64,000 bases of DNA from Escherichia coli. Its GTDB lineage: Bacteria > Pseudomonadota > Gammaproteobacteria > Enterobacterales > Enterobacteriaceae. Shown here piece by piece: positions 1 to 64,000 of the stretch (its first letter is position 1; the number at the start of each line of letters is the position of its first letter). The notes beneath the pieces were generated by a model, which searched no databases, was not told the origin of the DNA, and was given only the letters and a program-made list of their open reading frames with translations. The position numbers were made by a program, and so were the translations under genes. Location of the stretch: assembly GCF_046105845.1 (NCBI RefSeq), contig NZ_CP151004.1, one strand, 5' to 3'.

Positions 1-1721
<1,721 letters not shown>

Positions 1722-2612
1722 ATGGAACTACGGCATTTACGCTATTTCGTCGCAGTGGCGCAGGCACTGAACTTTACCCGTGCGGCGGAAAAACTGCATA
1801 CCTCACAGCCTTCGTTAAGCAGCCAGATCCGCGATCTTGAAAACTGTGTCGGTGTTCCGTTACTGGTGAGGGATAAGCGCAAAGTCGCGTTGACGGCGGC
1901 GGGAGAATGTTTTCTCCAGGACGCGCTGGCAATCCTCGAACAAGCGGAAAATGCCAAATTACGGGCGCGGAAAATTGTTCAGGAAGACAGACAATTAACC
2001 ATTGGCTTTGTGCCATCGGCGGAAGTGAATTTACTGCCAAAAGTATTACCGATGTTTCGTCTCAGACAGCCAGATACCTTAATTGAGCTGGTGAGTTTAA
2101 TCACCACGGAACAGGAAGAAAAAATTCGCCGTGGTGAACTCGACGTCGGCTTAATGCGCCATCCTGTTTATAGCCCGGAGATTGATTATCTGGAGCTTTT
2201 TGACGAACCATTAGTGGTGGTGTTACCGGTTGATCACCCTTTAGCACATGAAAAAGAGATCACTGCCGCGCAACTGGATGGCGTGAATTTCGTCAGTACT
2301 GATCCAGCGTATTCCGGTTCGCTTGCGCCGATCGTTAAAGCGTGGTTTGCGCAAGAAAACAGCCAGCCAAATATCGTCCAGGTGGCAACGAATATTCTGG
2401 TGACCATGAATCTGGTGGGGATGGGGCTGGGCGTCACTTTGATACCCGGTTATATGAATAATTTTAATACCGGCCAGGTGGTATTTCGACCCATTGCCGG
2501 AAATGTGCCTTCCATTGCTTTACTGATGGCGTGGAAGAAAGGGGAGATGAAGCCGGCATTACGCGATTTCATCGCCATTGTGCAGGAACGTTTGGCAAGC
2601 GTAACGGCATAA
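1722..2612 (+). CDS. hcaR: LysR-family transcriptional activator of the hca operon
   Basis: Start chosen at internal ATG giving MELRHLRYFVAVAQ (HTH of LysR family), 296 aa; ORF-track start at 1629 is an upstream extension. Confidence 0.9.
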   Translation: MELRHLRYFVAVAQALNFTRAAEKLHTSQPSLSSQIRDLENCVGVPLLVRDKRKVALTAAGECFLQDALAILEQAENAKLRARKIVQEDRQLTIGFVPSAEVNLLPKVLPMFRLRQPDTLIELVSLITTEQEEKIRRGELDVGLMRHPVYSPEIDYLELFDEPLVVVLPVDHPLAHEKEITAAQLDGVNFVSTDPAYSGSLAPIVKAWFAQENSQPNIVQVATNILVTMNLVGMGLGVTLIPGYMNNFNTGQVVFRPIAGNVPSIALLMAWKKGEMKPALRDFIAIVQERLASVTA

Positions 2613-2771
2613 TTACGCATTATTTTTGCAAAACGCGTCGCGGATCGCAGTTTTTTAGTGCTTGTGAACTGGCGTTACAGACATCGGGAAGCAGGCTCGA
2701 ATATTCTTATTTTTCAACTTGCACCAACATTCGATTAACCCCAGACTAACGCCTCCTGACGGGAGGGACTC

Positions 2772-3911
2772 ATGGTTTTGCAATCCACGCGCTGGTTGGC
2801 GCTCGGCTATTTCACATACTTTTTTAGTTACGGCATTTTTCTACCTTTCTGGAGCGTCTGGCTTAAGGGGATTGGTTTAACGCCAGAAACCATCGGCCTG
2901 TTATTGGGGGCAGGTCTGGTTGCCCGTTTTCTCGGGAGCTTGCTCATCGCGCCCCGCGTCAGCGATCCTTCTCGCCTGATTTCCGCCTTGCGCGTGCTGG
3001 CACTGCTGACACTTCTCTTTGCTGTCGCCTTCTGGGCGGGGGCGCACGTAGCGTGGCTGATGCTGGTGATGATTGGCTTTAACCTCTTTTTCTCACCGCT
3101 GGTACCGTTGACCGATGCACTGGCGAATACGTGGCAAAAGCAGTTCCCGCTTGATTACGGCAAAGTGCGATTGTGGGGCTCGGTAGCGTTTGTCATTGGC
3201 TCGGCGCTGACGGGCAAACTGGTCAGTATGTTTGATTATCGGGTGATCCTCGCGCTGTTGACGTTGGGCGTGGCATCCATGCTGCTCGGCTTTCTCATCC
3301 GTCCGACGATTCAGCCACAAGGGGCAAGCCGCCAGCAGGAGAGCACCGGTTGGTCTGCGTGGTTGGCGTTGGTTCGCCAGAACTGGCGCTTTCTGGCCTG
3401 CGTTTGTTTATTGCAGGGGGCGCATGCGGCCTATTACGGTTTTAGCGCCATTTACTGGCAGGCTGCTGGCTATTCGGCCTCGGCGGTGGGCTATTTGTGG
3501 TCGCTGGGCGTGGTGGCGGAAGTCATTATCTTTGCGCTGAGTAATAAACTTTTCCGCCGTTGTAGTGCACGCGATATGCTGTTGATCTCAGCGATTTGCG
3601 GCGTAGTGCGCTGGGGCATTATGGGAGCAACTACGGCGTTGCCGTGGTTGATAGTGGTGCAAATTCTGCATTGTGGCACCTTCACGGTCTGCCACCTGGC
3701 CGCCATGCGCTATATTGCCGCTCGCCAGGGTAGCGAAGTCATCCGTTTACAGGCGGTTTACTCTGCCGTCGCGATGGGCGGCAGTATCGCTATCATGACC
3801 GTTTTCGCCGGTTTCCTGTATCAATATCTGGGCCACGGCGTGTTCTGGGTGATGGCGCTGGTGGCGCTTCCGGCAATGTTTTTGCGCCCGAAAGTTGTTC
3901 CCTCATGCTGA
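2772..3911 (+). CDS. hcaT: MFS transporter (3-phenylpropionate transporter)
   Basis: 379-aa highly hydrophobic ORF adjacent to hcaR. Confidence 0.9.
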   Translation: MVLQSTRWLALGYFTYFFSYGIFLPFWSVWLKGIGLTPETIGLLLGAGLVARFLGSLLIAPRVSDPSRLISALRVLALLTLLFAVAFWAGAHVAWLMLVMIGFNLFFSPLVPLTDALANTWQKQFPLDYGKVRLWGSVAFVIGSALTGKLVSMFDYRVILALLTLGVASMLLGFLIRPTIQPQGASRQQESTGWSAWLALVRQNWRFLACVCLLQGAHAAYYGFSAIYWQAAGYSASAVGYLWSLGVVAEVIIFALSNKLFRRCSARDMLLISAICGVVRWGIMGATTALPWLIVVQILHCGTFTVCHLAAMRYIAARQGSEVIRLQAVYSAVAMGGSIAIMTVFAGFLYQYLGHGVFWVMALVALPAMFLRPKVVPSC

Positions 3912-5183
3912 TTCGAGCATTTTGCGGATCTGCTCCTGTTGATGTGTTGTCAACGTCAGGTCCGTATAGATCAGCGGTGGTGAAAAGAGCGGTAACGGCA
4001 TGGTATAAGGAGCAATAATCAGTGCCGCGCTGCGCGGAGCGCCTGTCTGCAAAAATACCTTTACCGACATATGTTTAATGTTGAGCGGCAGTAACGTTAG
4101 TTCGCGTAGCTGCTGCTCAATCTGCGCTTCTCGCTCGCTATCATTCCCGGTCAGTAGAATAATCTGTTTCTTATGCAGGTCGTTTTCCTGCATTAGCCAG
4201 GCACCGAAAATCACCGCGACCAGACCGCTTTCCTCATCAGAAAGATGGACGCCGTATTCACTTTCAAATCCGGCCAGCGCCGCGCGGGTGGTGCGCACCA
4301 GGCGTGGATACAGGCGGGCGAACTCTTCCGGCAGGGTGTTATCAATACCGATGGCAAACAAACTGCGATTTAACGCCTGGGCGAGGTGGGTATAAAGCTG
4401 ATCGCATAACCCTTGTTCATCATAAAAACGAACATTTCCCAGCTCACGAAAGTGGTTTACCAGACGTTTGATAGACTGACGCAGTTGTCTGTCCCGCTGA
4501 TGCGCATCCCGCAGTGGATCGGGAACCCGCAACATGGAAAAAAGTAATGCCATAAACAGTGGCTCATCAGGCGGTACAGGCTGGAGCGCCCGACGCTGCC
4601 AGTGGCGTCCAATTTCCTGCGCTACCTGAAATTCAAGGCAGGATTCCGCCCAGCGACGTTGGAGCGGATTAAACTGAGGCGTAATTCCAGCGTGGTGTTG
4701 CAGCAAACAATATTGCAGATACAGACACAGGAAATGAATATCGCGTGTTTCAAAGCGTTTTTGCAGCCGTCGGGAGCAGAGATTCACTAACGCTTGTAGA
4801 TTGGTATCGTCGTAAAAGTTACGCGCAATTCCGCGCCGCTTCAGTTCACTCTTCAGGGCGGGGGTGAAATGGCTGGTAATAAATGACGGACAGAGACGGA
4901 AACCACGTCGTAGCCAGTGAAATAAACACAAACGTTGGTTAAGCACTGTACCTTCAACCCGGTAGCTACCGTCATAACCAGTAGTCAGTGTGAGTTGATG
5001 ATAGCGCAGGATCTCCCGTCCTGTTTCGCTGATATCAAGACTGGCAATATCATCATCCACACCATTAAGCTCGCTGAAAGTTGCCGTGGTGGCGGTCAAC
5101 CCCGGCTGAAAGAGCGTCAGCAAGATCTGGCAGCGGCGCTGGGGAGCCGAAAGGACAGATGGTGGAGCAAGCGTAGGCATCAT
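3903..5183 (-). CDS. csiE: stationary-phase inducible protein CsiE
   Basis: ORF in expected position; start taken at MMPTLAPP (426 aa) rather than the longer ORF-track start at 5204. Confidence 0.85.
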   Translation of the reverse strand: MMPTLAPPSVLSAPQRRCQILLTLFQPGLTATTATFSELNGVDDDIASLDISETGREILRYHQLTLTTGYDGSYRVEGTVLNQRLCLFHWLRRGFRLCPSFITSHFTPALKSELKRRGIARNFYDDTNLQALVNLCSRRLQKRFETRDIHFLCLYLQYCLLQHHAGITPQFNPLQRRWAESCLEFQVAQEIGRHWQRRALQPVPPDEPLFMALLFSMLRVPDPLRDAHQRDRQLRQSIKRLVNHFRELGNVRFYDEQGLCDQLYTHLAQALNRSLFAIGIDNTLPEEFARLYPRLVRTTRAALAGFESEYGVHLSDEESGLVAVIFGAWLMQENDLHKKQIILLTGNDSEREAQIEQQLRELTLLPLNIKHMSVKVFLQTGAPRSAALIIAPYTMPLPLFSPPLIYTDLTLTTHQQEQIRKMLESA

Positions 5184-5373
5184 CTGTAGATCTCCCATAA
5201 GCATAATTGATAAGAATAGCTAAAGTTTGCTCAGGGAAATGGCGAAGGGAATGCTAATCATCAGAAATGTTGGCAAGCGTCACAGAATTTTTCTCATCTT
5301 AAACTGTTCTGACCAGTGGATTAGCATGTCTTAAGGTAGTTTTGTGAATGATTATCGTGCTAGCGATCATGGG

Positions 5374-6228
5374 TTAGTTCTGCGGATTCAACGCGCTAAG
5401 GATAAAATCCACTATCTGTTCGCGATAAACATCGCCGTGACGATCGGAAAAAGCATCAATGTGTTCGCCATCCGGGATTAGGATCAACCGTTTTGGCTCT
5501 TTTGCCAGGCTATACAACTTTTCGCTGTGCTGCCATGGGATAACGTGATCAGCTTTACCGTGAATCAGTAAAAGCGGGATCGGGCTGACGCTGGCGATGT
5601 AATTTTCGCCGCTGTAACTCTCATCAAGTAAGTAGCCACTGCCGGGGATCATCTGGTTGGCGATGGTCGCATAAGAGGCAAATGTGGAGTCGAGGATCAC
5701 CGCACGTATGCCTTCACGATCACCCTGACCAATAACATCCAGAATATTCGCCCCGCCAATACTCTGCCCGAACAGCACCAGCCGTTGTGGGTTTACATCA
5801 CTGCGATGGCGCACCACATTGATGGCACTTTGCGTATCGTCCAGCAATCCGGCCTGGGACGGCGTGCCTTTTGATTTACCAAACCCGCGATAATCAAACA
5901 TAAAAACGTTGAAATTACGCTCGGGTAACCAACTGACCAGCGGCCAGTGGGCGGACATATTTCCGGCATTGCCGTGAGCATGAATAATGGTAGCAATGGC
6001 GTTATCAGCAGGGCCCGTCGAAGAAGGGATAAACCAGCCTTGCAGATGAGTACCGTCCTTAGCCGTAAATTCGACGGATTCCGCCGACCAGGGTTCGGGA
6101 CCGTAAATTTTGTCGTCAGGATAATAGAAGAAATTGATGGCGATGCGCGGTATTAAATAAATGCAGAAGGCAACAACAAAGAGAATAAACAGAATTTTGA
6201 GAACGCGTTTGTTCACTGGCAGCGCCAT
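5374..6228 (-). CDS. yfhR: alpha/beta hydrolase family membrane-anchored protein
   Basis: N-terminal TM segment, hydrolase motifs HGNAGN and GQSIGG; start chosen at MALPVNKR (284 aa). Confidence 0.8.
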   Translation of the reverse strand: MALPVNKRVLKILFILFVVAFCIYLIPRIAINFFYYPDDKIYGPEPWSAESVEFTAKDGTHLQGWFIPSSTGPADNAIATIIHAHGNAGNMSAHWPLVSWLPERNFNVFMFDYRGFGKSKGTPSQAGLLDDTQSAINVVRHRSDVNPQRLVLFGQSIGGANILDVIGQGDREGIRAVILDSTFASYATIANQMIPGSGYLLDESYSGENYIASVSPIPLLLIHGKADHVIPWQHSEKLYSLAKEPKRLILIPDGEHIDAFSDRHGDVYREQIVDFILSALNPQN

Positions 6229-6372
6229 AACCTTTCCTTGCGACTTCTTTATCATCCATTAATCGGGGAAAGATGGTGGGAGAGTGGCGAAAGAAAGTAA
6301 AGCGGTGAGGAAGTATTTCGGAATAGCGCCTGAAAGGCGAGGGCGGGTGAGTGACATCACCCGCCAGAGTCA

Positions 6373-7176
6373 TTAACGCTTCAGGGCGTCGCTTAACTCG
6401 TCACGCATATTCGCCAGCATGGCTTTAACAACGCGCGGGTTACCAGCAACGATGTTACCGGTCAGCATGTAGTTATGACCACCGGTGAAGTCGCTGACGA
6501 TGCCGCCCGCTTCACGAACCAGCAGCTCGCCTGCGGCGAAATCCCACGGACGCAGACCGATTTCAAAGAAACCGTCAACGCGACCCGCAGCAACGTAAGC
6601 CAGATCCAGCGCCGCAGAACCGGTACGACGGAAGTCTGCACATTCGTTGAACAGTTTGCCGACGATGTTGATGTAGGTGGTGGCGTACTGTTTTGCTTTG
6701 AACGGGAAGCCGGTCGCCAGAATAGTACCGTCGAGATCGCGAGCGGTGCTGCCGCGCAGACGGTAGCCGTTCAGCTGTGCGCCCTGACCGCGAGTGGCGG
6801 TGAACAGTTCGTTACGCATAGGATCGTAAACCACAGCAACTTCAGTGCGGCCTTTGATACGAACGGCGATAGATACCGCGAAGTGCGGCAGACGTTTGAT
6901 AAAGTTGGTAGTGCCATCCAGTGGATCGATAACCCATTGAACATCCTGATCAGTACCTTCAAGTTCACCGCTTTCTTCGGTGATGATGGTGTGCTGTGGG
7001 TAAGATTTACGAATCGTGTCGATAATCACCGCTTCGGCAGCTTTATCTACGTTGGTCACGAAGTCGTTACTGCCTTTCTGGCTCGCTTCTACAGCGTCCG
7101 GGGTTTCATAGTTTTTGGCAATTAAATTACCCGCCTTGCGCGCTGCGCGCACGGCGATGTTCAGCATCGGATGCAT
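6373..7176 (-). CDS. suhB: inositol monophosphatase / NusA-associated SuhB
   Basis: 267-aa ORF with IMPase motifs WVIDPLDGT and GRVDGFFE. Confidence 0.93.
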   Translation of the reverse strand: MHPMLNIAVRAARKAGNLIAKNYETPDAVEASQKGSNDFVTNVDKAAEAVIIDTIRKSYPQHTIITEESGELEGTDQDVQWVIDPLDGTTNFIKRLPHFAVSIAVRIKGRTEVAVVYDPMRNELFTATRGQGAQLNGYRLRGSTARDLDGTILATGFPFKAKQYATTYINIVGKLFNECADFRRTGSAALDLAYVAAGRVDGFFEIGLRPWDFAAGELLVREAGGIVSDFTGGHNYMLTGNIVAGNPRVVKAMLANMRDELSDALKR

Positions 7177-7294
7177 CGGTCTCTCTCACTGGATGTTAAA
7201 GAACGGGAAAACGGCGCAGAGTATAGCAGCGAGATCGGCATCTGTCTTCGTTTTATGATAAGATGCGCGAATAATCTTTAGACGAAGAAAGACA

Positions 7295-8035
7295 ATGCTG
7301 CAAAATATTCGAATTGTGCTGGTGGAGACGTCACACACCGGCAATATGGGTTCTGTTGCCCGTGCCATGAAAACAATGGGATTAACCAATCTGTGGCTGG
7401 TTAATCCACTGGTGAAACCTGACTCCCAGGCGATTGCCCTGGCAGCAGGGGCCAGCGATGTGATTGGTAATGCTCATATCGTCGATACGCTCGACGAAGC
7501 GTTAGCCGGTTGTAGCCTGGTGGTGGGCACCAGCGCACGCTCCCGCACGCTGCCGTGGCCGATGCTCGACCCGCGCGAATGCGGTCTGAAAAGCGTCGCT
7601 GAAGCGGCAAATACCCCGGTGGCGCTGGTTTTTGGTCGCGAGCGCGTCGGCTTGACCAATGAAGAGTTGCAGAAATGCCATTATCATGTCGCGATTGCCG
7701 CTAACCCGGAATACAGTTCGCTGAACCTGGCGATGGCGGTTCAGGTTATTGCCTATGAAGTGCGCATGGCCTGGCTTGCAACTCAGGAAAATGGTGAGCA
7801 GGTCGAGCATGAAGAGACGCCGTATCCGCTGGTCGATGATCTGGAGCGTTTTTATGGTCATCTGGAACAAACGCTGCTGGCAACCGGTTTTATCCGTGAA
7901 AACCATCCGGGGCAGGTGATGAATAAATTGCGTCGTCTGTTTACCCGTGCGCGCCCGGAAAGCCAGGAATTGAATATCCTGCGCGGGATTCTGGCTTCTA
8001 TAGAGCAGCAGAATAAAGGTAATAAGGCCGAATAA
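7295..8035 (+). CDS. trmJ: tRNA (cytidine/uridine-2'-O)-methyltransferase (SpoU family)
   Basis: 246-aa ORF, SPOUT-fold motifs, immediately upstream of iscR. Confidence 0.92.
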
Positions 8036-8043
8036 TAGTGGTT

Positions 8044-8127
8044 GCCTGATGCGACGCTTAACGCGTCTTATCAGGCCTGCAGTGCACAGAGCCTCAGGTC
8101 GGATAAGGCGTTCACGTCGCATCCGAC
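8044..8127. repeat. REP (repetitive extragenic palindromic) element pair
   Basis: GCCTGATGCGACGCTTAACGCGTCTTATCAGGCC and GTCGGATAAGGCGTTCACGTCGCATCCGAC, canonical REP palindromes. Confidence 0.8.
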
Positions 8128-8189
8128 AACAGGTACAAACGCCACGATAAAAAAATGGCACTGAAGGTTAAATACCCGACTAAATCAGT

Positions 8190-8300
8190 CAAGTAAATAG
8201 TTGACCAATTTACTCGGGAATGTCAGACTTGACCCTGCTATGCAATACCCCCACTTTTACAATAAAAAACCCCGGGCAGGGGCGAGTTTGAGGTGAAGTA
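8190..8300 (+). promoter_or_regulatory. isc operon promoter / IscR autoregulatory region (candidate)
   Basis: Upstream of iscR; contains TTGACC...TATGCAATA-like elements and a GC hairpin (CCCCGGGCAGGGG) in the leader; exact operator not verified. Confidence 0.45.
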
Positions 8301-8304
8301 AGAC

Positions 8305-8793
8305 ATGAGACTGACATCTAAAGGGCGCTATGCCGTGACCGCAATGCTTGACGTTGCGCTCAACTCTGAAGCGGGCCCGGTACCGTTGGCTGATATTTCC
8401 GAACGTCAGGGAATTTCTCTTTCTTATCTGGAACAACTGTTTTCCCGTCTGCGTAAAAATGGTCTGGTTTCCAGCGTACGTGGACCAGGCGGTGGTTATC
8501 TGTTAGGCAAAGATGCCAGCAGCATCGCCGTTGGCGAAGTGATTAGCGCCGTTGACGAATCTGTAGATGCCACCCGTTGTCAGGGTAAAGGCGGCTGCCA
8601 GGGCGGCGATAAATGCCTGACCCACGCGCTGTGGCGTGATTTGAGCGACCGTCTCACCGGTTTTCTCAACAACATTACTTTAGGCGAACTGGTTAATAAC
8701 CAGGAAGTGCTGGATGTGTCTGGTCGTCAGCATACTCACGACGCGCCACGCACCCGCACACAAGACGCGATCGACGTTAAGTTACGCGCTTAA
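8305..8793 (+). CDS. iscR: Fe-S cluster-containing transcriptional regulator IscR (Rrf2 family)
   Basis: 162 aa; Rrf2 HTH; cluster-ligand Cys residues [13 protein letters not shown]. Confidence 0.95.
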
Positions 8794-9033
8794 TTTAACC
8801 GTCCTGTTTCGTGTTGCATCTGCGTTGACTGCACATACTCACTCTGGTCACTTACTTATGTAAGCTCCCGGAGATTCGTAAGTTTGTCAACTTGCTGAAA
8901 CCCGAAACAGTTAGGTTAAAGATAACAAGATATTAGAATCAGGCCGGGGCGTATCGCGCTCCGTAAACACGGTCGTACATCCAGCCGGTAGCCTGGTTCC
9001 TTGCATTGAGTGATGTACGGAGTTTATAGAGCA

Positions 9034-10248
9034 ATGAAATTACCGATTTATCTCGACTACTCCGCAACCACGCCGGTGGACCCGCGTGTTGCCGAGAAAA
9101 TGATGCAGTTTATGACGATGGACGGAACCTTTGGTAACCCGGCCTCCCGTTCTCACCGTTTCGGCTGGCAGGCTGAAGAAGCGGTAGATATCGCCCGTAA
9201 TCAGATTGCCGAACTGGTCGGCGCTGACCCGCGTGAAATCGTCTTTACCTCTGGTGCAACCGAATCTGACAACCTGGCGATCAAAGGTGCAGCCAACTTT
9301 TATCAGAAAAAAGGCAAGCACATCATCACCAGTAAAACCGAACACAAAGCGGTACTGGATACCTGCCGTCAGCTGGAGCGCGAAGGTTTCGAAGTCACCT
9401 ACCTGGCACCGCAGCGTAATGGCATTATCGACCTGAAAGAACTGGAAGCAGCGATGCGTGACGACACCATCCTCGTTTCCATCATGCACGTAAATAACGA
9501 AATCGGCGTGGTGCAGGATATCGCGGCTATCGGCGAAATGTGCCGTGCTCGCGGCATTATCTATCACGTTGATGCAACCCAGAGCGTGGGCAAACTGCCT
9601 ATCGACCTGAGCCAGTTGAAAGTTGACCTGATGTCATTCTCCGGTCACAAAATCTATGGCCCGAAAGGTATCGGTGCGCTATATGTGCGTCGTAAACCGC
9701 GCGTACGCATCGAAGCGCAAATGCACGGCGGCGGTCACGAGCGCGGTATGCGTTCCGGCACTCTGCCTGTTCACCAGATCGTTGGTATGGGCGAAGCCTA
9801 TCGCATCGCAAAAGAAGAGATGGCGACCGAGATGGAACGTCTGCGCGGCCTGCGTAACCGTCTGTGGAACGGCATCAAAGATATCGAAGAAGTTTACCTG
9901 AACGGTGACCTGGAACACGGTGCGCCGAACATTCTCAACGTCAGCTTCAACTACGTTGAAGGTGAGTCGCTGATTATGGCGCTGAAAGACCTCGCGGTTT
10001 CTTCAGGTTCCGCCTGTACGTCAGCAAGCCTCGAACCGTCCTACGTGCTGCGCGCGCTGGGGCTGAACGACGAGCTGGCACATAGCTCTATCCGTTTCTC
10101 TTTAGGTCGTTTTACTACTGAAGAAGAGATCGACTACACCATCGAGTTAGTTCGTAAATCCATCGGTCGTCTGCGTGACCTTTCTCCGCTGTGGGAAATG
10201 TACAAGCAGGGCGTGGATCTGAACAGCATCGAATGGGCACATCATTAA
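9034..10248 (+). CDS. iscS: cysteine desulfurase
   Basis: Start at [14 protein letters not shown] (404 aa); PLP-binding SGHK motif; ORF-track start at 9010 is an extension. Confidence 0.95.
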
Positions 10249-10275
10249 TCGGTATCGGAATCAGGAGAATTTATA

Positions 10276-10662
10276 ATGGCTTACAGCGAAAAAGTTATCG
10301 ACCATTACGAGAATCCGCGTAACGTGGGTTCCTTTGACAACAACGACGAGAACGTCGGCAGCGGCATGGTGGGTGCACCGGCATGTGGCGACGTGATGAA
10401 GTTGCAGATTAAAGTCAACGATGAAGGTATCATTGAAGACGCGCGTTTTAAAACTTACGGCTGCGGTTCTGCTATCGCTTCCAGCTCCCTGGTCACCGAA
10501 TGGGTGAAAGGGAAGTCTCTCGACGAAGCGCAGGCGATCAAAAACACCGATATTGCTGAAGAACTTGAACTGCCTCCGGTGAAAATTCACTGTTCTATTC
10601 TGGCAGAAGACGCGATCAAAGCCGCCATTGCGGACTATAAAAGCAAACGTGAAGCAAAATAA
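10276..10662 (+). CDS. iscU: Fe-S cluster assembly scaffold
   Basis: 128 aa; conserved Cys motifs GAPACGD, YGCGSAIAS, LPPVKIHCS. Confidence 0.96.
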   Translation: MAYSEKVIDHYENPRNVGSFDNNDENVGSGMVGAPACGDVMKLQIKVNDEGIIEDARFKTYGCGSAIASSSLVTEWVKGKSLDEAQAIKNTDIAEELELPPVKIHCSILAEDAIKAAIADYKSKREAK

Positions 10663-10678
10663 GAGTTGAGGTTTGGTT

Positions 10679-11002
10679 ATGTCGATTACACTGAGCGACA
10701 GTGCAGCAGCGCGAGTAAATACCTTTCTGGCTAACCGCGGCAAAGGGTTTGGCCTGCGTCTGGGCGTGAGAACCTCCGGATGTTCAGGTATGGCTTATGT
10801 ACTGGAATTTGTTGACGAACCGACGCCGGAAGACATCGTGTTTGAAGACAAAGGCGTGAAAGTCGTGGTCGATGGCAAAAGCCTGCAATTTCTGGACGGT
10901 ACGCAGCTGGACTTCGTAAAAGAAGGCCTGAACGAAGGGTTTAAATTCACCAACCCGAACGTCAAAGATGAGTGTGGTTGCGGCGAAAGCTTCCACGTTT
11001 GA
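10679..11002 (+). CDS. iscA: Fe-S cluster insertion protein (A-type carrier)
   Basis: 107 aa starting [14 protein letters not shown]-terminal CGCGESF. Confidence 0.95.
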
Positions 11003-11097
11003 TGCGCATACCGATAACCCCACCGTGGTCGCCTGCGCGTGGGGTTTGTTTTACCTGATTCGCCGTTATCGCGGCGGATCGCAGCCCTGAGAATGTT

Positions 11098-11613
11098 ATG
11101 GATTACTTCACCCTCTTTGGCTTGCCTGCCCGTTATCAACTCGATACCCAGGCACTGAGCCTGCGTTTTCAGGATCTACAACGTCAGTATCATCCTGATA
11201 AATTCGCCAGCGGAAGCCAGGCGGAACAACTCGCCGCCGTACAGCAATCTGCAACCATTAACCAGGCCTGGCAAACGCTGCGTCATCCGTTAATGCGCGC
11301 GGAATATTTGCTTTCTTTGCACGGTTTTGATCTCGCCAGCGAGCAGCATACTGTGCGCGACACCGCGTTCCTGATGGAACAGCTGGAACTGCGCGAAGAA
11401 CTGGACGAGATCGAACAGGCGAAAGATGAAGCGCGGCTGGAAAGCTTTATCAAACGTGTGAAAAAGATGTTTGATACCCGCCATCAGTTGATGGTTGAAC
11501 AGTTAGACAACGAGACGTGGGACGCGGCGGCGGATACCGTGCGTAAGCTGCGTTTTCTCGATAAACTGCGAAGCAGTGCCGAACAACTCGAAGAAAAACT
11601 GCTCGATTTTTAA
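11098..11613 (+). CDS. hscB: co-chaperone HscB (J-domain)
   Basis: 171 aa; J-domain HPD motif (QRQYHPDKF). Confidence 0.95.
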
Positions 11614-11629
11614 TTTCTGGAAGCTAAAC

Positions 11630-13480
11630 ATGGCCTTATTACAAATTAGTGAACCTGGTTTGAGTGCTGCGCCGCATCAGCGTCGTCTGGCGGCCGGTAT
11701 CGACCTGGGCACAACCAACTCGCTGGTGGCGACAGTGCGCAGCGGTCAGGCCGAAACGTTAGCCGACCATGAAGGCCGTCACCTGCTGCCGTCTGTTGTT
11801 CACTATCAACAGCAAGGGCATTCGGTGGGTTATGACGCGCGTACTAACGCAGCGCTTGATACCGCCAACACCATTAGTTCTGTTAAACGCCTGATGGGGC
11901 GCTCGCTGGCTGATATCCAGCAACGCTATCCGCATCTGCCTTATCAATTCCAGGCCAGCGAAAACGGCCTGCCGATGATTGAAACGGCGGCGGGGCTGCT
12001 GAACCCGGTGCGCGTTTCTGCGGACATCCTCAAAGCACTGGCGGCGCGGGCAACTGAAGCCCTGGCAGGCGAGCTGGATGGTGTAGTTATCACCGTTCCG
12101 GCGTACTTTGACGATGCCCAGCGTCAGGGCACCAAAGACGCGGCGCGTCTGGCGGGCCTTCACGTCCTGCGCTTACTTAACGAACCGACCGCTGCGGCTA
12201 TCGCCTACGGGCTGGATTCCGGTCAGGAAGGCGTGATCGCCGTTTATGACCTCGGTGGCGGGACGTTTGATATTTCCATTCTGCGCTTAAGTCGCGGCGT
12301 GTTTGAAGTGCTGGCGACCGGCGGTGATTCCGCGCTCGGCGGCGATGATTTCGACCATCTGCTGGCGGATTACATTCGCGAGCAGGCGGGCATTCCTGAT
12401 CGTAGCGATAACCGCGTTCAGCGTGAACTGCTGGATGCCGCCATTGCAGCCAAAATCGCGCTGAGCGATGCGGACTCCGTGACCGTTAACGTTGCGGGCT
12501 GGCAGGGCGAAATCAGCCGTGAACAATTCAATGAACTGATCGCGCCACTGGTAAAACGAACCTTACTGGCTTGTCGTCGCGCGCTGAAAGACGCTGGCGT
12601 AGAAGCTGATGAAGTGCTGGAAGTGGTGATGGTTGGCGGTTCTACTCGCGTGCCGCTGGTGCGTGAACGAGTAGGCGAATTTTTCGGTCGTCCACCGCTG
12701 ACTTCTATCGACCCGGATAAAGTCGTCGCTATTGGCGCGGCGATTCAGGCGGATATTCTGGTGGGTAACAAGCCGGACAGCGAAATGCTGTTGCTGGATG
12801 TGATCCCGCTGTCGCTGGGCCTCGAAACGATGGGCGGCCTGGTGGAGAAAGTGATTCCGCGTAATACCACTATTCCGGTGGCGCGCGCTCAGGATTTCAC
12901 CACCTTTAAAGATGGTCAGACGGCGATGTCTATCCATGTAATGCAGGGTGAGCGTGAACTGGTGCAGGACTGCCGCTCGCTGGCGCGTTTTGCACTGCGT
13001 GGTATCCCGGCGCTACCGGCTGGCGGCGCGCATATTCGCGTAACGTTCCAGGTCGATGCCGACGGTCTTTTGAGCGTGACGGCGATGGAGAAATCCACCG
13101 GCGTTGAGGCGTCTATTCAGGTCAAACCGTCTTACGGTCTGACCGATAGCGAAATCGCTTCGATGATCAAAGACTCAATGAGCTATGCCGAGCAGGACGT
13201 AAAAGCCCGTATGCTGGCAGAACAAAAAGTAGAAGCGGCGCGTGTGCTGGAAAGTCTGCACGGCGCGCTGGCTGCTGATGCCGCGCTGTTAAGCGCCGCA
13301 GAACGTCAGGATATCGACGATGCTGCCGCTCACCTGAGTGAAGTGGCGCAGGGCGATGATGTTGACGCCATCGAACAAGCGATTAAAAACGTAGACAAAC
13401 AAACCCAGGATTTCGCCGCTCGCCGCATGGACCAGTCGGTTCGTCGTGCGCTGAAAGGCCATTCCGTGGACGAGGTTTAA
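11630..13480 (+). CDS. hscA: Hsp70-type chaperone HscA
   Basis: Start at [10 protein letters not shown] (616 aa); Hsp70 motifs [20 protein letters not shown]-track start 11576 overlaps hscB and is rejected. Confidence 0.95.
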
Positions 13481-13481
13481 T

Positions 13482-13817
13482 ATGCCAAAGATTGTTATTT
13501 TGCCTCATCAGGATCTCTGCCCTGATGGCGCTGTTCTGGAAGCGAATAGTGGTGAAACCATTCTCGACGTTGCGCTGCGTAACGGTATCGAGATTGAACA
13601 CGCCTGTGAAAAATCCTGTGCTTGCACCACCTGCCACTGCATCGTTCGCGAAGGTTTTGACTCGCTGCCGGAAAGCTCAGAGCAGGAAGACGACATGCTG
13701 GACAAAGCCTGGGGACTGGAGCCGGAAAGCCGTTTAAGCTGCCAGGCGCGCGTTACCGACGAAGATTTAGTGGTCGAAATCCCGCGTTACACTATCAACC
13801 ATGCGCGTGAGCATTAA
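13482..13817 (+). CDS. fdx: [2Fe-2S] ferredoxin
   Basis: 111 aa; Cys ligands [12 protein letters not shown]. Confidence 0.95.
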
Positions 13818-13828
13818 CAGAGGTTAGT

Positions 13829-14029
13829 ATGGGACTTAAGTGGACCGATAGCCGCGAAATTGGCGAAGCACTGTACGATGCGTATCCCGATCTTGATCCG
13901 AAAACGGTTCGATTCACCGATATGCATCAGTGGATTTGCGATCTGGAAGATTTCGACGACGACCCGCAGGCATCCAACGAGAAAATCCTCGAAGCGATTT
14001 TGTTAGTCTGGCTGGACGAAGCCGAATAA
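13829..14029 (+). CDS. iscX: Fe-S assembly protein IscX
   Basis: 66-aa acidic protein at end of isc operon. Confidence 0.9.
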
Positions 14030-14273
14030 TTTCCGCGTCATGCTTCACGCCGCAGATGCGTTGGCTGCGCTCGTTCACCCCAGTCACATAGTTATCTATG
14101 CTCCTGGGGCTTCACTCACTTGCCGCGTGATTCGGCCTTTTGGCCTCACCCCTCCGGGGCCAGCGCAAGCGCTGTTCAAAACGCAATGCGTTTTGTCCTG
14201 CAACGCGAATCATTTAGCGGAAAAATCCTGGGGCTGCCAACTGGCGGCCCTTTTACAAAGAAGGATAACTAGA

Positions 14274-15557
14274 ATGACAGAAGCGATGAAGATTACCCTC
14301 TCTACCCAACCTGCCGACGCGCGCTGGGGAGAAAAAGCGACTTACAGCATTAATAATGATGGCATTACCCTGCATTTGAACGGGACAGACGATCTGGGGC
14401 TGATCCAGCGTGCGGCGCGCAAGATTGACGGTCTGGGCATCAAGCATGTTCAGTTAAGCGGTGAAGACTGGGATGCGGATCGCTGCTGGGCATTCTGGCA
14501 AGGTTACAAAGCCCCGAAAGGCACACGTAAAGTGGAGTGGCCGGATCTGGACGATGCCCAGCGCCAGGAACTGGATAACCGCCTGATGATCATCGACTGG
14601 GTGCGTGACACCATTAACGCACCGGCGGAAGAGCTGGGTCCATCGCAACTGGCACAGCGTGCTGTTGATCTGATCAGCAACGTCGCAGGCGATCGTGTGA
14701 CTTATCGGATCACCAAAGGTGAAGATCTGCGTGATCAAGGTTATATGGGGCTGCACACGGTCGGGCGCGGTTCAGAACGTTCTCCGGTATTGCTGGCGCT
14801 GGATTACAACCCAACAGGCGATAAAGAAGCGCCAGTGTACGCGTGCCTGGTTGGTAAAGGCATCACCTTTGATTCCGGCGGCTACAGCATCAAACAGACC
14901 GCATTTATGGACTCGATGAAGTCGGACATGGGCGGCGCGGCAACGGTTACCGGAGCGCTGGCGTTTGCCATTACGCGCGGACTGAACAAGCGCGTGAAGC
15001 TGTTCCTCTGCTGTGCGGATAACCTGATCAGCGGCAATGCGTTCAAGCTGGGCGATATCATTACCTATCGCAACGGTAAAAAAGTTGAAGTGATGAACAC
15101 CGATGCGGAAGGGCGTCTGGTGCTGGCCGATGGCCTGATTGATGCCAGTGCGCAGAAACCGGAACTGATCATTGATGCGGCGACCCTCACCGGGGCGGCG
15201 AAAACTGCGCTGGGTAATGATTATCACGCGCTGTTCAGTTTTGACGATGCGCTTGCCGGTCGCTTGCTGGCGAGTGCCGCGCAGGAGAATGAACCGTTCT
15301 GGCGTCTGCCGCTGGCGGAGTTCCACCGCAGCCAGCTGCCGTCTAACTTTGCGGAACTGAACAATACCGGAAGCGCGGCGTATCCGGCAGGCGCGAGCAC
15401 GGCGGCGGGCTTCCTGTCGCACTTTGTTGAGAACTATCAGCAAGGCTGGCTGCATATCGACTGCTCGGCGACTTACCGTAAAGCGCCGGTTGAACAGTGG
15501 TCTGCGGGTGCTACGGGACTTGGTGTGCGCACGATTGCTAATCTGTTAACGGCGTAA
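14274..15557 (+). CDS. pepB: peptidase B (M17 aminopeptidase)
   Basis: Start at [10 protein letters not shown] (427 aa); M17 motif [11 protein letters not shown]-track start 14040 is an extension. Confidence 0.92.
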
Positions 15558-15564
15558 ACGTCTT

Positions 15565-15640
15565 ATTTGGCCTACAAAATTGCGAAAATCCAATAGATTG
15601 AGATTCCCTTGTAGGCCTGATAAGCGTAGCGCATCAGGCA
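15565..15640. repeat. REP/BIME-type palindromic element
   Basis: GGCCTACAA...TTGTAGGCC inverted repeat followed by GCCTGATAAGCGTAGCGCATCAGGC. Confidence 0.75.
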
Positions 15641-15675
15641 CTTGTGCCCCGAACGTTGAATGAATTGTGGTTCTT

Positions 15676-16452
15676 ATGTCCGAAACAAAAAACGAACTTG
15701 AAGATCTGCTGAAAAAAGCAGCAATCGAACCGGCGCACCGCCCGGCCTTTTTCCGTACTCTACTGGAATCCACCGTCTGGGTGCCGGGTACGGCGGCGCA
15801 GGGCGAGGCTGTGGTTGAAGATAGCGCGCTTGATTTACAGCACTGGGAAAAAGAAGACGGCACCAGCGTCATTCCTTTTTTTACCTCGTTAGAAGCACTT
15901 CAACAGGCGGTTGAAGACGAACAGGCATTTGTCGTAATGCCCGTTCGCACATTGTTTGAGATGACCCTTGGCGAAACGCTCTTCCTTAATGCCAAACTGC
16001 CAACCGGTAAAGAATTTATGCCGCGTGAAATCAGTTTGTTGATTGGTGAAGAAGGAAATCCGCTGAGCAGCCAGGAAGTACTGGAGGGCGGTGAATCGCT
16101 GATATTATCGGAAGTCGCAGAGCCACCAGCACAAATGATTGATTCTCTCACCACCTTATTTAAAACTATTAAGCCGGTGAAGCGTGCTTTTATTTGTTCA
16201 ATTAAAGAGAACGAAGAGGCACAGCCTAATTTACTTATTGGCATTGAAGCCGATGGTGATATCGAAGAAATTATTCAGGCGGCGGGAAGTGTAGCGACCG
16301 ATACATTACCTGGCGATGAACCCATCGATATTTGTCAAGTGAAAAAAGGGGAAAAAGGAATTAGCCACTTTATTACCGAACATATTGTGCCATTCTATGA
16401 ACGTCGCTGGGGTGGTTTTTTGCGTGACTTTAAACAGAACCGGATAATCTAA
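15676..16452 (+). CDS. sseB: enhanced serine sensitivity protein SseB
   Basis: Start at MSETKNELEDLL (258 aa); synteny downstream of pepB. Confidence 0.9.
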   Translation: MSETKNELEDLLKKAAIEPAHRPAFFRTLLESTVWVPGTAAQGEAVVEDSALDLQHWEKEDGTSVIPFFTSLEALQQAVEDEQAFVVMPVRTLFEMTLGETLFLNAKLPTGKEFMPREISLLIGEEGNPLSSQEVLEGGESLILSEVAEPPAQMIDSLTTLFKTIKPVKRAFICSIKENEEAQPNLLIGIEADGDIEEIIQAAGSVATDTLPGDEPIDICQVKKGEKGISHFITEHIVPFYERRWGGFLRDFKQNRII

Positions 16453-16753
16453 AATATGCCGCCCCAAAGGGCGGCATTCGGGCTTACCTGCTGTTCTGAA
16501 GGTTGTTAACCACCAATAAATTGTTGCCGGAGAGATTCCGGTTATTATTTACCTCGGTTAACAGCGCACCAGAAACAATAAGTACGATACAAAAGCACCG
16601 TATCTTCATTGTGCGGTCCATGCGAAGACCGCATCACGACAGCACCACTGGCGATATTGCCGCGATAGCAAGCGCTGAGACGCGCGTGCCCTAACGGTCG
16701 CGGAACATCCTTTCCTTAAGCCAGCGCCCGCTTGCGAGACGGCGGAAAGGTCC
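16450..16753 (-). ncRNA. candidate RyfA-like transcript (putative type I toxin mRNA)
   Basis: Minus-strand -10-like TATTAT (16766-16761) and minus-strand terminator hairpin ATGCCGCCC-tttg-GGGCGGCAT + ATTTT (16477-16451) delimit ~304 nt; position matches the sseA-sseB intergenic sRNA locus known in enterobacteria (from memory). Confidence 0.4.
16484..16609 (-). CDS. candidate small hydrophobic protein (41 aa; 45 aa from ATG 16621)
   Basis: Minus-strand ORF MKIRCFCIVLIVSGALLTEVNNNRNLSGNNLLVVNNLQNSR with one predicted TM-like segment; weak SD; in frame with an upstream strongly SD-preceded mini-ORF (16708-16691) separated by two stops. Confidence 0.3.
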   Translation of the reverse strand: MKIRCFCIVLIVSGALLTEVNNNRNLSGNNLLVVNNLQNSR

Positions 16754-16797
16754 GCAGTGGATAATACACTAACAGAACAATAATAACTCTCTTTTGC

Positions 16798-16930
16798 TTG
16801 ACAAAAAGAGGGTTACTGGCGAGTATTGTCTCCGCTGAGACGCGCTTGCATTACTACGGTAATACAACCTGCTGGAAAGGCCGCGAACCGGACCAGCAAC
16901 AAAAAACCGCCTGATTTTGGCGGTTTTTTG
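16798..16930 (+). ncRNA. candidate small RNA unit 1 (promoter to intrinsic terminator; antitoxin-like)
   Basis: Perfect -35 TTGACA (16798-16803), 17-bp spacer, GAGTAT (16821-16826); terminator ACCGCC-tgatttt-GGCGGT + T6 (16901-16930); 5' end 16833-16845 identical to plus strand 16673-16685. Confidence 0.4.
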
Positions 16931-17073
16931 TTGTTTAAAGAAAATGAAATTACACGTTTAAGTAATATCTTTTACCAGTTAGTATATTTTAATATTAAGC
17001 GGGATTTTTTTATATTTGTCTGAATTCGGACTGATAAGCCAAATGAATTCAAAATCTATCCTTTTTTATCTAC

Positions 17074-17198
17074 TTGACATCGTTGATGCATAAAGCGAGT
17101 ATTGAGTAGACGAGATACACTTGCAGTAATACAACCTGCTGGAAAGGCCGCGAACCAGACCAGCAATAAAAAAACCGCCAAATTCGGCGGTTTTTTTA
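17074..17198 (+). ncRNA. candidate small RNA unit 2 (paralogous tandem copy of unit 1)
   Basis: Same architecture: TTGACA (17074-17079), 17-bp spacer, GAGTAT (17097-17102); ~73-bp block 17126-17198 ~88% identical to 16857-16930 including terminator CCGCC-aaattc-GGCGG + T7. Confidence 0.3.
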
Positions 17199-17213
17199 TT
17201 GCCTGTAAAAAGC

Positions 17214-18059
17214 TTATTTCAATGGCTCAACCGGTAAATCTGCCCGTGCGCCCCATTCACTCCATGCGCCGTCGTACAGTTTCACGTTTGGCACATCCAG
17301 CGTCGCGAGTGCCAACAAAACCACGGCTGCCGTTACACCAGAGCCGCAGCTGACGATAATCGGTTTGTCATAGCTGACGCCGCGACCAAAAAATATCGCA
17401 TCCAGTTCATCGGTCGTTTTTAGTTCGCCTTCGCGCACCAGTTCCGTCCACGGAACGTTCAATGCACCGGGAATATGTCCGCGACGTAAACCTGGGCGAG
17501 GTTCATCAACTTCTGCGTTAAAACGTGCAGCCGGGCGGGCATCAATAATTTGCGCCGTATTTTCATGGCTTGCCAATAACACATCGGTGACTTTCACCAC
17601 GGCTTCAGGATTAAACGTGGCGTTAAACTCTCCTTCCGGCAGCTCTACTGCCCCTTCTTCTAACAGCAGATCATCACGCTGCCAGCCTGCAAGTCCACCC
17701 CCCAGAATCGACACTTTCTCTACACCAAAGGTGCGCAGCATCCACCATGCTCGTGGGGCTGAGAATAGATTACCTTCGTCATAGATAATCAGGTGCTTAT
17801 CCTGGTTAACGCCTAATTCACGCATCGCCACGGCGAACGTTTCCGGGCGCGGCAGCATGTGCGGAAGCGGGGAAGTGTGATCAGAAAGCGCTTCGATATC
17901 AAAAAATACTGCGCCGGGAATATGTCCATTCAGATACTCCTGAGCAACGTTACGATCTTCCTGTCCAGGCGACGCCATGCGGGCATCGATAATCTGAATT
18001 TCCGGGTCATCAATATGTTCGGCGAGCCAGTCGGCTCCTACAAACCATGTCGTGGACAT
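17214..18059 (-). CDS. sseA: 3-mercaptopyruvate sulfurtransferase (rhodanese)
   Basis: Start at MSTTWFVGADW (281 aa); two rhodanese domains, active-site CGSGVTA; ORF-track start 18218 is an extension. Confidence 0.93.
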   Translation of the reverse strand: MSTTWFVGADWLAEHIDDPEIQIIDARMASPGQEDRNVAQEYLNGHIPGAVFFDIEALSDHTSPLPHMLPRPETFAVAMRELGVNQDKHLIIYDEGNLFSAPRAWWMLRTFGVEKVSILGGGLAGWQRDDLLLEEGAVELPEGEFNATFNPEAVVKVTDVLLASHENTAQIIDARPAARFNAEVDEPRPGLRRGHIPGALNVPWTELVREGELKTTDELDAIFFGRGVSYDKPIIVSCGSGVTAAVVLLALATLDVPNVKLYDGAWSEWGARADLPVEPLK

Positions 18060-18265
18060 AGGCATCTCCATTTTTGCCGGGGTTAGGCTAAATTGTCGGA
18101 TGTTTAGTGAAAGGCGACAAGCAAAAGAGGCTGATTTGGCTGTCTGAGCCACAATTCTCACTAAAATTCGGATTGTATGGGCGTGATACTGAATTACATA
18201 ACGTAAATTCTCACGCATAATAATTATTCGACGTTGCTAACGGGCCATTGTGGCAGGGATGAAAA

Positions 18266-21200
18266 ATGAAAAAGTTACGCGTAGCCGCCTGCATACTAAT
18301 GCTGGCGCTGGCAGGGTGCGACAACAACGATAACGCGCCAACAGCGGTGAAAAAAGATGCGCCTTCTGAAGTTACTAAAGCGGCCTCTTCAGAAAACGTG
18401 AGTTCAGCAAAACTTTCCGCGCCGGAGCGACAAAAACTGGCCCAACAGAGTGCCGGTAAGGCGCTGACATTGCTGGATCTCTCTGAAGTTCAACTTGATG
18501 GCGCAGCCACGCTGGTGCTGACGTTCTCCATTCCTCTCGACCCGGATCAGGATTTCTCACGCGTTATCCATGTCGTCGATAAGAAAATCGGCAAAGTGGA
18601 TGGTGCCTGGGAGCTGTCAGATAATCTTAAAGAGTTGCGTTTACGCCACCTCGAACCGAAACGTGATTTGATCGTCACTATTGGCAAGGAGGTCAAAGCA
18701 CTCAACAACGCAACCTTCAGTAAAGATTACGAAAAAACTATAACTACCCGCGATATCCAACCCAGCGTAGGTTTTGCCAGCCGTGGCTCGTTGTTACCTG
18801 GTAAAGTTATTGAAGGGCTGCCGGTAATGGCGCTCAACGTTAACAATGTCGATGTTAACTTCTTCCGTGTGAAGCCCGAATCTCTGCCTGCATTCATTAG
18901 CCAATGGGAATACCGCAATTCGCTGGCGAACTGGCAGTCTGACAAACTGCTGCAGATGGCGGATCTGGTCTACACCGGACGGTTTGATCTCAATCCTGCG
19001 CGTAACACCCGTGAAAAATTATTGCTGCCGCTGGGCGATATCAAACCGCTTCAGCAGGCAGGCGTGTATCTGGCTGTGATGAATCAGGCTGGACGTTACG
19101 ATTACAGTAATCCCGCGACGCTGTTTACGTTAAGTGATATCGGCGTTTCAGCTCACCGTTATCACAATCGTCTGGATATCTTTACCCAAAGTCTGGAAAA
19201 CGGCGCGGCCCAGCAAGGAATAGAAGTCTCTTTATTAAATGAGAAAGGGCAGACTCTGACTCAGGCAACCAGTGATGCTCAGGGGCATGTGCAGCTGGAA
19301 AATGATAAAAATGCGGCATTACTGCTGGCGCGTAAAGACGGTCAGACAACGCTACTCGATTTAAAACTTCCGGCGCTGGACTTAGCAGAATTTAACATTG
19401 CTGGCGCGCCAGGCTATAGCAAACAGTTTTTCATGTTTGGCCCGCGCGATCTTTATCGCCCAGGTGAAACAGTCATCCTCAATGGTTTATTGCGTGATGC
19501 AGATGGTAAAGCATTGCCCGATCAACCCATCAAGTTAGACGTGATTAAACCCGACGGGCAGGTACTCAGGAGCGTCGTTAGTCAGCCGGAGAATGGCCTC
19601 TACCACTTTACCTGGCCACTCGATAGCAATGCGGCAACCGGTATGTGGCATATTCGCGCTAACACGGGCGATAACCAGTATCGGATGTGGGATTTCCACG
19701 TCGAAGATTTTATGCCAGAGCGCATGGCGCTGAATCTGACCGGTGAGAAAACCCCGCTAACGCCGAAAGATGAAGTGAAATTCTCCGTGGTGGGGTACTA
19801 CCTGTATGGTGCACCTGCTAATGGTAATACTTTGCAAGGGCAACTTTTCCTGCGCCCACTGCGTGAAGCTGTGTCAGCCTTACCTGGTTTTCAATTCGGC
19901 GATATAGCTGCCGAAAATCTTTCCCGCACGCTGGATGAAGTTCAGTTGACGCTGGATGATAAAGGGCGTGGCGAAGTTTCTACAGAAACCCAGTGGAAGG
20001 AAACGCATTCCCCATTACAGGTTATTTTCCAGGGTAGTTTGCTGGAATCGGGCGGTCGCCCGGTGACGCGCCGCGCTGAGCAGGCTATCTGGCCTGCCGA
20101 TGCATTGCCGGGGATCCGTCCGCAGTTCGCCTCGAAATCGGTTTACGATTATCGCACTGACAGCACGGTGAAACAGCCCATTGTTGATGAAGGCAGTAAC
20201 GCCGCTTTTGACATCGTTTATAGCGATGCGCAAGGCGTAAAAAAAGCCGTGTCGGGCTTGCAGGTGCGCCTGATTCGCGAACGCCGCGATTACTACTGGA
20301 ACTGGTCAGAAGATGAAGGCTGGCAGTCACAGTTTGATCAAAAAGATCTGATTGAAAATGAACAAACTCTGGATCTTCAGGCGGATGAAACCGGTAAGGT
20401 CAGTTTCCCGGTAGAGTGGGGCGCTTATCGTCTGGAAGTCAAAGCGCCGAATGAAGCGGTCAGTAGTGTGCGTTTCTGGGCTGGCTATAGCTGGCAGGAC
20501 AACAGCGACGGGAGCGGTGCCGTGCGACCTGACCGTGTCACGCTGAAACTGGATAAAGCCAGTTATCGCCCTGGCGATACCATTAAGTTGCATATTGCCG
20601 CGCCAACGGCGGGTAAAGGTTATGCGATGGTCGAGTCCAGTGAAGGGCCGCTGTGGTGGCAAGAGATTGATGTTCCGGCTCAAGGGCTGGATCTGACGAT
20701 TCCGGTCGATAAAACCTGGAATCGTCATGATCTGTATTTAAGTACGCTGGTGGTACGTCCTGGCGATAAATCTCGCTCCGCGACGCCAAAACGTGCGGTT
20801 GGGGTGTTGCATCTGCCGCTTGGTGATGAAAACCGTCGCCTCGATCTGGCGCTGGAAACCCCCACCAAAATGCGCCCCAATCAGCCATTAACCGTGAAAA
20901 TTAAAGCCAGCAATAAAAACGGTGAGATGCCAAAACAGGTGAATGTGCTGGTGTCTGCCGTTGATAGCGGTGTGCTGAATATTACTGATTACGTTACCCC
21001 CGATCCGTGGCAGGCGTTCTTTGGTCAGAAACGCTATGGTGCAGACATTTACGATATTTACGGTCAGGTCATTGAAGGTCAGGGGCGTCTGGCAGCTCTG
21101 CGTTTTGGTGGCGATGGTGATGAGCTGAAACGTGGTGGTAAACCGCCGGTCAATCACGTCAATATTGTCGCGCAGCAGGCGCTGCCGGTAACGCTCAACG

Positions 21201-23227
21201 AACAGGGTGAAGGCTCGGTTACACTGCCGATTGGCGATTTTAACGGTGAATTGCGCGTCATGGCGCAAGCCTGGACGGCAGATGACTTCGGTAGCAACGA
21301 AAGGAAAGTGATAGTTGCCGCACCGGTGATTGCTGAACTGAACATGCCGCGTTTTATGGCGAGTGGCGATACCTCGCGCCTGACGCTGGATATCACTAAT
21401 CTTACCGATAAACCGCAAAAACTAAACGTTGCCCTGACCGCCAGTGGTTTGCTTGAACTGGTCAGCGATTCACCCGCAGCCGTTGAATTAGCGCCAGGCG
21501 TACGTACTACGCTGTTTATCCCGGTGCGAGCATTGCAAGGTTATGGCGATGGAGAAATTCAGGCCTCCATTAGTGGGTTAGCGTTACCAGGTGAAACCGT
21601 TGCCGACCAGCATAAGCAGTGGAAAATCGGCGTCCGTCCAGCGTTCCCGGCACAAACGGTTAATTACGGTACGGCGTTGCAGCCTGGTGAAACCTGGGCG
21701 CTCCCGGCGGATGGATTGCAAAACTTCTCGCCTGTTACGCTGCAAGGTCAGCTATTGTTGAGCGGCAAACCACCGCTGAACATCGCACGTTATATCAAAG
21801 AGTTAAAAGCGTATCCGTACGGCTGTCTCGAGCAAACCGCCAGCGGCCTGTTCCCGTCACTTTATACCAACGCAGCCCAACTGCAGTCGTTGGGCATCAA
21901 AGGCGACAGTGATGAGAAACGCCGTGCATCGGTCGATATCGGTATTTCCCGTTTGCTGCAAATGCAACGTGATAACGGCGGCTTTGCGCTGTGGGATAAA
22001 AACGGTGACGAAGAGTACTGGCTGACGGCTTACGTGATGGATTTCCTGGTCCGCGCAGGCGAACAGGGTTACAGCGTGCCGACAGACGCCATTAACCGGG
22101 GTAATGAGCGTCTGCTGCGCTATTTACAAGATCCGGGCATGATGTCGATCCCGTACGCGGATAATCTCAAAGCCAGTAAATTCGCCGTACAGTCTTACGC
22201 TGCGCTGGTGTTGGCCCGTCAGCAAAAGGCACCGCTGGGTGCGCTGCGTGAAATCTGGGAGCATCGTGCAGATGCCGCTTCTGGTTTACCGCTGCTGCAA
22301 CTTGGCGTTGCGCTGAAAACCATGGGTGATGCGACGCGTGGTGAAGAAGCAATTGCGTTGGCGCTGAAAACGCCGCGTAATAGTGATGAGCGGATATGGC
22401 TGGGTGATTACGGTAGTCCACTGCGCGACAACGCGTTGATGCTCTCCTTGCTGGAAGAAAATAAACTGCTACCCGATGAGCAGAACACTTTGCTGAACAC
22501 GCTTTCGCAGCAGGCATTTGGTGAACGCTGGCTATCGACCCAGGAAAGTAACGCGTTGTTCCTGGCTGCCCGTACGGTTCAGGATTTACCCGGTAAATGG
22601 CAGGCGCAAACCTCTTTCTCAGCTGAGCCGCTGACAGGCGAGAAAGCGCAAAACAGTAATCTGAATAGCGATCAACTTGCTACCTTACAGGTGACCAACA
22701 GTGGCGATCAGCCGTTATGGCTGCGTGTGGATGCCAGCGGTTATCCTCAATCCGCACCTTTACCGGCGAACAATGTGCTGCAAATCGAGCGTCATATTCT
22801 TGGTACTGATGGTAAGAGCAAATCGCTGGACTCGTTACGTAGCGGCGATCTGGTGCTGGTCTGGTTGCAGGTAAAAGCCAGTAACAGCGTGCCGGATGCG
22901 TTAGTCGTGGATCTGCTGCCTGCGGGTCTGGAACTGGAAAACCAGAATCTGGCGAACGGTAGCGCCAGCCTGGAGCAAAGTTGTGGCGAAGTGCAGAACT
23001 TACTGAACCAGATGCAGCAGGCGAGTATTAAGCACATTGAGTTCCGTGACGATCGCTTTGTGGCGGCGGTTGCCGTTGATGAATACCAACCGGTAACGCT
23101 GGTGTATCTGGCGCGGGCGGTGACGCCGGGAACGTATCAGGTGCCGCAGCCTATGGTGGAATCGATGTATGTTCCCCAATGGCGGGCGACCGGCGCGGCT
23201 GAAGATTTGCTGATTGTCAGACCGTAA
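18266..23227 (+). CDS. yfhM: alpha-2-macroglobulin family lipoprotein
   Basis: 1653 aa; lipobox LAGC (Cys18); thioester motif CLEQ at 21824-21835. Confidence 0.93.
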   Translation: MKKLRVAACILMLALAGCDNNDNAPTAVKKDAPSEVTKAASSENVSSAKLSAPERQKLAQQSAGKALTLLDLSEVQLDGAATLVLTFSIPLDPDQDFSRVIHVVDKKIGKVDGAWELSDNLKELRLRHLEPKRDLIVTIGKEVKALNNATFSKDYEKTITTRDIQPSVGFASRGSLLPGKVIEGLPVMALNVNNVDVNFFRVKPESLPAFISQWEYRNSLANWQSDKLLQMADLVYTGRFDLNPARNTREKLLLPLGDIKPLQQAGVYLAVMNQAGRYDYSNPATLFTLSDIGVSAHRYHNRLDIFTQSLENGAAQQGIEVSLLNEKGQTLTQATSDAQGHVQLENDKNAALLLARKDGQTTLLDLKLPALDLAEFNIAGAPGYSKQFFMFGPRDLYRPGETVILNGLLRDADGKALPDQPIKLDVIKPDGQVLRSVVSQPENGLYHFTWPLDSNAATGMWHIRANTGDNQYRMWDFHVEDFMPERMALNLTGEKTPLTPKDEVKFSVVGYYLYGAPANGNTLQGQLFLRPLREAVSALPGFQFGDIAAENLSRTLDEVQLTLDDKGRGEVSTETQWKETHSPLQVIFQGSLLESGGRPVTRRAEQAIWPADALPGIRPQFASKSVYDYRTDSTVKQPIVDEGSNAAFDIVYSDAQGVKKAVSGLQVRLIRERRDYYWNWSEDEGWQSQFDQKDLIENEQTLDLQADETGKVSFPVEWGAYRLEVKAPNEAVSSVRFWAGYSWQDNSDGSGAVRPDRVTLKLDKASYRPGDTIKLHIAAPTAGKGYAMVESSEGPLWWQEIDVPAQGLDLTIPVDKTWNRHDLYLSTLVVRPGDKSRSATPKRAVGVLHLPLGDENRRLDLALETPTKMRPNQPLTVKIKASNKNGEMPKQVNVLVSAVDSGVLNITDYVTPDPWQAFFGQKRYGADIYDIYGQVIEGQGRLAALRFGGDGDELKRGGKPPVNHVNIVAQQALPVTLNEQGEGSVTLPIGDFNGELRVMAQAWTADDFGSNERKVIVAAPVIAELNMPRFMASGDTSRLTLDITNLTDKPQKLNVALTASGLLELVSDSPAAVELAPGVRTTLFIPVRALQGYGDGEIQASISGLALPGETVADQHKQWKIGVRPAFPAQTVNYGTALQPGETWALPADGLQNFSPVTLQGQLLLSGKPPLNIARYIKELKAYPYGCLEQTASGLFPSLYTNAAQLQSLGIKGDSDEKRRASVDIGISRLLQMQRDNGGFALWDKNGDEEYWLTAYVMDFLVRAGEQGYSVPTDAINRGNERLLRYLQDPGMMSIPYADNLKASKFAVQSYAALVLARQQKAPLGALREIWEHRADAASGLPLLQLGVALKTMGDATRGEEAIALALKTPRNSDERIWLGDYGSPLRDNALMLSLLEENKLLPDEQNTLLNTLSQQAFGERWLSTQESNALFLAARTVQDLPGKWQAQTSFSAEPLTGEKAQNSNLNSDQLATLQVTNSGDQPLWLRVDASGYPQSAPLPANNVLQIERHILGTDGKSKSLDSLRSGDLVLVWLQVKASNSVPDALVVDLLPAGLELENQNLANGSASLEQSCGEVQNLLNQMQQASIKHIEFRDDRFVAAVAVDEYQPVTLVYLARAVTPGTYQVPQPMVESMYVPQWRATGAAEDLLIVRP

Positions 23228-25540
23228 ATGCCTCGCCAGTTAACAAAACGCGGCTGCTGGATAATGCTGGCAGCTGCGCCCTTTCTCCTTTTTCTTGCAG
23301 CGTGGGGAGCTGATAAACTCTGGCCTCTACCGCTGCATGAAGTCAATCCCGCACGCGTGGTTGTGGCTCAGGATGGGACGCCGCTCTGGCGCTTTGCCGA
23401 TGCGGACGGCATCTGGCGTTATCCGGTAACAATCGAAGATGTTTCTCCACGTTACCTTGAAGCGCTGATCAATTATGAAGATCGCTGGTTCTGGAAGCAT
23501 CCGGGGGTGAATCCATTCTCGGTGGCGCGCGCAGCATGGCAAGATCTCACTTCGGGAAGAGTTATTTCCGGTGGCAGCACGCTCACTATGCAGGTTGCTC
23601 GTCTGCTTGATCCTCACCCCAAAACATTTGGCGGCAAAATTCGCCAGCTCTGGCGCGCGTTGCAACTGGAGTGGCATCTGTCTAAGCGTGAAATTCTGAC
23701 CTTGTATCTTAACCGCGCTCCGTTTGGCGGTACGTTGCAGGGGATCGGTGCGGCAAGTTGGGCTTATCTCGGAAAATCGCCTGCGAATTTAAGCTATTCC
23801 GAGGCGGCAATGCTGGCGGTGTTGCCGCAAGCGCCCAGCCGACTACGCCCGGATCGCTGGCCGGAACGTGCCGAAGCCGCGCGTAATAAAGTTCTCGAAC
23901 GGATGGCCGTGCAAGGTGTGTGGTCCCGTGAGCAGGTAAAAGAGTCAAGGGAAGAACCCATCTGGCTGGCACCCCGACAAATGCCGCAATTGGCACCGCT
24001 GTTTTCGCGCATGATGCTCGGTAAAAGCAAAAGCGACAAAATCGTTACTACGCTGGATGCCGGTCTTCAACGACGTCTGGAAGAACTGGCGCAAAACTGG
24101 AAAGGACGATTACCACCGCGCAGCTCACTGGCGATGATCGTGGTTGATCATACCGATATGCGTGTTCGCGGCTGGGTGGGTTCGGTTGATCTCAACGATG
24201 ATTCACGCTTTGGTCATGTTGATATGGTCAATGCGATCCGATCGCCAGGATCGGTGCTCAAACCATTTGTTTATGGTCTGGCGCTGGATGAAGGCTTGAT
24301 CCACCCGGCATCACTGCTGCAAGACGTTCCCCGGCGCACCGGTGATTATCGACCAGGTAACTTTGATAGCGGTTTTCATGGCCCGATCAGCATGAGCGAG
24401 GCGCTGGTGCGCTCGCTGAATTTACCTGCTGTGCAGGTGCTGGAAGCCTATGGACCGAAACGGTTTGCGGCAAAATTACGCAATGTTGGATTGCCGTTGT
24501 ATCTGCCCAACGGCGCTGCGCCGAATCTTTCGCTCATTCTCGGCGGCGCTGGTGCAAAACTGGAAGATATGGCGGCAGCGTATACCGCGTTTGCTCGCCA
24601 CGGCAAGGCAGGCAAATTGCGCTTACAGCCGGGCGATCCGCTGCTTGAACGGCCTTTAATGTCGTCGGGGGCTGCGTGGATCATTCGCCGGATTATGGCT
24701 GATGAAGCGCAACCCTTGCCGGATGGTGCCTTGCCGCGCGTCGCCCCACTGGCATGGAAAACGGGCACCAGCTATGGCTATCGTGATGCCTGGGCGATTG
24801 GGGTTAACGCTCGCTATGTCATTGGGATCTGGACTGGCAGACCGGACGGCACGCCCGTTGTTGGTCAGTTTGGCTTTGCCAGCGCCGTACCATTGTTGAA
24901 TCAGGTTAATAATATCTTACTGTCGCGCAGTGCGAATCTGCCGGAAGACCCACGTCCTGACTCTGTAAGTCGTGGCGTTATCTGCTGGCCGGGCGGACAG
25001 TCTTTGCCGGAAGGTGACGGTAACTGCCGCCGCCGCCTGGCAACCTGGCTGCTGGACGGGAGTCAGCCGCCAACTCTATTACTGCCGGAGCAGGAAGGCA
25101 TTAATGGCATTCGTTTCCCCATCTGGCTGGATGAAAACGGCAAACGTGTTGCCGCTGATTGCCCTCAGGCGCGACAAGAAATGATAAATGTCTGGCCGCT
25201 ACCGCTGGAACCCTGGTTGCCCGCATCAGAACGCCGCGCTGTGCGCTTACCACCGGCCTCGACAATTTGCCCGCCATACGGTCACGATGCACAACTCCCG
25301 CTGCAGCTGACAGGCGTGCGCGATGGCGCGATTATTAAACGCTTACCGGGTGCAGCGGAAGCGACTTTGCCGTTGCAATCAAGTGGAGGGGCAGGTGAAC
25401 GCTGGTGGTTTCTGAATGGCGAACCGTTAACTGAACGCGGGCGCAACGTGACCCTGCATTTGATGGATAAAGGCGATTATCAATTGCTGGTGATGGATGA
25501 GGTGGGGCAAATCGCGACAGTGAAATTTGTCATGCAATAG
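23228..25540 (+). CDS. pbpC: penicillin-binding protein 1C (bifunctional glycosyltransferase/transpeptidase)
   Basis: 770 aa; start ATG directly abuts yfhM stop (TAAATG); glycosyltransferase and SxxK-type motifs. Confidence 0.93.
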   Translation: MPRQLTKRGCWIMLAAAPFLLFLAAWGADKLWPLPLHEVNPARVVVAQDGTPLWRFADADGIWRYPVTIEDVSPRYLEALINYEDRWFWKHPGVNPFSVARAAWQDLTSGRVISGGSTLTMQVARLLDPHPKTFGGKIRQLWRALQLEWHLSKREILTLYLNRAPFGGTLQGIGAASWAYLGKSPANLSYSEAAMLAVLPQAPSRLRPDRWPERAEAARNKVLERMAVQGVWSREQVKESREEPIWLAPRQMPQLAPLFSRMMLGKSKSDKIVTTLDAGLQRRLEELAQNWKGRLPPRSSLAMIVVDHTDMRVRGWVGSVDLNDDSRFGHVDMVNAIRSPGSVLKPFVYGLALDEGLIHPASLLQDVPRRTGDYRPGNFDSGFHGPISMSEALVRSLNLPAVQVLEAYGPKRFAAKLRNVGLPLYLPNGAAPNLSLILGGAGAKLEDMAAAYTAFARHGKAGKLRLQPGDPLLERPLMSSGAAWIIRRIMADEAQPLPDGALPRVAPLAWKTGTSYGYRDAWAIGVNARYVIGIWTGRPDGTPVVGQFGFASAVPLLNQVNNILLSRSANLPEDPRPDSVSRGVICWPGGQSLPEGDGNCRRRLATWLLDGSQPPTLLLPEQEGINGIRFPIWLDENGKRVAADCPQARQEMINVWPLPLEPWLPASERRAVRLPPASTICPPYGHDAQLPLQLTGVRDGAIIKRLPGAAEATLPLQSSGGAGERWWFLNGEPLTERGRNVTLHLMDKGDYQLLVMDEVGQIATVKFVMQ

Positions 25541-25688
25541 TCTGTTTTGTCCCTGATTGTTGCTTAAACTAGGTTTATTTTAAAAAAATGTTACCTTCAT
25601 CAATAGTCAACGGCCCTGTTGCTCATTATAATCCGCGCCATCTCGTACGCTGGTACAGACAACAACAGAACAATTTACAGAGGTAAAA

Positions 25689-26120
25689 ATGGCTATTGAA
25701 CGTACTTTTTCCATCATCAAACCGAACGCGGTAGCAAAAAACGTCATTGGTAATATCTTTGCGCGCTTTGAAGCTGCAGGGTTCAAAATTGTCGGCACCA
25801 AAATGCTGCACCTGACCGTTGAACAGGCTCGTGGCTTTTATGCTGAACACGATGGAAAACCGTTCTTTGATGGTCTGGTTGAATTCATGACCTCTGGCCC
25901 GATCGTGGTTTCCGTGCTGGAAGGTGAAAACGCCGTTCAGCGTCACCGCGATCTGCTGGGCGCGACCAATCCGGCAAATGCACTGGCCGGTACTCTGCGC
26001 GCTGATTACGCTGACAGCCTGACCGAAAACGGTACCCACGGTTCTGATTCCGTCGAATCTGCCGCTCGCGAAATCGCTTATTTCTTCGGCGAAGGCGAAG
26101 TGTGCCCGCGCACCCGTTAA
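25689..26120 (+). CDS. ndk: nucleoside diphosphate kinase
   Basis: 143 aa; NIIHGSD-type active-site region (NGTHGSDS). Confidence 0.96.
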
Positions 26121-26180
26121 TAATTTCGTAAATGCCGCGTGCAAACGTGGCATCCATGCGCCAGAATTTGTACAATGCAG

Positions 26181-26222
26181 CGCCCCCGGACGAGCAGCCG
26201 CTCACCGGGGCGTTTCTTTTTT
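26181..26222 (+). terminator. candidate intrinsic terminator downstream of ndk
   Basis: CCCCGG...CCGGGG stem followed by TTTCTTTTTT. Confidence 0.5.
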
Positions 26223-26269
26223 CAACCCTCCAGGGGCCATAACGTGTAATAACGAGGCCGGAATAGCAT

Positions 26270-27424
26270 ATGTCTGAACAATTAGTCACACCTGAAAACG
26301 TCACCACGAAAGATGGAAAAATCAACCTGCTGGATCTCAACCGTCAGCAGATGCGGGAGTTTTTTAAAGATTTAGGTGAAAAACCCTTCCGCGCCGATCA
26401 GGTGATGAAGTGGATGTATCACTATTGCTGCGACAACTTTGATGAGATGACCGACATCAATAAAGTGTTGCGCGGCAAACTGAAAGAGGTGGCGGAAATC
26501 CGTGCACCGGAAGTGGTTGAAGAACAGCGTTCATCTGACGGCACCATTAAATGGGCGATCGCCGTTGGCGATCAGCGCGTTGAAACGGTGTATATCCCGG
26601 AAGACGACCGTGCCACGCTCTGCGTCTCTTCGCAGGTAGGGTGTGCGCTGGAGTGTAAATTCTGTTCCACCGCCCAGCAGGGCTTTAACCGCAACCTGCG
26701 GGTATCGGAAATTATCGGCCAGGTGTGGCGTGCGGCGAAAATTGTCGGCGCAGCAAAAGTCACCGGTCAGCGCCCAATCACTAACGTAGTGATGATGGGC
26801 ATGGGCGAGCCGCTGCTCAACCTGAACAATGTCGTTCCGGCGATGGAAATCATGTTGGATGACTTTGGCTTTGGTCTGTCTAAACGTCGCGTGACGCTTT
26901 CCACTTCCGGTGTAGTTCCGGCGCTGGATAAACTGGGCGATATGATCGACGTTGCACTGGCAATTTCCCTGCACGCGCCGAACGATGAAATTCGTGACGA
27001 AATTGTGCCGATCAACAAAAAGTACAATATCGAAACGTTCCTTGCTGCGGTGCGCCGTTATCTGGAGAAATCCAACGCCAATCAGGGCCGAGTCACTATT
27101 GAATACGTGATGCTTGACCACGTTAACGACGGCACTGAACACGCGCACCAACTGGCGGAGCTACTGAAAGATACGCCGTGTAAGATCAACCTGATCCCGT
27201 GGAACCCGTTCCCTGGCGCGCCGTATGGACGCAGTTCGAACAGCCGTATCGACCGTTTCTCAAAAGTGCTGATGAGCTACGGTTTCACCACTATTGTGCG
27301 TAAAACTCGTGGTGATGATATCGATGCTGCCTGTGGACAGTTGGCGGGCGATGTTATCGACCGTACGAAACGTACTCTGCGTAAACGGATGCAGGGTGAA
27401 GCCATCGACATTAAAGCGGTCTGA
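26270..27424 (+). CDS. rlmN: 23S rRNA m2A2503 / tRNA methyltransferase (radical SAM)
   Basis: 384 aa; radical SAM CxxxCxxC (CALECKFCS). Confidence 0.95.
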
Positions 27425-27430
27425 TAGCCA

Positions 27431-27470
27431 TTACGCCACGGTTACTTTATGTACCGTGGCGTAATCTTTT
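27431..27470 (+). terminator. intrinsic terminator downstream of rlmN
   Basis: 12-bp stem TTACGCCACGGT / ACCGTGGCGTAA followed by TCTTTT. Confidence 0.7.
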
Positions 27471-27708
27471 ATGAATGAAGTATTAAGTTGCAATTGTCTG
27501 GTCAATATTAACGGTGCGTTTTTGCTGACTTTAAGGCAGTATGTAACGATGCAACAGTAAGTTAGCCTTAGTGAATGTGGGCTTTGTCACGAGCACACAG
27601 ACGGTCTTATACTGTATGATAACGGTTAACTTAACGGATGTTTCGCGGTGTGGGTGAGCATGATGGTTCACCGGCATCTCAATTCTCATTTAAACGTACC
27701 TGCAGCGA

Positions 27709-28722
27709 ATGAATACTGAAGCCACGCACGACCAAAATGAAGCACTTACTACCGGCGCTCGCCTGCGTAATGCTCGCGAACAACTAGGACTTAGTCAGCA
27801 GGCCGTTGCCGAGCGACTTTGCCTGAAGGTTTCCACGGTACGCGACATTGAAGAAGATAAGGCACCCGCCGATCTTGCTTCAACATTCCTGCGCGGATAT
27901 ATCCGCTCTTATGCGCGTCTGGTACATATTCCAGAAGAAGAACTGCTGCCAGGGCTGGAAAAGCAGGCTCCACTACGGGCTGCAAAAGTTGCGCCGATGC
28001 AGAGTTTTTCCCTCGGTAAACGCCGCAAAAAACGCGACGGCTGGCTGATGACCTTCACCTGGCTGGTGTTGTTTGTTGTCATTGGCCTGAGCGGTGCCTG
28101 GTGGTGGCAAGACCACAAAGCTCAGCAGGAAGAGATCACCACTATGGCCGATCAATCTTCGGCGGAACTGAGCAGTAATAGCGAGCAGGGGCAGAGTGTT
28201 CCGTTAAATACGTCGACAACTACAGACCCGGCTACAACGTCCACGCCGCCAGCGTCTGTGGATACTACCGCAACCAACACGCAAACACCTGCCGTAACTG
28301 CGCCAGCACCAGCTGTTGATCCGCAACAGAATGCGGTTGTTTCACCTTCACAGGCAAATGTTGATACTGCTGCGACCCCGGCACCAACGGCAACAATAAC
28401 GCCAGATGGTGCTGCGCCGTTGCCAACCGATCAGGCAGGCGTGACTACGCCGGCGGCTGATCCGAATGCGCTGGTGATGAACTTTACTGCCGATTGCTGG
28501 CTGGAGGTCACTGATGCTACCGGTAAAAAACTGTTTAGCGGGATGCAGCGTAAAGACGGTAATTTGAATTTAACCGGCCAGGCACCGTATAAACTGAAAA
28601 TTGGTGCGCCAGCCGCAGTACAGATCCAGTATCAAGGGAAACCTGTCGATCTGAGTCGTTTTATCAGAACTAACCAGGTTGCGCGTCTGACCCTCAATGC
28701 CGAACAATCACCGGCGCAGTAA
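27709..28722 (+). CDS. rodZ: cytoskeleton protein RodZ
   Basis: 337 aa; N-terminal HTH, single TM, Thr/Pro/Ala-rich periplasmic linker. Confidence 0.93.
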
Positions 28723-28748
28723 CAGACGGGTAACGCGGGAGATTTTTC

Positions 28749-29867
28749 ATGCATAACCAGGCTCCAATTCAACGTAGAAAATCAACACGTATTTACGTTG
28801 GGAATGTGCCGATTGGCGATGGTGCTCCCATCGCCGTACAGTCCATGACCAATACGCGCACGACAGACGTCGAAGCAACGGTCAATCAAATCAAGGCGTT
28901 GGAACGTGTTGGCGCTGATATCGTCCGTGTCTCCGTACCGACGATGGACGCGGCAGAAGCGTTCAAACTCATCAAACAGCAGGTTAACGTGCCGCTGGTG
29001 GCTGACATCCATTTCGACTATCGCATTGCGCTGAAAGTAGCGGAATACGGCGTCGATTGTCTGCGTATTAACCCTGGCAATATCGGTAATGAAGAGCGTA
29101 TTCGCATGGTGGTTGACTGTGCGCGCGATAAAAACATTCCGATCCGTATTGGCGTTAACGCCGGATCGCTGGAAAAAGATCTGCAAGAAAAGTATGGCGA
29201 ACCGACGCCGCAGGCGTTGCTGGAATCCGCCATGCGTCATGTTGATCATCTCGATCGCCTGAACTTCGATCAGTTCAAAGTCAGCGTGAAAGCGTCAGAC
29301 GTCTTCCTCGCTGTTGAGTCTTATCGTTTGCTGGCAAAACAGATCGATCAGCCGCTGCATCTGGGGATCACCGAAGCGGGTGGTGCGCGCAGCGGGGCGG
29401 TTAAATCCGCCATTGGTTTAGGTCTGCTGCTGTCTGAAGGCATCGGCGACACGCTGCGCGTATCGCTGGCGGCCGATCCGGTCGAAGAGATCAAAGTCGG
29501 TTTCGATATTTTGAAATCGCTGCGTATCCGTTCGCGAGGGATCAACTTCATCGCCTGCCCGACCTGTTCGCGTCAGGAATTTGATGTTATCGGTACGGTT
29601 AACGCGCTGGAGCAACGCCTGGAAGATATCATCACTCCAATGGACGTTTCGATTATCGGCTGCGTGGTGAATGGCCCAGGTGAGGCGCTGGTTTCTACAC
29701 TCGGCGTCACCGGCGGCAACAAGAAAAGCGGCCTCTATGAAGATGGCGTGCGCAAAGACCGTCTGGACAACAACGATATGATCGACCAGCTGGAAGCACG
29801 CATTCGTGCGAAAGCCAGTCAGCTGGACGAAGCGCGTCGAATTGACGTTCAGCAGGTTGAAAAATAA
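28749..29867 (+). CDS. ispG: 4-hydroxy-3-methylbut-2-en-1-yl diphosphate synthase
   Basis: 372 aa; [4Fe-4S] Cys ligands (CPTCSR ... GCVVNGPGE). Confidence 0.95.
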
Positions 29868-29977
29868 TAACGTGATGGGAAGCGCCTCGCTTCCCGTGTA
29901 TGATTGAACCCGCATGGCTCCCGAAACATTGAGGGAAGCGTTGAGGGTTCATTTTTATATTCAGAAAGAGAATAAAC

Positions 29978-31252
29978 GTGGCAAAAAACATTCAAGCCAT
30001 TCGCGGCATGAACGATTACCTGCCTGGCGAAACGGCCATCTGGCAGCGCATTGAAGGCACACTGAAAAACGTGCTCGGCAGCTACGGTTACAGTGAAATC
30101 CGCTTGCCGATTGTAGAGCAGACCCCGCTATTCAAACGTGCGATTGGTGAAGTCACCGACGTGGTTGAAAAAGAGATGTACACCTTTGAGGATCGCAATG
30201 GCGACAGCCTGACTCTGCGCCCTGAAGGGACGGCGGGCTGTGTACGCGCCGGCATCGAGCATGGTCTTCTGTACAATCAGGAACAGCGTCTGTGGTATAT
30301 CGGGCCGATGTTCCGTCACGAGCGTCCGCAGAAAGGACGTTATCGTCAGTTCCATCAGTTGGGCTGCGAAGTTTTCGGTCTGCAAGGTCCGGATATCGAC
30401 GCTGAACTGATTATGCTCACTGCCCGCTGGTGGCGCGCGCTGGGTATTTCCGAGCACGTAACACTTGAGCTGAACTCTATCGGTTCGCTGGAAGCTCGTG
30501 CGAATTACCGCGATGCGCTGGTGGCATTCCTTGAGCAGCATAAAGAAAAGCTGGACGAAGACTGCAAACGCCGCATGTACACTAACCCGCTGCGCGTGCT
30601 GGATTCAAAAAATCCGGAAGTGCAGGCGCTTCTCAACGATGCTCCGGCATTAGGCGATTATCTGGACGAGGAATCTCGTGAGCATTTTGCCGGTCTGTGC
30701 AAACTGCTTGAGAGCGCGGGGATCGCTTACACCGTAAACCAGCGTCTGGTGCGTGGTCTGGATTACTATAACCGTACCGTTTTCGAGTGGGTGACTAACA
30801 GCCTCGGCTCTCAGGGCACCGTGTGTGCAGGCGGTCGTTATGACGGTCTGGTGGAACAACTGGGCGGTCGTGCAACACCGGCTGTCGGTTTTGCGATGGG
30901 CCTCGAACGTCTTGTATTGTTAGTACAGGCCGTTAATCCGGAATTTAAAGCCGATCCTGTTGTCGATATATACCTGGTGGCTTCAGGTGCTGATACACAA
31001 TCTGCGGCTATGGCATTAGCAGAGCGTCTGCGTGATGAATTACCGGGCGTGAAACTGATGACCAACCACGGCGGCGGCAACTTTAAGAAACAGTTTGCCC
31101 GTGCTGATAAATGGGGTGCCCGCGTTGCTGTGGTGCTGGGTGAGTCTGAAGTGGCTAACGGCACAGCAGTAGTGAAGGATTTGCGCTCTGGTGAGCAAAC
31201 GGCAGTCGCGCAGGATAGCGTAGCCGCGCATTTGCGCACGTTACTGGGTTAA
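29978..31252 (+). CDS. hisS: histidine-tRNA ligase
   Basis: 424 aa; GTG start; class II aaRS motifs. Confidence 0.95.
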
Positions 31253-31269
31253 GGAAGGAGAAGGACAGC

Positions 31270-31890
31270 GTGGAAATTTACGAGAACGAAAACGACCAGG
31301 TTGAAGCGGTTAAACGCTTTTTTGCTGAAAATGGCAAAGCACTGGCTGTTGGGGTGATTTTGGGCGTTGGTGCACTGATTGGCTGGCGCTACTGGAACAG
31401 CCATCAGGTTGATTCTGCACGCTCCGCTTCTCTTGCCTATCAAAATGCGGTTACCGCAGTGAGCGAAGGCAAACCGGATAGCATTCCGGCGGCGGAAAAA
31501 TTTGCTGCTGAAAATAAAAATACTTATGGTGCGCTGGCTTCTTTGGAACTTGCGCAGCAATTTGTTGACAAAAATGAACTAGAGAAAGCTGCCGCCCAGT
31601 TACAACAGGGGCTGGCAGACACGAGCGATGAAAATCTCAAAGCCGTGATAAATCTGCGTCTTGCTCGCGTTCAGGTTCAGCTCAAGCAGGCTGATGCCGC
31701 GCTGAAAACCCTTGATACCATCAAAGGTGAAGGGTGGGCTGCCATTGTTGCCGACCTGCGTGGTGAAGCATTGCTGAGCAAAGGTGATAAGCAAGGTGCG
31801 CGTAGTGCATGGGAAGCAGGCGTGAAAAGCGATGTTACCCCGGCACTGAGCGAAATGATGCAGATGAAAATTAATAATTTGTCCATCTGA
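31270..31890 (+). CDS. yfgM: membrane-anchored TPR-like protein YfgM
   Basis: 206 aa; GTG start; N-terminal TM; synteny hisS-yfgM-bamB. Confidence 0.9.
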   Translation: MEIYENENDQVEAVKRFFAENGKALAVGVILGVGALIGWRYWNSHQVDSARSASLAYQNAVTAVSEGKPDSIPAAEKFAAENKNTYGALASLELAQQFVDKNELEKAAAQLQQGLADTSDENLKAVINLRLARVQVQLKQADAALKTLDTIKGEGWAAIVADLRGEALLSKGDKQGARSAWEAGVKSDVTPALSEMMQMKINNLSI

Positions 31891-31900
31891 GAGGGACCCG

Positions 31901-33079
31901 ATGCAATTGCGTAAATTACTGCTGCCAGGACTGCTTTCCGTTACCCTTTTAAGCGGCTGTTCGCTGTTTAACAGCGAAGAAGATGTGGTAAAGATGTCCC
32001 CATTGCCAACCGTTGAAAACCAGTTTACGCCGACCACGGCGTGGAGTACTTCCGTTGGTAGCGGCATTGGCAACTTCTATTCCAATCTTCATCCGGCACT
32101 GGCGGACAACGTTGTCTATGCAGCGGACCGCGCTGGTTTAGTAAAAGCGCTGAATGCGGATGATGGCAAAGAAATCTGGTCTGTCAGCCTGGCCGAGAAA
32201 GATGGCTGGTTCTCTAAAGAGCCTGCATTACTTTCTGGCGGCGTGACCGTGTCTGGCGGGCATGTCTACATTGGCAGTGAAAAGGCGCAGGTTTACGCGC
32301 TGAATACCAGCGATGGTACTGTGGCATGGCAAACTAAAGTCGCGGGTGAAGCACTTTCGCGTCCGGTGGTCAGCGACGGTCTGGTGTTAATCCACACCAG
32401 TAACGGTCAGTTACAAGCGCTGAACGAAGCTGACGGCGCTGTCAAATGGACAGTTAACCTCGATATGCCTTCGCTCTCTTTGCGTGGCGAGTCTGCGCCA
32501 GCAACGGCTTTTGGTGCGGCTGTCGTGGGTGGCGATAATGGTCGCGTCAGCGCAGTGCTGATGGAACAGGGCCAGATGATTTGGCAGCAGCGTATTTCCC
32601 AGGCGACCGGTTCTACCGAAATTGACCGTCTGAGCGATGTTGACACGACTCCCGTCGTTGTTAACGGCGTTGTTTTCGCGCTGGCCTATAATGGTAACCT
32701 GACGGCGCTTGATCTGCGCAGTGGTCAGATTATGTGGAAACGCGAACTGGGTTCGGTGAATGATTTCATCGTCGACGGCAATCGCATCTATCTGGTCGAT
32801 CAAAATGACCGGGTGATGGCGTTGACCATTGATGGCGGCGTTACGCTGTGGACACAAAGCGATCTGTTGCATCGCCTGCTGACTTCTCCGGTGCTGTATA
32901 ATGGCAACCTGGTGGTAGGTGACAGTGAAGGTTATCTGCACTGGATTAACGTCGAAGATGGTCGTTTCGTTGCCCAGCAAAAAGTTGATAGTTCCGGTTT
33001 CCAGACTGAACCGGTTGCCGCTGACGGCAAACTGCTGATCCAGGCAAAAGACGGAACCGTGTACTCTATTACACGTTAA
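31901..33079 (+). CDS. bamB: outer membrane protein assembly factor BamB (PQQ beta-propeller lipoprotein)
   Basis: 392 aa; lipobox LSGC; repeated propeller blades. Confidence 0.95.
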   Translation: MQLRKLLLPGLLSVTLLSGCSLFNSEEDVVKMSPLPTVENQFTPTTAWSTSVGSGIGNFYSNLHPALADNVVYAADRAGLVKALNADDGKEIWSVSLAEKDGWFSKEPALLSGGVTVSGGHVYIGSEKAQVYALNTSDGTVAWQTKVAGEALSRPVVSDGLVLIHTSNGQLQALNEADGAVKWTVNLDMPSLSLRGESAPATAFGAAVVGGDNGRVSAVLMEQGQMIWQQRISQATGSTEIDRLSDVDTTPVVVNGVVFALAYNGNLTALDLRSGQIMWKRELGSVNDFIVDGNRIYLVDQNDRVMALTIDGGVTLWTQSDLLHRLLTSPVLYNGNLVVGDSEGYLHWINVEDGRFVAQQKVDSSGFQTEPVAADGKLLIQAKDGTVYSITR

Positions 33080-33100
33080 TCGTCTCTGTCGTTCACTTTG

Positions 33101-33137
33101 AAAACGGCTCCTGGACAGGGGCCGTTTTCCTGTTTTT
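33101..33137 (+). terminator. intrinsic terminator downstream of bamB
   Basis: AAAACGGC...GCCGTTTT 8-bp stem then CCTGTTTTT. Confidence 0.65.
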
Positions 33138-33196
33138 AACAACGACACGAATATAGCGTGCGTTGTCTGATGATTTATAAAAATGAGGCTTTAAAC

Positions 33197-34669
33197 ATGG
33201 TACCTGTGGTCGCGCTTGTCGGGCGCCCTAACGTAGGAAAATCCACGTTATTTAACCGTCTAACTCGCACCCGAGATGCGCTGGTTGCGGATTTCCCGGG
33301 TCTGACTCGTGACCGTAAGTACGGTCGTGCAGAAATTGAAGGCCGTGAGTTTATCTGCATTGATACCGGCGGGATTGATGGTACAGAAGACGGTGTAGAA
33401 ACCCGTATGGCGGAACAGTCGCTGCTGGCGATTGAAGAAGCGGACGTCGTACTGTTTATGGTGGATGCGCGCGCGGGCCTGATGCCGGCGGATGAAGCGA
33501 TTGCCAAACATCTGCGCTCCCGTGAAAAACCGACCTTCCTGGTGGCAAACAAAACTGACGGTCTGGATCCCGATCAGGCAGTGGTTGATTTCTACTCGCT
33601 TGGTTTAGGTGAAATCTACCCGATCGCCGCGTCTCACGGTCGTGGCGTATTAAGTCTGCTGGAGCACGTGCTGCTGCCGTGGATGGAAGATCTCGCACCG
33701 CAAGAAGAAGTCGACGAAGACGCTGAATACTGGGCGCAATTTGAAGCGGAAGAGAACGGCGAAGAAGAAGAGGAAGACGACTTCGACCCGCAAAGTCTGC
33801 CAATCAAACTGGCGATTGTGGGTCGTCCGAACGTAGGTAAGTCTACACTCACTAACCGTATTCTTGGTGAAGAGCGCGTTGTTGTTTACGACATGCCTGG
33901 CACTACGCGTGACAGTATCTACATTCCAATGGAACGCGACGGACGTGAGTATGTGCTCATTGACACCGCTGGCGTACGTAAACGCGGCAAAATCACCGAT
34001 GCTGTAGAGAAGTTCTCGGTAATCAAAACGTTGCAGGCCATTGAAGATGCCAACGTGGTGATGTTGGTGATTGATGCGCGCGAAGGTATTTCCGATCAGG
34101 ATCTCTCCCTGCTGGGCTTTATTCTCAATAGTGGGCGCTCACTTGTCATTGTAGTGAATAAGTGGGATGGCCTGAGCCAGGAAGTGAAAGAGCAGGTGAA
34201 AGAAACGCTGGACTTCCGTCTGGGCTTTATCGATTTTGCTCGTGTGCACTTTATCTCAGCCTTGCACGGCAGTGGTGTTGGTAATCTGTTTGAATCAGTA
34301 CGTGAAGCGTATGACAGCTCCACCCGTCGTGTGGGGACCTCTATGCTGACGCGCATCATGACGATGGCTGTTGAAGATCACCAGCCGCCGCTGGTACGTG
34401 GTCGTCGTGTGAAGCTGAAATATGCCCACGCTGGTGGTTATAACCCGCCGATTGTGGTGATTCACGGTAACCAGGTGAAAGACCTGCCTGATTCCTACAA
34501 GCGTTACTTGATGAACTACTTCCGCAAATCGCTGGACGTAATGGGATCGCCGATTCGTATTCAGTTCAAAGAAGGGGAAAACCCGTATGCGAACAAGCGT
34601 AACACCCTGACGCCAACCCAGATGCGTAAACGTAAGCGTCTGATGAAGCACATCAAGAAAAATAAATAA
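33197..34669 (+). CDS. der: ribosome-associated GTPase Der (EngA), tandem GTPase domains
   Basis: Start at [16 protein letters not shown] (490 aa); two P-loops GRPNVGKS. Confidence 0.95.
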
Positions 34670-34738
34670 TTATCCGTAAGTATTTTATCTGCCATTCCCT
34701 CTATGAATGTAGAGGGAATGGCTACCGGAGGAATTCAT

Positions 34739-36351
<1,613 letters not shown>

Positions 36352-36389
36352 TTATTCAGTCGATAGTAACCCGCCCTTCGGGGATAGCA

Positions 36390-36440
36390 AGCATTTTTTG
36401 CAAAAAGGGGTAGATGCAATCGGTTACGCTCTGTATAATG
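36390..36440 (+). promoter_or_regulatory. guaBA promoter (UP-element-like A/T tract plus -10 TATAAT)
   Basis: TATAAT at 36434-36439 preceded by GCATTTTTTGCAAAAA A/T-rich tract; ~45 nt upstream of guaB start. Confidence 0.6.
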
Positions 36441-36482
36441 CCGCGGCAATATTTATTAACCACTCTGGTCGAGATATTGCCC

Positions 36483-37949
36483 ATGCTACGTATCGCTAAA
36501 GAAGCTCTGACGTTTGACGACGTTCTCCTCGTTCCTGCTCATTCTACCGTTCTGCCGAATACTGCTGACCTCAGCACCCAGCTGACGAAAACTATTCGTC
36601 TGAATATCCCTATGCTTTCCGCAGCAATGGATACCGTAACGGAAGCGCGCCTGGCTATTGCTCTGGCTCAGGAAGGCGGTATCGGCTTTATCCACAAAAA
36701 TATGTCCATTGAACGCCAGGCGGAAGAAGTTCGCCGTGTGAAAAAACACGAATCTGGCGTGGTGACTGACCCGCAGACTGTTCTGCCAACCACGACGCTG
36801 CGCGAAGTGAAAGAACTGACCGAGCGTAACGGCTTTGCGGGCTACCCGGTCGTTACCGAAGAAAACGAACTGGTGGGTATTATCACCGGTCGTGACGTAC
36901 GTTTTGTTACCGACCTGAGCCAGCCGGTTAGCGTTTACATGACGCCGAAAGAACGTCTGGTCACCGTGCGTGAAGGTGAAGCCCGTGAAGTTGTGCTGGC
37001 AAAAATGCACGAAAAACGCGTTGAAAAAGCGCTGGTGGTTGATGACGAATTCCACCTGATCGGTATGATCACCGTGAAAGACTTCCAGAAAGCGGAACGT
37101 AAACCGAACGCCTGTAAAGACGAGCAAGGCCGTCTGCGTGTTGGTGCAGCGGTTGGTGCTGGCGCTGGTAACGAAGAGCGTGTCGACGCGCTTGTTGCTG
37201 CAGGCGTTGACGTTCTGCTGATCGACTCCTCTCACGGTCACTCTGAAGGCGTTCTGCAGCGTATCCGTGAAACTCGTGCTAAATATCCGGATCTGCAAAT
37301 CATCGGCGGCAACGTGGCAACAGCTGCGGGGGCACGCGCTCTGGCAGAAGCTGGTTGCAGCGCGGTTAAAGTCGGTATCGGCCCTGGCTCTATCTGTACG
37401 ACTCGTATCGTGACTGGCGTAGGTGTTCCGCAGATCACCGCCGTTGCTGATGCAGTAGAAGCCCTGGAAGGCACCGGTATTCCGGTTATCGCTGACGGTG
37501 GTATCCGTTTCTCAGGCGATATCGCCAAAGCTATCGCCGCAGGCGCAAGCGCGGTGATGGTGGGTTCCATGCTGGCAGGTACTGAAGAATCTCCGGGTGA
37601 AATCGAACTCTACCAGGGCCGTTCTTACAAATCTTACCGTGGGATGGGCTCTCTGGGTGCGATGTCCAAAGGTTCTTCTGACCGTTACTTCCAGAGCGAC
37701 AACGCTGCCGACAAACTGGTTCCGGAAGGTATCGAAGGTCGCGTGGCCTATAAAGGTCGCCTGAAAGAGATCATTCACCAGCAGATGGGCGGCCTGCGCT
37801 CCTGTATGGGCCTGACCGGCTGTGGTACTATCGACGAACTGCGTACTAAAGCGGAGTTTGTACGTATCAGCGGTGCGGGCATTCAGGAAAGCCACGTTCA
37901 CGACGTGACCATTACTAAAGAGTCCCCGAACTACCGTCTGGGCTCCTGA
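36483..37949 (+). CDS. guaB: IMP dehydrogenase
   Basis: Start at [13 protein letters not shown] (488 aa); catalytic [11 protein letters not shown] loop; tandem CBS domains. Confidence 0.96.
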
Positions 37950-38017
37950 TTCTCTTCGCCCGACTTCATGTCGGGCGATTTATATTATCTGTTTCACTTG
38001 CCTCGGAATAAGCGTCA

Positions 38018-39595
38018 ATGACGGAAAACATTCATAAGCATCGCATCCTCATTCTGGACTTCGGTTCTCAGTACACTCAACTGGTTGCGCGCCGCGTGCG
38101 TGAACTGGGTGTTTACTGCGAACTGTGGGCGTGGGATGTGACAGAAGCACAAATTCGTGACTTCAACCCAAGCGGCATTATTCTTTCCGGCGGCCCGGAA
38201 AGCACCACCGAAGAAAACAGCCCGCGTGCGCCGCAGTATGTTTTTGAAGCAGGCGTACCGGTATTCGGCGTTTGCTATGGCATGCAGACCATGGCAATGC
38301 AGTTGGGCGGTCACGTTGAAGCCTCTAACGAACGTGAATTTGGCTACGCGCAGGTTGAAGTCGTAAACGACAGCGCACTGGTTCGCGGTATTGAAGATGC
38401 TCTGACCGCAGACGGTAAACCTCTGCTCGATGTCTGGATGAGCCACGGCGATAAAGTTACCGCTATCCCGTCCGACTTCGTCACCGTAGCCAGCACCGAA
38501 AGCTGCCCGTTTGCCATTATGGCTAACGAAGAAAAACGCTTCTATGGCGTACAGTTCCACCCGGAAGTGACTCACACCCGTCAGGGTATGCGCATGCTGG
38601 AGCGTTTTGTGCGTGATATCTGCCAGTGTGAAGCCCTGTGGACGCCAGCGAAAATTATCGACGATGCTGTAGCTCGCATCCGCGAGCAGGTAGGCGACGA
38701 TAAAGTCATCCTCGGCCTCTCTGGTGGTGTGGATTCCTCCGTAACCGCAATGCTGCTGCACCGCGCTATCGGTAAAAACCTGACTTGCGTATTCGTCGAC
38801 AACGGCCTGCTGCGTCTCAACGAAGCAGAGCAGGTTCTGGATATGTTTGGCGATCACTTTGGTCTGAACATTGTTCACGTTCCGGCAGAAGATCGCTTCC
38901 TGTCAGCGTTGGCCGGCGAAAACGATCCGGAAGCAAAACGTAAAATCATCGGGCGCGTTTTCGTTGAAGTATTCGATGAAGAAGCACTGAAACTGGAAGA
39001 CGTGAAGTGGCTGGCGCAGGGCACTATCTACCCTGACGTTATTGAATCTGCCGCATCTGCAACCGGTAAAGCACACGTCATCAAATCTCACCACAACGTG
39101 GGCGGCCTGCCGAAAGAGATGAAGATGGGCCTGGTTGAACCGCTGAAAGAGCTGTTCAAAGACGAAGTGCGTAAGATTGGTCTGGAGCTGGGCCTGCCGT
39201 ACGACATGCTGTACCGTCACCCGTTCCCGGGACCAGGCCTCGGCGTTCGTGTACTGGGCGAAGTGAAGAAAGAGTACTGCGACCTGCTGCGCCGTGCTGA
39301 CGCCATCTTCATTGAAGAACTGCGTAAAGCGGACCTGTACGACAAAGTCAGCCAGGCGTTCACCGTCTTCCTGCCGGTACGTTCCGTTGGTGTAATGGGC
39401 GATGGTCGTAAGTATGACTGGGTTGTTTCTCTGCGTGCTGTCGAAACCATCGACTTTATGACCGCACACTGGGCGCATCTGCCGTACGATTTCCTCGGTC
39501 GCGTTTCCAACCGCATTATCAATGAAGTGAACGGTATTTCCCGCGTGGTGTATGACATCAGCGGCAAGCCGCCAGCTACCATTGAGTGGGAGTGA
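38018..39595 (+). CDS. guaA: GMP synthase (glutamine-hydrolysing)
   Basis: 525 aa; GATase motifs GVCYGMQ, ATP-PPase SGGVDSS; ends ...IEWE. Confidence 0.96.
39581..39595 (+). repeat. left copy of islet-flanking direct repeat (functional guaA 3' end)
   Basis: ATTGAGTGGGAGTGA, 13/15 identical to right copy; encodes IEWE-stop. Confidence 0.75.
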
Positions 39596-39634
39596 GGCTA
39601 TTATTTAAACTATTGTTTTATTTGATTTAGTGAG

Positions 39635-39675
39635 TGCCATTGATGATATTGACTGCATTATCAATGGCATTTTTC
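39635..39675 (+). terminator. islet-borne intrinsic terminator now serving guaA
   Basis: 10-bp stem TGCCATTGAT / ATCAATGGCA with 15-nt loop, followed by TTTTT. Confidence 0.55.
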
Positions 39676-39913
39676 ATGGTATAAGGCCGACGCTGAATCG
39701 AAGATATAGCAAATACCATGTGACCCTATCAGCAAATGCCATGGTATCGACAACCGGGGGCATTGCAGCGCTGTGCTGATGCCATCGATGCCCGCTTTTG
39801 GTCAGAACCGCTCTCTCGACCCAAGCCTCCAGATCGTTAAATATGCGCCAGAGGAGCACCTCGTGATCGAAATTGTGAACAAGACAGCCGCCGCTCGGAA
39901 TCGAAGTATCCAT
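39674..39913 (-). CDS. hypothetical 79-aa ORF inside islet (possible gene remnant)
   Basis: ORF only; no recognisable motifs; Trp-rich; no clear SD. Confidence 0.15.
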   Translation of the reverse strand: MDTSIPSGGCLVHNFDHEVLLWRIFNDLEAWVERAVLTKSGHRWHQHSAAMPPVVDTMAFADRVTWYLLYLRFSVGLIP

Positions 39914-39980
39914 ATGGGTGAATAAAGTTTGCGGAAAACACGCTGAGAAAATAGAAAAGCGTCAATGAAGGGACATAGCA

Positions 39981-41261
39981 ATGGCGATTAACGGAGAGGA
40001 CGGTGTTAGTGCAGTCACCGTGGATGAACTACTCAAGCAAGGCCTTCGGATACCGAACTATCAACGCCCATACAGTTGGGAAGTATCGACCGCTCTACAA
40101 CTGGTGGATGATCTTAGCGAAGCTCTTCGAGATACCGAAAGAAAAGATATTCCCTATGTTTTGGGTGCAATCATTCTTCACGATGATGGTGAGTATCTCA
40201 ATGTAGTCGACGGACAGCAACGTCTGCTGACTTTGCGAATGATTCTTGCGGCCTTAGATCCGATAAATCATCAGATTTCGGTGTCTGGTAACAGCGAAAC
40301 TCCTGTCTCCCTGGTTTGGATAGAGCTTCAAAGGCGCCTGTCGCAGTTGGAAGATAAAAAAGAATTTTTGGATTTTATCTGTCACAAATGTCAGTTGGTG
40401 CGTATTGTGACGGACGATATTGATGAGGCATTTCGTGTCTTTGATTCCCAGAACTATCGCGGCAAACCGCTTGCCCCTCATGACTTGCTCAAAGCACACC
40501 ACCTCCGCGAAATGCACGATGAGTCCGCTGCTATGAAAGTGGCTGTCGTTGAGGCTTGGGAAGCCGTAAATGATGAGGATCTGGACAGGCTTTTTTCTAC
40601 TTTTTTATACCGGATATCCAAGTGGTCACGAGGCGAAAGCTCGCTCGAATTTGCTATTCGGGACATCGGGATGTTTAAGGGAATTTCATCACGATCCCAC
40701 AGATCATTTTCGCCAAATCTGCGATATCACCTTGCAGCACAAGCCGCTATGCCACTTCTAAGTGCATGGGCGGTGTCCTCTACACATGATGCACGAAATG
40801 CCGGGCGCAGCCGCTTTCAGCTTGATGCCCCGATAATCGCTGGGCGCTCATTTTTCGAGATGGTGACATTCATGCTTGACGAATTGAAGATACTGGAAAA
40901 AGAGGTTATCGACAGAGGTTTCAAAAACTTTGGCCCATCTCAAAGTCGCTACCGCTACGTGTACGAATTGTTCATTGCCGCGCTGCTTTGCTATACAAAC
41001 AAGTTTGGCGATGAAGATGTGGATGAAGTGCGAAATAGATTATTCGCATGGGCATATGCCTTGCGGGTCGAGTTACTTCGTGTGCAATTTGTATCTGCTG
41101 ACAACCGAGCTCGAGGTAAAAACGATGCAAATAAATCGCCTTTTGTTTTGCTACGCAACGCGATGACTGGAAGTGTTGTCCGCAAACTTCCAATAGCAAG
41201 TCAGCCATACAACGATAACCACGAAAAGGAACTCGTTGCTTTTATCAAGGGGCTGCAATGA
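39981..41261 (+). CDS. DUF262 (ParB/Srx-like NTP-binding nuclease-family N-terminal domain) protein, no DUF1524
   Basis: Motifs IPNYQRPYSW (40050-40079), DGQQRL (40209-40226), FRVFDSQNYRGKPLAPHDLLKAH; SD AAGGGA upstream; 426 aa. Confidence 0.85.
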   Translation: MAINGEDGVSAVTVDELLKQGLRIPNYQRPYSWEVSTALQLVDDLSEALRDTERKDIPYVLGAIILHDDGEYLNVVDGQQRLLTLRMILAALDPINHQISVSGNSETPVSLVWIELQRRLSQLEDKKEFLDFICHKCQLVRIVTDDIDEAFRVFDSQNYRGKPLAPHDLLKAHHLREMHDESAAMKVAVVEAWEAVNDEDLDRLFSTFLYRISKWSRGESSLEFAIRDIGMFKGISSRSHRSFSPNLRYHLAAQAAMPLLSAWAVSSTHDARNAGRSRFQLDAPIIAGRSFFEMVTFMLDELKILEKEVIDRGFKNFGPSQSRYRYVYELFIAALLCYTNKFGDEDVDEVRNRLFAWAYALRVELLRVQFVSADNRARGKNDANKSPFVLLRNAMTGSVVRKLPIASQPYNDNHEKELVAFIKGLQ

Positions 41262-43210
41262 GCAAGAAGGAGTTGAGACCCGAACTGATAACAGTAGGCA
41301 AGCTATTCACGGGCTATTATCTGATTCCTATTTATCAACGGAACTATGCTTGGCGGGCCGAACAGATTGAGCAACTTATCAGCGATATTCAAGGCTCGGT
41401 GGTTGGGGGCCAGGACGACTATTTTCTTGGGAACCTTGTTGTAATCAAGCGGGGTAGAGAGGACGAGTTCGAGGTCATAGATGGACAACAACGACTTACA
41501 ACCCTCTATCTGCTTCTGACCTTCCTGGAGCAAGACGGTGAGGGTGGGAAGCTGTCGATTGGCCATGCAGGCCACTTGCAATATGAGTCGCGCGCACGGG
41601 CAACGGAAGCCCTGCGGCGAGTAGCACAGGAGGCGGCTAAGGGGCACGTCCGACCGCAGGGCTCCACGAGTAATGCAGATGCTGGCATCCATGAAGGCTA
41701 CAGCATCATCAATCAGTTCTTCAAACAAAATGAAACCCTTAATCGCTCACGCGAAAAATTCTCCGATTTCTTGCTAAAGAAGGTTACTGTCGTCCGTGCC
41801 TCGCTGCCACCCAATACCGACCTCAATCGCTACTTCGAGATCATGAACACTCGTGGGCAGCAACTCAAGCAGGTTGATATTGTTAAGGCTCGCCTGATGA
41901 GCAAGCTGCCCAATCAATATGAACGCGAATGCTTCGCGTGGGTTTGGGATGCCTGTGCTGACATGGATTCTTATGTCCAGATGTCTCTGACCCGTGGTGA
42001 CACCAGTTTACGAAACAAAGTATTTGGCGATGAATGGTCCTGGCTGGAGGTGACCAGCTTCGCGTCGCTAATGGAAAGTCGTCCGCAATCCGACATCAGT
42101 TCATTAAGGCAATCCTCCGAAGGGGTATCGTTGTCCTTGGATGAGGCGTTGTCAAAATACGCTAAAGAGATCGAGTCAAATTCCACTGAAGACGAGGGCA
42201 ACGAGCGGTTTCGTTCGACTATTGAGTTTCCGGCCTTTCTGCTACACGTTCTAAGAATTATGAAAGGCGATGAGGTCGAAGACGAAGGCCAGCTTGACGA
42301 CAAGCGCCTCATCAAGTCATTTGACGACGCCGTAAATAATGTACCCGATGCTAAAGCCGATTGGGTGCGTAGCTTTGCATTTATGCTTCTTAAGTGCCGT
42401 AACCTCTTCGATGGCTTCATCTTGAAGCGTCAATTCACGGCGAACATCGGTGACGATGGCGATTGGTCTCTCCAGCGATTGAAGAAAGGCGGTGCGGACA
42501 AGAAGCCAGCCCCGACGTACATCCATGTTTTCTCGGCCAGCAATGGAAACTTGGAGGAGGACAGCGGTGCTGACCCACATACCCGAGATGTATTGTTGCT
42601 TCAGTCCATGCTTCGGATTACCTACACTTCTCCGCGAACGATGCACTGGATTACCAAAGTTCTTCGCTGGCTATCCGTTAAAGCCCCTCAAGACGCGAAA
42701 CATGCGGATCTTGCCGATTTGTTGAAGGGGTATGCCCGCAGCAAGGTTAAAGAGACATTCCCCTTTGAGGAAGATCAGCAACCACAAGGGTTTGGTATCA
42801 GCCGTATCGTCTTTTCATACCTCGACTATCTTCTGTTGAGTGATTCCTCAAAACGAGATTTCAAATTTCAGTTCAGAACTTCCATTGAGCACTTTTATCC
42901 ACAGCATCCGGACAAAGAACAGTCGGGCGCGGCTGTTTCAGGTTCTAGCCTTAACCTGCTTGGCAACCTCGCGCTCGTAAGCGTCAGCGCGAACTCAAAA
43001 TTCAGCAATAGCCTTCCCAGAGCGAAGGCCGAAAACTTCAAGGATACGATTGAACTTCAAAGTCCCAAGCTCAAGAGAATGGCGGAAATCGCTCGAAATA
43101 CAAGCTGGGACGATCAGCAGATAACAGCACATCATGAAGAGATGGTGACATTGCTTCGTGATGATGTAAGTCTGGTGGAGGCAAGCGGAAGATCCTACCC
43201 GGGGCGTTGA
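41258..43210 (+). CDS. GmrSD-like fusion protein: N-terminal DUF262 + C-terminal DUF1524 (His-Me finger/HNH-like endonuclease)
   Basis: N-term IPIYQRNYAW, DGQQRL (41480-), FEIMNTRGQQL...DIVKARL; C-term SIEHFYPQH (EH at 42887-42892) and LLGNLALVSVSAN; 650 aa; ATGA start/stop overlap with upstream gene. Confidence 0.85.
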   Translation: MSKKELRPELITVGKLFTGYYLIPIYQRNYAWRAEQIEQLISDIQGSVVGGQDDYFLGNLVVIKRGREDEFEVIDGQQRLTTLYLLLTFLEQDGEGGKLSIGHAGHLQYESRARATEALRRVAQEAAKGHVRPQGSTSNADAGIHEGYSIINQFFKQNETLNRSREKFSDFLLKKVTVVRASLPPNTDLNRYFEIMNTRGQQLKQVDIVKARLMSKLPNQYERECFAWVWDACADMDSYVQMSLTRGDTSLRNKVFGDEWSWLEVTSFASLMESRPQSDISSLRQSSEGVSLSLDEALSKYAKEIESNSTEDEGNERFRSTIEFPAFLLHVLRIMKGDEVEDEGQLDDKRLIKSFDDAVNNVPDAKADWVRSFAFMLLKCRNLFDGFILKRQFTANIGDDGDWSLQRLKKGGADKKPAPTYIHVFSASNGNLEEDSGADPHTRDVLLLQSMLRITYTSPRTMHWITKVLRWLSVKAPQDAKHADLADLLKGYARSKVKETFPFEEDQQPQGFGISRIVFSYLDYLLLSDSSKRDFKFQFRTSIEHFYPQHPDKEQSGAAVSGSSLNLLGNLALVSVSANSKFSNSLPRAKAENFKDTIELQSPKLKRMAEIARNTSWDDQQITAHHEEMVTLLRDDVSLVEASGRSYPGR

Positions 43211-43400
43211 CTTCTTTGAATAACCGCTTTTGGACGAAAGTCCCTTGTGGAGTGCAAGTTGTCAGTCTAAAAGCGTTTTGCGTCAGGCGACACGATCAGT
43301 ACAGCTCCCAGGTTTTCTTACCATGGTATTTTGTGTGGTATCGACATGCAAATATAATGCTATTCTATTGATTTTACAGTGTTTTAAGGCGGCATTAATC

Positions 43401-43415
43401 ATCGAGTGGGAATGA
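43401..43415 (+). repeat. right copy of islet-flanking direct repeat (displaced ancestral guaA 3' end)
   Basis: ATCGAGTGGGAATGA; would encode IEWE-stop; immediately followed by the A-tract/hairpin/T-tract terminator. Confidence 0.75.
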
Positions 43416-43436
43416 TTTGACCCTGCACTATGAATG

Positions 43437-43470
43437 AACAAAACCCTCTGTTACTACAGAGGGTTTTTTA
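43437..43470. terminator. bidirectional intrinsic terminator (ancestral guaA / yfgI)
   Basis: AACAAAA-CCCTCTG-ttacta-CAGAGGG-TTTTTT; A-run upstream and T-run downstream. Confidence 0.8.
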
Positions 43471-43507
43471 TCTTCAAGAATTATAGGCTTGAAGTTACTT
43501 ACATCGA

Positions 43508-44047
43508 TTAATTAAACCAGCTGTCCGATTTGTTCTCTTCTGCTTTGCCCACGCTTTTCATCAGATCGCGACCGCCTTCAGTCATATTTCTGTTTGCGTC
43601 AGCTTCAGATTGCACCACATCGGTTTGCGCAGCTTTGTGCTTCAGTTCCTGATCGATAAATTCGTTTTCTCGCTTAACGCGGGCTTCTTCTTTCGCCAGC
43701 GCCAGTTTTTGTTTCTGAATCTCTAAGCTGCGTAGCTCATCTTCATAACTTTGATCGCGTTTTTTGTCCGCAGTGGCTTCGGCATCCAGTTTATCCTGAC
43801 GAGCTTTCTTATTTGCCGCTGCCGTTGCCGCTCTTTTGTTAGCGGCGGCCTGGGCGTTTGCGCGACGTTGCTTCTCTTGCTGGATTTCCCTGTTGCGCTC
43901 CGCGACCCATTCGTCATGCTGCCTTTGCTCTTCATTTTTACCTTGCTGTTCCGCTTCTGCGACAGCAGAGAGTTGATCCTGCAATGATGAGGCGATAGCC
44001 GGATAGCTTAAGGAGGCTAAGATGGCGCAAAGAAAAACTTTCTTCAT
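43508..44047 (-). CDS. yfgI: DUF4223-type periplasmic coiled-coil protein YfgI
   Basis: 179 aa; signal peptide; Lys/Glu/Gln-rich; synteny. Confidence 0.85.
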   Translation of the reverse strand: MKKVFLCAILASLSYPAIASSLQDQLSAVAEAEQQGKNEEQRQHDEWVAERNREIQQEKQRRANAQAAANKRAATAAANKKARQDKLDAEATADKKRDQSYEDELRSLEIQKQKLALAKEEARVKRENEFIDQELKHKAAQTDVVQSEADANRNMTEGGRDLMKSVGKAEENKSDSWFN

Positions 44048-44062
44048 GACTCCTCCTGATTA

Positions 44063-44581
44063 TTAGCTCTTTTCAGGACATTTGGTATTTGGCTGAATAC
44101 GCGTTTCGTTATACGTCGTGGTAATAACAACGGCTAAACCTGTCGTAAACTGGCACTCTTTACCCACCTGGGTGGAGGTATACACTTTGGTGCCTTCCTT
44201 ATACGTTAGAGAAACACCTTCTACTAAGGTTTTATCATTCACCATAGAACCCGCTGCCGCGCCAACAGCTCCGCCGCCAACTGCACCTGCAGTCGTTCCG
44301 GAATTGCTGCCAGACCCCACGTTGTGGCCGATTACACCGCCAGCGACTGCACCAATAAGCGCGCCGAAGGCTTGTGCGTTTCGTTTATTTTGGGAGTTGT
44401 CTACGACAACTTTTGCGGGAAGAATGGAAATAATATTAACGGTTTTAGTTTCTTGTTTGGTATTCAGTTGATCGGTTTGATAAACATCGGCGGCATGATC
44501 ATCAGCATTTGACTGGCATCCTGCCAGAGTGAATGACGCTAACATTGCCAAAGGCAGAAGACATTTTTTAAATTTCATCAC
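44063..44581 (-). CDS. yfgH: outer membrane lipoprotein (glycine-zipper) YfgH
   Basis: 172 aa; lipobox LAGC; Gly-rich GxxxG repeats. Confidence 0.85.
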   Translation of the reverse strand: MMKFKKCLLPLAMLASFTLAGCQSNADDHAADVYQTDQLNTKQETKTVNIISILPAKVVVDNSQNKRNAQAFGALIGAVAGGVIGHNVGSGSNSGTTAGAVGGGAVGAAAGSMVNDKTLVEGVSLTYKEGTKVYTSTQVGKECQFTTGLAVVITTTYNETRIQPNTKCPEKS

Positions 44582-44891
44582 TATTCCTTGTTATACACAT
44601 TACGAAAAATAAGATATTTAAGATCATCAAAAGAGGAAAGTAAATGTATTGCGTATAAAGGAATAGATTAAATTTATTAAAATTCATGTGGAAAATAATT
44701 TATAAAAATACATCATTAAAACATATGTATTAATTTTATATTTATTTCGCAGCCAAACAGGATAAACATCAGTCAGGACAAAGACGTAAAATTTAAGATG
44801 AAAGAATATCTGCCGCTTTGATAATCCCAAAGAGCAAAAGCATCCGACAGCGAGGTGCCGTTATGTTCTGTGAAAGTGGAGAAGGTAACCG

Positions 44892-45083
44892 CTAACGTTG
44901 TACCGGTGATTCGACGGAGAGTGTGGATTGCTGAGCTTCTTTTTTGCTCTGATGGTGCTGCCATGCACCGACGGACGAGTAGATAAAACGGCCAAAGAAG
45001 AAGATAAAGCTGATGAGCAGTACGATACGGGTCATGCGACTGTTAAATCGGTGTCGTTTTCGCATACTGGTTGCCTGACTCAC
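44892..45083 (-). CDS. yfgG: small membrane protein YfgG
   Basis: 63 aa; basic N-terminus then one TM; synteny. Confidence 0.75.
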   Translation of the reverse strand: MSQATSMRKRHRFNSRMTRIVLLISFIFFFGRFIYSSVGAWQHHQSKKEAQQSTLSVESPVQR

Positions 45084-45434
45084 AAAAGGTTCCTTGAAGT
45101 ATGTCCCACGCTGTGGACGGTACTTACATTAAGGCACAACAGGACAAAATGGTCAATTCTTCGTTATGTAAAAAAGCGTCAGTGGATACATATTTTAATG
45201 TTATGGAAGTTAATTTAATTATTTACAATGATGATGTAATAATGATGAATTAACATGATAAACGTAATAATTCATTAATCAGGGTTATTTTGTTTGATAT
45301 ATATCAATTGGAACTTTCATATGACACTTAGAATCAATGCTCTCTATAGTGATGAATAATCATCATTCGAAGTCAGGTGGGATGCCTGTCTGAATACACC
45401 TCCTTCAGGATGTGGGGGATTCTGCTGAGCATCT

Positions 45435-47678
45435 ATGAAACTGAATGCAACTTATATAAAAATACGTGATAAATGGTGGGGGCTTCCGCTGTTCCTGCCT
45501 TCTTTAATCTTGCCCATTTTCGCCCACATTAATACTTTCGCGCATATTTCTTCCGGTGAGGTTTTTCTCTTTTATCTGCCTCTGGCTCTGATGATCAGCA
45601 TGATGATGTTTTTCAGCTGGGCGGCATTGCCAGGGATCGCCTTAGGGATTTTTGTCCGCAAATATGCAGAGCTGGGTTTTTACGAAACGCTCTCATTAAC
45701 GGCTAATTTTATTATCATTATCATTCTCTGTTGGGGCGGTTACAGGGTCTTTACTCCCCGGCGTAACAACGTTTCACATGGTGATACCCGTTTAATTTCC
45801 CAGCGTATATTCTGGCAGATTGTGTTTCCTGCAACGCTGTTTCTGATACTTTTCCAGTTTGCTGCGTTTGTAGGATTACTGGCGAGCAGAGAAAATCTGG
45901 TCGGCGTCATGCCTTTTAACCTCGGGACCTTAATCAATTATCAGGCCTTACTGGTGGGCAATCTGATTGGTGTCCCGCTGTGCTACTTCATCATTCGGGT
46001 GGTGCGAAATCCGTTTTATTTACGTAGCTATTATTCGCAATTAAAACAGCAGGTTGATGTCAAAGTCACCAAAAAAGAGTTCGCGCTCTGGCTACTGGCA
46101 TTAGGTGCGTTGTTGTTGCTGTTATGCATGCCGTTAAATGAAAAAAGCACAATTTTTAGCACCAATTATACCCTGTCATTATTGCTGCCCCTGATGATGT
46201 GGGGAGCGATGCGCTATGGTTATAAGCTGATTTCGCTGCTCTGGGCGGTCGTGTTGATGATCAGCATCCACAGCTATCAAAATTACATTCCCATTTATCC
46301 TGGCTATACCACACAGCTGACCATAACCTCCTCCAGTTATCTGGTATTCTCTTTTATTGTCAATTATATGGCTGTACTGGCAACCCGTCAGAGAGCGGTA
46401 GTCAGACGCATTCAGCGGCTTGCGTATGTGGACCCGGTGGTTCATCTGCCAAATGTTCGCGCCCTGAATCGCGCGTTGCGTGATGCCCCCTGGTCTGCGC
46501 TTTGTTATTTACGCATCCCTGGCATGGAAATGCTGGTTAAGAACTATGGCATCATGCTGCGGATTCAATACAAGCAAAAACTTTCTCACTGGCTGTCACC
46601 CTTGCTGGAACCGGGTGAGGATGTTTATCAGCTTTCGGGTAACGATCTCGCGCTGCGACTGAATACAGAATCGCACCAGGAGCGCATTACCGAACTGGAT
46701 AGCCATCTCAAGCAATTTCGTTTCTTTTGGGATGGAATGCCGATGCAACCGCAGATTGGCGTCAGTTACTGCTATGTGCGCTCGCCAGTGAATCATATCT
46801 ACCTGTTGCTGGGAGAGCTAAATACGGTCGCCGAGCTTTCCATCGTGACCAACGCCCCGGAAAATATGCAGCGTCGCGGGGCAATGTATTTGCAACGCGA
46901 ATTGAAAGATAAAGTCGCGATGATGAATCGGCTACAGCAGGCGCTGGAACACAACCATTTTTTCCTGATGGCCCAGCCGATTACCGGTATGCGTGGCGAT
47001 GTCTACCATGAAATTCTTCTGCGCATGAAAGGTGAGAATGATGAACTGATCAGCCCCGACAGCTTCTTGCCGGTCGCGCACGAATTTGGTTTATCGTCGA
47101 GTATCGACATGTGGGTCATTGAGCATACGCTGCAATTTATGGCTGAAAACAGAGCGAAGATGCCCGCTCACCGTTTTGCGATTAATCTGTCGCCAACCTC
47201 GGTATGTCAGGCTCGTTTTCCCGTTGAAGTCAGTCAGCTGCTGGCTAAATATCAAATTGAAGCGTGGCAACTTATTTTTGAAGTCACCGAAAGTAATGCT
47301 CTGACAAATGTTAAGCAGGCGCAAATCACCTTGCAGCATCTTCAGGAATTAGGCTGCCAGATTGCGATTGATGATTTCGGCACCGGCTACGCCAGCTATG
47401 CGCGGCTTAAAAATGTGAATGCCGATTTGCTTAAAATTGACGGCAGTTTTATCCGCAATATTGTGTCAAATAGTCTGGATTATCAGATAGTGGCGTCGAT
47501 TTGCCACCTGGCGCGAATGAAGAAAATGCGGGTAGTGGCAGAGTACGTTGAAAACGAAGAGATCCGCGAGGCGGTGCTCTCTTTGGGGATCGATTATATG
47601 CAGGGTTATCTTATTGGTAAGCCGCAACCGTTAATTGATACGCTGAATGAAATCGAACCCATTCGCGAAAGTGCCTGA
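45435..47678 (+). CDS. pdeF: cyclic di-GMP phosphodiesterase (MASE1 - degenerate GGDEF - EAL)
   Basis: 747 aa; N-terminal polytopic membrane domain; C-terminal EAL motifs (DDFGTG, EYVENEE). Confidence 0.9.
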   Translation: MKLNATYIKIRDKWWGLPLFLPSLILPIFAHINTFAHISSGEVFLFYLPLALMISMMMFFSWAALPGIALGIFVRKYAELGFYETLSLTANFIIIIILCWGGYRVFTPRRNNVSHGDTRLISQRIFWQIVFPATLFLILFQFAAFVGLLASRENLVGVMPFNLGTLINYQALLVGNLIGVPLCYFIIRVVRNPFYLRSYYSQLKQQVDVKVTKKEFALWLLALGALLLLLCMPLNEKSTIFSTNYTLSLLLPLMMWGAMRYGYKLISLLWAVVLMISIHSYQNYIPIYPGYTTQLTITSSSYLVFSFIVNYMAVLATRQRAVVRRIQRLAYVDPVVHLPNVRALNRALRDAPWSALCYLRIPGMEMLVKNYGIMLRIQYKQKLSHWLSPLLEPGEDVYQLSGNDLALRLNTESHQERITELDSHLKQFRFFWDGMPMQPQIGVSYCYVRSPVNHIYLLLGELNTVAELSIVTNAPENMQRRGAMYLQRELKDKVAMMNRLQQALEHNHFFLMAQPITGMRGDVYHEILLRMKGENDELISPDSFLPVAHEFGLSSSIDMWVIEHTLQFMAENRAKMPAHRFAINLSPTSVCQARFPVEVSQLLAKYQIEAWQLIFEVTESNALTNVKQAQITLQHLQELGCQIAIDDFGTGYASYARLKNVNADLLKIDGSFIRNIVSNSLDYQIVASICHLARMKKMRVVAEYVENEEIREAVLSLGIDYMQGYLIGKPQPLIDTLNEIEPIRESA

Positions 47679-47683
47679 ATAAT

Positions 47684-47710
47684 GCGGGCCGACATTTCTC
47701 GTCGGCCCGC
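47684..47710. terminator. stem-loop between convergent pdeF and ppx
   Basis: GCGGGCCGAC-atttctc-GTCGGCCCGC, 10-bp perfect stem; weak U-tract. Confidence 0.5.
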
Positions 47711-47716
47711 AAAGCA

Positions 47717-51329
<3,613 letters not shown>

Positions 51330-51500
51330 TACCACTTTTACTCCGTTTTATTCACGGGACACTGCCTGGATATTATGGCGAGCAATATTGGCAGATGTCC
51401 AACTATGCCAGAAAAGGGGGAAAAAAACTGCTGGAGCTTGCGATTTACAGGTGAATTGAAAAACGCCAGCGGCAGAGCTGGCGCTTTAACTACGGGGGCA

Positions 51501-52138
51501 TTACTCGTCGGCAGCGTAGCCCTGCGGCGGCAGACGTTGACCATCCAGCCACGCGGCGTTTTCGTGCATTTTCAGACGACCATCGGCAAACCAGCTAATC
51601 ACCAGTGGATAAATAGCGTGTTCCTGGGTTTGCACGCGGGCGGTGATGTCATCTTCCGTATCACCAGCAAATACCGGGACTTTCGCCTGTAAAATAACCG
51701 GGCCACCGTCCAGTTCATCGGTGACGAAATGCACCGATGTACCGTGCTCCTCATCGCCATTTTCCAGCGCCTGACGATGGGTGTGTAATCCGGGATATTT
51801 CGGCAGCAGAGAAGGGTGAATGTTCAGCAAACGCCCGGCATAGTGGGAGACAAACGCCGGGCTGAGAATGCGCATAAAACCAGCCAGCACGACCACATCT
51901 GGTGCGTACATGTCGATTTCATGAATCAACTCCCGGTCATAGGCTTCACGACTGTCAAACGCGCTGGCGATGAGCGTATGCGTTGCAATACCCGCCTGGC
52001 GGGCGCGTTCAAGGCCGAACGCGTCGGCCTTATTGCTGAAAACTGCCCGTACGGTGCCTTTAATTTTGTTGGTTTTGCAGGCGTCAATAATTGCCTGCAA
52101 ATTACTTCCGTTGCCGGAAATAAGCACCACAATATTCA

Positions 52139-52139
<1 letters not shown>
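51501..52139 (-). CDS. purN: phosphoribosylglycinamide formyltransferase
   Basis: 212 aa; folate-binding motifs; overlaps purM stop. Confidence 0.95.
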
Positions 52140-53194
<1,055 letters not shown>

Positions 53195-53239
53195 TTACTT
53201 GCGGTAGAAAAATAAAATTCGGCGCAATTCTAACAGGGA

Positions 53240-53255
53240 AAGCAAACGTTTGCGA
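53240..53255. promoter_or_regulatory. PurR operator (PUR box) in purMN promoter region
   Basis: AAGCAAACGTTTGCGA: near-perfect palindrome matching the PurR consensus core GCAAACGTTTGC; ~65-80 bp upstream of purM start. Confidence 0.75.
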
Positions 53256-53500
53256 GACTGCTTTACACAACCTTTTTGTACGTCTTTTCCCCAGGCGCGC
53301 GGCAAAACAATACTTGTACCAGGGCAAAGGATCGTTTTCGGATGGAATAATCTTCTTCCATAACCATTTGAATATAAAATAACTTTATCTCAAACCGTTA
53401 TCATTTTGACTAAAGTCAACGAAAATAATATTGCCGCCTTGAAGAAAGGAGGTATAATCCGTCGATTTTTTTTGTGGCTGCCCCTCAAAGGAGAAAGAGT

Positions 53501-54127
53501 ATGAAGATCGTGGAAGTCAAACACCCACTCGTCAAACACAAGCTGGGACTGATGCGTGAGCAAGATATCAGCACCAAGCGCTTTCGCGAACTCGCTTCCG
53601 AAGTGGGTAGCCTGCTGACTTACGAAGCGACCGCCGACCTCGAAACGGAAAAAGTAACTATCGAAGGCTGGAACGGCCCGGTAGAAATCGACCAGATCAA
53701 AGGTAAGAAAATTACCGTTGTGCCAATTCTGCGTGCGGGTCTGGGGATGATGGACGGTGTGCTGGAAAACGTTCCGAGCGCGCGCATCAGCGTCGTCGGT
53801 ATGTACCGTAATGAAGAAACGCTGGAGCCGGTACCGTACTTCCAGAAACTGGTTTCTAACATCGATGAGCGTATGGCGCTGATCGTTGACCCAATGCTGG
53901 CAACCGGTGGTTCCGTTATCGCGACCATCGACCTGCTGAAAAAAGCGGGCTGCAGCAGCATCAAAGTTCTGGTGCTGGTCGCTGCGCCAGAAGGTATCGC
54001 AGCGCTGGAAAAAGCGCACCCGGACGTCGAACTGTTTACTGCATCGATTGACCAGGGACTGAACGAGCACGGATACATTATTCCGGGCCTCGGCGATGCC
54101 GGTGACAAAATCTTTGGTACGAAATAA
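53501..54127 (+). CDS. upp: uracil phosphoribosyltransferase
   Basis: Start at [10 protein letters not shown] (208 aa); PRPP-binding motif [12 protein letters not shown]. Confidence 0.95.
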
Positions 54128-54142
54128 AGAATAAAAATAATT

Positions 54143-54172
54143 AAAGCCGACTTTAAGAGTCGGCTTTTTTTT
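54143..54172 (+). terminator. intrinsic terminator / attenuator-like hairpin between upp and uraA
   Basis: AAAGCCGACT-ttaag-AGTCGGCTTT followed by T-run. Confidence 0.7.
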
Positions 54173-54212
54173 GAGTAAAGCGCCTATAACACATAATACA
54201 GAGGATAATACT

Positions 54213-55502
54213 ATGACGCGCCGTGCTATCGGGGTGAGTGAAAGACCGCCACTTTTACAGACAATCCCGCTTAGTTTGCAACATTTGTTCGCCATGTTTG
54301 GTGCAACCGTCCTGGTGCCCGTCTTATTTCATATTAACCCGGCGACTGTACTGTTATTTAACGGTATAGGAACACTGCTGTATCTCTTCATCTGTAAAGG
54401 GAAAATTCCGGCTTATCTTGGTTCCAGCTTTGCCTTTATTTCACCGGTATTGTTACTGTTGCCGTTGGGGTATGAAGTCGCGCTGGGCGGCTTTATTATG
54501 TGCGGCGTGCTGTTCTGCCTGGTTTCTTTTATCGTGAAGAAAGCGGGGACCGGCTGGCTGGACGTGCTGTTTCCACCTGCGGCAATGGGCGCAATCGTTG
54601 CCGTCATCGGTCTGGAGCTGGCGGGCGTAGCTGCCGGTATGGCAGGTTTACTCCCGGCTGAAGGGCAAACTCCAGACTCCAAAACCATCATCATCTCCAT
54701 TACCACGCTGGCGGTTACGGTTTTAGGTTCCGTGCTGTTTCGTGGTTTCCTGGCAATTATCCCGATTTTAATTGGCGTGCTGGTGGGCTACGCGCTCTCT
54801 TTCGCAATGGGAATTGTCGATACCACGCCGATTATTAATGCTCACTGGTTTGCGCTGCCAACTCTCTATACGCCGCGCTTCGAGTGGTTTGCCATTCTGA
54901 CTATTCTGCCAGCGGCGTTAGTGGTTATTGCCGAACACGTAGGGCACCTGGTGGTAACGGCTAATATCGTCAAAAAAGATCTGCTGCGCGATCCTGGTCT
55001 GCACCGTTCGATGTTTGCTAACGGCTTGTCGACCGTGATCTCCGGCTTCTTTGGCTCCACGCCAAATACCACCTACGGGGAAAACATTGGCGTGATGGCG
55101 ATCACCCGTGTTTACAGTACCTGGGTTATCGGCGGGGCAGCGATTTTCGCTATCCTGCTTTCCTGCGTCGGTAAACTGGCTGCTGCTATCCAGATGATCC
55201 CATTGCCGGTGATGGGCGGCGTTTCGCTGCTGCTTTATGGTGTCATCGGTGCTTCCGGTATTCGTGTTTTGATCGAATCGAAAGTGGATTACAACAAAGC
55301 ACAGAACCTGATCCTGACTTCCGTGATTTTGATCATCGGTGTCAGCGGCGCGAAGGTAAACATCGGCGCGGCGGAGCTGAAAGGTATGGCGCTGGCGACC
55401 ATCGTCGGTATCGGCTTAAGTTTGATCTTCAAACTGATTAGTGTGCTGCGCCCTGAAGAAGTGGTGCTGGACGCAGAAGACGCGGATATAACAGACAAAT
55501 AA
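54213..55502 (+). CDS. uraA: uracil:H+ symporter (NCS2 family)
   Basis: Start at [10 protein letters not shown] (429 aa); polytopic membrane protein. Confidence 0.93.
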
Positions 55503-55596
55503 TGTACCGACCGGGCAGTGTTGCTGCCCGGTTCAAACATCATGGGATTCTGTGGTAAACTTCTCGCGATTTTGTGAAATCCTGGTTGAGGTATCT

Positions 55597-56298
55597 CTGA
55601 ACACACCGGCACAGCTCTCTTTGCCACTTTATCTTCCTGACGACGAAACCTTTGCAAGTTTCTGGCCGGGGGATAACTCCTCTTTACTGGCCGCGCTGCA
55701 AAACGTGCTGCGTCAGGAACATAGCGGTTACATCTATCTCTGGGCACGCGAAGGCGCGGGGCGCAGCCATCTGCTGCACGCGGCTTGCGCGGAATTGTCG
55801 CAGCGTGGCGATGCGGTGGGCTATGTCCCGCTGGATAAACGCACCTGGTTTGTTCCGGAAGTGCTCGACGGTATGGAGCATTTGTCGCTGGTCTGTATCG
55901 ACAACATTGAGTGTATTGCAGGCGATGAGTTGTGGGAGATGGCGATTTTCGATCTCTACAATCGAATTCTGGAATCGGGCAAAACACGGTTGTTGATCAC
56001 CGGCGATCGTCCACCGCGGCAGTTGAATCTGGGATTACCGGATCTCGCGTCGCGACTCGACTGGGGGCAGATCTACAAATTGCAGCCACTTTCTGATGAA
56101 GATAAGTTGCAGGCGCTACAGTTACGCGCGCGTTTGCGTGGTTTTGAACTGCCGGAAGATGTGGGGCGTTTCTTGCTGAAGCGGCTCGACAGAGAAATGC
56201 GCACGTTATTTATGACGTTGGATCAGCTGGATCGTGCGTCGATTACCGCGCAACGTAAGCTGACCATTCCGTTTGTGAAAGAGATTCTGAAACTGTAG
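55597..56298 (+). CDS. hda: DnaA-inactivating AAA+ protein Hda, with non-canonical CUG start
   Basis: In-frame CTG at 55597 gives (M)[15 protein letters not shown], 233 aa; the ATG at 55552 gives a 15-aa extension. Confidence 0.8.
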
Positions 56299-56311
56299 AC
56301 AAGACGTTTAT

Positions 56312-56375
56312 TGTCGGATGCGCACCCATAGTATTCGTCGGCCGGATAAGACGCGGCAAGCGTCGCATCCGGCAA
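56312..56375. repeat. REP element
   Basis: GCCGGATAAGACGCGGCAAGCGTCGCATCCGGC palindromic REP unit. Confidence 0.75.
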
Positions 56376-56403
56376 TGTGCTTCAACTAGCGATGGAGCAC
56401 TTC

Positions 56404-56763
56404 TTAACCCACGATTTCCAGCACCTGCTCCGGTGGACGACCAATTCGCGCTTTGCCATTCGCGACCACAATCGGGCGCTCCATTAGCTTCGGATTATCC
56501 ACCATTGCCTGAATCAGCGCCTCTTCGCTAAGCGAACTGTCAGCCAGGTTCAGTTCTTTATAAAGATCCTCTTTCTGGCGCATCAATTCACGAGCGCTAT
56601 TCATCCCCAGCATTTTCAGCAAATCACGCAGCGTTGCCGCATCGGCGGGTGTCTCAAGGTAGAGCACCACTTCTGGCTCCACGCCGTTTTCTTTCAGCAG
56701 GTTTAGCGTTTCCCGGCTCTTTGAACAGCGTGGGTTATGGTAGATTTTTACCTGTTTGGTCAT
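56404..56763 (-). CDS. yfgD: ArsC/Spx-family putative reductase
   Basis: 119 aa; N-terminal Cys (NPRCSKSRETL) typical of ArsC family. Confidence 0.85.
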   Translation of the reverse strand: MTKQVKIYHNPRCSKSRETLNLLKENGVEPEVVLYLETPADAATLRDLLKMLGMNSARELMRQKEDLYKELNLADSSLSEEALIQAMVDNPKLMERPIVVANGKARIGRPPEQVLEIVG

Positions 56764-56783
56764 TGTTCTTCCTTTAATGCGAA

Positions 56784-58247
56784 TTACATCTTGGTATAAG
56801 GCTTAAAGCGTTCCTGCAGCTGGCGCAACTGGTCGATGCGCGCATCGTAACGCGCTTGTTGCAGGCTGCCTAATTTCACCTGCGAACTGGCGCTACTCAA
56901 CAAGGAAATGGCCTGATCGAGTCGCCCGGCGAGCGCATAACCTTCTGCTCGCGCAGCCAGTTCCTGATCGCGGTTATTTAGCGCCGCCTCCGCCTGTGCC
57001 AGTAAATCCCAGCCATTGCTGTCATCTTTATTATTAAAGGTGTAGCGATTGAGAATATTGGCCGCTTCTTGTGGTTGACCGCCTTGCAGATAAGCGTTCG
57101 CCAGGTTGAGCTGCAACACCGGATTGGTGCGCAAATCGCGGGCATTTTTCAGGCGATTGATAGCGTCATTGGCTTTGTTTTGCCCAAGATCGATATCGGT
57201 AGCCAGATCGAGATACCATGCATTGCCAGGTTCTGCCGCCAGTAACGGTTGCAGCGTTTTACGCGCTTCGTCGTATTTATTGGCTTCCATCGCCTGTAAA
57301 GCACGACCATATTGCGCCGCTCGTTGCTGACGAACGTTTCCTTTCGCCCATTCATCCAGCAAATCACTGGTGAGCTGGTTACGTCCGGAATTATACATCC
57401 CCAGTGTGCGCGCTTTCGCCAGATAGAAATCTTCCGACGACTGCACCACCATCGGGCGCATCTGATTAGCACGGTTGCGGGCATCTGCCAGACGACTTTC
57501 CGGCAATGGGTGAGTCAATAAAATTTCCGGCGGACGCGAGGAGTAACGCGCCTGATCGAGCAATTTTTCGAGGAAGGTCGGCATCGCCTGCGGATCGAAT
57601 CCTGAGCGTTGCAGCACCTGAATACCAATGCGATCCGCTTCCTGTTCATTTTGCTGGGTGAAGCTGATCATCCCCTGGCGAGTTCCCGCCAGTGTACCGG
57701 TCAGCGCTGCCATCCCCGCCTGCGGACTGGCCATCGCCAGTAAAATAGAACCTAACGCGCCGACCCAGGTCAGCGGCGCGCTGCGCTGTTGATCTTCCAT
57801 CGCTCGCGCCAGGTGACGTTGGGTGACGTGGGAGATTTCGTGCGCCATAACTGAAGCCAGTTGACTTTCGTTATCGGAATAACGGAACAGGGCAGAGTGC
57901 AGCACCACGTTGCCGCCAAAGAAAGCAAAGGCGTTAATTTCGTCGTTGTTGATCAGAAAGAAATGAAACGGTGTCTTAACCGAATTGGCATGCGAAACCA
58001 GACGCATCCCCAGCGAATTAATATATTGCGTTAACAGCGGGTCATTAATTAACGGCGCGCTGCCGCGTAGCTGGCGGACATAATAGTCGCCCATCTGCAT
58101 TTCCTGGCCAATGGAAAGCGTGCTTCCTGCGGAGGTTCCCATATCCGGCAAGGTGTCTGCGCTGTCGGCAAACGCCGGGGCTACCTGACCAATGGTCATA
58201 GCAGCAATGAGGGTTGCAACCAGGTTTTTTTTCAACTGCCTGAACAT
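56784..58247 (-). CDS. bepA: periplasmic beta-barrel assembly-enhancing protease (M48 + TPR)
   Basis: 487 aa; signal peptide; HEISH zinc motif ([12 protein letters not shown]); C-terminal TPRs. Confidence 0.93.
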
Positions 58248-58459
58248 AACCTCTATCCTGTATTTCTGAAGATAGTCATTTGACCGATACTGTGAAATAT
58301 CGTTCCCACCGCGCCGCCTTTGAGTGTAACGGCGAAGATTAGCCCACTCAAATGACTTTTCAGTTTCCTGAATCCGTCATAAAAAGCGAAGTCTTTTTTG
58401 TGACATTTCGATACAATTGCGGATCGCAATCCCGCTCTTGAGGTTCAGGGAAGGTCTTT

Positions 58460-59521
58460 ATGCTCGAAATGTTGATGCAATGGTATCGCCGCCGTTTTAG
58501 CGACCCGGAAGCGATTGCCTTGCTGGTTATTTTAGTTGCCGGATTTGGCATTATCTTTTTCTTTAGTGGCCTGCTTGCTCCACTGTTGGTGGCTATTGTG
58601 CTGGCCTATTTGCTGGAATGGCCAACCGTGCGCCTGCAATCTATTGGCTGCTCCCGCCGCTGGGCGACGTCGATTGTATTGGTGGTTTTCGTCGGTATAT
58701 TGCTACTGATGGCGTTCGTGGTATTGCCTATCGCCTGGCAGCAGGGCATCTACTTAATTCGCGATATGCCGGGGATGCTCAATAAGCTTTCTGACTTTGC
58801 CGCCACGTTGCCGCGCCGCTATCCGGCGTTGATGGATGCGGGCATTATTGATGCAATGGCCGAAAATATGCGCAGTCGGATGCTGACCATGGGCGATTCG
58901 GTGGTGAAAATTTCCCTCGCCTCGCTGGTCGGTTTGCTGACCATTGCCGTCTATCTGGTGCTGGTACCATTGATGGTCTTCTTCCTGCTGAAAGACAAAG
59001 AGCAGATGCTGAACGCCGTTCGCCGGGTGCTGCCACGTAACCGTGGACTGGCAGGACAGGTGTGGAAGGAGATGAATCAACAAATCACCAACTATATCCG
59101 CGGCAAAGTGCTGGAGATGATCGTGGTGGGGATTGCCACCTGGCTGGGATTCTTACTCTTCGGGCTGAACTATTCGCTGCTGCTGGCTGTGCTGGTCGGC
59201 TTCTCGGTACTTATTCCGTACATTGGCGCATTTGTGGTGACCATTCCGGTGGTTGGCGTGGCGCTATTCCAGTTTGGTGCTGGCACGGAATTCTGGAGCT
59301 GCTTCGCGGTGTATCTGATCATTCAGGCGCTGGACGGCAACCTGTTAGTACCTGTGTTGTTCTCCGAAGCGGTTAACCTGCATCCGCTGGTCATTATTTT
59401 ATCAGTAGTGATCTTCGGTGGTTTGTGGGGATTCTGGGGCGTATTCTTCGCCATTCCATTGGCGACGCTGATCAAAGCCGTGATCCACGCCTGGCCCGAT
59501 GGGCAAATCGCGCAAGAATAA
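58460..59521 (+). CDS. perM: AI-2E/PerM family membrane permease
   Basis: 353 aa polytopic membrane protein. Confidence 0.88.
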   Translation: MLEMLMQWYRRRFSDPEAIALLVILVAGFGIIFFFSGLLAPLLVAIVLAYLLEWPTVRLQSIGCSRRWATSIVLVVFVGILLLMAFVVLPIAWQQGIYLIRDMPGMLNKLSDFAATLPRRYPALMDAGIIDAMAENMRSRMLTMGDSVVKISLASLVGLLTIAVYLVLVPLMVFFLLKDKEQMLNAVRRVLPRNRGLAGQVWKEMNQQITNYIRGKVLEMIVVGIATWLGFLLFGLNYSLLLAVLVGFSVLIPYIGAFVVTIPVVGVALFQFGAGTEFWSCFAVYLIIQALDGNLLVPVLFSEAVNLHPLVIILSVVIFGGLWGFWGVFFAIPLATLIKAVIHAWPDGQIAQE

Positions 59522-59558
59522 TCTTCAGCCCGACGAACTGTTTCGCCGGGCTGATTTT

Positions 59559-60407
59559 TCAGGATTCCTGACGTAAATAAATAGCCCGATAACAAATACT
59601 CACCAGCACTGCACCGCCGATAATATTACCCAGCATCACCGGGAGCAGATTGGCGGTAATAAAATGGCTGACCGTCAGTGCCGGAAAATGGTCTGCGCTA
59701 CTGTGCGCCAGTTGCCAGAAGGAGGTAGGGGCGAAATGGCGAATGGCAATGGCGAACGGAATCACAAACAAATTGGCGATACAGTGCTCAAAGCCACTGG
59801 CGACAAACAGGGTGATGGGCAAAATCATGGCGACGATTTTGTCGCATAATGAACGTCCGCAATAACTCATCCACAGCGCCAGACAAACCATCAGATTGCA
59901 CATAATGCCGAGGCTGACTGATTCAGTAAATGTATGATGCATTTTGCCCTCGGCGCAGTGTAAAACCGCGACTCCCCACATCGCGTTTTCACTCATCACC
60001 AGCCCGGAAAACCAGATTAACAAACTGAAACAGGCAATACCTGCCAGATTACCGCAGGCCACCAGAAGTGCATTAATCAGCCATGTTCGCCAGCTAATAA
60101 CGCCCCGACTTTTTGCCATCACCGTCATTACCGACGAGGTGAACAGGCTGGTGCCGCAAACCGCCAGCAAAATAAAGCCGAGCGTAAAGCAAAGGCCTCC
60201 CACCAGATGGGTTAATGCCTGTGAAGACGGGGCATCGGCGATAACGGTAAGGTAAAAAGTAAATCCGATCGCCATAAACACGCCTGCGGACATCGCCATT
60301 AAAAAGACCGACACTTTGCTGCGGGCAATTTTATGGGCGGCAATCCGTTCAGCGATTGCCGCTTTTCTGGCGCTCAACTGCAAGTCGAAAGAGAGTTTGT
60401 TTCTCAT
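59559..60407 (-). CDS. focB: formate/nitrite transporter family channel
   Basis: 282 aa; FNT family hydrophobic profile; downstream of hyfR. Confidence 0.88.
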   Translation of the reverse strand: MRNKLSFDLQLSARKAAIAERIAAHKIARSKVSVFLMAMSAGVFMAIGFTFYLTVIADAPSSQALTHLVGGLCFTLGFILLAVCGTSLFTSSVMTVMAKSRGVISWRTWLINALLVACGNLAGIACFSLLIWFSGLVMSENAMWGVAVLHCAEGKMHHTFTESVSLGIMCNLMVCLALWMSYCGRSLCDKIVAMILPITLFVASGFEHCIANLFVIPFAIAIRHFAPTSFWQLAHSSADHFPALTVSHFITANLLPVMLGNIIGGAVLVSICYRAIYLRQES

Positions 60408-60428
60408 GAATACTCCTGCAAAAGCAGA

Positions 60429-62441
60429 TTACAACACCTCGCGAACCGAGATCCCCAGCCGCTGCATTCGTGACAGCAGCGTGGTGCGCTTCATCCCTAA
60501 TCGCGTCGCCGCGCCACGTGGCCCGGCAACAATGCCATTGGTTTCTCGCAATACCTGAACAATGCGCTGACGTTCTTCTTCGTCATTCTCTGGCGTCGTC
60601 GGGTGCAGCAACTGCGCCATTGAACTGCGAAGCGCTGAATCTTCATTTAGCGTCGGCAGTAAACGGCTTTGTCGGACATTTAGATGTAAATTCAGACTGT
60701 TACCGCGAGTCAGTAGTACCGCTCGCTCAATCACGTTTTCCAGCTCGCGCACGTTGCCCGGCCAGTCCCACGACATCAACTGGCGTAGCGCCTCGGTCGG
60801 GATGGCGTCAATTGCGCGATTCATATGGCGCGCCATTTTTTGCGTGAAATGCTTTGCTAAAAGAGGGATATCTTCCGGACGGTCGCGCAGTGGCGGCAGT
60901 TCCAGTGGGAAGACATTCAGGCGATAAAAGAGATCGCTGCGAAACTGGCGATCTTCAACCATTTGCCGCAAATCACGGTTGGTGGCGGCAATGACTTTGA
61001 CATTTACCGGGATCGTTCTACTCCCGCCGAGACGCTCAATCTCCCGTTCCTGCAATACGCGCAGCAGTTTAGGCTGAAGTTCTAACGGCAGATCGCCAAT
61101 TTCATCGAGAAACAACGTGCCGCCATCGGCAATTTCAAAACGACCACGATGGGTATTAATCGCACCAGTAAACGCCCCTTTGTCATGACCGAATAACTCA
61201 CTTTCCAGAAGACTGGCGGGGATGGCAGCGCAGTTGATTTTGACCAGCGGCTTGTCGCGTCGCGGGCTAAGTTGATGGATCGCTCTGGCGATCACCTCTT
61301 TGCCGGTTCCGGTTTCACCACAAATCAACACCGTACTGTCGCTCTTCGCCACAATATCTACCTGCTGGAGCAGGTCTTCCATTGCCTGGCTTTGATAGAT
61401 AATGTCACCGACGCCCAGATTCGAAAGGAGCTGCTCGCTAAGCTGGTGGTTTTCTTGCTGCAAGCTTTCCTGCAAATCGGTCATGCTGCGCCAGGCATCG
61501 GCATTGCCAACGGCAATAGCGATGCGATCGGCAATATGTTGTAGTAGTTGGCAGTTTTCCTCACTAAAGAGAGTGGAAGAGGTATGCGCCAGCAACAATG
61601 CACCCGGTGTATGGTTGCCAAAGGTGAGCGGTATAAGGAGCGCAGATTCGCAGCCGTTAGATGCAAGTAAGTGTAATAACGGGTCGCGTTGCCAGAGAAA
61701 CAGATCGTCTGCACGGTGCGTCAAGGTCGGTTGTCGGGTTTGTAGCGTTTGTGTCAGCAATACACTTTCGCCAGGCATACAGCGTGGCAGACACGCACAA
61801 TGTGAGGCAGAAAGATCGCTGCACCACAGGCTGAACTTCTCGTTCTTTCGATGATCGCCCAGTACCATACTGACTGAAGCCAGACCGAAAAAATGATGGA
61901 TCTCACGAGCGACGTCAGCGATCAGATCGTCGAGATCAAGATGTGACAACACTGCATTAGTGATATCCACCAGTACCCGATGATGATCGCGATCTTTCTC
62001 CAGCAAACGCAGCGCCACCTGCTGTTCTTCATCATTGAGCCATGATTGCAGAACCGGAGTGATTATGTGTGCCAGCCAGTTAAACAGTGTGCAATCCTGG
62101 GGAGTAAAACGACTGCCGTGGGTGCGAATAAAGCGTAGCTCCGCCATTCCACTACTGCCGAGAAGGACGGCGTGGCGCGAATAATCGACCATCTCACCCT
62201 GATACTCTGTTGTTGCCGTCACATCGCTGCCATCATCATGGTAGCGGTAATAGAAGTTGCTTTTGAGAACATGCAGTTCAATAAGTTGTACCGGGCTGAA
62301 CGGCGGCGGCAGCGGGATGAAGGCGCGTAATAAAGACGCCTTGCCGTGTTTCTGCGCTAACCGCTCCGCGAGCATTCCGTTTACCGCTTCAATTGTTATT
62401 CCTTGCGGCGGGGCAAACATCGCCTCGTCTGACATAGCCAT
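60429..62441 (-). CDS. hyfR: sigma-54-dependent transcriptional activator of hydrogenase 4 (GAF + AAA+ + HTH)
   Basis: Walker [15 protein letters not shown] sigma-54 contact motif, C-terminal HTH. Confidence 0.92.
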
Positions 62442-62470
62442 CAACAGTCCTTATTAATGAGAAATCCTTC

Positions 62471-62884
62471 TCACGCAATTTTTCTGGCCATCAGATAGAT
62501 GGCCGGTTCCTGCACAATTTCATCCAACAGATGAATGAATTGAATGCTACGCGCCTGCCACACAGACGTCGCGTCATCCGCCAGTGGCGCGAATGCCCGG
62601 GTCAACAGGGCGGTGTGGCTGGTGTCAATAACAATCTCACCAAAAGTCATCACCCCCAGCATCTTACGTCGGGCTTGCTCCTCTTCGACCAGTGCAAGCC
62701 AATCTTCGTATTCCGTCAGTGGGCAGCGGAAGGCGACATTCAGACAATCAATCACGCCAACGTGATGGCCGATAGCCAACGAGTAATACATTACCTGGGA
62801 GCTGTGTTCCGGCATCTCGTCGCTACTGGCGATAAATTTTTTTCGCAGCGTCCAGAAAACAATTTCCCCGCACGCCTCAGCCAT
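62471..62884 (-). CDS. hyfJ: hydrogenase 4 maturation/assembly protein
   Basis: 137 aa; synteny between hyfI and hyfR. Confidence 0.8.
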
Positions 62885-63635
62885 GTAACCCCCGGAGAAC
62901 GCGAAAGAGTTGCTGAACGATACTATTGAGACGCGGATCGTCGGCTTCGCGCAACCAGGTGTTAACCCGATTTCCTGTAGGATCGTCGCTTAAATGGCGC
63001 AGGAGTCGATCGCAAATTTCTCGCCCCTGACGATAGCCCGCCAGCCGCCGCGCTTCTCGCTCAATGGCGATACGCTGTGATGGCGGGATCTGCGGCCACA
63101 GCGGTTGCATGGTCACTCCGGTGGGATCGCGATAATCCACAGCGTGAATCTTCTGTTGCAGCAAACCGAGCGCCACGGCGAAACCGTGAATGGTGGCGGC
63201 CGGTGTTGGCGGGCAGCCGGGGATCCAAACATCAATGGGGACAATGGTGTCGCTACCGCCCCAGACGCTGTAGAGATCGTGGAAAATACCGCCGCCGACA
63301 CCGCACGCGCCGTAGGAAACACAAATTTTATGATCGGGGGCAGACTCATACGCCCGAAGTGCAGGCATACGCATCGCCCGGGTGACTGCGCCAGTAAATA
63401 ACAAAATATCGGCGTGACGCGGTGAAGAAACAACCTTAATGCCAAAACGTTCTGCGTCGAATACGGGTGTGATGGCAGCAAAAATTTCGATTTCACAGGC
63501 GTTGCAGCCGCCGCAATCGACGCGATAAACGTAAGCCGAGCGACGGATATCCTGTAACAAATGCTGCTTCATCTTTTGCGTTTGCTCGTCCAGCGTGATG
63601 GGCTGGCTGACATGTTGCGTAAGCACTGGACTCAT
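62877..63635 (-). CDS. hyfI: hydrogenase 4 small subunit (NuoB-like)
   Basis: 252 aa; NuoB-type Cys motifs (CGGCNACE ... GCPP). Confidence 0.9.
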
Positions 63636-64000
63636 AGCTGCTCCTTAGCCACCAGCGGTTCATCTGTGTCGTCGTTGATCAGCGTCGCGCGTTGTTTGCA
63701 TTCCGGGCAGACGCTCGCTTGCGCCCGTAACATTTCGCGGTTTTGTGGCGCATTTTGTTGCTGTGCCAACAGTTCTGCAGCCAGTGCGACGGTTTTTTGC
63801 GGGGCAAACGGGCGTTCGCAACGGCTGCAACGTTGTAGATGGAACGTCGCGCGGGTATAGAGATCGGCTTTATTGGTGACGGTCAGTTCAAAGTTATTGG
63901 TAAGCTGAATGGCTCTGGTCGGGCACACTTCTTCACAACGTCCGCAGTAAATACAACGCCCCAGATAGAGCTGCCAGGTGCGCGAATTTTGCTGGTCGTC
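63632..64000 (-). CDS. hyfH: hydrogenase 4 ferredoxin-like subunit, C-terminal part (partial, runs off window end)
   Basis: 4Fe-4S ferredoxin-type CxxCxxCxxxCP motifs; 5' end outside window. Confidence 0.8.

What the first reader, a model, noticed from the sequence alone, without database searches (positions are those of the whole stretch)
44582..45434. AT-rich spacers flanking the tiny yfgG gene upstream of pdeF
Two long (~310 and ~350 bp) strongly AT-rich intergenic regions surround the 63-aa yfgG. Such tracts are typical nucleoid-protein (H-NS/Fis) bound regulatory regions and could hold unannotated small RNAs or small proteins controlling the c-di-GMP phosphodiesterase gene pdeF.
Basis: inference. 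Interest (0 to 1): 0.2.

Follow-up and report, generated by a model that had tools for sequence, protein, structure and literature searches.

The report
H-NS-coated control DNA flanking yfgG
The two AT-rich gaps around the small E. coli gene yfgG are ordinary promoter regions already shown to be coated by the silencing protein H-NS, with no hidden small RNA or protein gene, although the pdeF messenger's leader carries a conserved, undescribed hairpin structure that probably masks its start codon.

Summary
Observation confirmed: 44582-44891 (310 bp, 30% GC) and 45084-45434 (351 bp, 34% GC) are the AT-richest stretches of this 64-kb E. coli window. Interpretation partly supported.

Published K-12 ChIP-chip puts one H-NS domain over both spacers. 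pdeF becomes oxygen-regulated only in a Δhns ΔstpA strain.

The yfgG-pdeF spacer is an old divergent control region. Its length is 346-356 bp in 61 of 78 loci from 20 genera. It holds the yfgG σ70/σS promoter and the known class II FNR promoter of pdeF.

The yfgG-yfgH spacer does not serve pdeF. It travels with the yfgHI gene pair, which sits at a variable site between yfgG and guaA, and only its roughly 70 bp next to yfgH are conserved.

No small RNA was found (Rfam). The 50-aa "hypothetical protein" that RefSeq places in the pdeF spacer fails coding tests. The spacer ORFs next to yfgH are broken in other strains.

One new item: the last 65 nt of the pdeF leader (45371-45437) are highly conserved. 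They contain a hairpin that covaries across genera. They are also predicted to pair with nt -6 to -1 before the AUG. This element is not in Rfam and has no known regulator.

Overall the finding is ordinary and largely already explained.

The parts
44582..44891 (.). Spacer 1 (yfgG stop to yfgH start), 310 bp, 30% GC. Lineage-specific DNA that accompanies the yfgHI pair.
   Evidence: yfgHI was found only in Escherichia and one Pseudocitrobacter MAG among 80 loci. A spacer of 27-31% GC and 274-325 bp accompanies yfgHI wherever the pair occurs.
44794..44838 (-). Candidate yfgG terminator: a 12-bp hairpin (44838..44809) followed by a U-rich tail.
   Evidence: RNA fold, (z-score only -0.92). A weaker terminator-like site lies at 44860..44845. 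Inferred, not shown.
44650..44793 (.). Distal AT-rich core of spacer 1. It evolves fast: composition is kept but sequence is not.
   Evidence: Alignment A2: E. albertii, Escherichia sp. MOD1 and Pseudocitrobacter differ in sequence and carry indels here. The 39-aa ORF has an internal stop in E. coli L004. The 48-aa ORF has stops in L004, L005 and L007. The FlhDC gSELEX peak maps near 44762.
44582..44649 (-). Conserved yfgHI promoter-proximal block and 5' UTR: TTTACT (44644..44639), 17 nt, TTAAAT (44621..44616), then SD AAGGAA.
   Evidence: This is the only part of spacer 1 conserved from E. coli to Pseudocitrobacter. yfgHI is treated as an operon in PMC9962212 and PMC11619404. The hexamer assignment is my inference.
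44892..45083 (-). yfgG, 63 aa (DUF2633; Ni/Co stress response).
   Evidence: Substitutions fall mainly on third codon positions (1/0/9).
45084..45434 (.). Spacer 2, the divergent yfgG/pdeF control region, 351 bp, 34% GC.
   Evidence: Its length is 346-356 bp in 61 of 78 loci from 20 genera. Conserved blocks are shown.
45084..45121 (-). yfgG 5' UTR (~38 nt): SD AAGGAA and a 5'-proximal hairpin (45103-45118).
   Evidence: Published yfgG TSS 2627275 (U00096.2) maps to window ~45121. The anaerobic σ70 ChIP-seq peak 2627279 maps to ~45117. Hairpin arms are conserved or co-vary; the fold is weak.
45128..45156 (-). yfgG promoter: -35 TTGACC (45156..45151), 17 nt, -10 CTTAAT (45133..45128).
   Evidence: These are the same hexamers as in genomic SELEX (PMC3946193). 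A σS ChIP peak lies here. About 90% of 78 loci are identical to E. coli in these bases.
45101..45253 (+). PGAP 'hypothetical protein' WP_000017552.1 (50 aa). Judged a spurious ORF lying antisense over the yfgG promoter and 5' UTR.
   Evidence: Annotated in RefSeq strains but not in curated K-12. The start codon is lost in Escherichia sp. E1V33. The frame contains stops in every one of the 13 sampled non-Escherichia loci, including Citrobacter, Salmonella, Klebsiella and Enterobacter. Substitutions by codon position are 5/6/3 and 5/10/7, against 1/0/9 for yfgG and 15/2/80 for pdeF.
45166..45226 (.). Conserved blocks of unknown role between the two promoters: ATGTAAAA 45166-73, GCGTCAG 45176-82, ACAT-N6-ATGT 45188-45201, TATTTAC 45220-26.
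   Evidence: They are candidate transcription-factor sites; PgrR gSELEX and BasR EMSA hit this spacer, but neither site has been mapped.
45294..45307 (+). FNR box TTGATATATATCAA.
   Evidence: Matches the published box at -41.5. The same motif lies at the FNR ChIP peak in Myers 2013. The half-sites are conserved in about 90-100% of 78 loci.
45329..45334 (+). pdeF -10 element TAGAAT; TSS inferred at ~45341-45342.
   Evidence: published -10; conserved. An IS5 insertion at -104 of yfgF (window ~45331) was reported in a gallium-evolved line. A second σ70-like pair, ATGACA-18-TATAGT, lies at 45321-45350.
45348..45367 (+). Leader hairpin P1 (AGUGAUGA-AUAA-UCAUCAUU).
   Evidence: A hairpin is predicted at the same position in most sampled genera with unrelated sequence, for example CCGCG...CGCGG in Klebsiella and Kluyvera. 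Median z-score is -0.97.
45371..45437 (+). Conserved pdeF leader element. P2: GGAUGCC (45380-86) pairs with GCAUCU (45429-34, nt -6..-1). P3: CCUCC (45399-403) pairs with GGGGG (45414-18), with a near-invariant GGA in the loop (45408-10). A mini-ORF AUG CCU GUC UGA lies at 45382-93.
   Evidence: Covariance-model hit of 43.8 bits, E=4.8e-10, the only hit in the window and one per locus elsewhere. RNAalifold recovers P3 but not P2. P2 is in the MFE of 42 of 72 leaders. Rfam has no match.

Best explanation
Both spacers are H-NS-coated regulatory DNA of ordinary kinds, with different histories and different clients.

Spacer 2 (45084-45434) is an ancient, length-constrained divergent control region. 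On the minus strand it holds a σ70/σS promoter that drives yfgG from about 45121. [quoted passage not shown] An H-NS/StpA filament over the AT-rich DNA limits FNR access, so pdeF is made only when silencing is relieved under anaerobiosis. These steps are shown in K-12 by others.

The ~94-nt pdeF leader then adds a post-transcriptional gate; this step is inferred. A 5' hairpin P1 is followed by a conserved 65-nt element. In that element GGAUGCC pairs with the six bases before the AUG and with the weak GAG Shine-Dalgarno. The pairing encloses a covarying hairpin P3 that displays a GGA loop. By default this should lower translation initiation until some factor opens it.

Spacer 1 (44582-44891) has nothing to do with pdeF. 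It is the upstream region of the yfgHI pair, which was inserted between yfgG and the guaA terminator in the Escherichia lineage. It carries the yfgG terminator, a fast-evolving AT-rich stretch that H-NS covers, and a conserved ~70-bp promoter and 5' UTR block for yfgHI.

Neither spacer contains a small RNA gene or a real small-protein gene.
For: Composition and coordinates.

H-NS: ChIP-chip regions span both spacers. FNR occupancy is listed as 0.35 and 1.68, which I read as wild type versus Δhns ΔstpA. yfgF is O2-regulated only in that mutant. gSELEX carries an H-NS flag for this spacer.

Promoters: published FNR box and -10 were found at 45294-45307 and 45329-34 and are conserved in 78 loci. 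The yfgG hexamers, the σS and σ70 peaks and the TSS coincide at 45117-45156.

Ancient architecture: spacer 2 is 346-356 bp in 61 of 78 loci from 20 genera.

Spacer 1 history: yfgHI occurs only in Escherichia and one Pseudocitrobacter MAG. The yfgG-guaA gap ranges from 62 bp to over 3 kb, with the guaA terminator retained. Only the proximal block is conserved. An AT-rich spacer always accompanies yfgHI.

No hidden genes.

Leader: the covariance model hits only pdeF leaders. 87% of cells are paired against 32-58% in slid controls. There are 70 compensatory cells against 3-20. All 5 P3 pairs covary. P2 is in the MFE of 42 of 72 leaders, with median pair probability 0.82.
Against: All binding and expression data come from K-12 and from papers, not from this strain.

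Myers Table S6 lists 'None' beside the FNR site in its last column, although Table S3's H-NS region covers it.

No mapped yfgHI promoter or TSS was found. No σ70 peak is listed inside spacer 1 in the anaerobic rows returned; Table S1 is truncated as stored.

The H-NS nucleation motif scan was uninformative: 2 weak matches in spacer 1 and none in spacer 2.

Leader: P2 is almost invariant on both strands, so covariation cannot test it. RNAalifold prefers a local 3-bp hairpin over P2. The E. coli leader is no more stable than shuffles (z = -0.19). In Buttiauxella, L053 and L072, both P2 strands change without compensation. Alignment A5 was fitted to the model.
Confidence: 0.78

Rival explanations
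1. One or both spacers encode an independent small RNA that acts on pdeF or other targets.
For: The only other comparably AT-rich spacer in the window holds ryfA and IS128. Promoter-like hexamers occur on the + strand of spacer 1.
Against: No Rfam match at E<=10 beyond noise or at gathering score. The promoter-like count equals the shuffle expectation, 4 against 4.1. No terminator pairs with those promoters. Spacer 1's interior is not conserved even within Escherichia. The conserved blocks of spacer 2 sit at promoter positions. No σ70 peak is listed inside spacer 1 in the rows returned.
Confidence: 0.05
2. The spacers encode real small proteins: the PGAP 50-aa ORF at 45101-45253, or the 39- and 48-aa ORFs of spacer 1.
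For: RefSeq annotates WP_000017552.1 in all 11 full-length records listed across the ranking. The ORF is intact in E. coli proper.
Against: Substitutions are spread evenly over codon positions and nearly all change the amino acid: 10-12 changes in 50 residues, against 1-3 in 63 for yfgG over the same lineages. The start codon is lost in Escherichia sp. E1V33, and every one of the 13 sampled non-Escherichia loci has stop codons in the frame. The ORF lies antisense over the yfgG promoter, which accounts for its partial conservation. It is absent from curated K-12. The spacer 1 ORFs carry stops in other E. coli.
Confidence: 0.04
3. The conserved block downstream of the pdeF promoter is a DNA operator, not an RNA structure. 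The inverted repeat GGATGCC...GGCATCT would be two half-sites for a repressor bound at about +40 and +90.
For: Both arms are nearly invariant rather than covarying. In three lineages the arms change together without restoring pairing. BasR binds the yfgF promoter fragment by EMSA and represses it. PgrR is a gSELEX hit here. From my own knowledge, AGATGC/GCATCT resembles NsrR half-sites; I did not test this.
Against: P3 between the arms shows compensatory changes in all 5 pairs, which only RNA pairing explains. P1 keeps a hairpin with unrelated sequences. The 3' arm abuts the AUG. A spacing of ~42 bp between half-sites is unusual for a single operator.
Confidence: 0.15
4. The leader is a CsrA-controlled operator. 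CsrA would bind the GGA in the P3 loop and the GGA in GGAUGCC, opening or locking P2 and so setting pdeF translation.
For: Two GGA motifs lie 28 nt apart and are conserved in most of the 74 aligned leaders. One sits in a hairpin loop; in E. coli it reads CAGGAUGU. From my own knowledge, the CsrA SELEX consensus is RUACARGGAUGU, and CsrA controls other c-di-GMP enzymes (dgcZ, dgcT).
Against: No yfgF or pdeF entry appears in the 13 held supplementary files of the E. coli CsrA CLIP-seq/RNA-seq study. No GGA overlaps the weak Shine-Dalgarno. No paper in the library treats yfgF as a CsrA target: the four that mention both are by title on other subjects and were not opened for this point.
Confidence: 0.12
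5. The conserved core is a mini upstream ORF (AUG CCU GYC UGA at 45382-45393) whose translation modulates pdeF.
For: MP[VAT]* is present in 41 of 78 loci, and GUC to GCC keeps the frame and the stop. An AGG lies 4 nt upstream of the AUG.
Against: The ORF is not universal. In 13 loci the frame stays open as far as the pdeF AUG; in 8 of these it is in frame with pdeF. Other loci have 12-13-codon ORFs with no conserved peptide. The SD spacing is short. The AUG can be explained as part of the P2 arm.
Confidence: 0.08

Closest known systems
The yfgF (pdeF) class II FNR-dependent promoter of E. coli K-12 and S. Enteritidis (Lacey et al. 2010, as described in PMC3718329)
   Same: The FNR box (TTGATATATATCAA) and the -10 element (TAGAAT) are identical and at the expected spacing. 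It is the same locus.
   Different: Nothing at the promoter itself. My additions are that the box, the -10 and the whole 350-bp spacer length are conserved across 20 genera.
H-NS/StpA-occluded FNR sites and H-NS-silenced operons (Myers et al. 2013, PMC3688515)
   Same: AT-rich DNA lies under an extended H-NS ChIP region. FNR occupancy and O2-dependent expression appear or rise when hns and stpA are deleted.
   Different: Spacer 2 is not recently acquired DNA. It is vertically inherited and conserved in length, so silencing here acts on a core-genome regulatory region. Spacer 1 fits the classic picture of an acquired islet better.
RBS-occluding mRNA leaders (RNA thermometers such as ROSE/fourU; CsrA- or sRNA-controlled leaders of c-di-GMP genes such as dgcZ/ydeH). 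Cited from my own knowledge.
   Same: A leader helix is predicted to cover the bases just before the AUG and the weak SD. A hairpin loop displays a GGA.
   Different: No Rfam family matches. No U-rich anti-SD strand and no GGA over the SD. The regulator or signal is unknown. The closing helix is conserved in sequence rather than covarying.
The ryfA/IS128 AT-rich spacer in the same window (16451-17065)
   Same: It is the only other stretch of similar AT-richness.
   Different: That spacer scores 308 and 167 bits against Rfam sRNA models. The yfgG spacers score nothing.

Membership tests
H-NS-bound/silenced AT-rich region | AT content well above the genome average | tested here: met
   GC is 0.30 and 0.34 against 0.517 for the window. 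These are the lowest 0.27% and 0.69% of sliding windows.
H-NS-bound/silenced AT-rich region | H-NS occupancy in vivo | tested here: met
   Published K-12 ChIP-chip regions cover both spacers after coordinate conversion. The conversion is validated by the FNR motif position. Occupancy was not measured in this strain.
H-NS-bound/silenced AT-rich region | Derepression or increased activator access when hns/stpA are removed | tested here: met
   FNR ChIP values 0.35 and 1.68, read as wild type and Δhns ΔstpA. yfgF is O2-regulated only in Δhns ΔstpA. This is shown for pdeF only; there are no data for yfgHI.
H-NS-bound/silenced AT-rich region | High-affinity nucleation motif (TCGATAAATT-like) | tested here: inconclusive
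   Two matches with 2 mismatches in spacer 1 and none in spacer 2.
Class II FNR-activated promoter | TTGAT-N4-ATCAA centred near -41.5, with a -10 element at the right distance | tested here: met
   Box at 45294-45307 and TAGAAT at 45329-34. The centre plus 41.5 gives 45342.
Class II FNR-activated promoter | FNR binding in vivo | tested here: met
   FNR ChIP-seq/chip peak at yfgF/yfgG with this motif. Literature data from K-12.
Small RNA gene | Match to a described family, or its own promoter plus terminator with conserved sequence or structure | tested here: not met
Small protein gene | ORF kept intact in relatives and substitutions biased to third codon positions | tested here: not met
Structured cis-regulatory mRNA leader | Sequence conservation above the flanks, confined to the 5' UTR of one gene family | tested here: met
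   80-100% identity over 45372-45398 and 45427-45437, against 20-60% in neighbouring UTR and codons. The covariance model hits one site per locus.
Structured cis-regulatory mRNA leader | Base pairs supported by compensatory changes | tested here: inconclusive
   P3: all 5 pairs covary. The P2 core is invariant, so uninformative; its extension shows UA/UG/CG exchange. RNAalifold does not recover P2.
Structured cis-regulatory mRNA leader | Effect on translation or mRNA level, and a defined signal | not testable with these tools
   Needs reporter fusions and structure probing.
CsrA-regulated leader | At least two GGA motifs, one in a hairpin loop and one overlapping the SD; CsrA crosslinking | tested here: not met
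   Two conserved GGA motifs, one in the P3 loop. None lies over the SD, and the held CLIP supplements have no yfgF/pdeF entry.
Variable-site islet (yfgHI) with its own upstream region | Patchy presence among relatives, with conserved flanks at the insertion point | tested here: met
   yfgHI occurs in Escherichia, one Pseudocitrobacter MAG and, by report, S. Typhi. The yfgG-guaA gap ranges from 62 bp to over 3 kb with the guaA terminator retained.

The most novel reading that the evidence does not exclude
The conserved 65-nt element at the end of the pdeF leader (45371-45437), together with hairpin P1, is an undescribed cis-regulatory RNA shared by Enterobacteriaceae. It would gate translation of the anaerobic c-di-GMP phosphodiesterase in response to a protein, an sRNA, temperature or a small ligand. 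That would be a third control layer on top of H-NS silencing and FNR activation.
Probability: 0.3. Interest if true: 0.55.

Novelty: already known. Interest (0 to 1): 0.22.

Why it matters
Mostly housekeeping.

- It shows that a flagged AT-rich region is explained by published H-NS and FNR data.
- It shows that the yfgG-yfgH spacer belongs to the yfgHI pair at a variable chromosomal site, not to pdeF.
- It identifies a RefSeq "hypothetical protein" cluster (WP_000017552.1), propagated through E. coli genomes, as almost certainly not a gene.

The one forward-looking point is the pdeF leader. If its conserved structure really masks the start codon, PdeF output would be set at three levels: H-NS silencing, FNR activation and leader opening. 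That could explain why an FNR ChIP peak gives no FNR-dependent expression in wild-type cells. It would also give c-di-GMP researchers a defined 65-nt element to mutate.

Tried and rejected
- **Rfam.** At E<=10 over 43-47 kb, the only hits were eukaryotic, plastid or leader-family noise. At gathering score there was nothing in the spacers.
- **RNAalifold on a plain MAFFT alignment of leaders**. It gave only a 3-bp invariant hairpin, because MAFFT misplaces gaps in P3. I therefore built a seed alignment and covariance model.
- **Thermodynamic stability of the E. coli leader.** Not significant (z = -0.19).
- **CsrA idea.** No yfgF or pdeF in the held supplements of PMC5694010.
- **An ArcA-like 11-bp direct-repeat reading of 45198-45225.** Withdrawn after re-indexing showed spacings of 9 and 13 bp.
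- **H-NS motif scan.** Uninformative.
- **Assumed collinearity with strain VCSW7 for an intergenic GC census.** Failed: the window differs upstream of ~43.3 kb. I used sliding-window percentiles instead.
- **Papers not held or beyond the cap.** Lacey 2010, Thomason 2015 TSS tables, Kahramanoglou 2011 supplements and Melamed 2016 RIL-seq. I therefore have no direct TSS map or sRNA-interactome check for pdeF or yfgH.
- **Promoter and terminator consensus scan.** Counts equal the shuffle expectation.
Full report
**Identity and observation.** The window is Escherichia coli; 44400-45600 is 99.8% identical to strain VCSW7 and is present in 5424 of 5426 complete genomes.

The local gene map is:

| Gene | Coordinates | Strand |
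|---|---|---|
| yfgI | 43508-44047 | - |
| yfgH | 44063-44581 | - |
| yfgG | 44892-45083 | - |
| pdeF (yfgF) | 45435-47678 | + |
| ppx | 47717-49258 | - |

- Spacer 1 is 44582-44891, 310 bp, between yfgH and yfgG.
- Spacer 2 is 45084-45434, 351 bp, between yfgG and pdeF.

Their GC is 0.300 and 0.342, against 0.517 for the window. Local minima are 0.225 and 0.285. Only 0.27% and 0.69% of equally long sliding windows are as AT-rich. The only other comparably AT-rich stretch, at about 16.75-17.2 kb, contains the Rfam sRNAs ryfA and IS128.

**Spacer 2 is a known, multiply bound control region.** The published pdeF promoter is class II FNR-dependent, with box TTGAT-N4-ATCAA at -41.5 and -10 TAGAAT (PMC3718329).

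- Both elements are present at 45294-45307 and 45329-45334, which places the TSS near 45341-45342.
- Genomic SELEX lists σ70 promoters ATGACA-18-TATAGT (toward yfgF) and TTGACC-17-CTTAAT (toward yfgG), with an H-NS flag (PMC3946193).
- I find these at 45321-45350(+) and 45156..45128(-).
- A σS ChIP-seq peak with yfgG TSS 2627275 and a strong anaerobic σ70 ChIP-seq peak at 2627279 convert to window ~45121 and ~45117.
- That is 7 nt downstream of the CTTAAT hexamer.

The conversion from U00096.2 adds 1977 bp, which I take from my own knowledge of the two K-12 versions. It is validated by the FNR motif listed at 2627088, which lands on 45307-45308. Further reported binders of this spacer are PgrR by SELEX and BasR by EMSA, with 2.3-fold derepression in ΔbasSR. 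An IS5 insertion at -104 of yfgF, inside the -10 element, arose in a gallium-evolved line.

**H-NS.** The supplements of Myers et al. 2013 (PMC3688515) give H-NS ChIP-chip regions 2626274-2628408 (anaerobic) and 2624400-2628963 (aerobic).

- Converted, these are window ~43988-46122 and ~43433-47996.
- Together they form one H-NS domain covering the 5' part of pdeF, spacer 2, yfgG, spacer 1 and yfgH.
- Table S7 lists FNR ChIP-chip values of 0.35 and 1.68 at yfgF/yfgG. I read these as wild type and Δhns ΔstpA, but did not see the column header.
- yfgF appears among FNR peaks without FNR-dependent expression in wild type (Table S9).
- It also appears among genes that are O2-regulated only in Δhns ΔstpA (Table S11, +O2/-O2 = 0.23).

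I found no Fis data. One inconsistency remains: Table S6 shows "None" in its last column beside this FNR site.

**Spacer 2 is ancient.** I collected 80 yfgG loci from 20 enterobacterial genera. pdeF lies divergently upstream of yfgG in all 78 loci whose contig reaches it.

- The spacer length is 346-356 bp in 61 of 78 loci.
- GC elsewhere is about 0.38-0.42, so E. coli is at the AT-rich end.

Conserved blocks, scored as the fraction of loci identical to E. coli:

- the yfgG SD;
- a 5'-UTR hairpin at 45103-45118;
- the yfgG -10 and -35;
- ATGTAAAA (45166-73), GCGTCAG (45176-82), ACAT-N6-ATGT (45188-45201) and TATTTAC (45220-26);
- the FNR half-sites;
- the pdeF -10;
- a very strongly conserved segment at the 3' end of the pdeF leader.

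**Spacer 1 belongs to yfgHI, not pdeF.** yfgH and yfgI were found only in the Escherichia loci and one Pseudocitrobacter MAG. The literature adds S. Typhi, where the orthologues srgIL are SdiA-regulated.

- In other genera the distance from the yfgG stop to the convergent guaA stop ranges from 62 bp to over 3 kb.
- The guaA-proximal terminator AAAAAACCCTCTG...CAGAGGGTTTT is retained. In K-12 it lies after yfgI.
- yfgHI plus spacer 1 is therefore cargo at a variable site.
- Wherever yfgHI occurs it is preceded by a spacer of 274-325 bp and 27-31% GC.
- Only the ~70 bp next to yfgH are conserved in sequence: TTTACT-17-TTAAAT, then SD AAGGAA. The remainder diverges with indels even within Escherichia.
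- A hairpin with a U-rich tail at 44838-44794 may terminate yfgG.
- An FlhDC SELEX peak maps near 44762.
- The anaerobic rows of Table S1 returned by the search list no σ70 ChIP-seq peak in this spacer; the table is truncated as stored. This is consistent with silencing.

**No hidden genes.** Rfam finds nothing. Promoter-like and terminator-like counts equal the shuffle expectation.

RefSeq/PGAP annotates a 50-aa hypothetical protein (WP_000017552.1) at 45101-45253(+). Curated K-12 has none.

- The frame is intact only in E. coli and its closest relatives.
- It loses its ATG in Escherichia sp. E1V33.
- It contains stop codons in every one of the 13 sampled non-Escherichia loci, including Citrobacter, Salmonella, Klebsiella and Enterobacter.

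Substitutions by codon position against the window:

| Sequence | Position 1/2/3 (one comparison) | Second comparison |
|---|---|---|
| 50-aa ORF | 5/6/3 | 5/10/7 |
| yfgG | 1/0/9 | |
| pdeF (first 900 nt) | 15/2/80 | |

The ORF lies antisense over the yfgG promoter and 5' UTR, which explains its partial conservation. The 39- and 48-aa ORFs of spacer 1 contain stops in other E. coli.

**The pdeF leader.** This is the one feature not already described.

- Individual folds of 78 leaders repeatedly give a closing helix, (U)GGAUGCC(UGY) with (R..)GCAUCU(A).
- Its 3' strand is nt -6 to -1, extending to the A of the AUG in leaders that begin with U.
- The helix encloses hairpin P3, typically ACCCU...AGGGU, whose loop carries a near-invariant GGA.
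- A covariance model built from nine Klebsiella and Raoultella sequences finds one hit per locus, always at the pdeF leader.
- It finds a single hit in the window, 45371-45437, at 43.8 bits and E = 4.8e-10.

On the resulting 74-sequence alignment:

| Measure | Proposed structure | Partner-slid controls |
|---|---|---|
| Cells paired | 87% | 32-58% |
| Cells with compensatory change | 70 | 3-20 |
| Covariation score | 0.213 | at most 0.06 |

All five P3 pairs covary. RNAalifold on the same alignment independently recovers P3, with 4 pairs, all showing compensatory changes. It does not recover the long-range helix.

- P2's core is nearly invariant on both strands, so covariation cannot test it.
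- P2 is in the MFE of 42 of 72 leaders, with median pair probability 0.82 and 0.65 in E. coli.
- The E. coli leader is not unusually stable (z = -0.19).
- Three divergent lineages change both arms without compensation.
- Upstream, a hairpin P1 (45348-45367 in E. coli) is predicted at the same place in most sampled genera with unrelated sequences.
- There is no good SD before the AUG (GAGCAUCUAUG).

My inference is that the leader occludes the initiation region and lowers PdeF synthesis until something opens it. Candidate openers are CsrA (two conserved GGA motifs, but no CLIP entry), an sRNA, temperature, or a ligand. All are untested. Two rivals remain:

- a DNA operator reading of the two arms;
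- a mini-ORF, AUG CCU GYC UGA, present in 41 of 78 loci.

**Verdict.**

- The composition signal is real and the H-NS reading is right, but both were already documented for K-12.
- The sRNA and small-protein readings are not supported.
- Spacer 1 is mis-assigned to pdeF.
- The conserved pdeF leader structure is a modest, testable lead.

Noticed in passing
window 39977-43210 (between guaA 38017-39594 and yfgI): Two adjacent DUF262-domain genes fill the guaA-yfgI junction. Only 51 of 5426 complete E. coli genomes share most of this arrangement. K-12 has 92 bp here and strain VCSW7 an ~18-kb element with integrase, RepA-helicase and TraJ/TrbJ/TrbL genes. The site looks like an integration hot spot carrying possible defence cargo.
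   Followed up: partly
L008, L015, L037, L065, L028, L013, L030 versus L002 6867-6958: Across genera the yfgG-guaA gap ranges from 62 bp to over 3 kb with different cargo. A conserved bidirectional terminator (AAAAAACCCTCTG..CAGAGGGTTTT) always stays next to guaA.
   Followed up: partly
window 45101-45253 (+): RefSeq protein cluster WP_000017552.1 ('hypothetical protein', 50 aa) appears in every full-length RefSeq record listed, yet it shows no coding signature. It is probably a propagated mis-annotation.
   Followed up: yes
window 16451-17065 (-): The only other stretch as AT-rich as the yfgG spacers holds the known sRNAs ryfA (308 bits) and IS128 (167 bits). sroE (29867-29958) and the iscRS element (8923-9032) were also detected.
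   Followed up: no
window 45166-45226: Four short blocks are conserved across about 20 genera between the yfgG -35 and the FNR box. One is the palindrome ACAT-N6-ATGT, which reads AACATTAATTAATGTT in Klebsiella and Kluyvera. No factor has been assigned to any of them.
   Followed up: partly
window 45065-45083 (-): The yfgG start is ambiguous. Many gene callers start at the ATG of Met7 (57 aa) rather than the GTG (63 aa). The residues MSQATS and an AAGGAA SD 6 nt upstream of the GTG are conserved across genera, which favours the 63-aa form.
   Followed up: partly
window 45103-45118 (- strand RNA): A small hairpin lies at the very 5' end of the yfgG mRNA. Its arms are conserved or co-vary (GTCC/GGAC in E. 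coli, CCC/GGG elsewhere). It may be an mRNA-stabilising 5' stem-loop.
   Followed up: no
L035, L042, L044, L051, L052, L056, L061, L062 (Enterobacter, Lelliottia, Huaxiibacter leaders): In these loci the AUG inside GGAUGCC is in frame with pdeF and free of stops for 17 codons. PdeF may therefore have an N-terminal extension or an alternative start there.
   Followed up: partly
L060 (CACSKA010000009.1); P0111: A contig labelled Chryseobacterium sp. 18061 carries a typical enterobacterial pdeF-yfgG locus closely resembling that of Citrobacter sp. 18056 (L057). A YfgG protein is also labelled 'MAG: Acinetobacter sp.'. Both are likely mislabelling or contamination.
   Followed up: no
window ~45331: A published gallium-evolved K-12 population carried an IS5 insertion at -104 of yfgF. 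That position is inside the pdeF -10 element, in the H-NS-covered AT-rich DNA.
   Followed up: no

What the first reader, a model, noticed from the sequence alone, without database searches (positions are those of the whole stretch)
53240..53255. PUR box operator upstream of purMN, in the purM/upp divergent region
AAGCAAACGTTTGCGA is a near-perfect palindrome matching the PurR consensus core and lies ~65-80 bp upstream of the purM GTG start in the 325-bp divergent purM/upp spacer, consistent with purine repression of purMN.
Basis: partly seen in the sequence, partly recalled or inferred. Interest (0 to 1): 0.25.

Follow-up and report, generated by a model that had tools for sequence, protein, structure and literature searches.

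The report
Known PurR operator of E. coli purMN

Summary
The observation and the interpretation both hold. Window 53240-53255 reads AAGCAAACGTTTGCGA, which is TCGCAAACGTTTGCTT on the purM strand. The window is E. coli. The site lies in the 324-bp upp/purM divergent spacer, 64-79 bp upstream of the purM GTG.

- **Published site:** the 16-mer is letter for letter the motif reported under the purM-purN PurR ChIP-chip peak. It is also the site whose deletion reduced the protective effect attributed to PurR titration.
- **Matrix score:** a weight matrix built from the other 27 published PurR motifs gives 17.3-18.2 bits (p about 3-7e-7 per position, about 2-5e-4 hits expected in the spacer).
- **Conservation across species:** among 120 purM loci chosen without reference to the box, all 10 Enterobacterales and all 4 Vibrio have a strong box at the same place. 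About 100 other lineages do not.
- **Conservation within E. coli:** the box plus -10 segment is identical in 5330 of 5424 genomes. A control segment of the same spacer is identical in only 202.
- **Position:** the box lies exactly 7 nt upstream of an invariant extended -10 (TGnTAGAAT) and covers the -35 position, which fits repression by promoter occlusion.

Novelty: already known. Interest: low.

The parts
53240..53255 (-). PUR box, the PurR operator of purMN: TCGCAAACGTTTGCTT on the purM strand. The central 12 bp form a perfect palindrome with the CpG at the centre.
   Evidence: Sequence. Exact match to the published ChIP-chip motif. Published deletion of the site. Leave-one-out matrix score 17.3-18.2 bits. 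TCGCAAACGTTTGC is invariant in 12 of 12 Enterobacterales sequences.
53227..53235 (-). Extended -10 element of the purM promoter: TGTTAGAAT (TGn + TAGAAT), lying 7 nt downstream of the box.
   Evidence: Invariant as TGnTAGAAT in all 17 aligned Enterobacterales, Vibrio and Aeromonas sequences. It was inferred as the promoter from conservation and consensus. The simple two-hexamer scan missed it because the -35 is weak.
53250..53255 (-). Weak -35-like hexamer TCGCAA (3 of 6 matches to TTGACA), 17 nt upstream of TAGAAT and lying entirely inside the PUR box.
   Evidence: Read directly from the sequence. This is an inference and was not tested experimentally here.
53219..53219 (-). Predicted purM transcription start (an A, after the 7-nt GC-rich discriminator TGCGCCG). 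This places the box centre at -28.5 and gives a 43-nt leader.
   Evidence: Predicted from the -10 position. It is consistent with the statement in PMC3266220 that the PurR site is '28 nucleotides upstream'. I did not see a primary experimental transcription start.
52139..53176 (-). purM coding sequence (345 aa, GTG start), the first gene of the repressed purMN operon.
   Evidence: ORF. Annotation in E. coli genomes (K-12 b2499, 1038 nt).
51501..52139 (-). purN coding sequence (212 aa), the second gene of the operon. Its start overlaps the purM stop by one base.
   Evidence: ORF. K-12 annotation b2500.

Best explanation
This is the PurR operator (PUR box) of the E. coli purMN operon. When purines are plentiful, hypoxanthine or guanine binds the PurR dimer as corepressor. 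The complex then binds this 16-bp near-palindrome. The box spans about -36 to -21 from the purM transcription start. It covers the weak -35 position and most of the spacer, and ends 7 nt from an extended -10 (TGnTAGAAT). Bound PurR therefore keeps RNA polymerase off the promoter and lowers purMN transcription.

Shown here or in the papers read: the identity of the sequence, in vivo PurR occupancy that rises with adenine, matrix strength, conservation, and a fixed distance to the -10.

Inferred or taken from established knowledge: the exact transcription start, promoter occlusion as the mechanism, and the corepressor chemistry.
For: Exact identity to the motif under the purM-purN PurR ChIP-chip peak, with log2 enrichment 2.08 with adenine and 0.98 without.

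The same sequence is named as the PurR site of the upp-purM spacer. Deleting it from a multicopy plasmid reduced the protective effect, and a chromosomal purR deletion raised survival, as expected if the plasmid works by titrating PurR.

Leave-one-out matrix score of 17.3-18.2 bits, p 3-7e-7 per position. The two other ChIP-defined PurR motifs in this window (guaBA at 36414-36429 and yfgO/yfgC at 58505-58520) appear among the top hits, which makes them positive controls, though only for the first scan: they were in the training set, while the fully out-of-window matrix was used only to score this site and count hits at least as good.

In 120 purM loci chosen only by a coding-sequence pattern, 10 of 10 Enterobacterales scored 18.5-20.4 bits and 4 of 4 Vibrio scored 15.8-18.5 bits, all at the same offset. 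Aeromonas scored 12.0. The other loci with enough upstream sequence, about 100, scored 8 or less, apart from one Shewanella at 11.2 bits in a different position.

The alignment shows TCGCAAACGTTTGC and CTGnTAGAAT as invariant islands in sequence that otherwise cannot be aligned. The gap from box to -10 is exactly 7 nt in 12 of 12 Enterobacterales, although leader length varies from 35 to 46 nt.

Within E. coli, the 43-bp box plus -10 segment is identical in 5330 of 5424 genomes. A control 43-mer from the same spacer is identical in only 202.

A 2024 review uses purMN as its worked example of E. coli PurR repression.
Against: Nothing substantive.

I could not read the primary 1990 binding paper (He et al., PMC213288 is not held) or any primary mapping of the transcription start. 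The promoter position therefore rests on conservation, consensus and a secondary statement.

At the scale of the whole window the matrix score alone is not overwhelming: 5-20% of simulated 64-kb sequences contain an equal or better hit. A coding-sequence look-alike in uraA also scores as high with the asymmetric matrix.
Confidence: 0.97

Rival explanations
1. The palindrome arose by chance in an AT-rich spacer and has no function.
For: 5-20% of first-order Markov simulations of a 64-kb window contain a matrix hit at least this good. The core GCAAACGTTTGC with up to one mismatch is expected 0.49 times per shuffled window. A look-alike of similar score occurs inside uraA.
Against: Only 2-5e-4 hits are expected in this particular spacer. 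The site is invariant across Enterobacterales and Vibrio at a fixed distance from the -10, and is almost invariant in 5424 E. coli genomes while the neighbouring spacer is highly polymorphic. PurR occupies the site in vivo. The uraA look-alike, by contrast, is lost to synonymous changes in the same genomes.
Confidence: 0.005
2. The site is the operator of a different LacI/GalR-family repressor with a similar CG-centred palindrome (for example RbsR, CytR, GalR/GalS or Cra) rather than of PurR.
For: LacI-family operators share the same architecture. The atomistic study in PMC2577325 notes that GalR/GalS sites are not well separated from PurR sites by computed binding energy.
Against: [quoted passage not shown] The site scores within the range of true PurR sites with a PurR-only matrix. 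The ChIP used PurR specifically and occupancy rose with adenine. The downstream genes are purine-biosynthesis genes. I did not score the site with matrices for other family members.
Confidence: 0.01
3. The box mainly regulates the divergent gene upp, or both genes, rather than purMN alone.
For: The site lies in a shared divergent spacer, and PurR is known to control some pyrimidine genes (codBA, pyrC, pyrD and carAB).
Against: The box centre lies about 217 bp upstream of the upp start region (the upp -10 is at 53453-53458), which is too far for occlusion. The box is locked at 7 nt from the purM -10 in every Enterobacterales genome examined. Cho et al. assign the peak to purM-purN only. upp has its own documented controls.
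Confidence: 0.015

Closest known systems
The E. coli K-12 purMN PUR box itself (He et al. 1990; Cho et al. 2011 Table 1, motif TCGCAAACGTTTGCTT)
   Same: The 16-mer, the extended -10, the discriminator and the leader are identical between the window and K-12. The gene order upp / purM / purN is the same.
   Different: Nothing in the functional elements. The window comes from another E. coli lineage with several substitutions in the distal, non-conserved part of the spacer.
Other promoter-overlapping PurR operators of the pur regulon (purF, purHD, purL, purEK, purC, purT)
   Same: The same 16-bp CG-centred palindrome. Cho et al. describe the location as generally between the -35 and -10 elements, with repression at transcription initiation.
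   Different: The purMN box deviates from the idealised palindrome at the two outer positions (T at position 1 and T at position 15), but it has a perfectly symmetric 12-bp core.
Intragenic 'roadblock' PurR sites of purB and purR
   Same: The same protein and the same motif.
   Different: Those sites lie downstream of the promoter, inside the transcribed or coding region, and block elongation. The purMN site lies upstream of the predicted start and overlaps the promoter.
Vibrio and Aeromonas purM PUR boxes (found here)
   Same: The same core CGCAAACGTTTGC and the same extended -10 TGnTAGAAT.
   Different: The gap from box to -10 is 18 nt in 4 of 4 Vibrio and 23 nt in Aeromonas, against 7 nt in Enterobacterales. 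The box is therefore centred near -39.5 or -44.5 instead of -28.5.

Membership tests
PurR (LacI/GalR-family) operator = PUR box | 16-bp imperfect palindrome matching ACGCAAACGTTTGCGT with a central CpG | tested here: met
   14 of 16 matches and a perfect 12-bp core. Leave-one-out matrix score 17.3-18.2 bits, within the range of the 27 published sites.
PurR (LacI/GalR-family) operator = PUR box | Bound by PurR in vivo, with binding enhanced by purine supply through the corepressor | not testable with these tools
   Taken from the literature: a ChIP-chip peak at purM-purN with this exact motif, log2 2.08 with adenine and 0.98 without. Published plasmid deletion experiment.
PurR (LacI/GalR-family) operator = PUR box | Located at or overlapping the promoter of a purine or nucleotide-metabolism gene | tested here: met
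   The box ends 7 nt upstream of the conserved extended -10 of purM and covers the -35 position. purM and purN identity is confirmed by annotation. The transcription start is predicted, not measured.
PurR (LacI/GalR-family) operator = PUR box | Conserved upstream of the orthologous gene in lineages known to use this repressor, and absent elsewhere | tested here: met
   10 of 10 Enterobacterales, 4 of 4 Vibrio and 1 of 1 Aeromonas (weaker) are positive. None of the other loci, about 100, has a box at that position. Which lineages encode PurR was not checked here and rests on prior knowledge.
PurR (LacI/GalR-family) operator = PUR box | purR-dependent repression of the downstream operon | not testable with these tools
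   Cited as established (He et al. 1990 and Meng et al. 1990). The primary papers could not be read.

The most novel reading that the evidence does not exclude
The only mildly new point is comparative. The purM PUR box is locked at 7 nt from an invariant extended -10 in Enterobacterales, but it sits 11 bp further upstream (one helical turn) in Vibrio and 16 bp further in Aeromonas. This could mean the repression geometry differs between lineages: spacer and -35 occlusion in one, and -35 or upstream contact in the other. A conserved GC-rich discriminator would add ppGpp/DksA sensitivity. This may already be described in comparative-regulon studies that I could not check.
Probability: 0.15. Interest if true: 0.15.

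Novelty: already known. Interest (0 to 1): 0.04.

Why it matters
For discovery purposes it does not matter. This is a textbook operator, characterised in 1990 and confirmed genome-wide in 2011. Its value here is as a calibration point. The contrast with the uraA coding look-alike shows how conservation at synonymous positions separates a real operator from a motif that arises by accident.

Tried and rejected
(1) The exact 16-mer search allowing up to 3 mismatches was uninformative: 1 hit found against 1.22 expected. I replaced it with a weight-matrix scan.

(2) The simple sigma-70 scan found only the upp promoter and missed the purM promoter, because the purM -35 is weak. The promoter was recovered from the conservation of TGnTAGAAT.

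(3) The primary operator paper (He et al. 1990, PMC213288) is not held, and the supplements of Cho et al. are not held. I therefore obtained no primary footprint or transcription-start data.

(4) The K-12 RefSeq record annotates only coding sequences here and no binding-site feature.

(5) An Rfam scan of the spacer at E <= 1 found nothing, so no known structured RNA explains the palindrome.

(6) The uraA intragenic hit was considered as a possible unreported PurR roadblock site and rejected as probably incidental. It has no ChIP peak, and in 5 of the 10 other Enterobacterales loci examined it is lost to synonymous changes while the peptide GAIVAV stays invariant; a sixth locus, E. albertii, has a single synonymous change that leaves the motif at 13.7 bits.

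(7) I did not use protein-search, structure-prediction or fold-search tools, because the feature is a DNA operator.

Full report
**Observation.** Window 53240-53255 reads AAGCAAACGTTTGCGA on the + strand and TCGCAAACGTTTGCTT on the - strand. The central 12 bp, GCAAACGTTTGC, form a perfect palindrome centred on CpG. The two outer positions on each side are not symmetric. The site matches the idealised PurR palindrome ACGCAAACGTTTGCGT at 14 of 16 positions.

**Context.**
- A 901-bp stretch around the site is 100% identical to several E. coli chromosomes and is present in 5425 of 5426 complete E. coli genomes, annotated as upp and purM.
- purM runs on the - strand. By comparison with K-12 b2499 (1038 nt), its GTG is at 53176, and purN follows it.
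- upp runs on the + strand with its ATG at 53501.

**Is it more than chance?** I built a log-odds matrix from the PurR motifs in Table 1 of Cho et al. 2011, leaving out the purMN entry.
- The site scores 17.3 bits with the matrix as listed and 18.2 bits with it symmetrised. With the symmetrised matrix it is the best hit in the 64-kb window.
- The exact score distribution gives p = 3-7e-7 per position. That corresponds to 0.04-0.09 hits expected per window under an independent-base model, 0.09-0.24 in first-order Markov simulations, and 2-5e-4 in the 324-bp spacer.
- The next hits include GCGTAACCGATTGCAT at 36414-36429, upstream of guaB, and CCGGAAGCGATTGCCT at 58505-58520, in the yfgO/yfgC region. 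Both are ChIP-defined PurR motifs in Cho et al., so they act as positive controls, with the caveat that both were in the training set for that scan. Excluding all three in-window sites from the matrix left this site's score essentially unchanged, at 17.6 and 18.6 bits.
- The whole-window statistic is modest on its own. Location and conservation carry the argument.

**Published evidence.**
- Cho et al. 2011 (PMC3159470) list a PurR ChIP-chip region for purM-purN with the motif TCGCAAACGTTTGCTT, identical to this site. Enrichment was log2 2.08 with adenine and 0.98 without.
- Liu et al. 2011 (PMC3266220) cloned the upp-purM spacer and identified CGCAAACGTTTGCTT as its PurR site. Deleting AAACGTTTGCTT reduced the protective effect that they attribute to PurR titration.
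- A 2024 review uses purMN as its illustrated example of E. coli PurR repression, with hypoxanthine and guanine as corepressors.
- The primary 1990 paper was not available to me.

**Conservation across species.** I scanned the species-level genome collection with a degenerate DNA pattern for the PurM peptide [11 protein letters not shown], so that loci were chosen without reference to the box (120 loci). I then scored the 324 bp upstream of that anchor in each locus.

| Group | Loci | Best score (bits) | Offset from anchor |
|---|---|---|---|
| Enterobacterales (Escherichia albertii, Citrobacter, three Enterobacter, Superficieibacter, Rahnella, Providencia, two Photorhabdus) | 10 of 10 | 18.5-20.4 | -95 to -106 |
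| Vibrio | 4 of 4 | 15.8-18.5 | -107 to -109 |
| Aeromonas | 1 | 12.0 | -116 |
| All others with enough upstream sequence, about 100 (Pseudomonas, Burkholderiales, Campylobacterales and others) | 0 | 8 or less | one Shewanella at 11.2 bits, at -321 |

The alignment shows TCGCAAACGTTTGC and CTGnTAGAAT as invariant blocks in sequence that otherwise cannot be aligned.

**Conservation within E. coli.** A 43-bp segment covering the box and the -10 is identical in 5330 of 5424 genomes. A control 43-mer from the distal spacer (53290-53332) is identical in only 202. It is below 95% identity in 2874, and 778 genomes give no match to it at all.

**Anatomy and mechanism.**
- Seven nucleotides downstream of the box lies TGTTAGAAT (53235-53227), an extended -10 element. 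It is invariant from E. coli to Aeromonas.
- The position 17 nt upstream of TAGAAT is TCGCAA, a weak -35 with 3 of 6 matches, and it lies entirely inside the box.
- With a 7-nt discriminator (TGCGCCG), the predicted start is the A at 53219. That centres the box at -28.5 and has it span -36 to -21. This agrees with the '28 nucleotides upstream' stated in PMC3266220. It also fits the general statement that PurR sites lie between the -35 and -10 elements and act on initiation.
- The gap from box to -10 is exactly 7 nt in 12 of 12 Enterobacterales sequences, while leader length varies from 35 to 46 nt. The box is therefore tied to the promoter, not to the start codon.
- The inferred mechanism is promoter occlusion by the PurR-corepressor dimer. 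The protein-DNA details (helix-turn-helix contacts, hinge helices in the minor groove at the central CpG, and DNA kinking) are established knowledge from the PurR-operator crystal structures and were not tested here.

**Rivals.**
- Chance is excluded by conservation and ChIP.
- Another LacI-family repressor is unlikely, given the PurR-specific ChIP, the adenine response and the PurR-matrix score. I did not score the site with other family matrices.
- Regulation of upp from this box is unlikely. The box is about 217 bp from the upp start region and is locked to the purM -10.
- No Rfam family matches the spacer.

**Verdict.** The feature is already known, and interest is low.

Noticed in passing
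window 54589-54604 (- strand ACGGCAACGATTGCGC), inside uraA codons 126-131: A PurR-matrix hit as strong as the purMN box with the asymmetric matrix (18.2 bits; 14.8 symmetrised). It lies within the uraA coding sequence and is not among the ChIP regions of Cho et al. The 16-mer is kept in Escherichia, Citrobacter and two Enterobacter (E. albertii has one synonymous change that leaves it at 13.7 bits). It is lost to synonymous changes in five other Enterobacterales although the peptide GAIVAV is invariant, so it is probably a by-product of the coding sequence.
   Followed up: yes
window 53406-53419: A perfect FNR-type palindrome, TTGACTAAAGTCAA, in the same spacer nearer to upp. It is published as an FNR site whose deletion also reduced the protective effect of the plasmid (PMC3266220).
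   Followed up: partly
window 53431-53473: The upp promoter (TTGCCG, 16 nt, TATAAT) is followed by GATTTTTTTTG with a run of eight T at 53466-53473. From my own knowledge this is the region of UTP-sensitive start-site switching and reiterative transcription that controls upp. It was not tested here.
   Followed up: no
window 53220-53235: The purM promoter is of the extended -10 type (TGnTAGAAT) and has a GC-rich discriminator, TGCGCCG. The extended -10 is invariant from E. coli to Aeromonas; the discriminator is kept in most enteric sequences and, with a different first base (AGCGCCG), in Vibrio, but not in Providencia or Photorhabdus. A GC-rich discriminator suggests sensitivity to ppGpp/DksA, which is unverified.
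   Followed up: partly
L033, L047, L052, L108 (Vibrio) and L077 (Aeromonas), upstream of purM: The PUR box sits 18 nt from the -10 in all four Vibrio and 23 nt in Aeromonas, against 7 nt in all Enterobacterales. The Vibrio shift is 11 bp, about one helical turn.
   Followed up: partly
window 36414-36429 and 58505-58520: Two further published PurR ChIP motifs lie in the window: the guaBA box just upstream of guaB, and the yfgO(perM)/yfgC(bepA) box. Both appear among the top hits of the matrix scan, although both were in that matrix's training set.
   Followed up: partly
L122 (E. coli strain MEW, NZ_CM192120.1), locus 2788-3485; corresponds to an insertion upstream of window ~53385: An IS1B-family element is inserted in the upp-purM spacer of this ivory-gull isolate, between upp and the purM promoter. 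The PUR box and the purM promoter remain intact.
   Followed up: partly
window 56124-56139, inside hda: A weaker PurR-matrix hit, ACGCGCGCGTTTGCGT (13.4 bits), within the hda coding sequence. It has no ChIP support and is probably chance.
   Followed up: no
901-bp query window 52900-53800: One of the 5427 matching places lies on a plasmid record rather than a chromosome. It was not examined.
   Followed up: no

Follow-up and report, generated by a model that had tools for sequence, protein, structure and literature searches.

The window analysed here, a stretch of 64,000 nucleotides from Escherichia coli (NCBI RefSeq assembly GCF_046105845.1, contig NZ_CP151004.1), carries on its plus strand the uracil permease gene uraA (54213..55502 in the mapped RefSeq annotation and the list of open reading frames, with a TAA stop at 55500-55502) and, beyond a 94-nt spacer, hda (55597..56298), whose 233 codons and TAG stop encode the DnaA inactivator Hda, an AAA+ protein. 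Hda and the DNA-loaded sliding clamp switch off the initiator DnaA after each round of initiation. The open reading frame that contains hda spans 55552-56298 on the plus strand, comprises 248 codons and opens with a GTG (55552..55554), the formerly annotated start of a 248-residue Hda, which is rejected as a start in this work. A CTG (55597..55599) lies in the same frame 15 codons further on and yields the 233-codon form. An earlier note, made from the sequence alone, had described the 248-residue frame and the internal CTG giving 233 residues, and both are borne out by the sequence and the open reading frame list. The same note had taken the codon at 55552 for an ATG; this has to be amended, as the codon at 55552-55554 is GTG; the closest ATG begins at 55542 and belongs to a different frame.

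Three RefSeq records mapped to the window, including that of K-12 MG1655 (b2496; NP_416991.2 / WP_001307333.1; NC_000913.3), give hda as 702 nt (233 aa) from CTG 55597. K-12 hda, the case cited in the earlier note, is the same gene with the same CTG start as in the window, and the only differences between the two strains are point substitutions and the REP-containing spacer downstream of hda. Between the window and E. coli chromosomes the identity is 99-100%. Out of 5426 complete E. coli genomes, 5425 contain a match to segment 55450-56350 at 95-100% identity; the match covers hda, and uraA lies upstream. A single genome out of these 5426 had no hda match, another carried two copies, and one of the 5428 hda matches was located on a record typed as a plasmid. 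Most E. coli genomes cease to match at about window position 56322, in the spacer between hda and arsC/yfgD (56299-56403), which contains a REP-like palindromic sequence (GCCGGATAAGACGCG...CGCATCCGGC) and measures 106 nt in some strains and 138 nt in others. The position of this match end and the strain-dependent spacer length suggest that the REP content downstream of hda is variable.

The encoded protein is Hda beyond doubt. It scores 476.6 bits against the NCBIfam model NF005982 (cutoff 268) and 281.4 bits against TIGR03420 (cutoff 194.8), it is matched by the Shewanella structure PDB 3bos (E = 2e-73), and its close homologues carry PF00308 and PF22688, corresponding to an AAA+ DnaA-type domain and an Hda lid domain. 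The family match covers residues 14-248 of the 248-residue translation, leaving the first 13 residues of the extension outside the family model. Chain E of PDB 5x06, E. coli Hda, is identical to residues 16-248 of this translation, from MNTPAQ on; in the crystallised chain MNTPAQ directly follows the tag, and the paper describing this structure of Hda with the clamp numbers its residues 1-233. One deposited E. coli Hda (P0001, 258 aa) displays a 25-residue tandem duplication in the AAA+ domain, which may reflect either natural variation or an error of assembly.

Codons 6-11 counted from the CTG (55612..55629, read from the sequence) spell QLSLPL, the N-terminal sliding-clamp-binding motif, whose established form is QL[SP]LPL. 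This clamp-binding motif is required for Hda function, and its location at codons 6-11 implies that the start of hda must lie upstream of QLSLPL. Among distant Hda representatives carrying the motif, its first residue is found at positions 2-8 in 93 of 123 proteins, with a mode of 4. Initiation at the CTG places the E. coli motif at Q6, which is typical of the family, whereas initiation at the GTG would place it at Q21, an outlier.

Evidence for initiation at CTG 55597

The 2014 annotation places the start of hda 45 nt away from that of 2006, and manual inspection of tetracycline ribosome profiling (TetRP) data assigned hda to class '3. 2014', meaning a signal at the 2014 initiation site, the CTG, and not to the class 'multiple' (PMC4909307 Table S3). 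EcoGene 3.0 (PMC3531124) lists the CUG start, credits it to Su'etsugu et al. 2008 (J Biol Chem 283:36118) and attributes to the same study both the protein N-terminus (Met-Asn-Thr-Pro...) and a loss of expression upon mutation of the CUG. The start of hda at CTG 55597 was experimentally shown in 2008 and is already present in the reference annotation; it is correct and it is not new. The earlier note had proposed that Hda is initiated at CUG and not at the upstream codon, and had added that this was demonstrated experimentally in K-12. The first statement agrees with RefSeq, EcoGene 3.0, TetRP, structure and conservation, the second with the credit given in EcoGene 3.0, and the ribosome profiling that the note had suggested as a check places the signal at the CTG.

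In order to examine conservation, hda loci were collected from 80 species-level Enterobacteriaceae genomes, making 81 sequences with the window, and five other Enterobacterales (Yersinia, Erwinia, Hafnia, Proteus and Dickeya) were added for a total of 86 sequences including the window; for an Edwardsiella Hda protein (P0043) the contig location was not found. An ungapped 233-codon frame extends from the CTG in 86/86 sequences. The CTG itself is present in all 86 and never replaced by TTG, GTG or ATG, and it is preceded at a distance of 4 nt by GAGGT, again in 86/86 (81/81 Enterobacteriaceae and 5/5 others). This pattern of conservation is far beyond chance. When the 86 distinct coding sequences were compared codon by codon, 27 columns read as leucine in every genome, and the CTG start alone uses a single codon; the other 26 invariant leucine columns each employ 3-6 synonymous codons, the commonest of which accounts for 28-88%. 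Among the other invariant degenerate columns, only one of 135 is frozen to a single codon. The CTG is constrained at the nucleotide level beyond the amino-acid constraint, as is required of a CUG-initiated gene.

Canonical codons fail to account for the conserved N-terminus of Hda on either side of the CTG. Upstream, 46 of the 81 Enterobacteriaceae sequences lack any in-frame ATG, GTG or TTG in the interval from the closest preceding in-frame stop to the CTG, and in 26 of them this interval amounts to only 6 sense codons. Downstream, the first canonical start is at a codon offset of at least 8 (36 in 21 genomes), inside or past QLSLPL. That no canonical start explains the conserved N-terminus is a second property required of a CUG-initiated gene.

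The 45 nt preceding the CTG vary in a different manner from the codons that follow it. Their mean non-majority fraction is 0.19, 0.21 and 0.18 at the three codon positions, that is, equal at all three, whereas the 30 codons downstream of the CTG show the usual coding signature (0.06, 0.008 and 0.20). Furthermore, the -10 hexamer of the promoter described below and the CTG are separated by 33 to 39 nt, with frame-breaking length changes in 32 of the 81 sequences. The upstream alignment consists of discrete conserved blocks with no reading frame, indicating that the '15-codon extension' is non-coding. The comparison of codons 1-15 with codons 16 onward, which had been suggested as a check, therefore gives the result expected of DNA evolving as non-coding upstream of the CTG.

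Promoter and leader in the uraA-hda spacer

The uraA stop codon is followed by a G+C-rich hairpin (55509..55533, plus strand) of 11 pairs with a GTT loop and no T-run, whose 3' arm abuts the -35 element of hda. When 55500-55545 is folded, 4 further outer pairs form and the energy is -22.2 kcal/mol (z = -4.6). A CCGGGC...GCCCGG hairpin is found in 81/81 Enterobacteriaceae sequences, its inner pairs and loop being variable. A terminator scan did not flag the hairpin at 55509-55533, which we ascribe to the missing T-run. It is probably a stabilising structure of the uraA 3' end or a leaky terminator; since the T-run is missing, read-through uraA transcripts carrying the GTG probably exist.

On the plus strand, immediately beyond the hairpin, conservation and published mapping together delineate a promoter. 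Its -35-like hexamer TTCAAA (55532..55537), of which the first TT is invariant and the next C nearly so across species, is separated by 18 nt from an extended -10 element TGgTAAACT (55553..55561; TGn followed by TAAACT). In the latter the TG, TA and ACT are invariant in 81/81 sequences and the third base of the hexamer is A in 71/81. Mendoza-Vargas 2009 (PMC2760140 Table S1) reported for hda the -35 sequence 'tgccCGGTTCAAAcatc', also given as 'CGGTTCAAA', and the -10 sequence 'ctgtGGTAAACTtctc', also given as 'GGTAAACT', with a -10/-35 distance of 18 and the entry '-10 ext. (TG): yes'. The transcription start site of the hda-specific mRNA listed in the same table, at +17 from the then-annotated GTG (454 reads, frequency 3, flagged 'New; downstream gene 1'), corresponds to window position 55569 (about 55568-55569, plus strand), 7-8 nt past the -10 hexamer and within a conserved CG(A/T)TT; its support consists of three 454 reads from one study (PMC2760140). 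The only hda transcription start site given by Kim et al. 2012 (PMC3415461 supplement) has 2 reads and falls within uraA, 620 nt before the old start, equivalent to about window position 54932; its support is low. The portion of the Cappable-seq supplement (PMC4782308) covered here contains no entry near the hda locus. A generic promoter scan of 55200-56500 reported no site, as could be expected from the weak -35 and the reliance on the TG extension.

The last two bases of the GTG at 55552-55554 are the TG of the extended -10 element. Across the 81 sequences T55553 and G55554 are invariant, whereas G55552 is present in only 74. The '15-codon extension' holds the hda promoter, and the old start codon is situated inside the gene's own promoter. 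With a transcription start at about 55569, downstream of GTG 55552, the hda-specific mRNA lacks this codon and cannot use it. An 11-codon open reading frame at 55542-55577 (ATG GGA TTC TGT GGT AAA CTT CTC GCG ATT TTG TGA) overlaps the hda promoter in another frame. It was considered as an upstream open reading frame and rejected, its ATG being upstream of the transcription start site and varying between species, and it probably has no significance.

The 5' untranslated leader of hda, about 28 nt long (55569..55596, plus strand), has no significant structure, and across species it displays indels and no codon periodicity. The fold of 55569-55640 (-9.3 kcal/mol, z = +0.82) is no better than that of shuffled sequences, so that a structured regulatory leader is not supported, and no Rfam match was obtained for 55400-55700. 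The leader contains the invariant Shine-Dalgarno sequence GAGGT (55588..55592, plus strand), 4 nt before the CTG, which forms the strongest duplex with the anti-Shine-Dalgarno sequence in the region: -8.9 kcal/mol for the CTG, or -7.0 when restricted to positions -17 to -4, as compared to -4.3 for GTG 55552 and -1.7 for TTG 55621. A Shine-Dalgarno sequence at working distance is the third property required of a CUG-initiated gene. The description of the 15 upstream codons as a non-coding leader in the earlier note was right as to their non-coding nature and incomplete as to their content, since the -10 element, the transcription start site, the 5' untranslated region and the Shine-Dalgarno sequence are all located there.

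Three other ways of initiating hda were weighed against these data. A dual initiation, in which the CUG would give the main 233-residue Hda and the GTG a minor 248-residue isoform on read-through upp-uraA transcripts, strikes us as quite improbable. Read-through is plausible given the uraA hairpin without T-run, the GTG is in frame without an intervening stop in E. coli and its closest relatives, and a number of other genes have dual sites according to Nakahigashi et al.; hda, however, was scored by the TetRP study as having its signal at the 2014 site and not as 'multiple', and Shine-Dalgarno pairing at the GTG is poor. Moreover, no more than 8 of the 81 sequences have a GTG in frame at offset 15, so that any long isoform is not conserved and a functional role for it is unlikely.

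That GTG 55552 is the true or main start, giving an Hda of 248 residues, is very improbable. This codon opens the longest open reading frame with a canonical start and was the original annotation, a His-tagged Hda built on the long annotation was reported to be active (PMC3905854), and the 248-residue form is still output by non-curated gene callers (for instance P0002, with 3510 member sequences). Nevertheless, the GTG shares bases with the invariant TG of the extended -10 element and lies upstream of the mapped transcription start site, its pairing with the anti-Shine-Dalgarno sequence is weak, and the 15 codons that follow have no coding signature and suffer the frame-breaking indels noted above. 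In addition, 46 of the 81 sequences are devoid of any upstream in-frame canonical start, the TetRP signal is at the CTG and not at the GTG site (PMC4909307), and the resulting position of the clamp motif at residue 21 is atypical of the family. Finally, translation from the in-frame TTG 55621 (Leu9), a recognised bacterial start codon and the first canonical start downstream of the CTG in 44 of 81 sequences, deserves next to no credence, as it has no Shine-Dalgarno sequence, is not conserved (TTG in 46/86, CTG or TTA in 40/86), would remove half of the invariant QLSLPL and is at odds with RefSeq, PDB and TetRP, which put the start at 55597. Every line of evidence supports CTG 55597 as the start of hda.

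The CUG start and the level of Hda

Taken as a whole, an hda gene initiated at CUG 55597, encoding a 233-residue Hda and transcribed from its own promoter is to our minds almost certainly the right explanation. The sigma-70 promoter of hda, located in the 94 nt between uraA and hda, has a weak -35 and an extended -10; transcription starts at about 55569, leaving GTG 55552 within the promoter and out of the hda-specific mRNA. GAGGU, in the unstructured 28-nt leader and 4 bases before the CUG, positions the 30S subunit there, and the initiator tRNA reads the CUG as formyl-methionine to give the 233-residue protein. Public records and papers establish the annotation, the ribosome-profiling signal and the transcription start site, and our own analysis the conservation pattern and the energetics of the Shine-Dalgarno pairing. 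The weak pairing at the CUG makes initiation inefficient and would act as a built-in throttle holding Hda scarce.

Initiator tRNA on CUG has a mismatch at the first position and inserts formyl-methionine, and it is this poor pairing with the initiator anticodon that makes CUG initiation inefficient. The 2008 study reportedly argued that the inefficient CUG limits Hda to roughly 100 molecules per cell. In reporter assays, CUG initiation amounts to 1-2% of that from AUG, as compared to 10-100% for GUG and UUG (bioRxiv 10.1101/063800). From the sequence comparison we infer that the combination of a strong invariant Shine-Dalgarno sequence and an invariant weak codon may have been selected to hold Hda low and fixed; the lack of any change in 86 genomes to TTG, GTG or ATG, each of which would initiate with greater strength, points to selection against stronger initiation. 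A throttle keeping Hda scarce is likely to be the purpose of the CUG start.

The AUU start of infC, the gene of initiation factor IF3, resembles that of hda in being a conserved, inefficient, non-canonical start that sets the level of a dosage-sensitive protein. The infC AUU is a feedback sensor, since IF3 discriminates against AUU; we know of no demonstration of feedback of the IF3 type for hda. By analogy, the frozen CUG could go beyond a fixed throttle and make Hda synthesis inverse to IF3 activity, because IF3 polices non-canonical initiation as it does with the AUU of infC, thereby coupling DnaA inactivation to the state of translation. We regard this extension as tentative and rather unlikely. 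A second confirmed CTG-initiated gene of E. coli K-12 is yfjD; conservation and a ribosome-binding site led to the prediction of its start, which start-codon mutagenesis then confirmed (EcoGene 3.0, PMC3531124). Both yfjD and hda are chromosomal genes with a CTG start, albeit with unrelated proteins. To our knowledge, yfjD has no link with replication control.

Starts of hda in other families

Outside Enterobacteriaceae, hda is widely annotated as encoding 235 aa with the N-terminus 'MLLNTPAQ'. The corresponding DNA of Yersinia, Erwinia, Hafnia, Proteus and Dickeya reads GAGGTG CTT CTG AAy. In these five loci (L084-L088) the site in question is about 9 nt upstream of the CTG (locus positions 601-609); the annotated GTG ends the GAGGTG, and the conserved CTG comes two codons after this GTG with the same 4-nt Shine-Dalgarno spacing as in E. 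coli. This arrangement implies that the annotated GTG is the tail of the Shine-Dalgarno sequence, and hda is probably two codons too long both in the 235-residue annotations and in NCBIfam model NF005982, which has 235 positions. Proteus has another AGGT further upstream that might act for the GTG, for which reason we word the two-codon over-extension as probable.

Six more distant gammaproteobacterial hda genes (L089-L094) have GTG, TTG, GTG, TTG, GTG and ATG as called starts. Non-ATG starts make up about 18% of the annotated starts of well-annotated bacterial genomes (bioRxiv 10.1101/063800), as compared to 5/6 in this very small sample of caller-defined starts, which hints that weak initiation might be a general trait of hda. 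Both the over-extended annotations and the weak-start trait have more support than the coupling of Hda synthesis to IF3.

The CUG of hda is a textbook-grade non-canonical bacterial start. Its publication dates from 2008, and EcoGene, UniProt-style numbering, RefSeq and PDB all have it fixed, so that its identification adds nothing for E. coli. Our analysis makes three small additions: the old start lies within the promoter, the CUG is frozen in 86 Enterobacterales genomes, and hda is probably over-extended by two codons in many public annotations outside Enterobacteriaceae. A correct N-terminus matters because the clamp-binding motif is located six residues from the N-terminus of Hda, and the 15 extra residues in the old annotation do not belong to native Hda.
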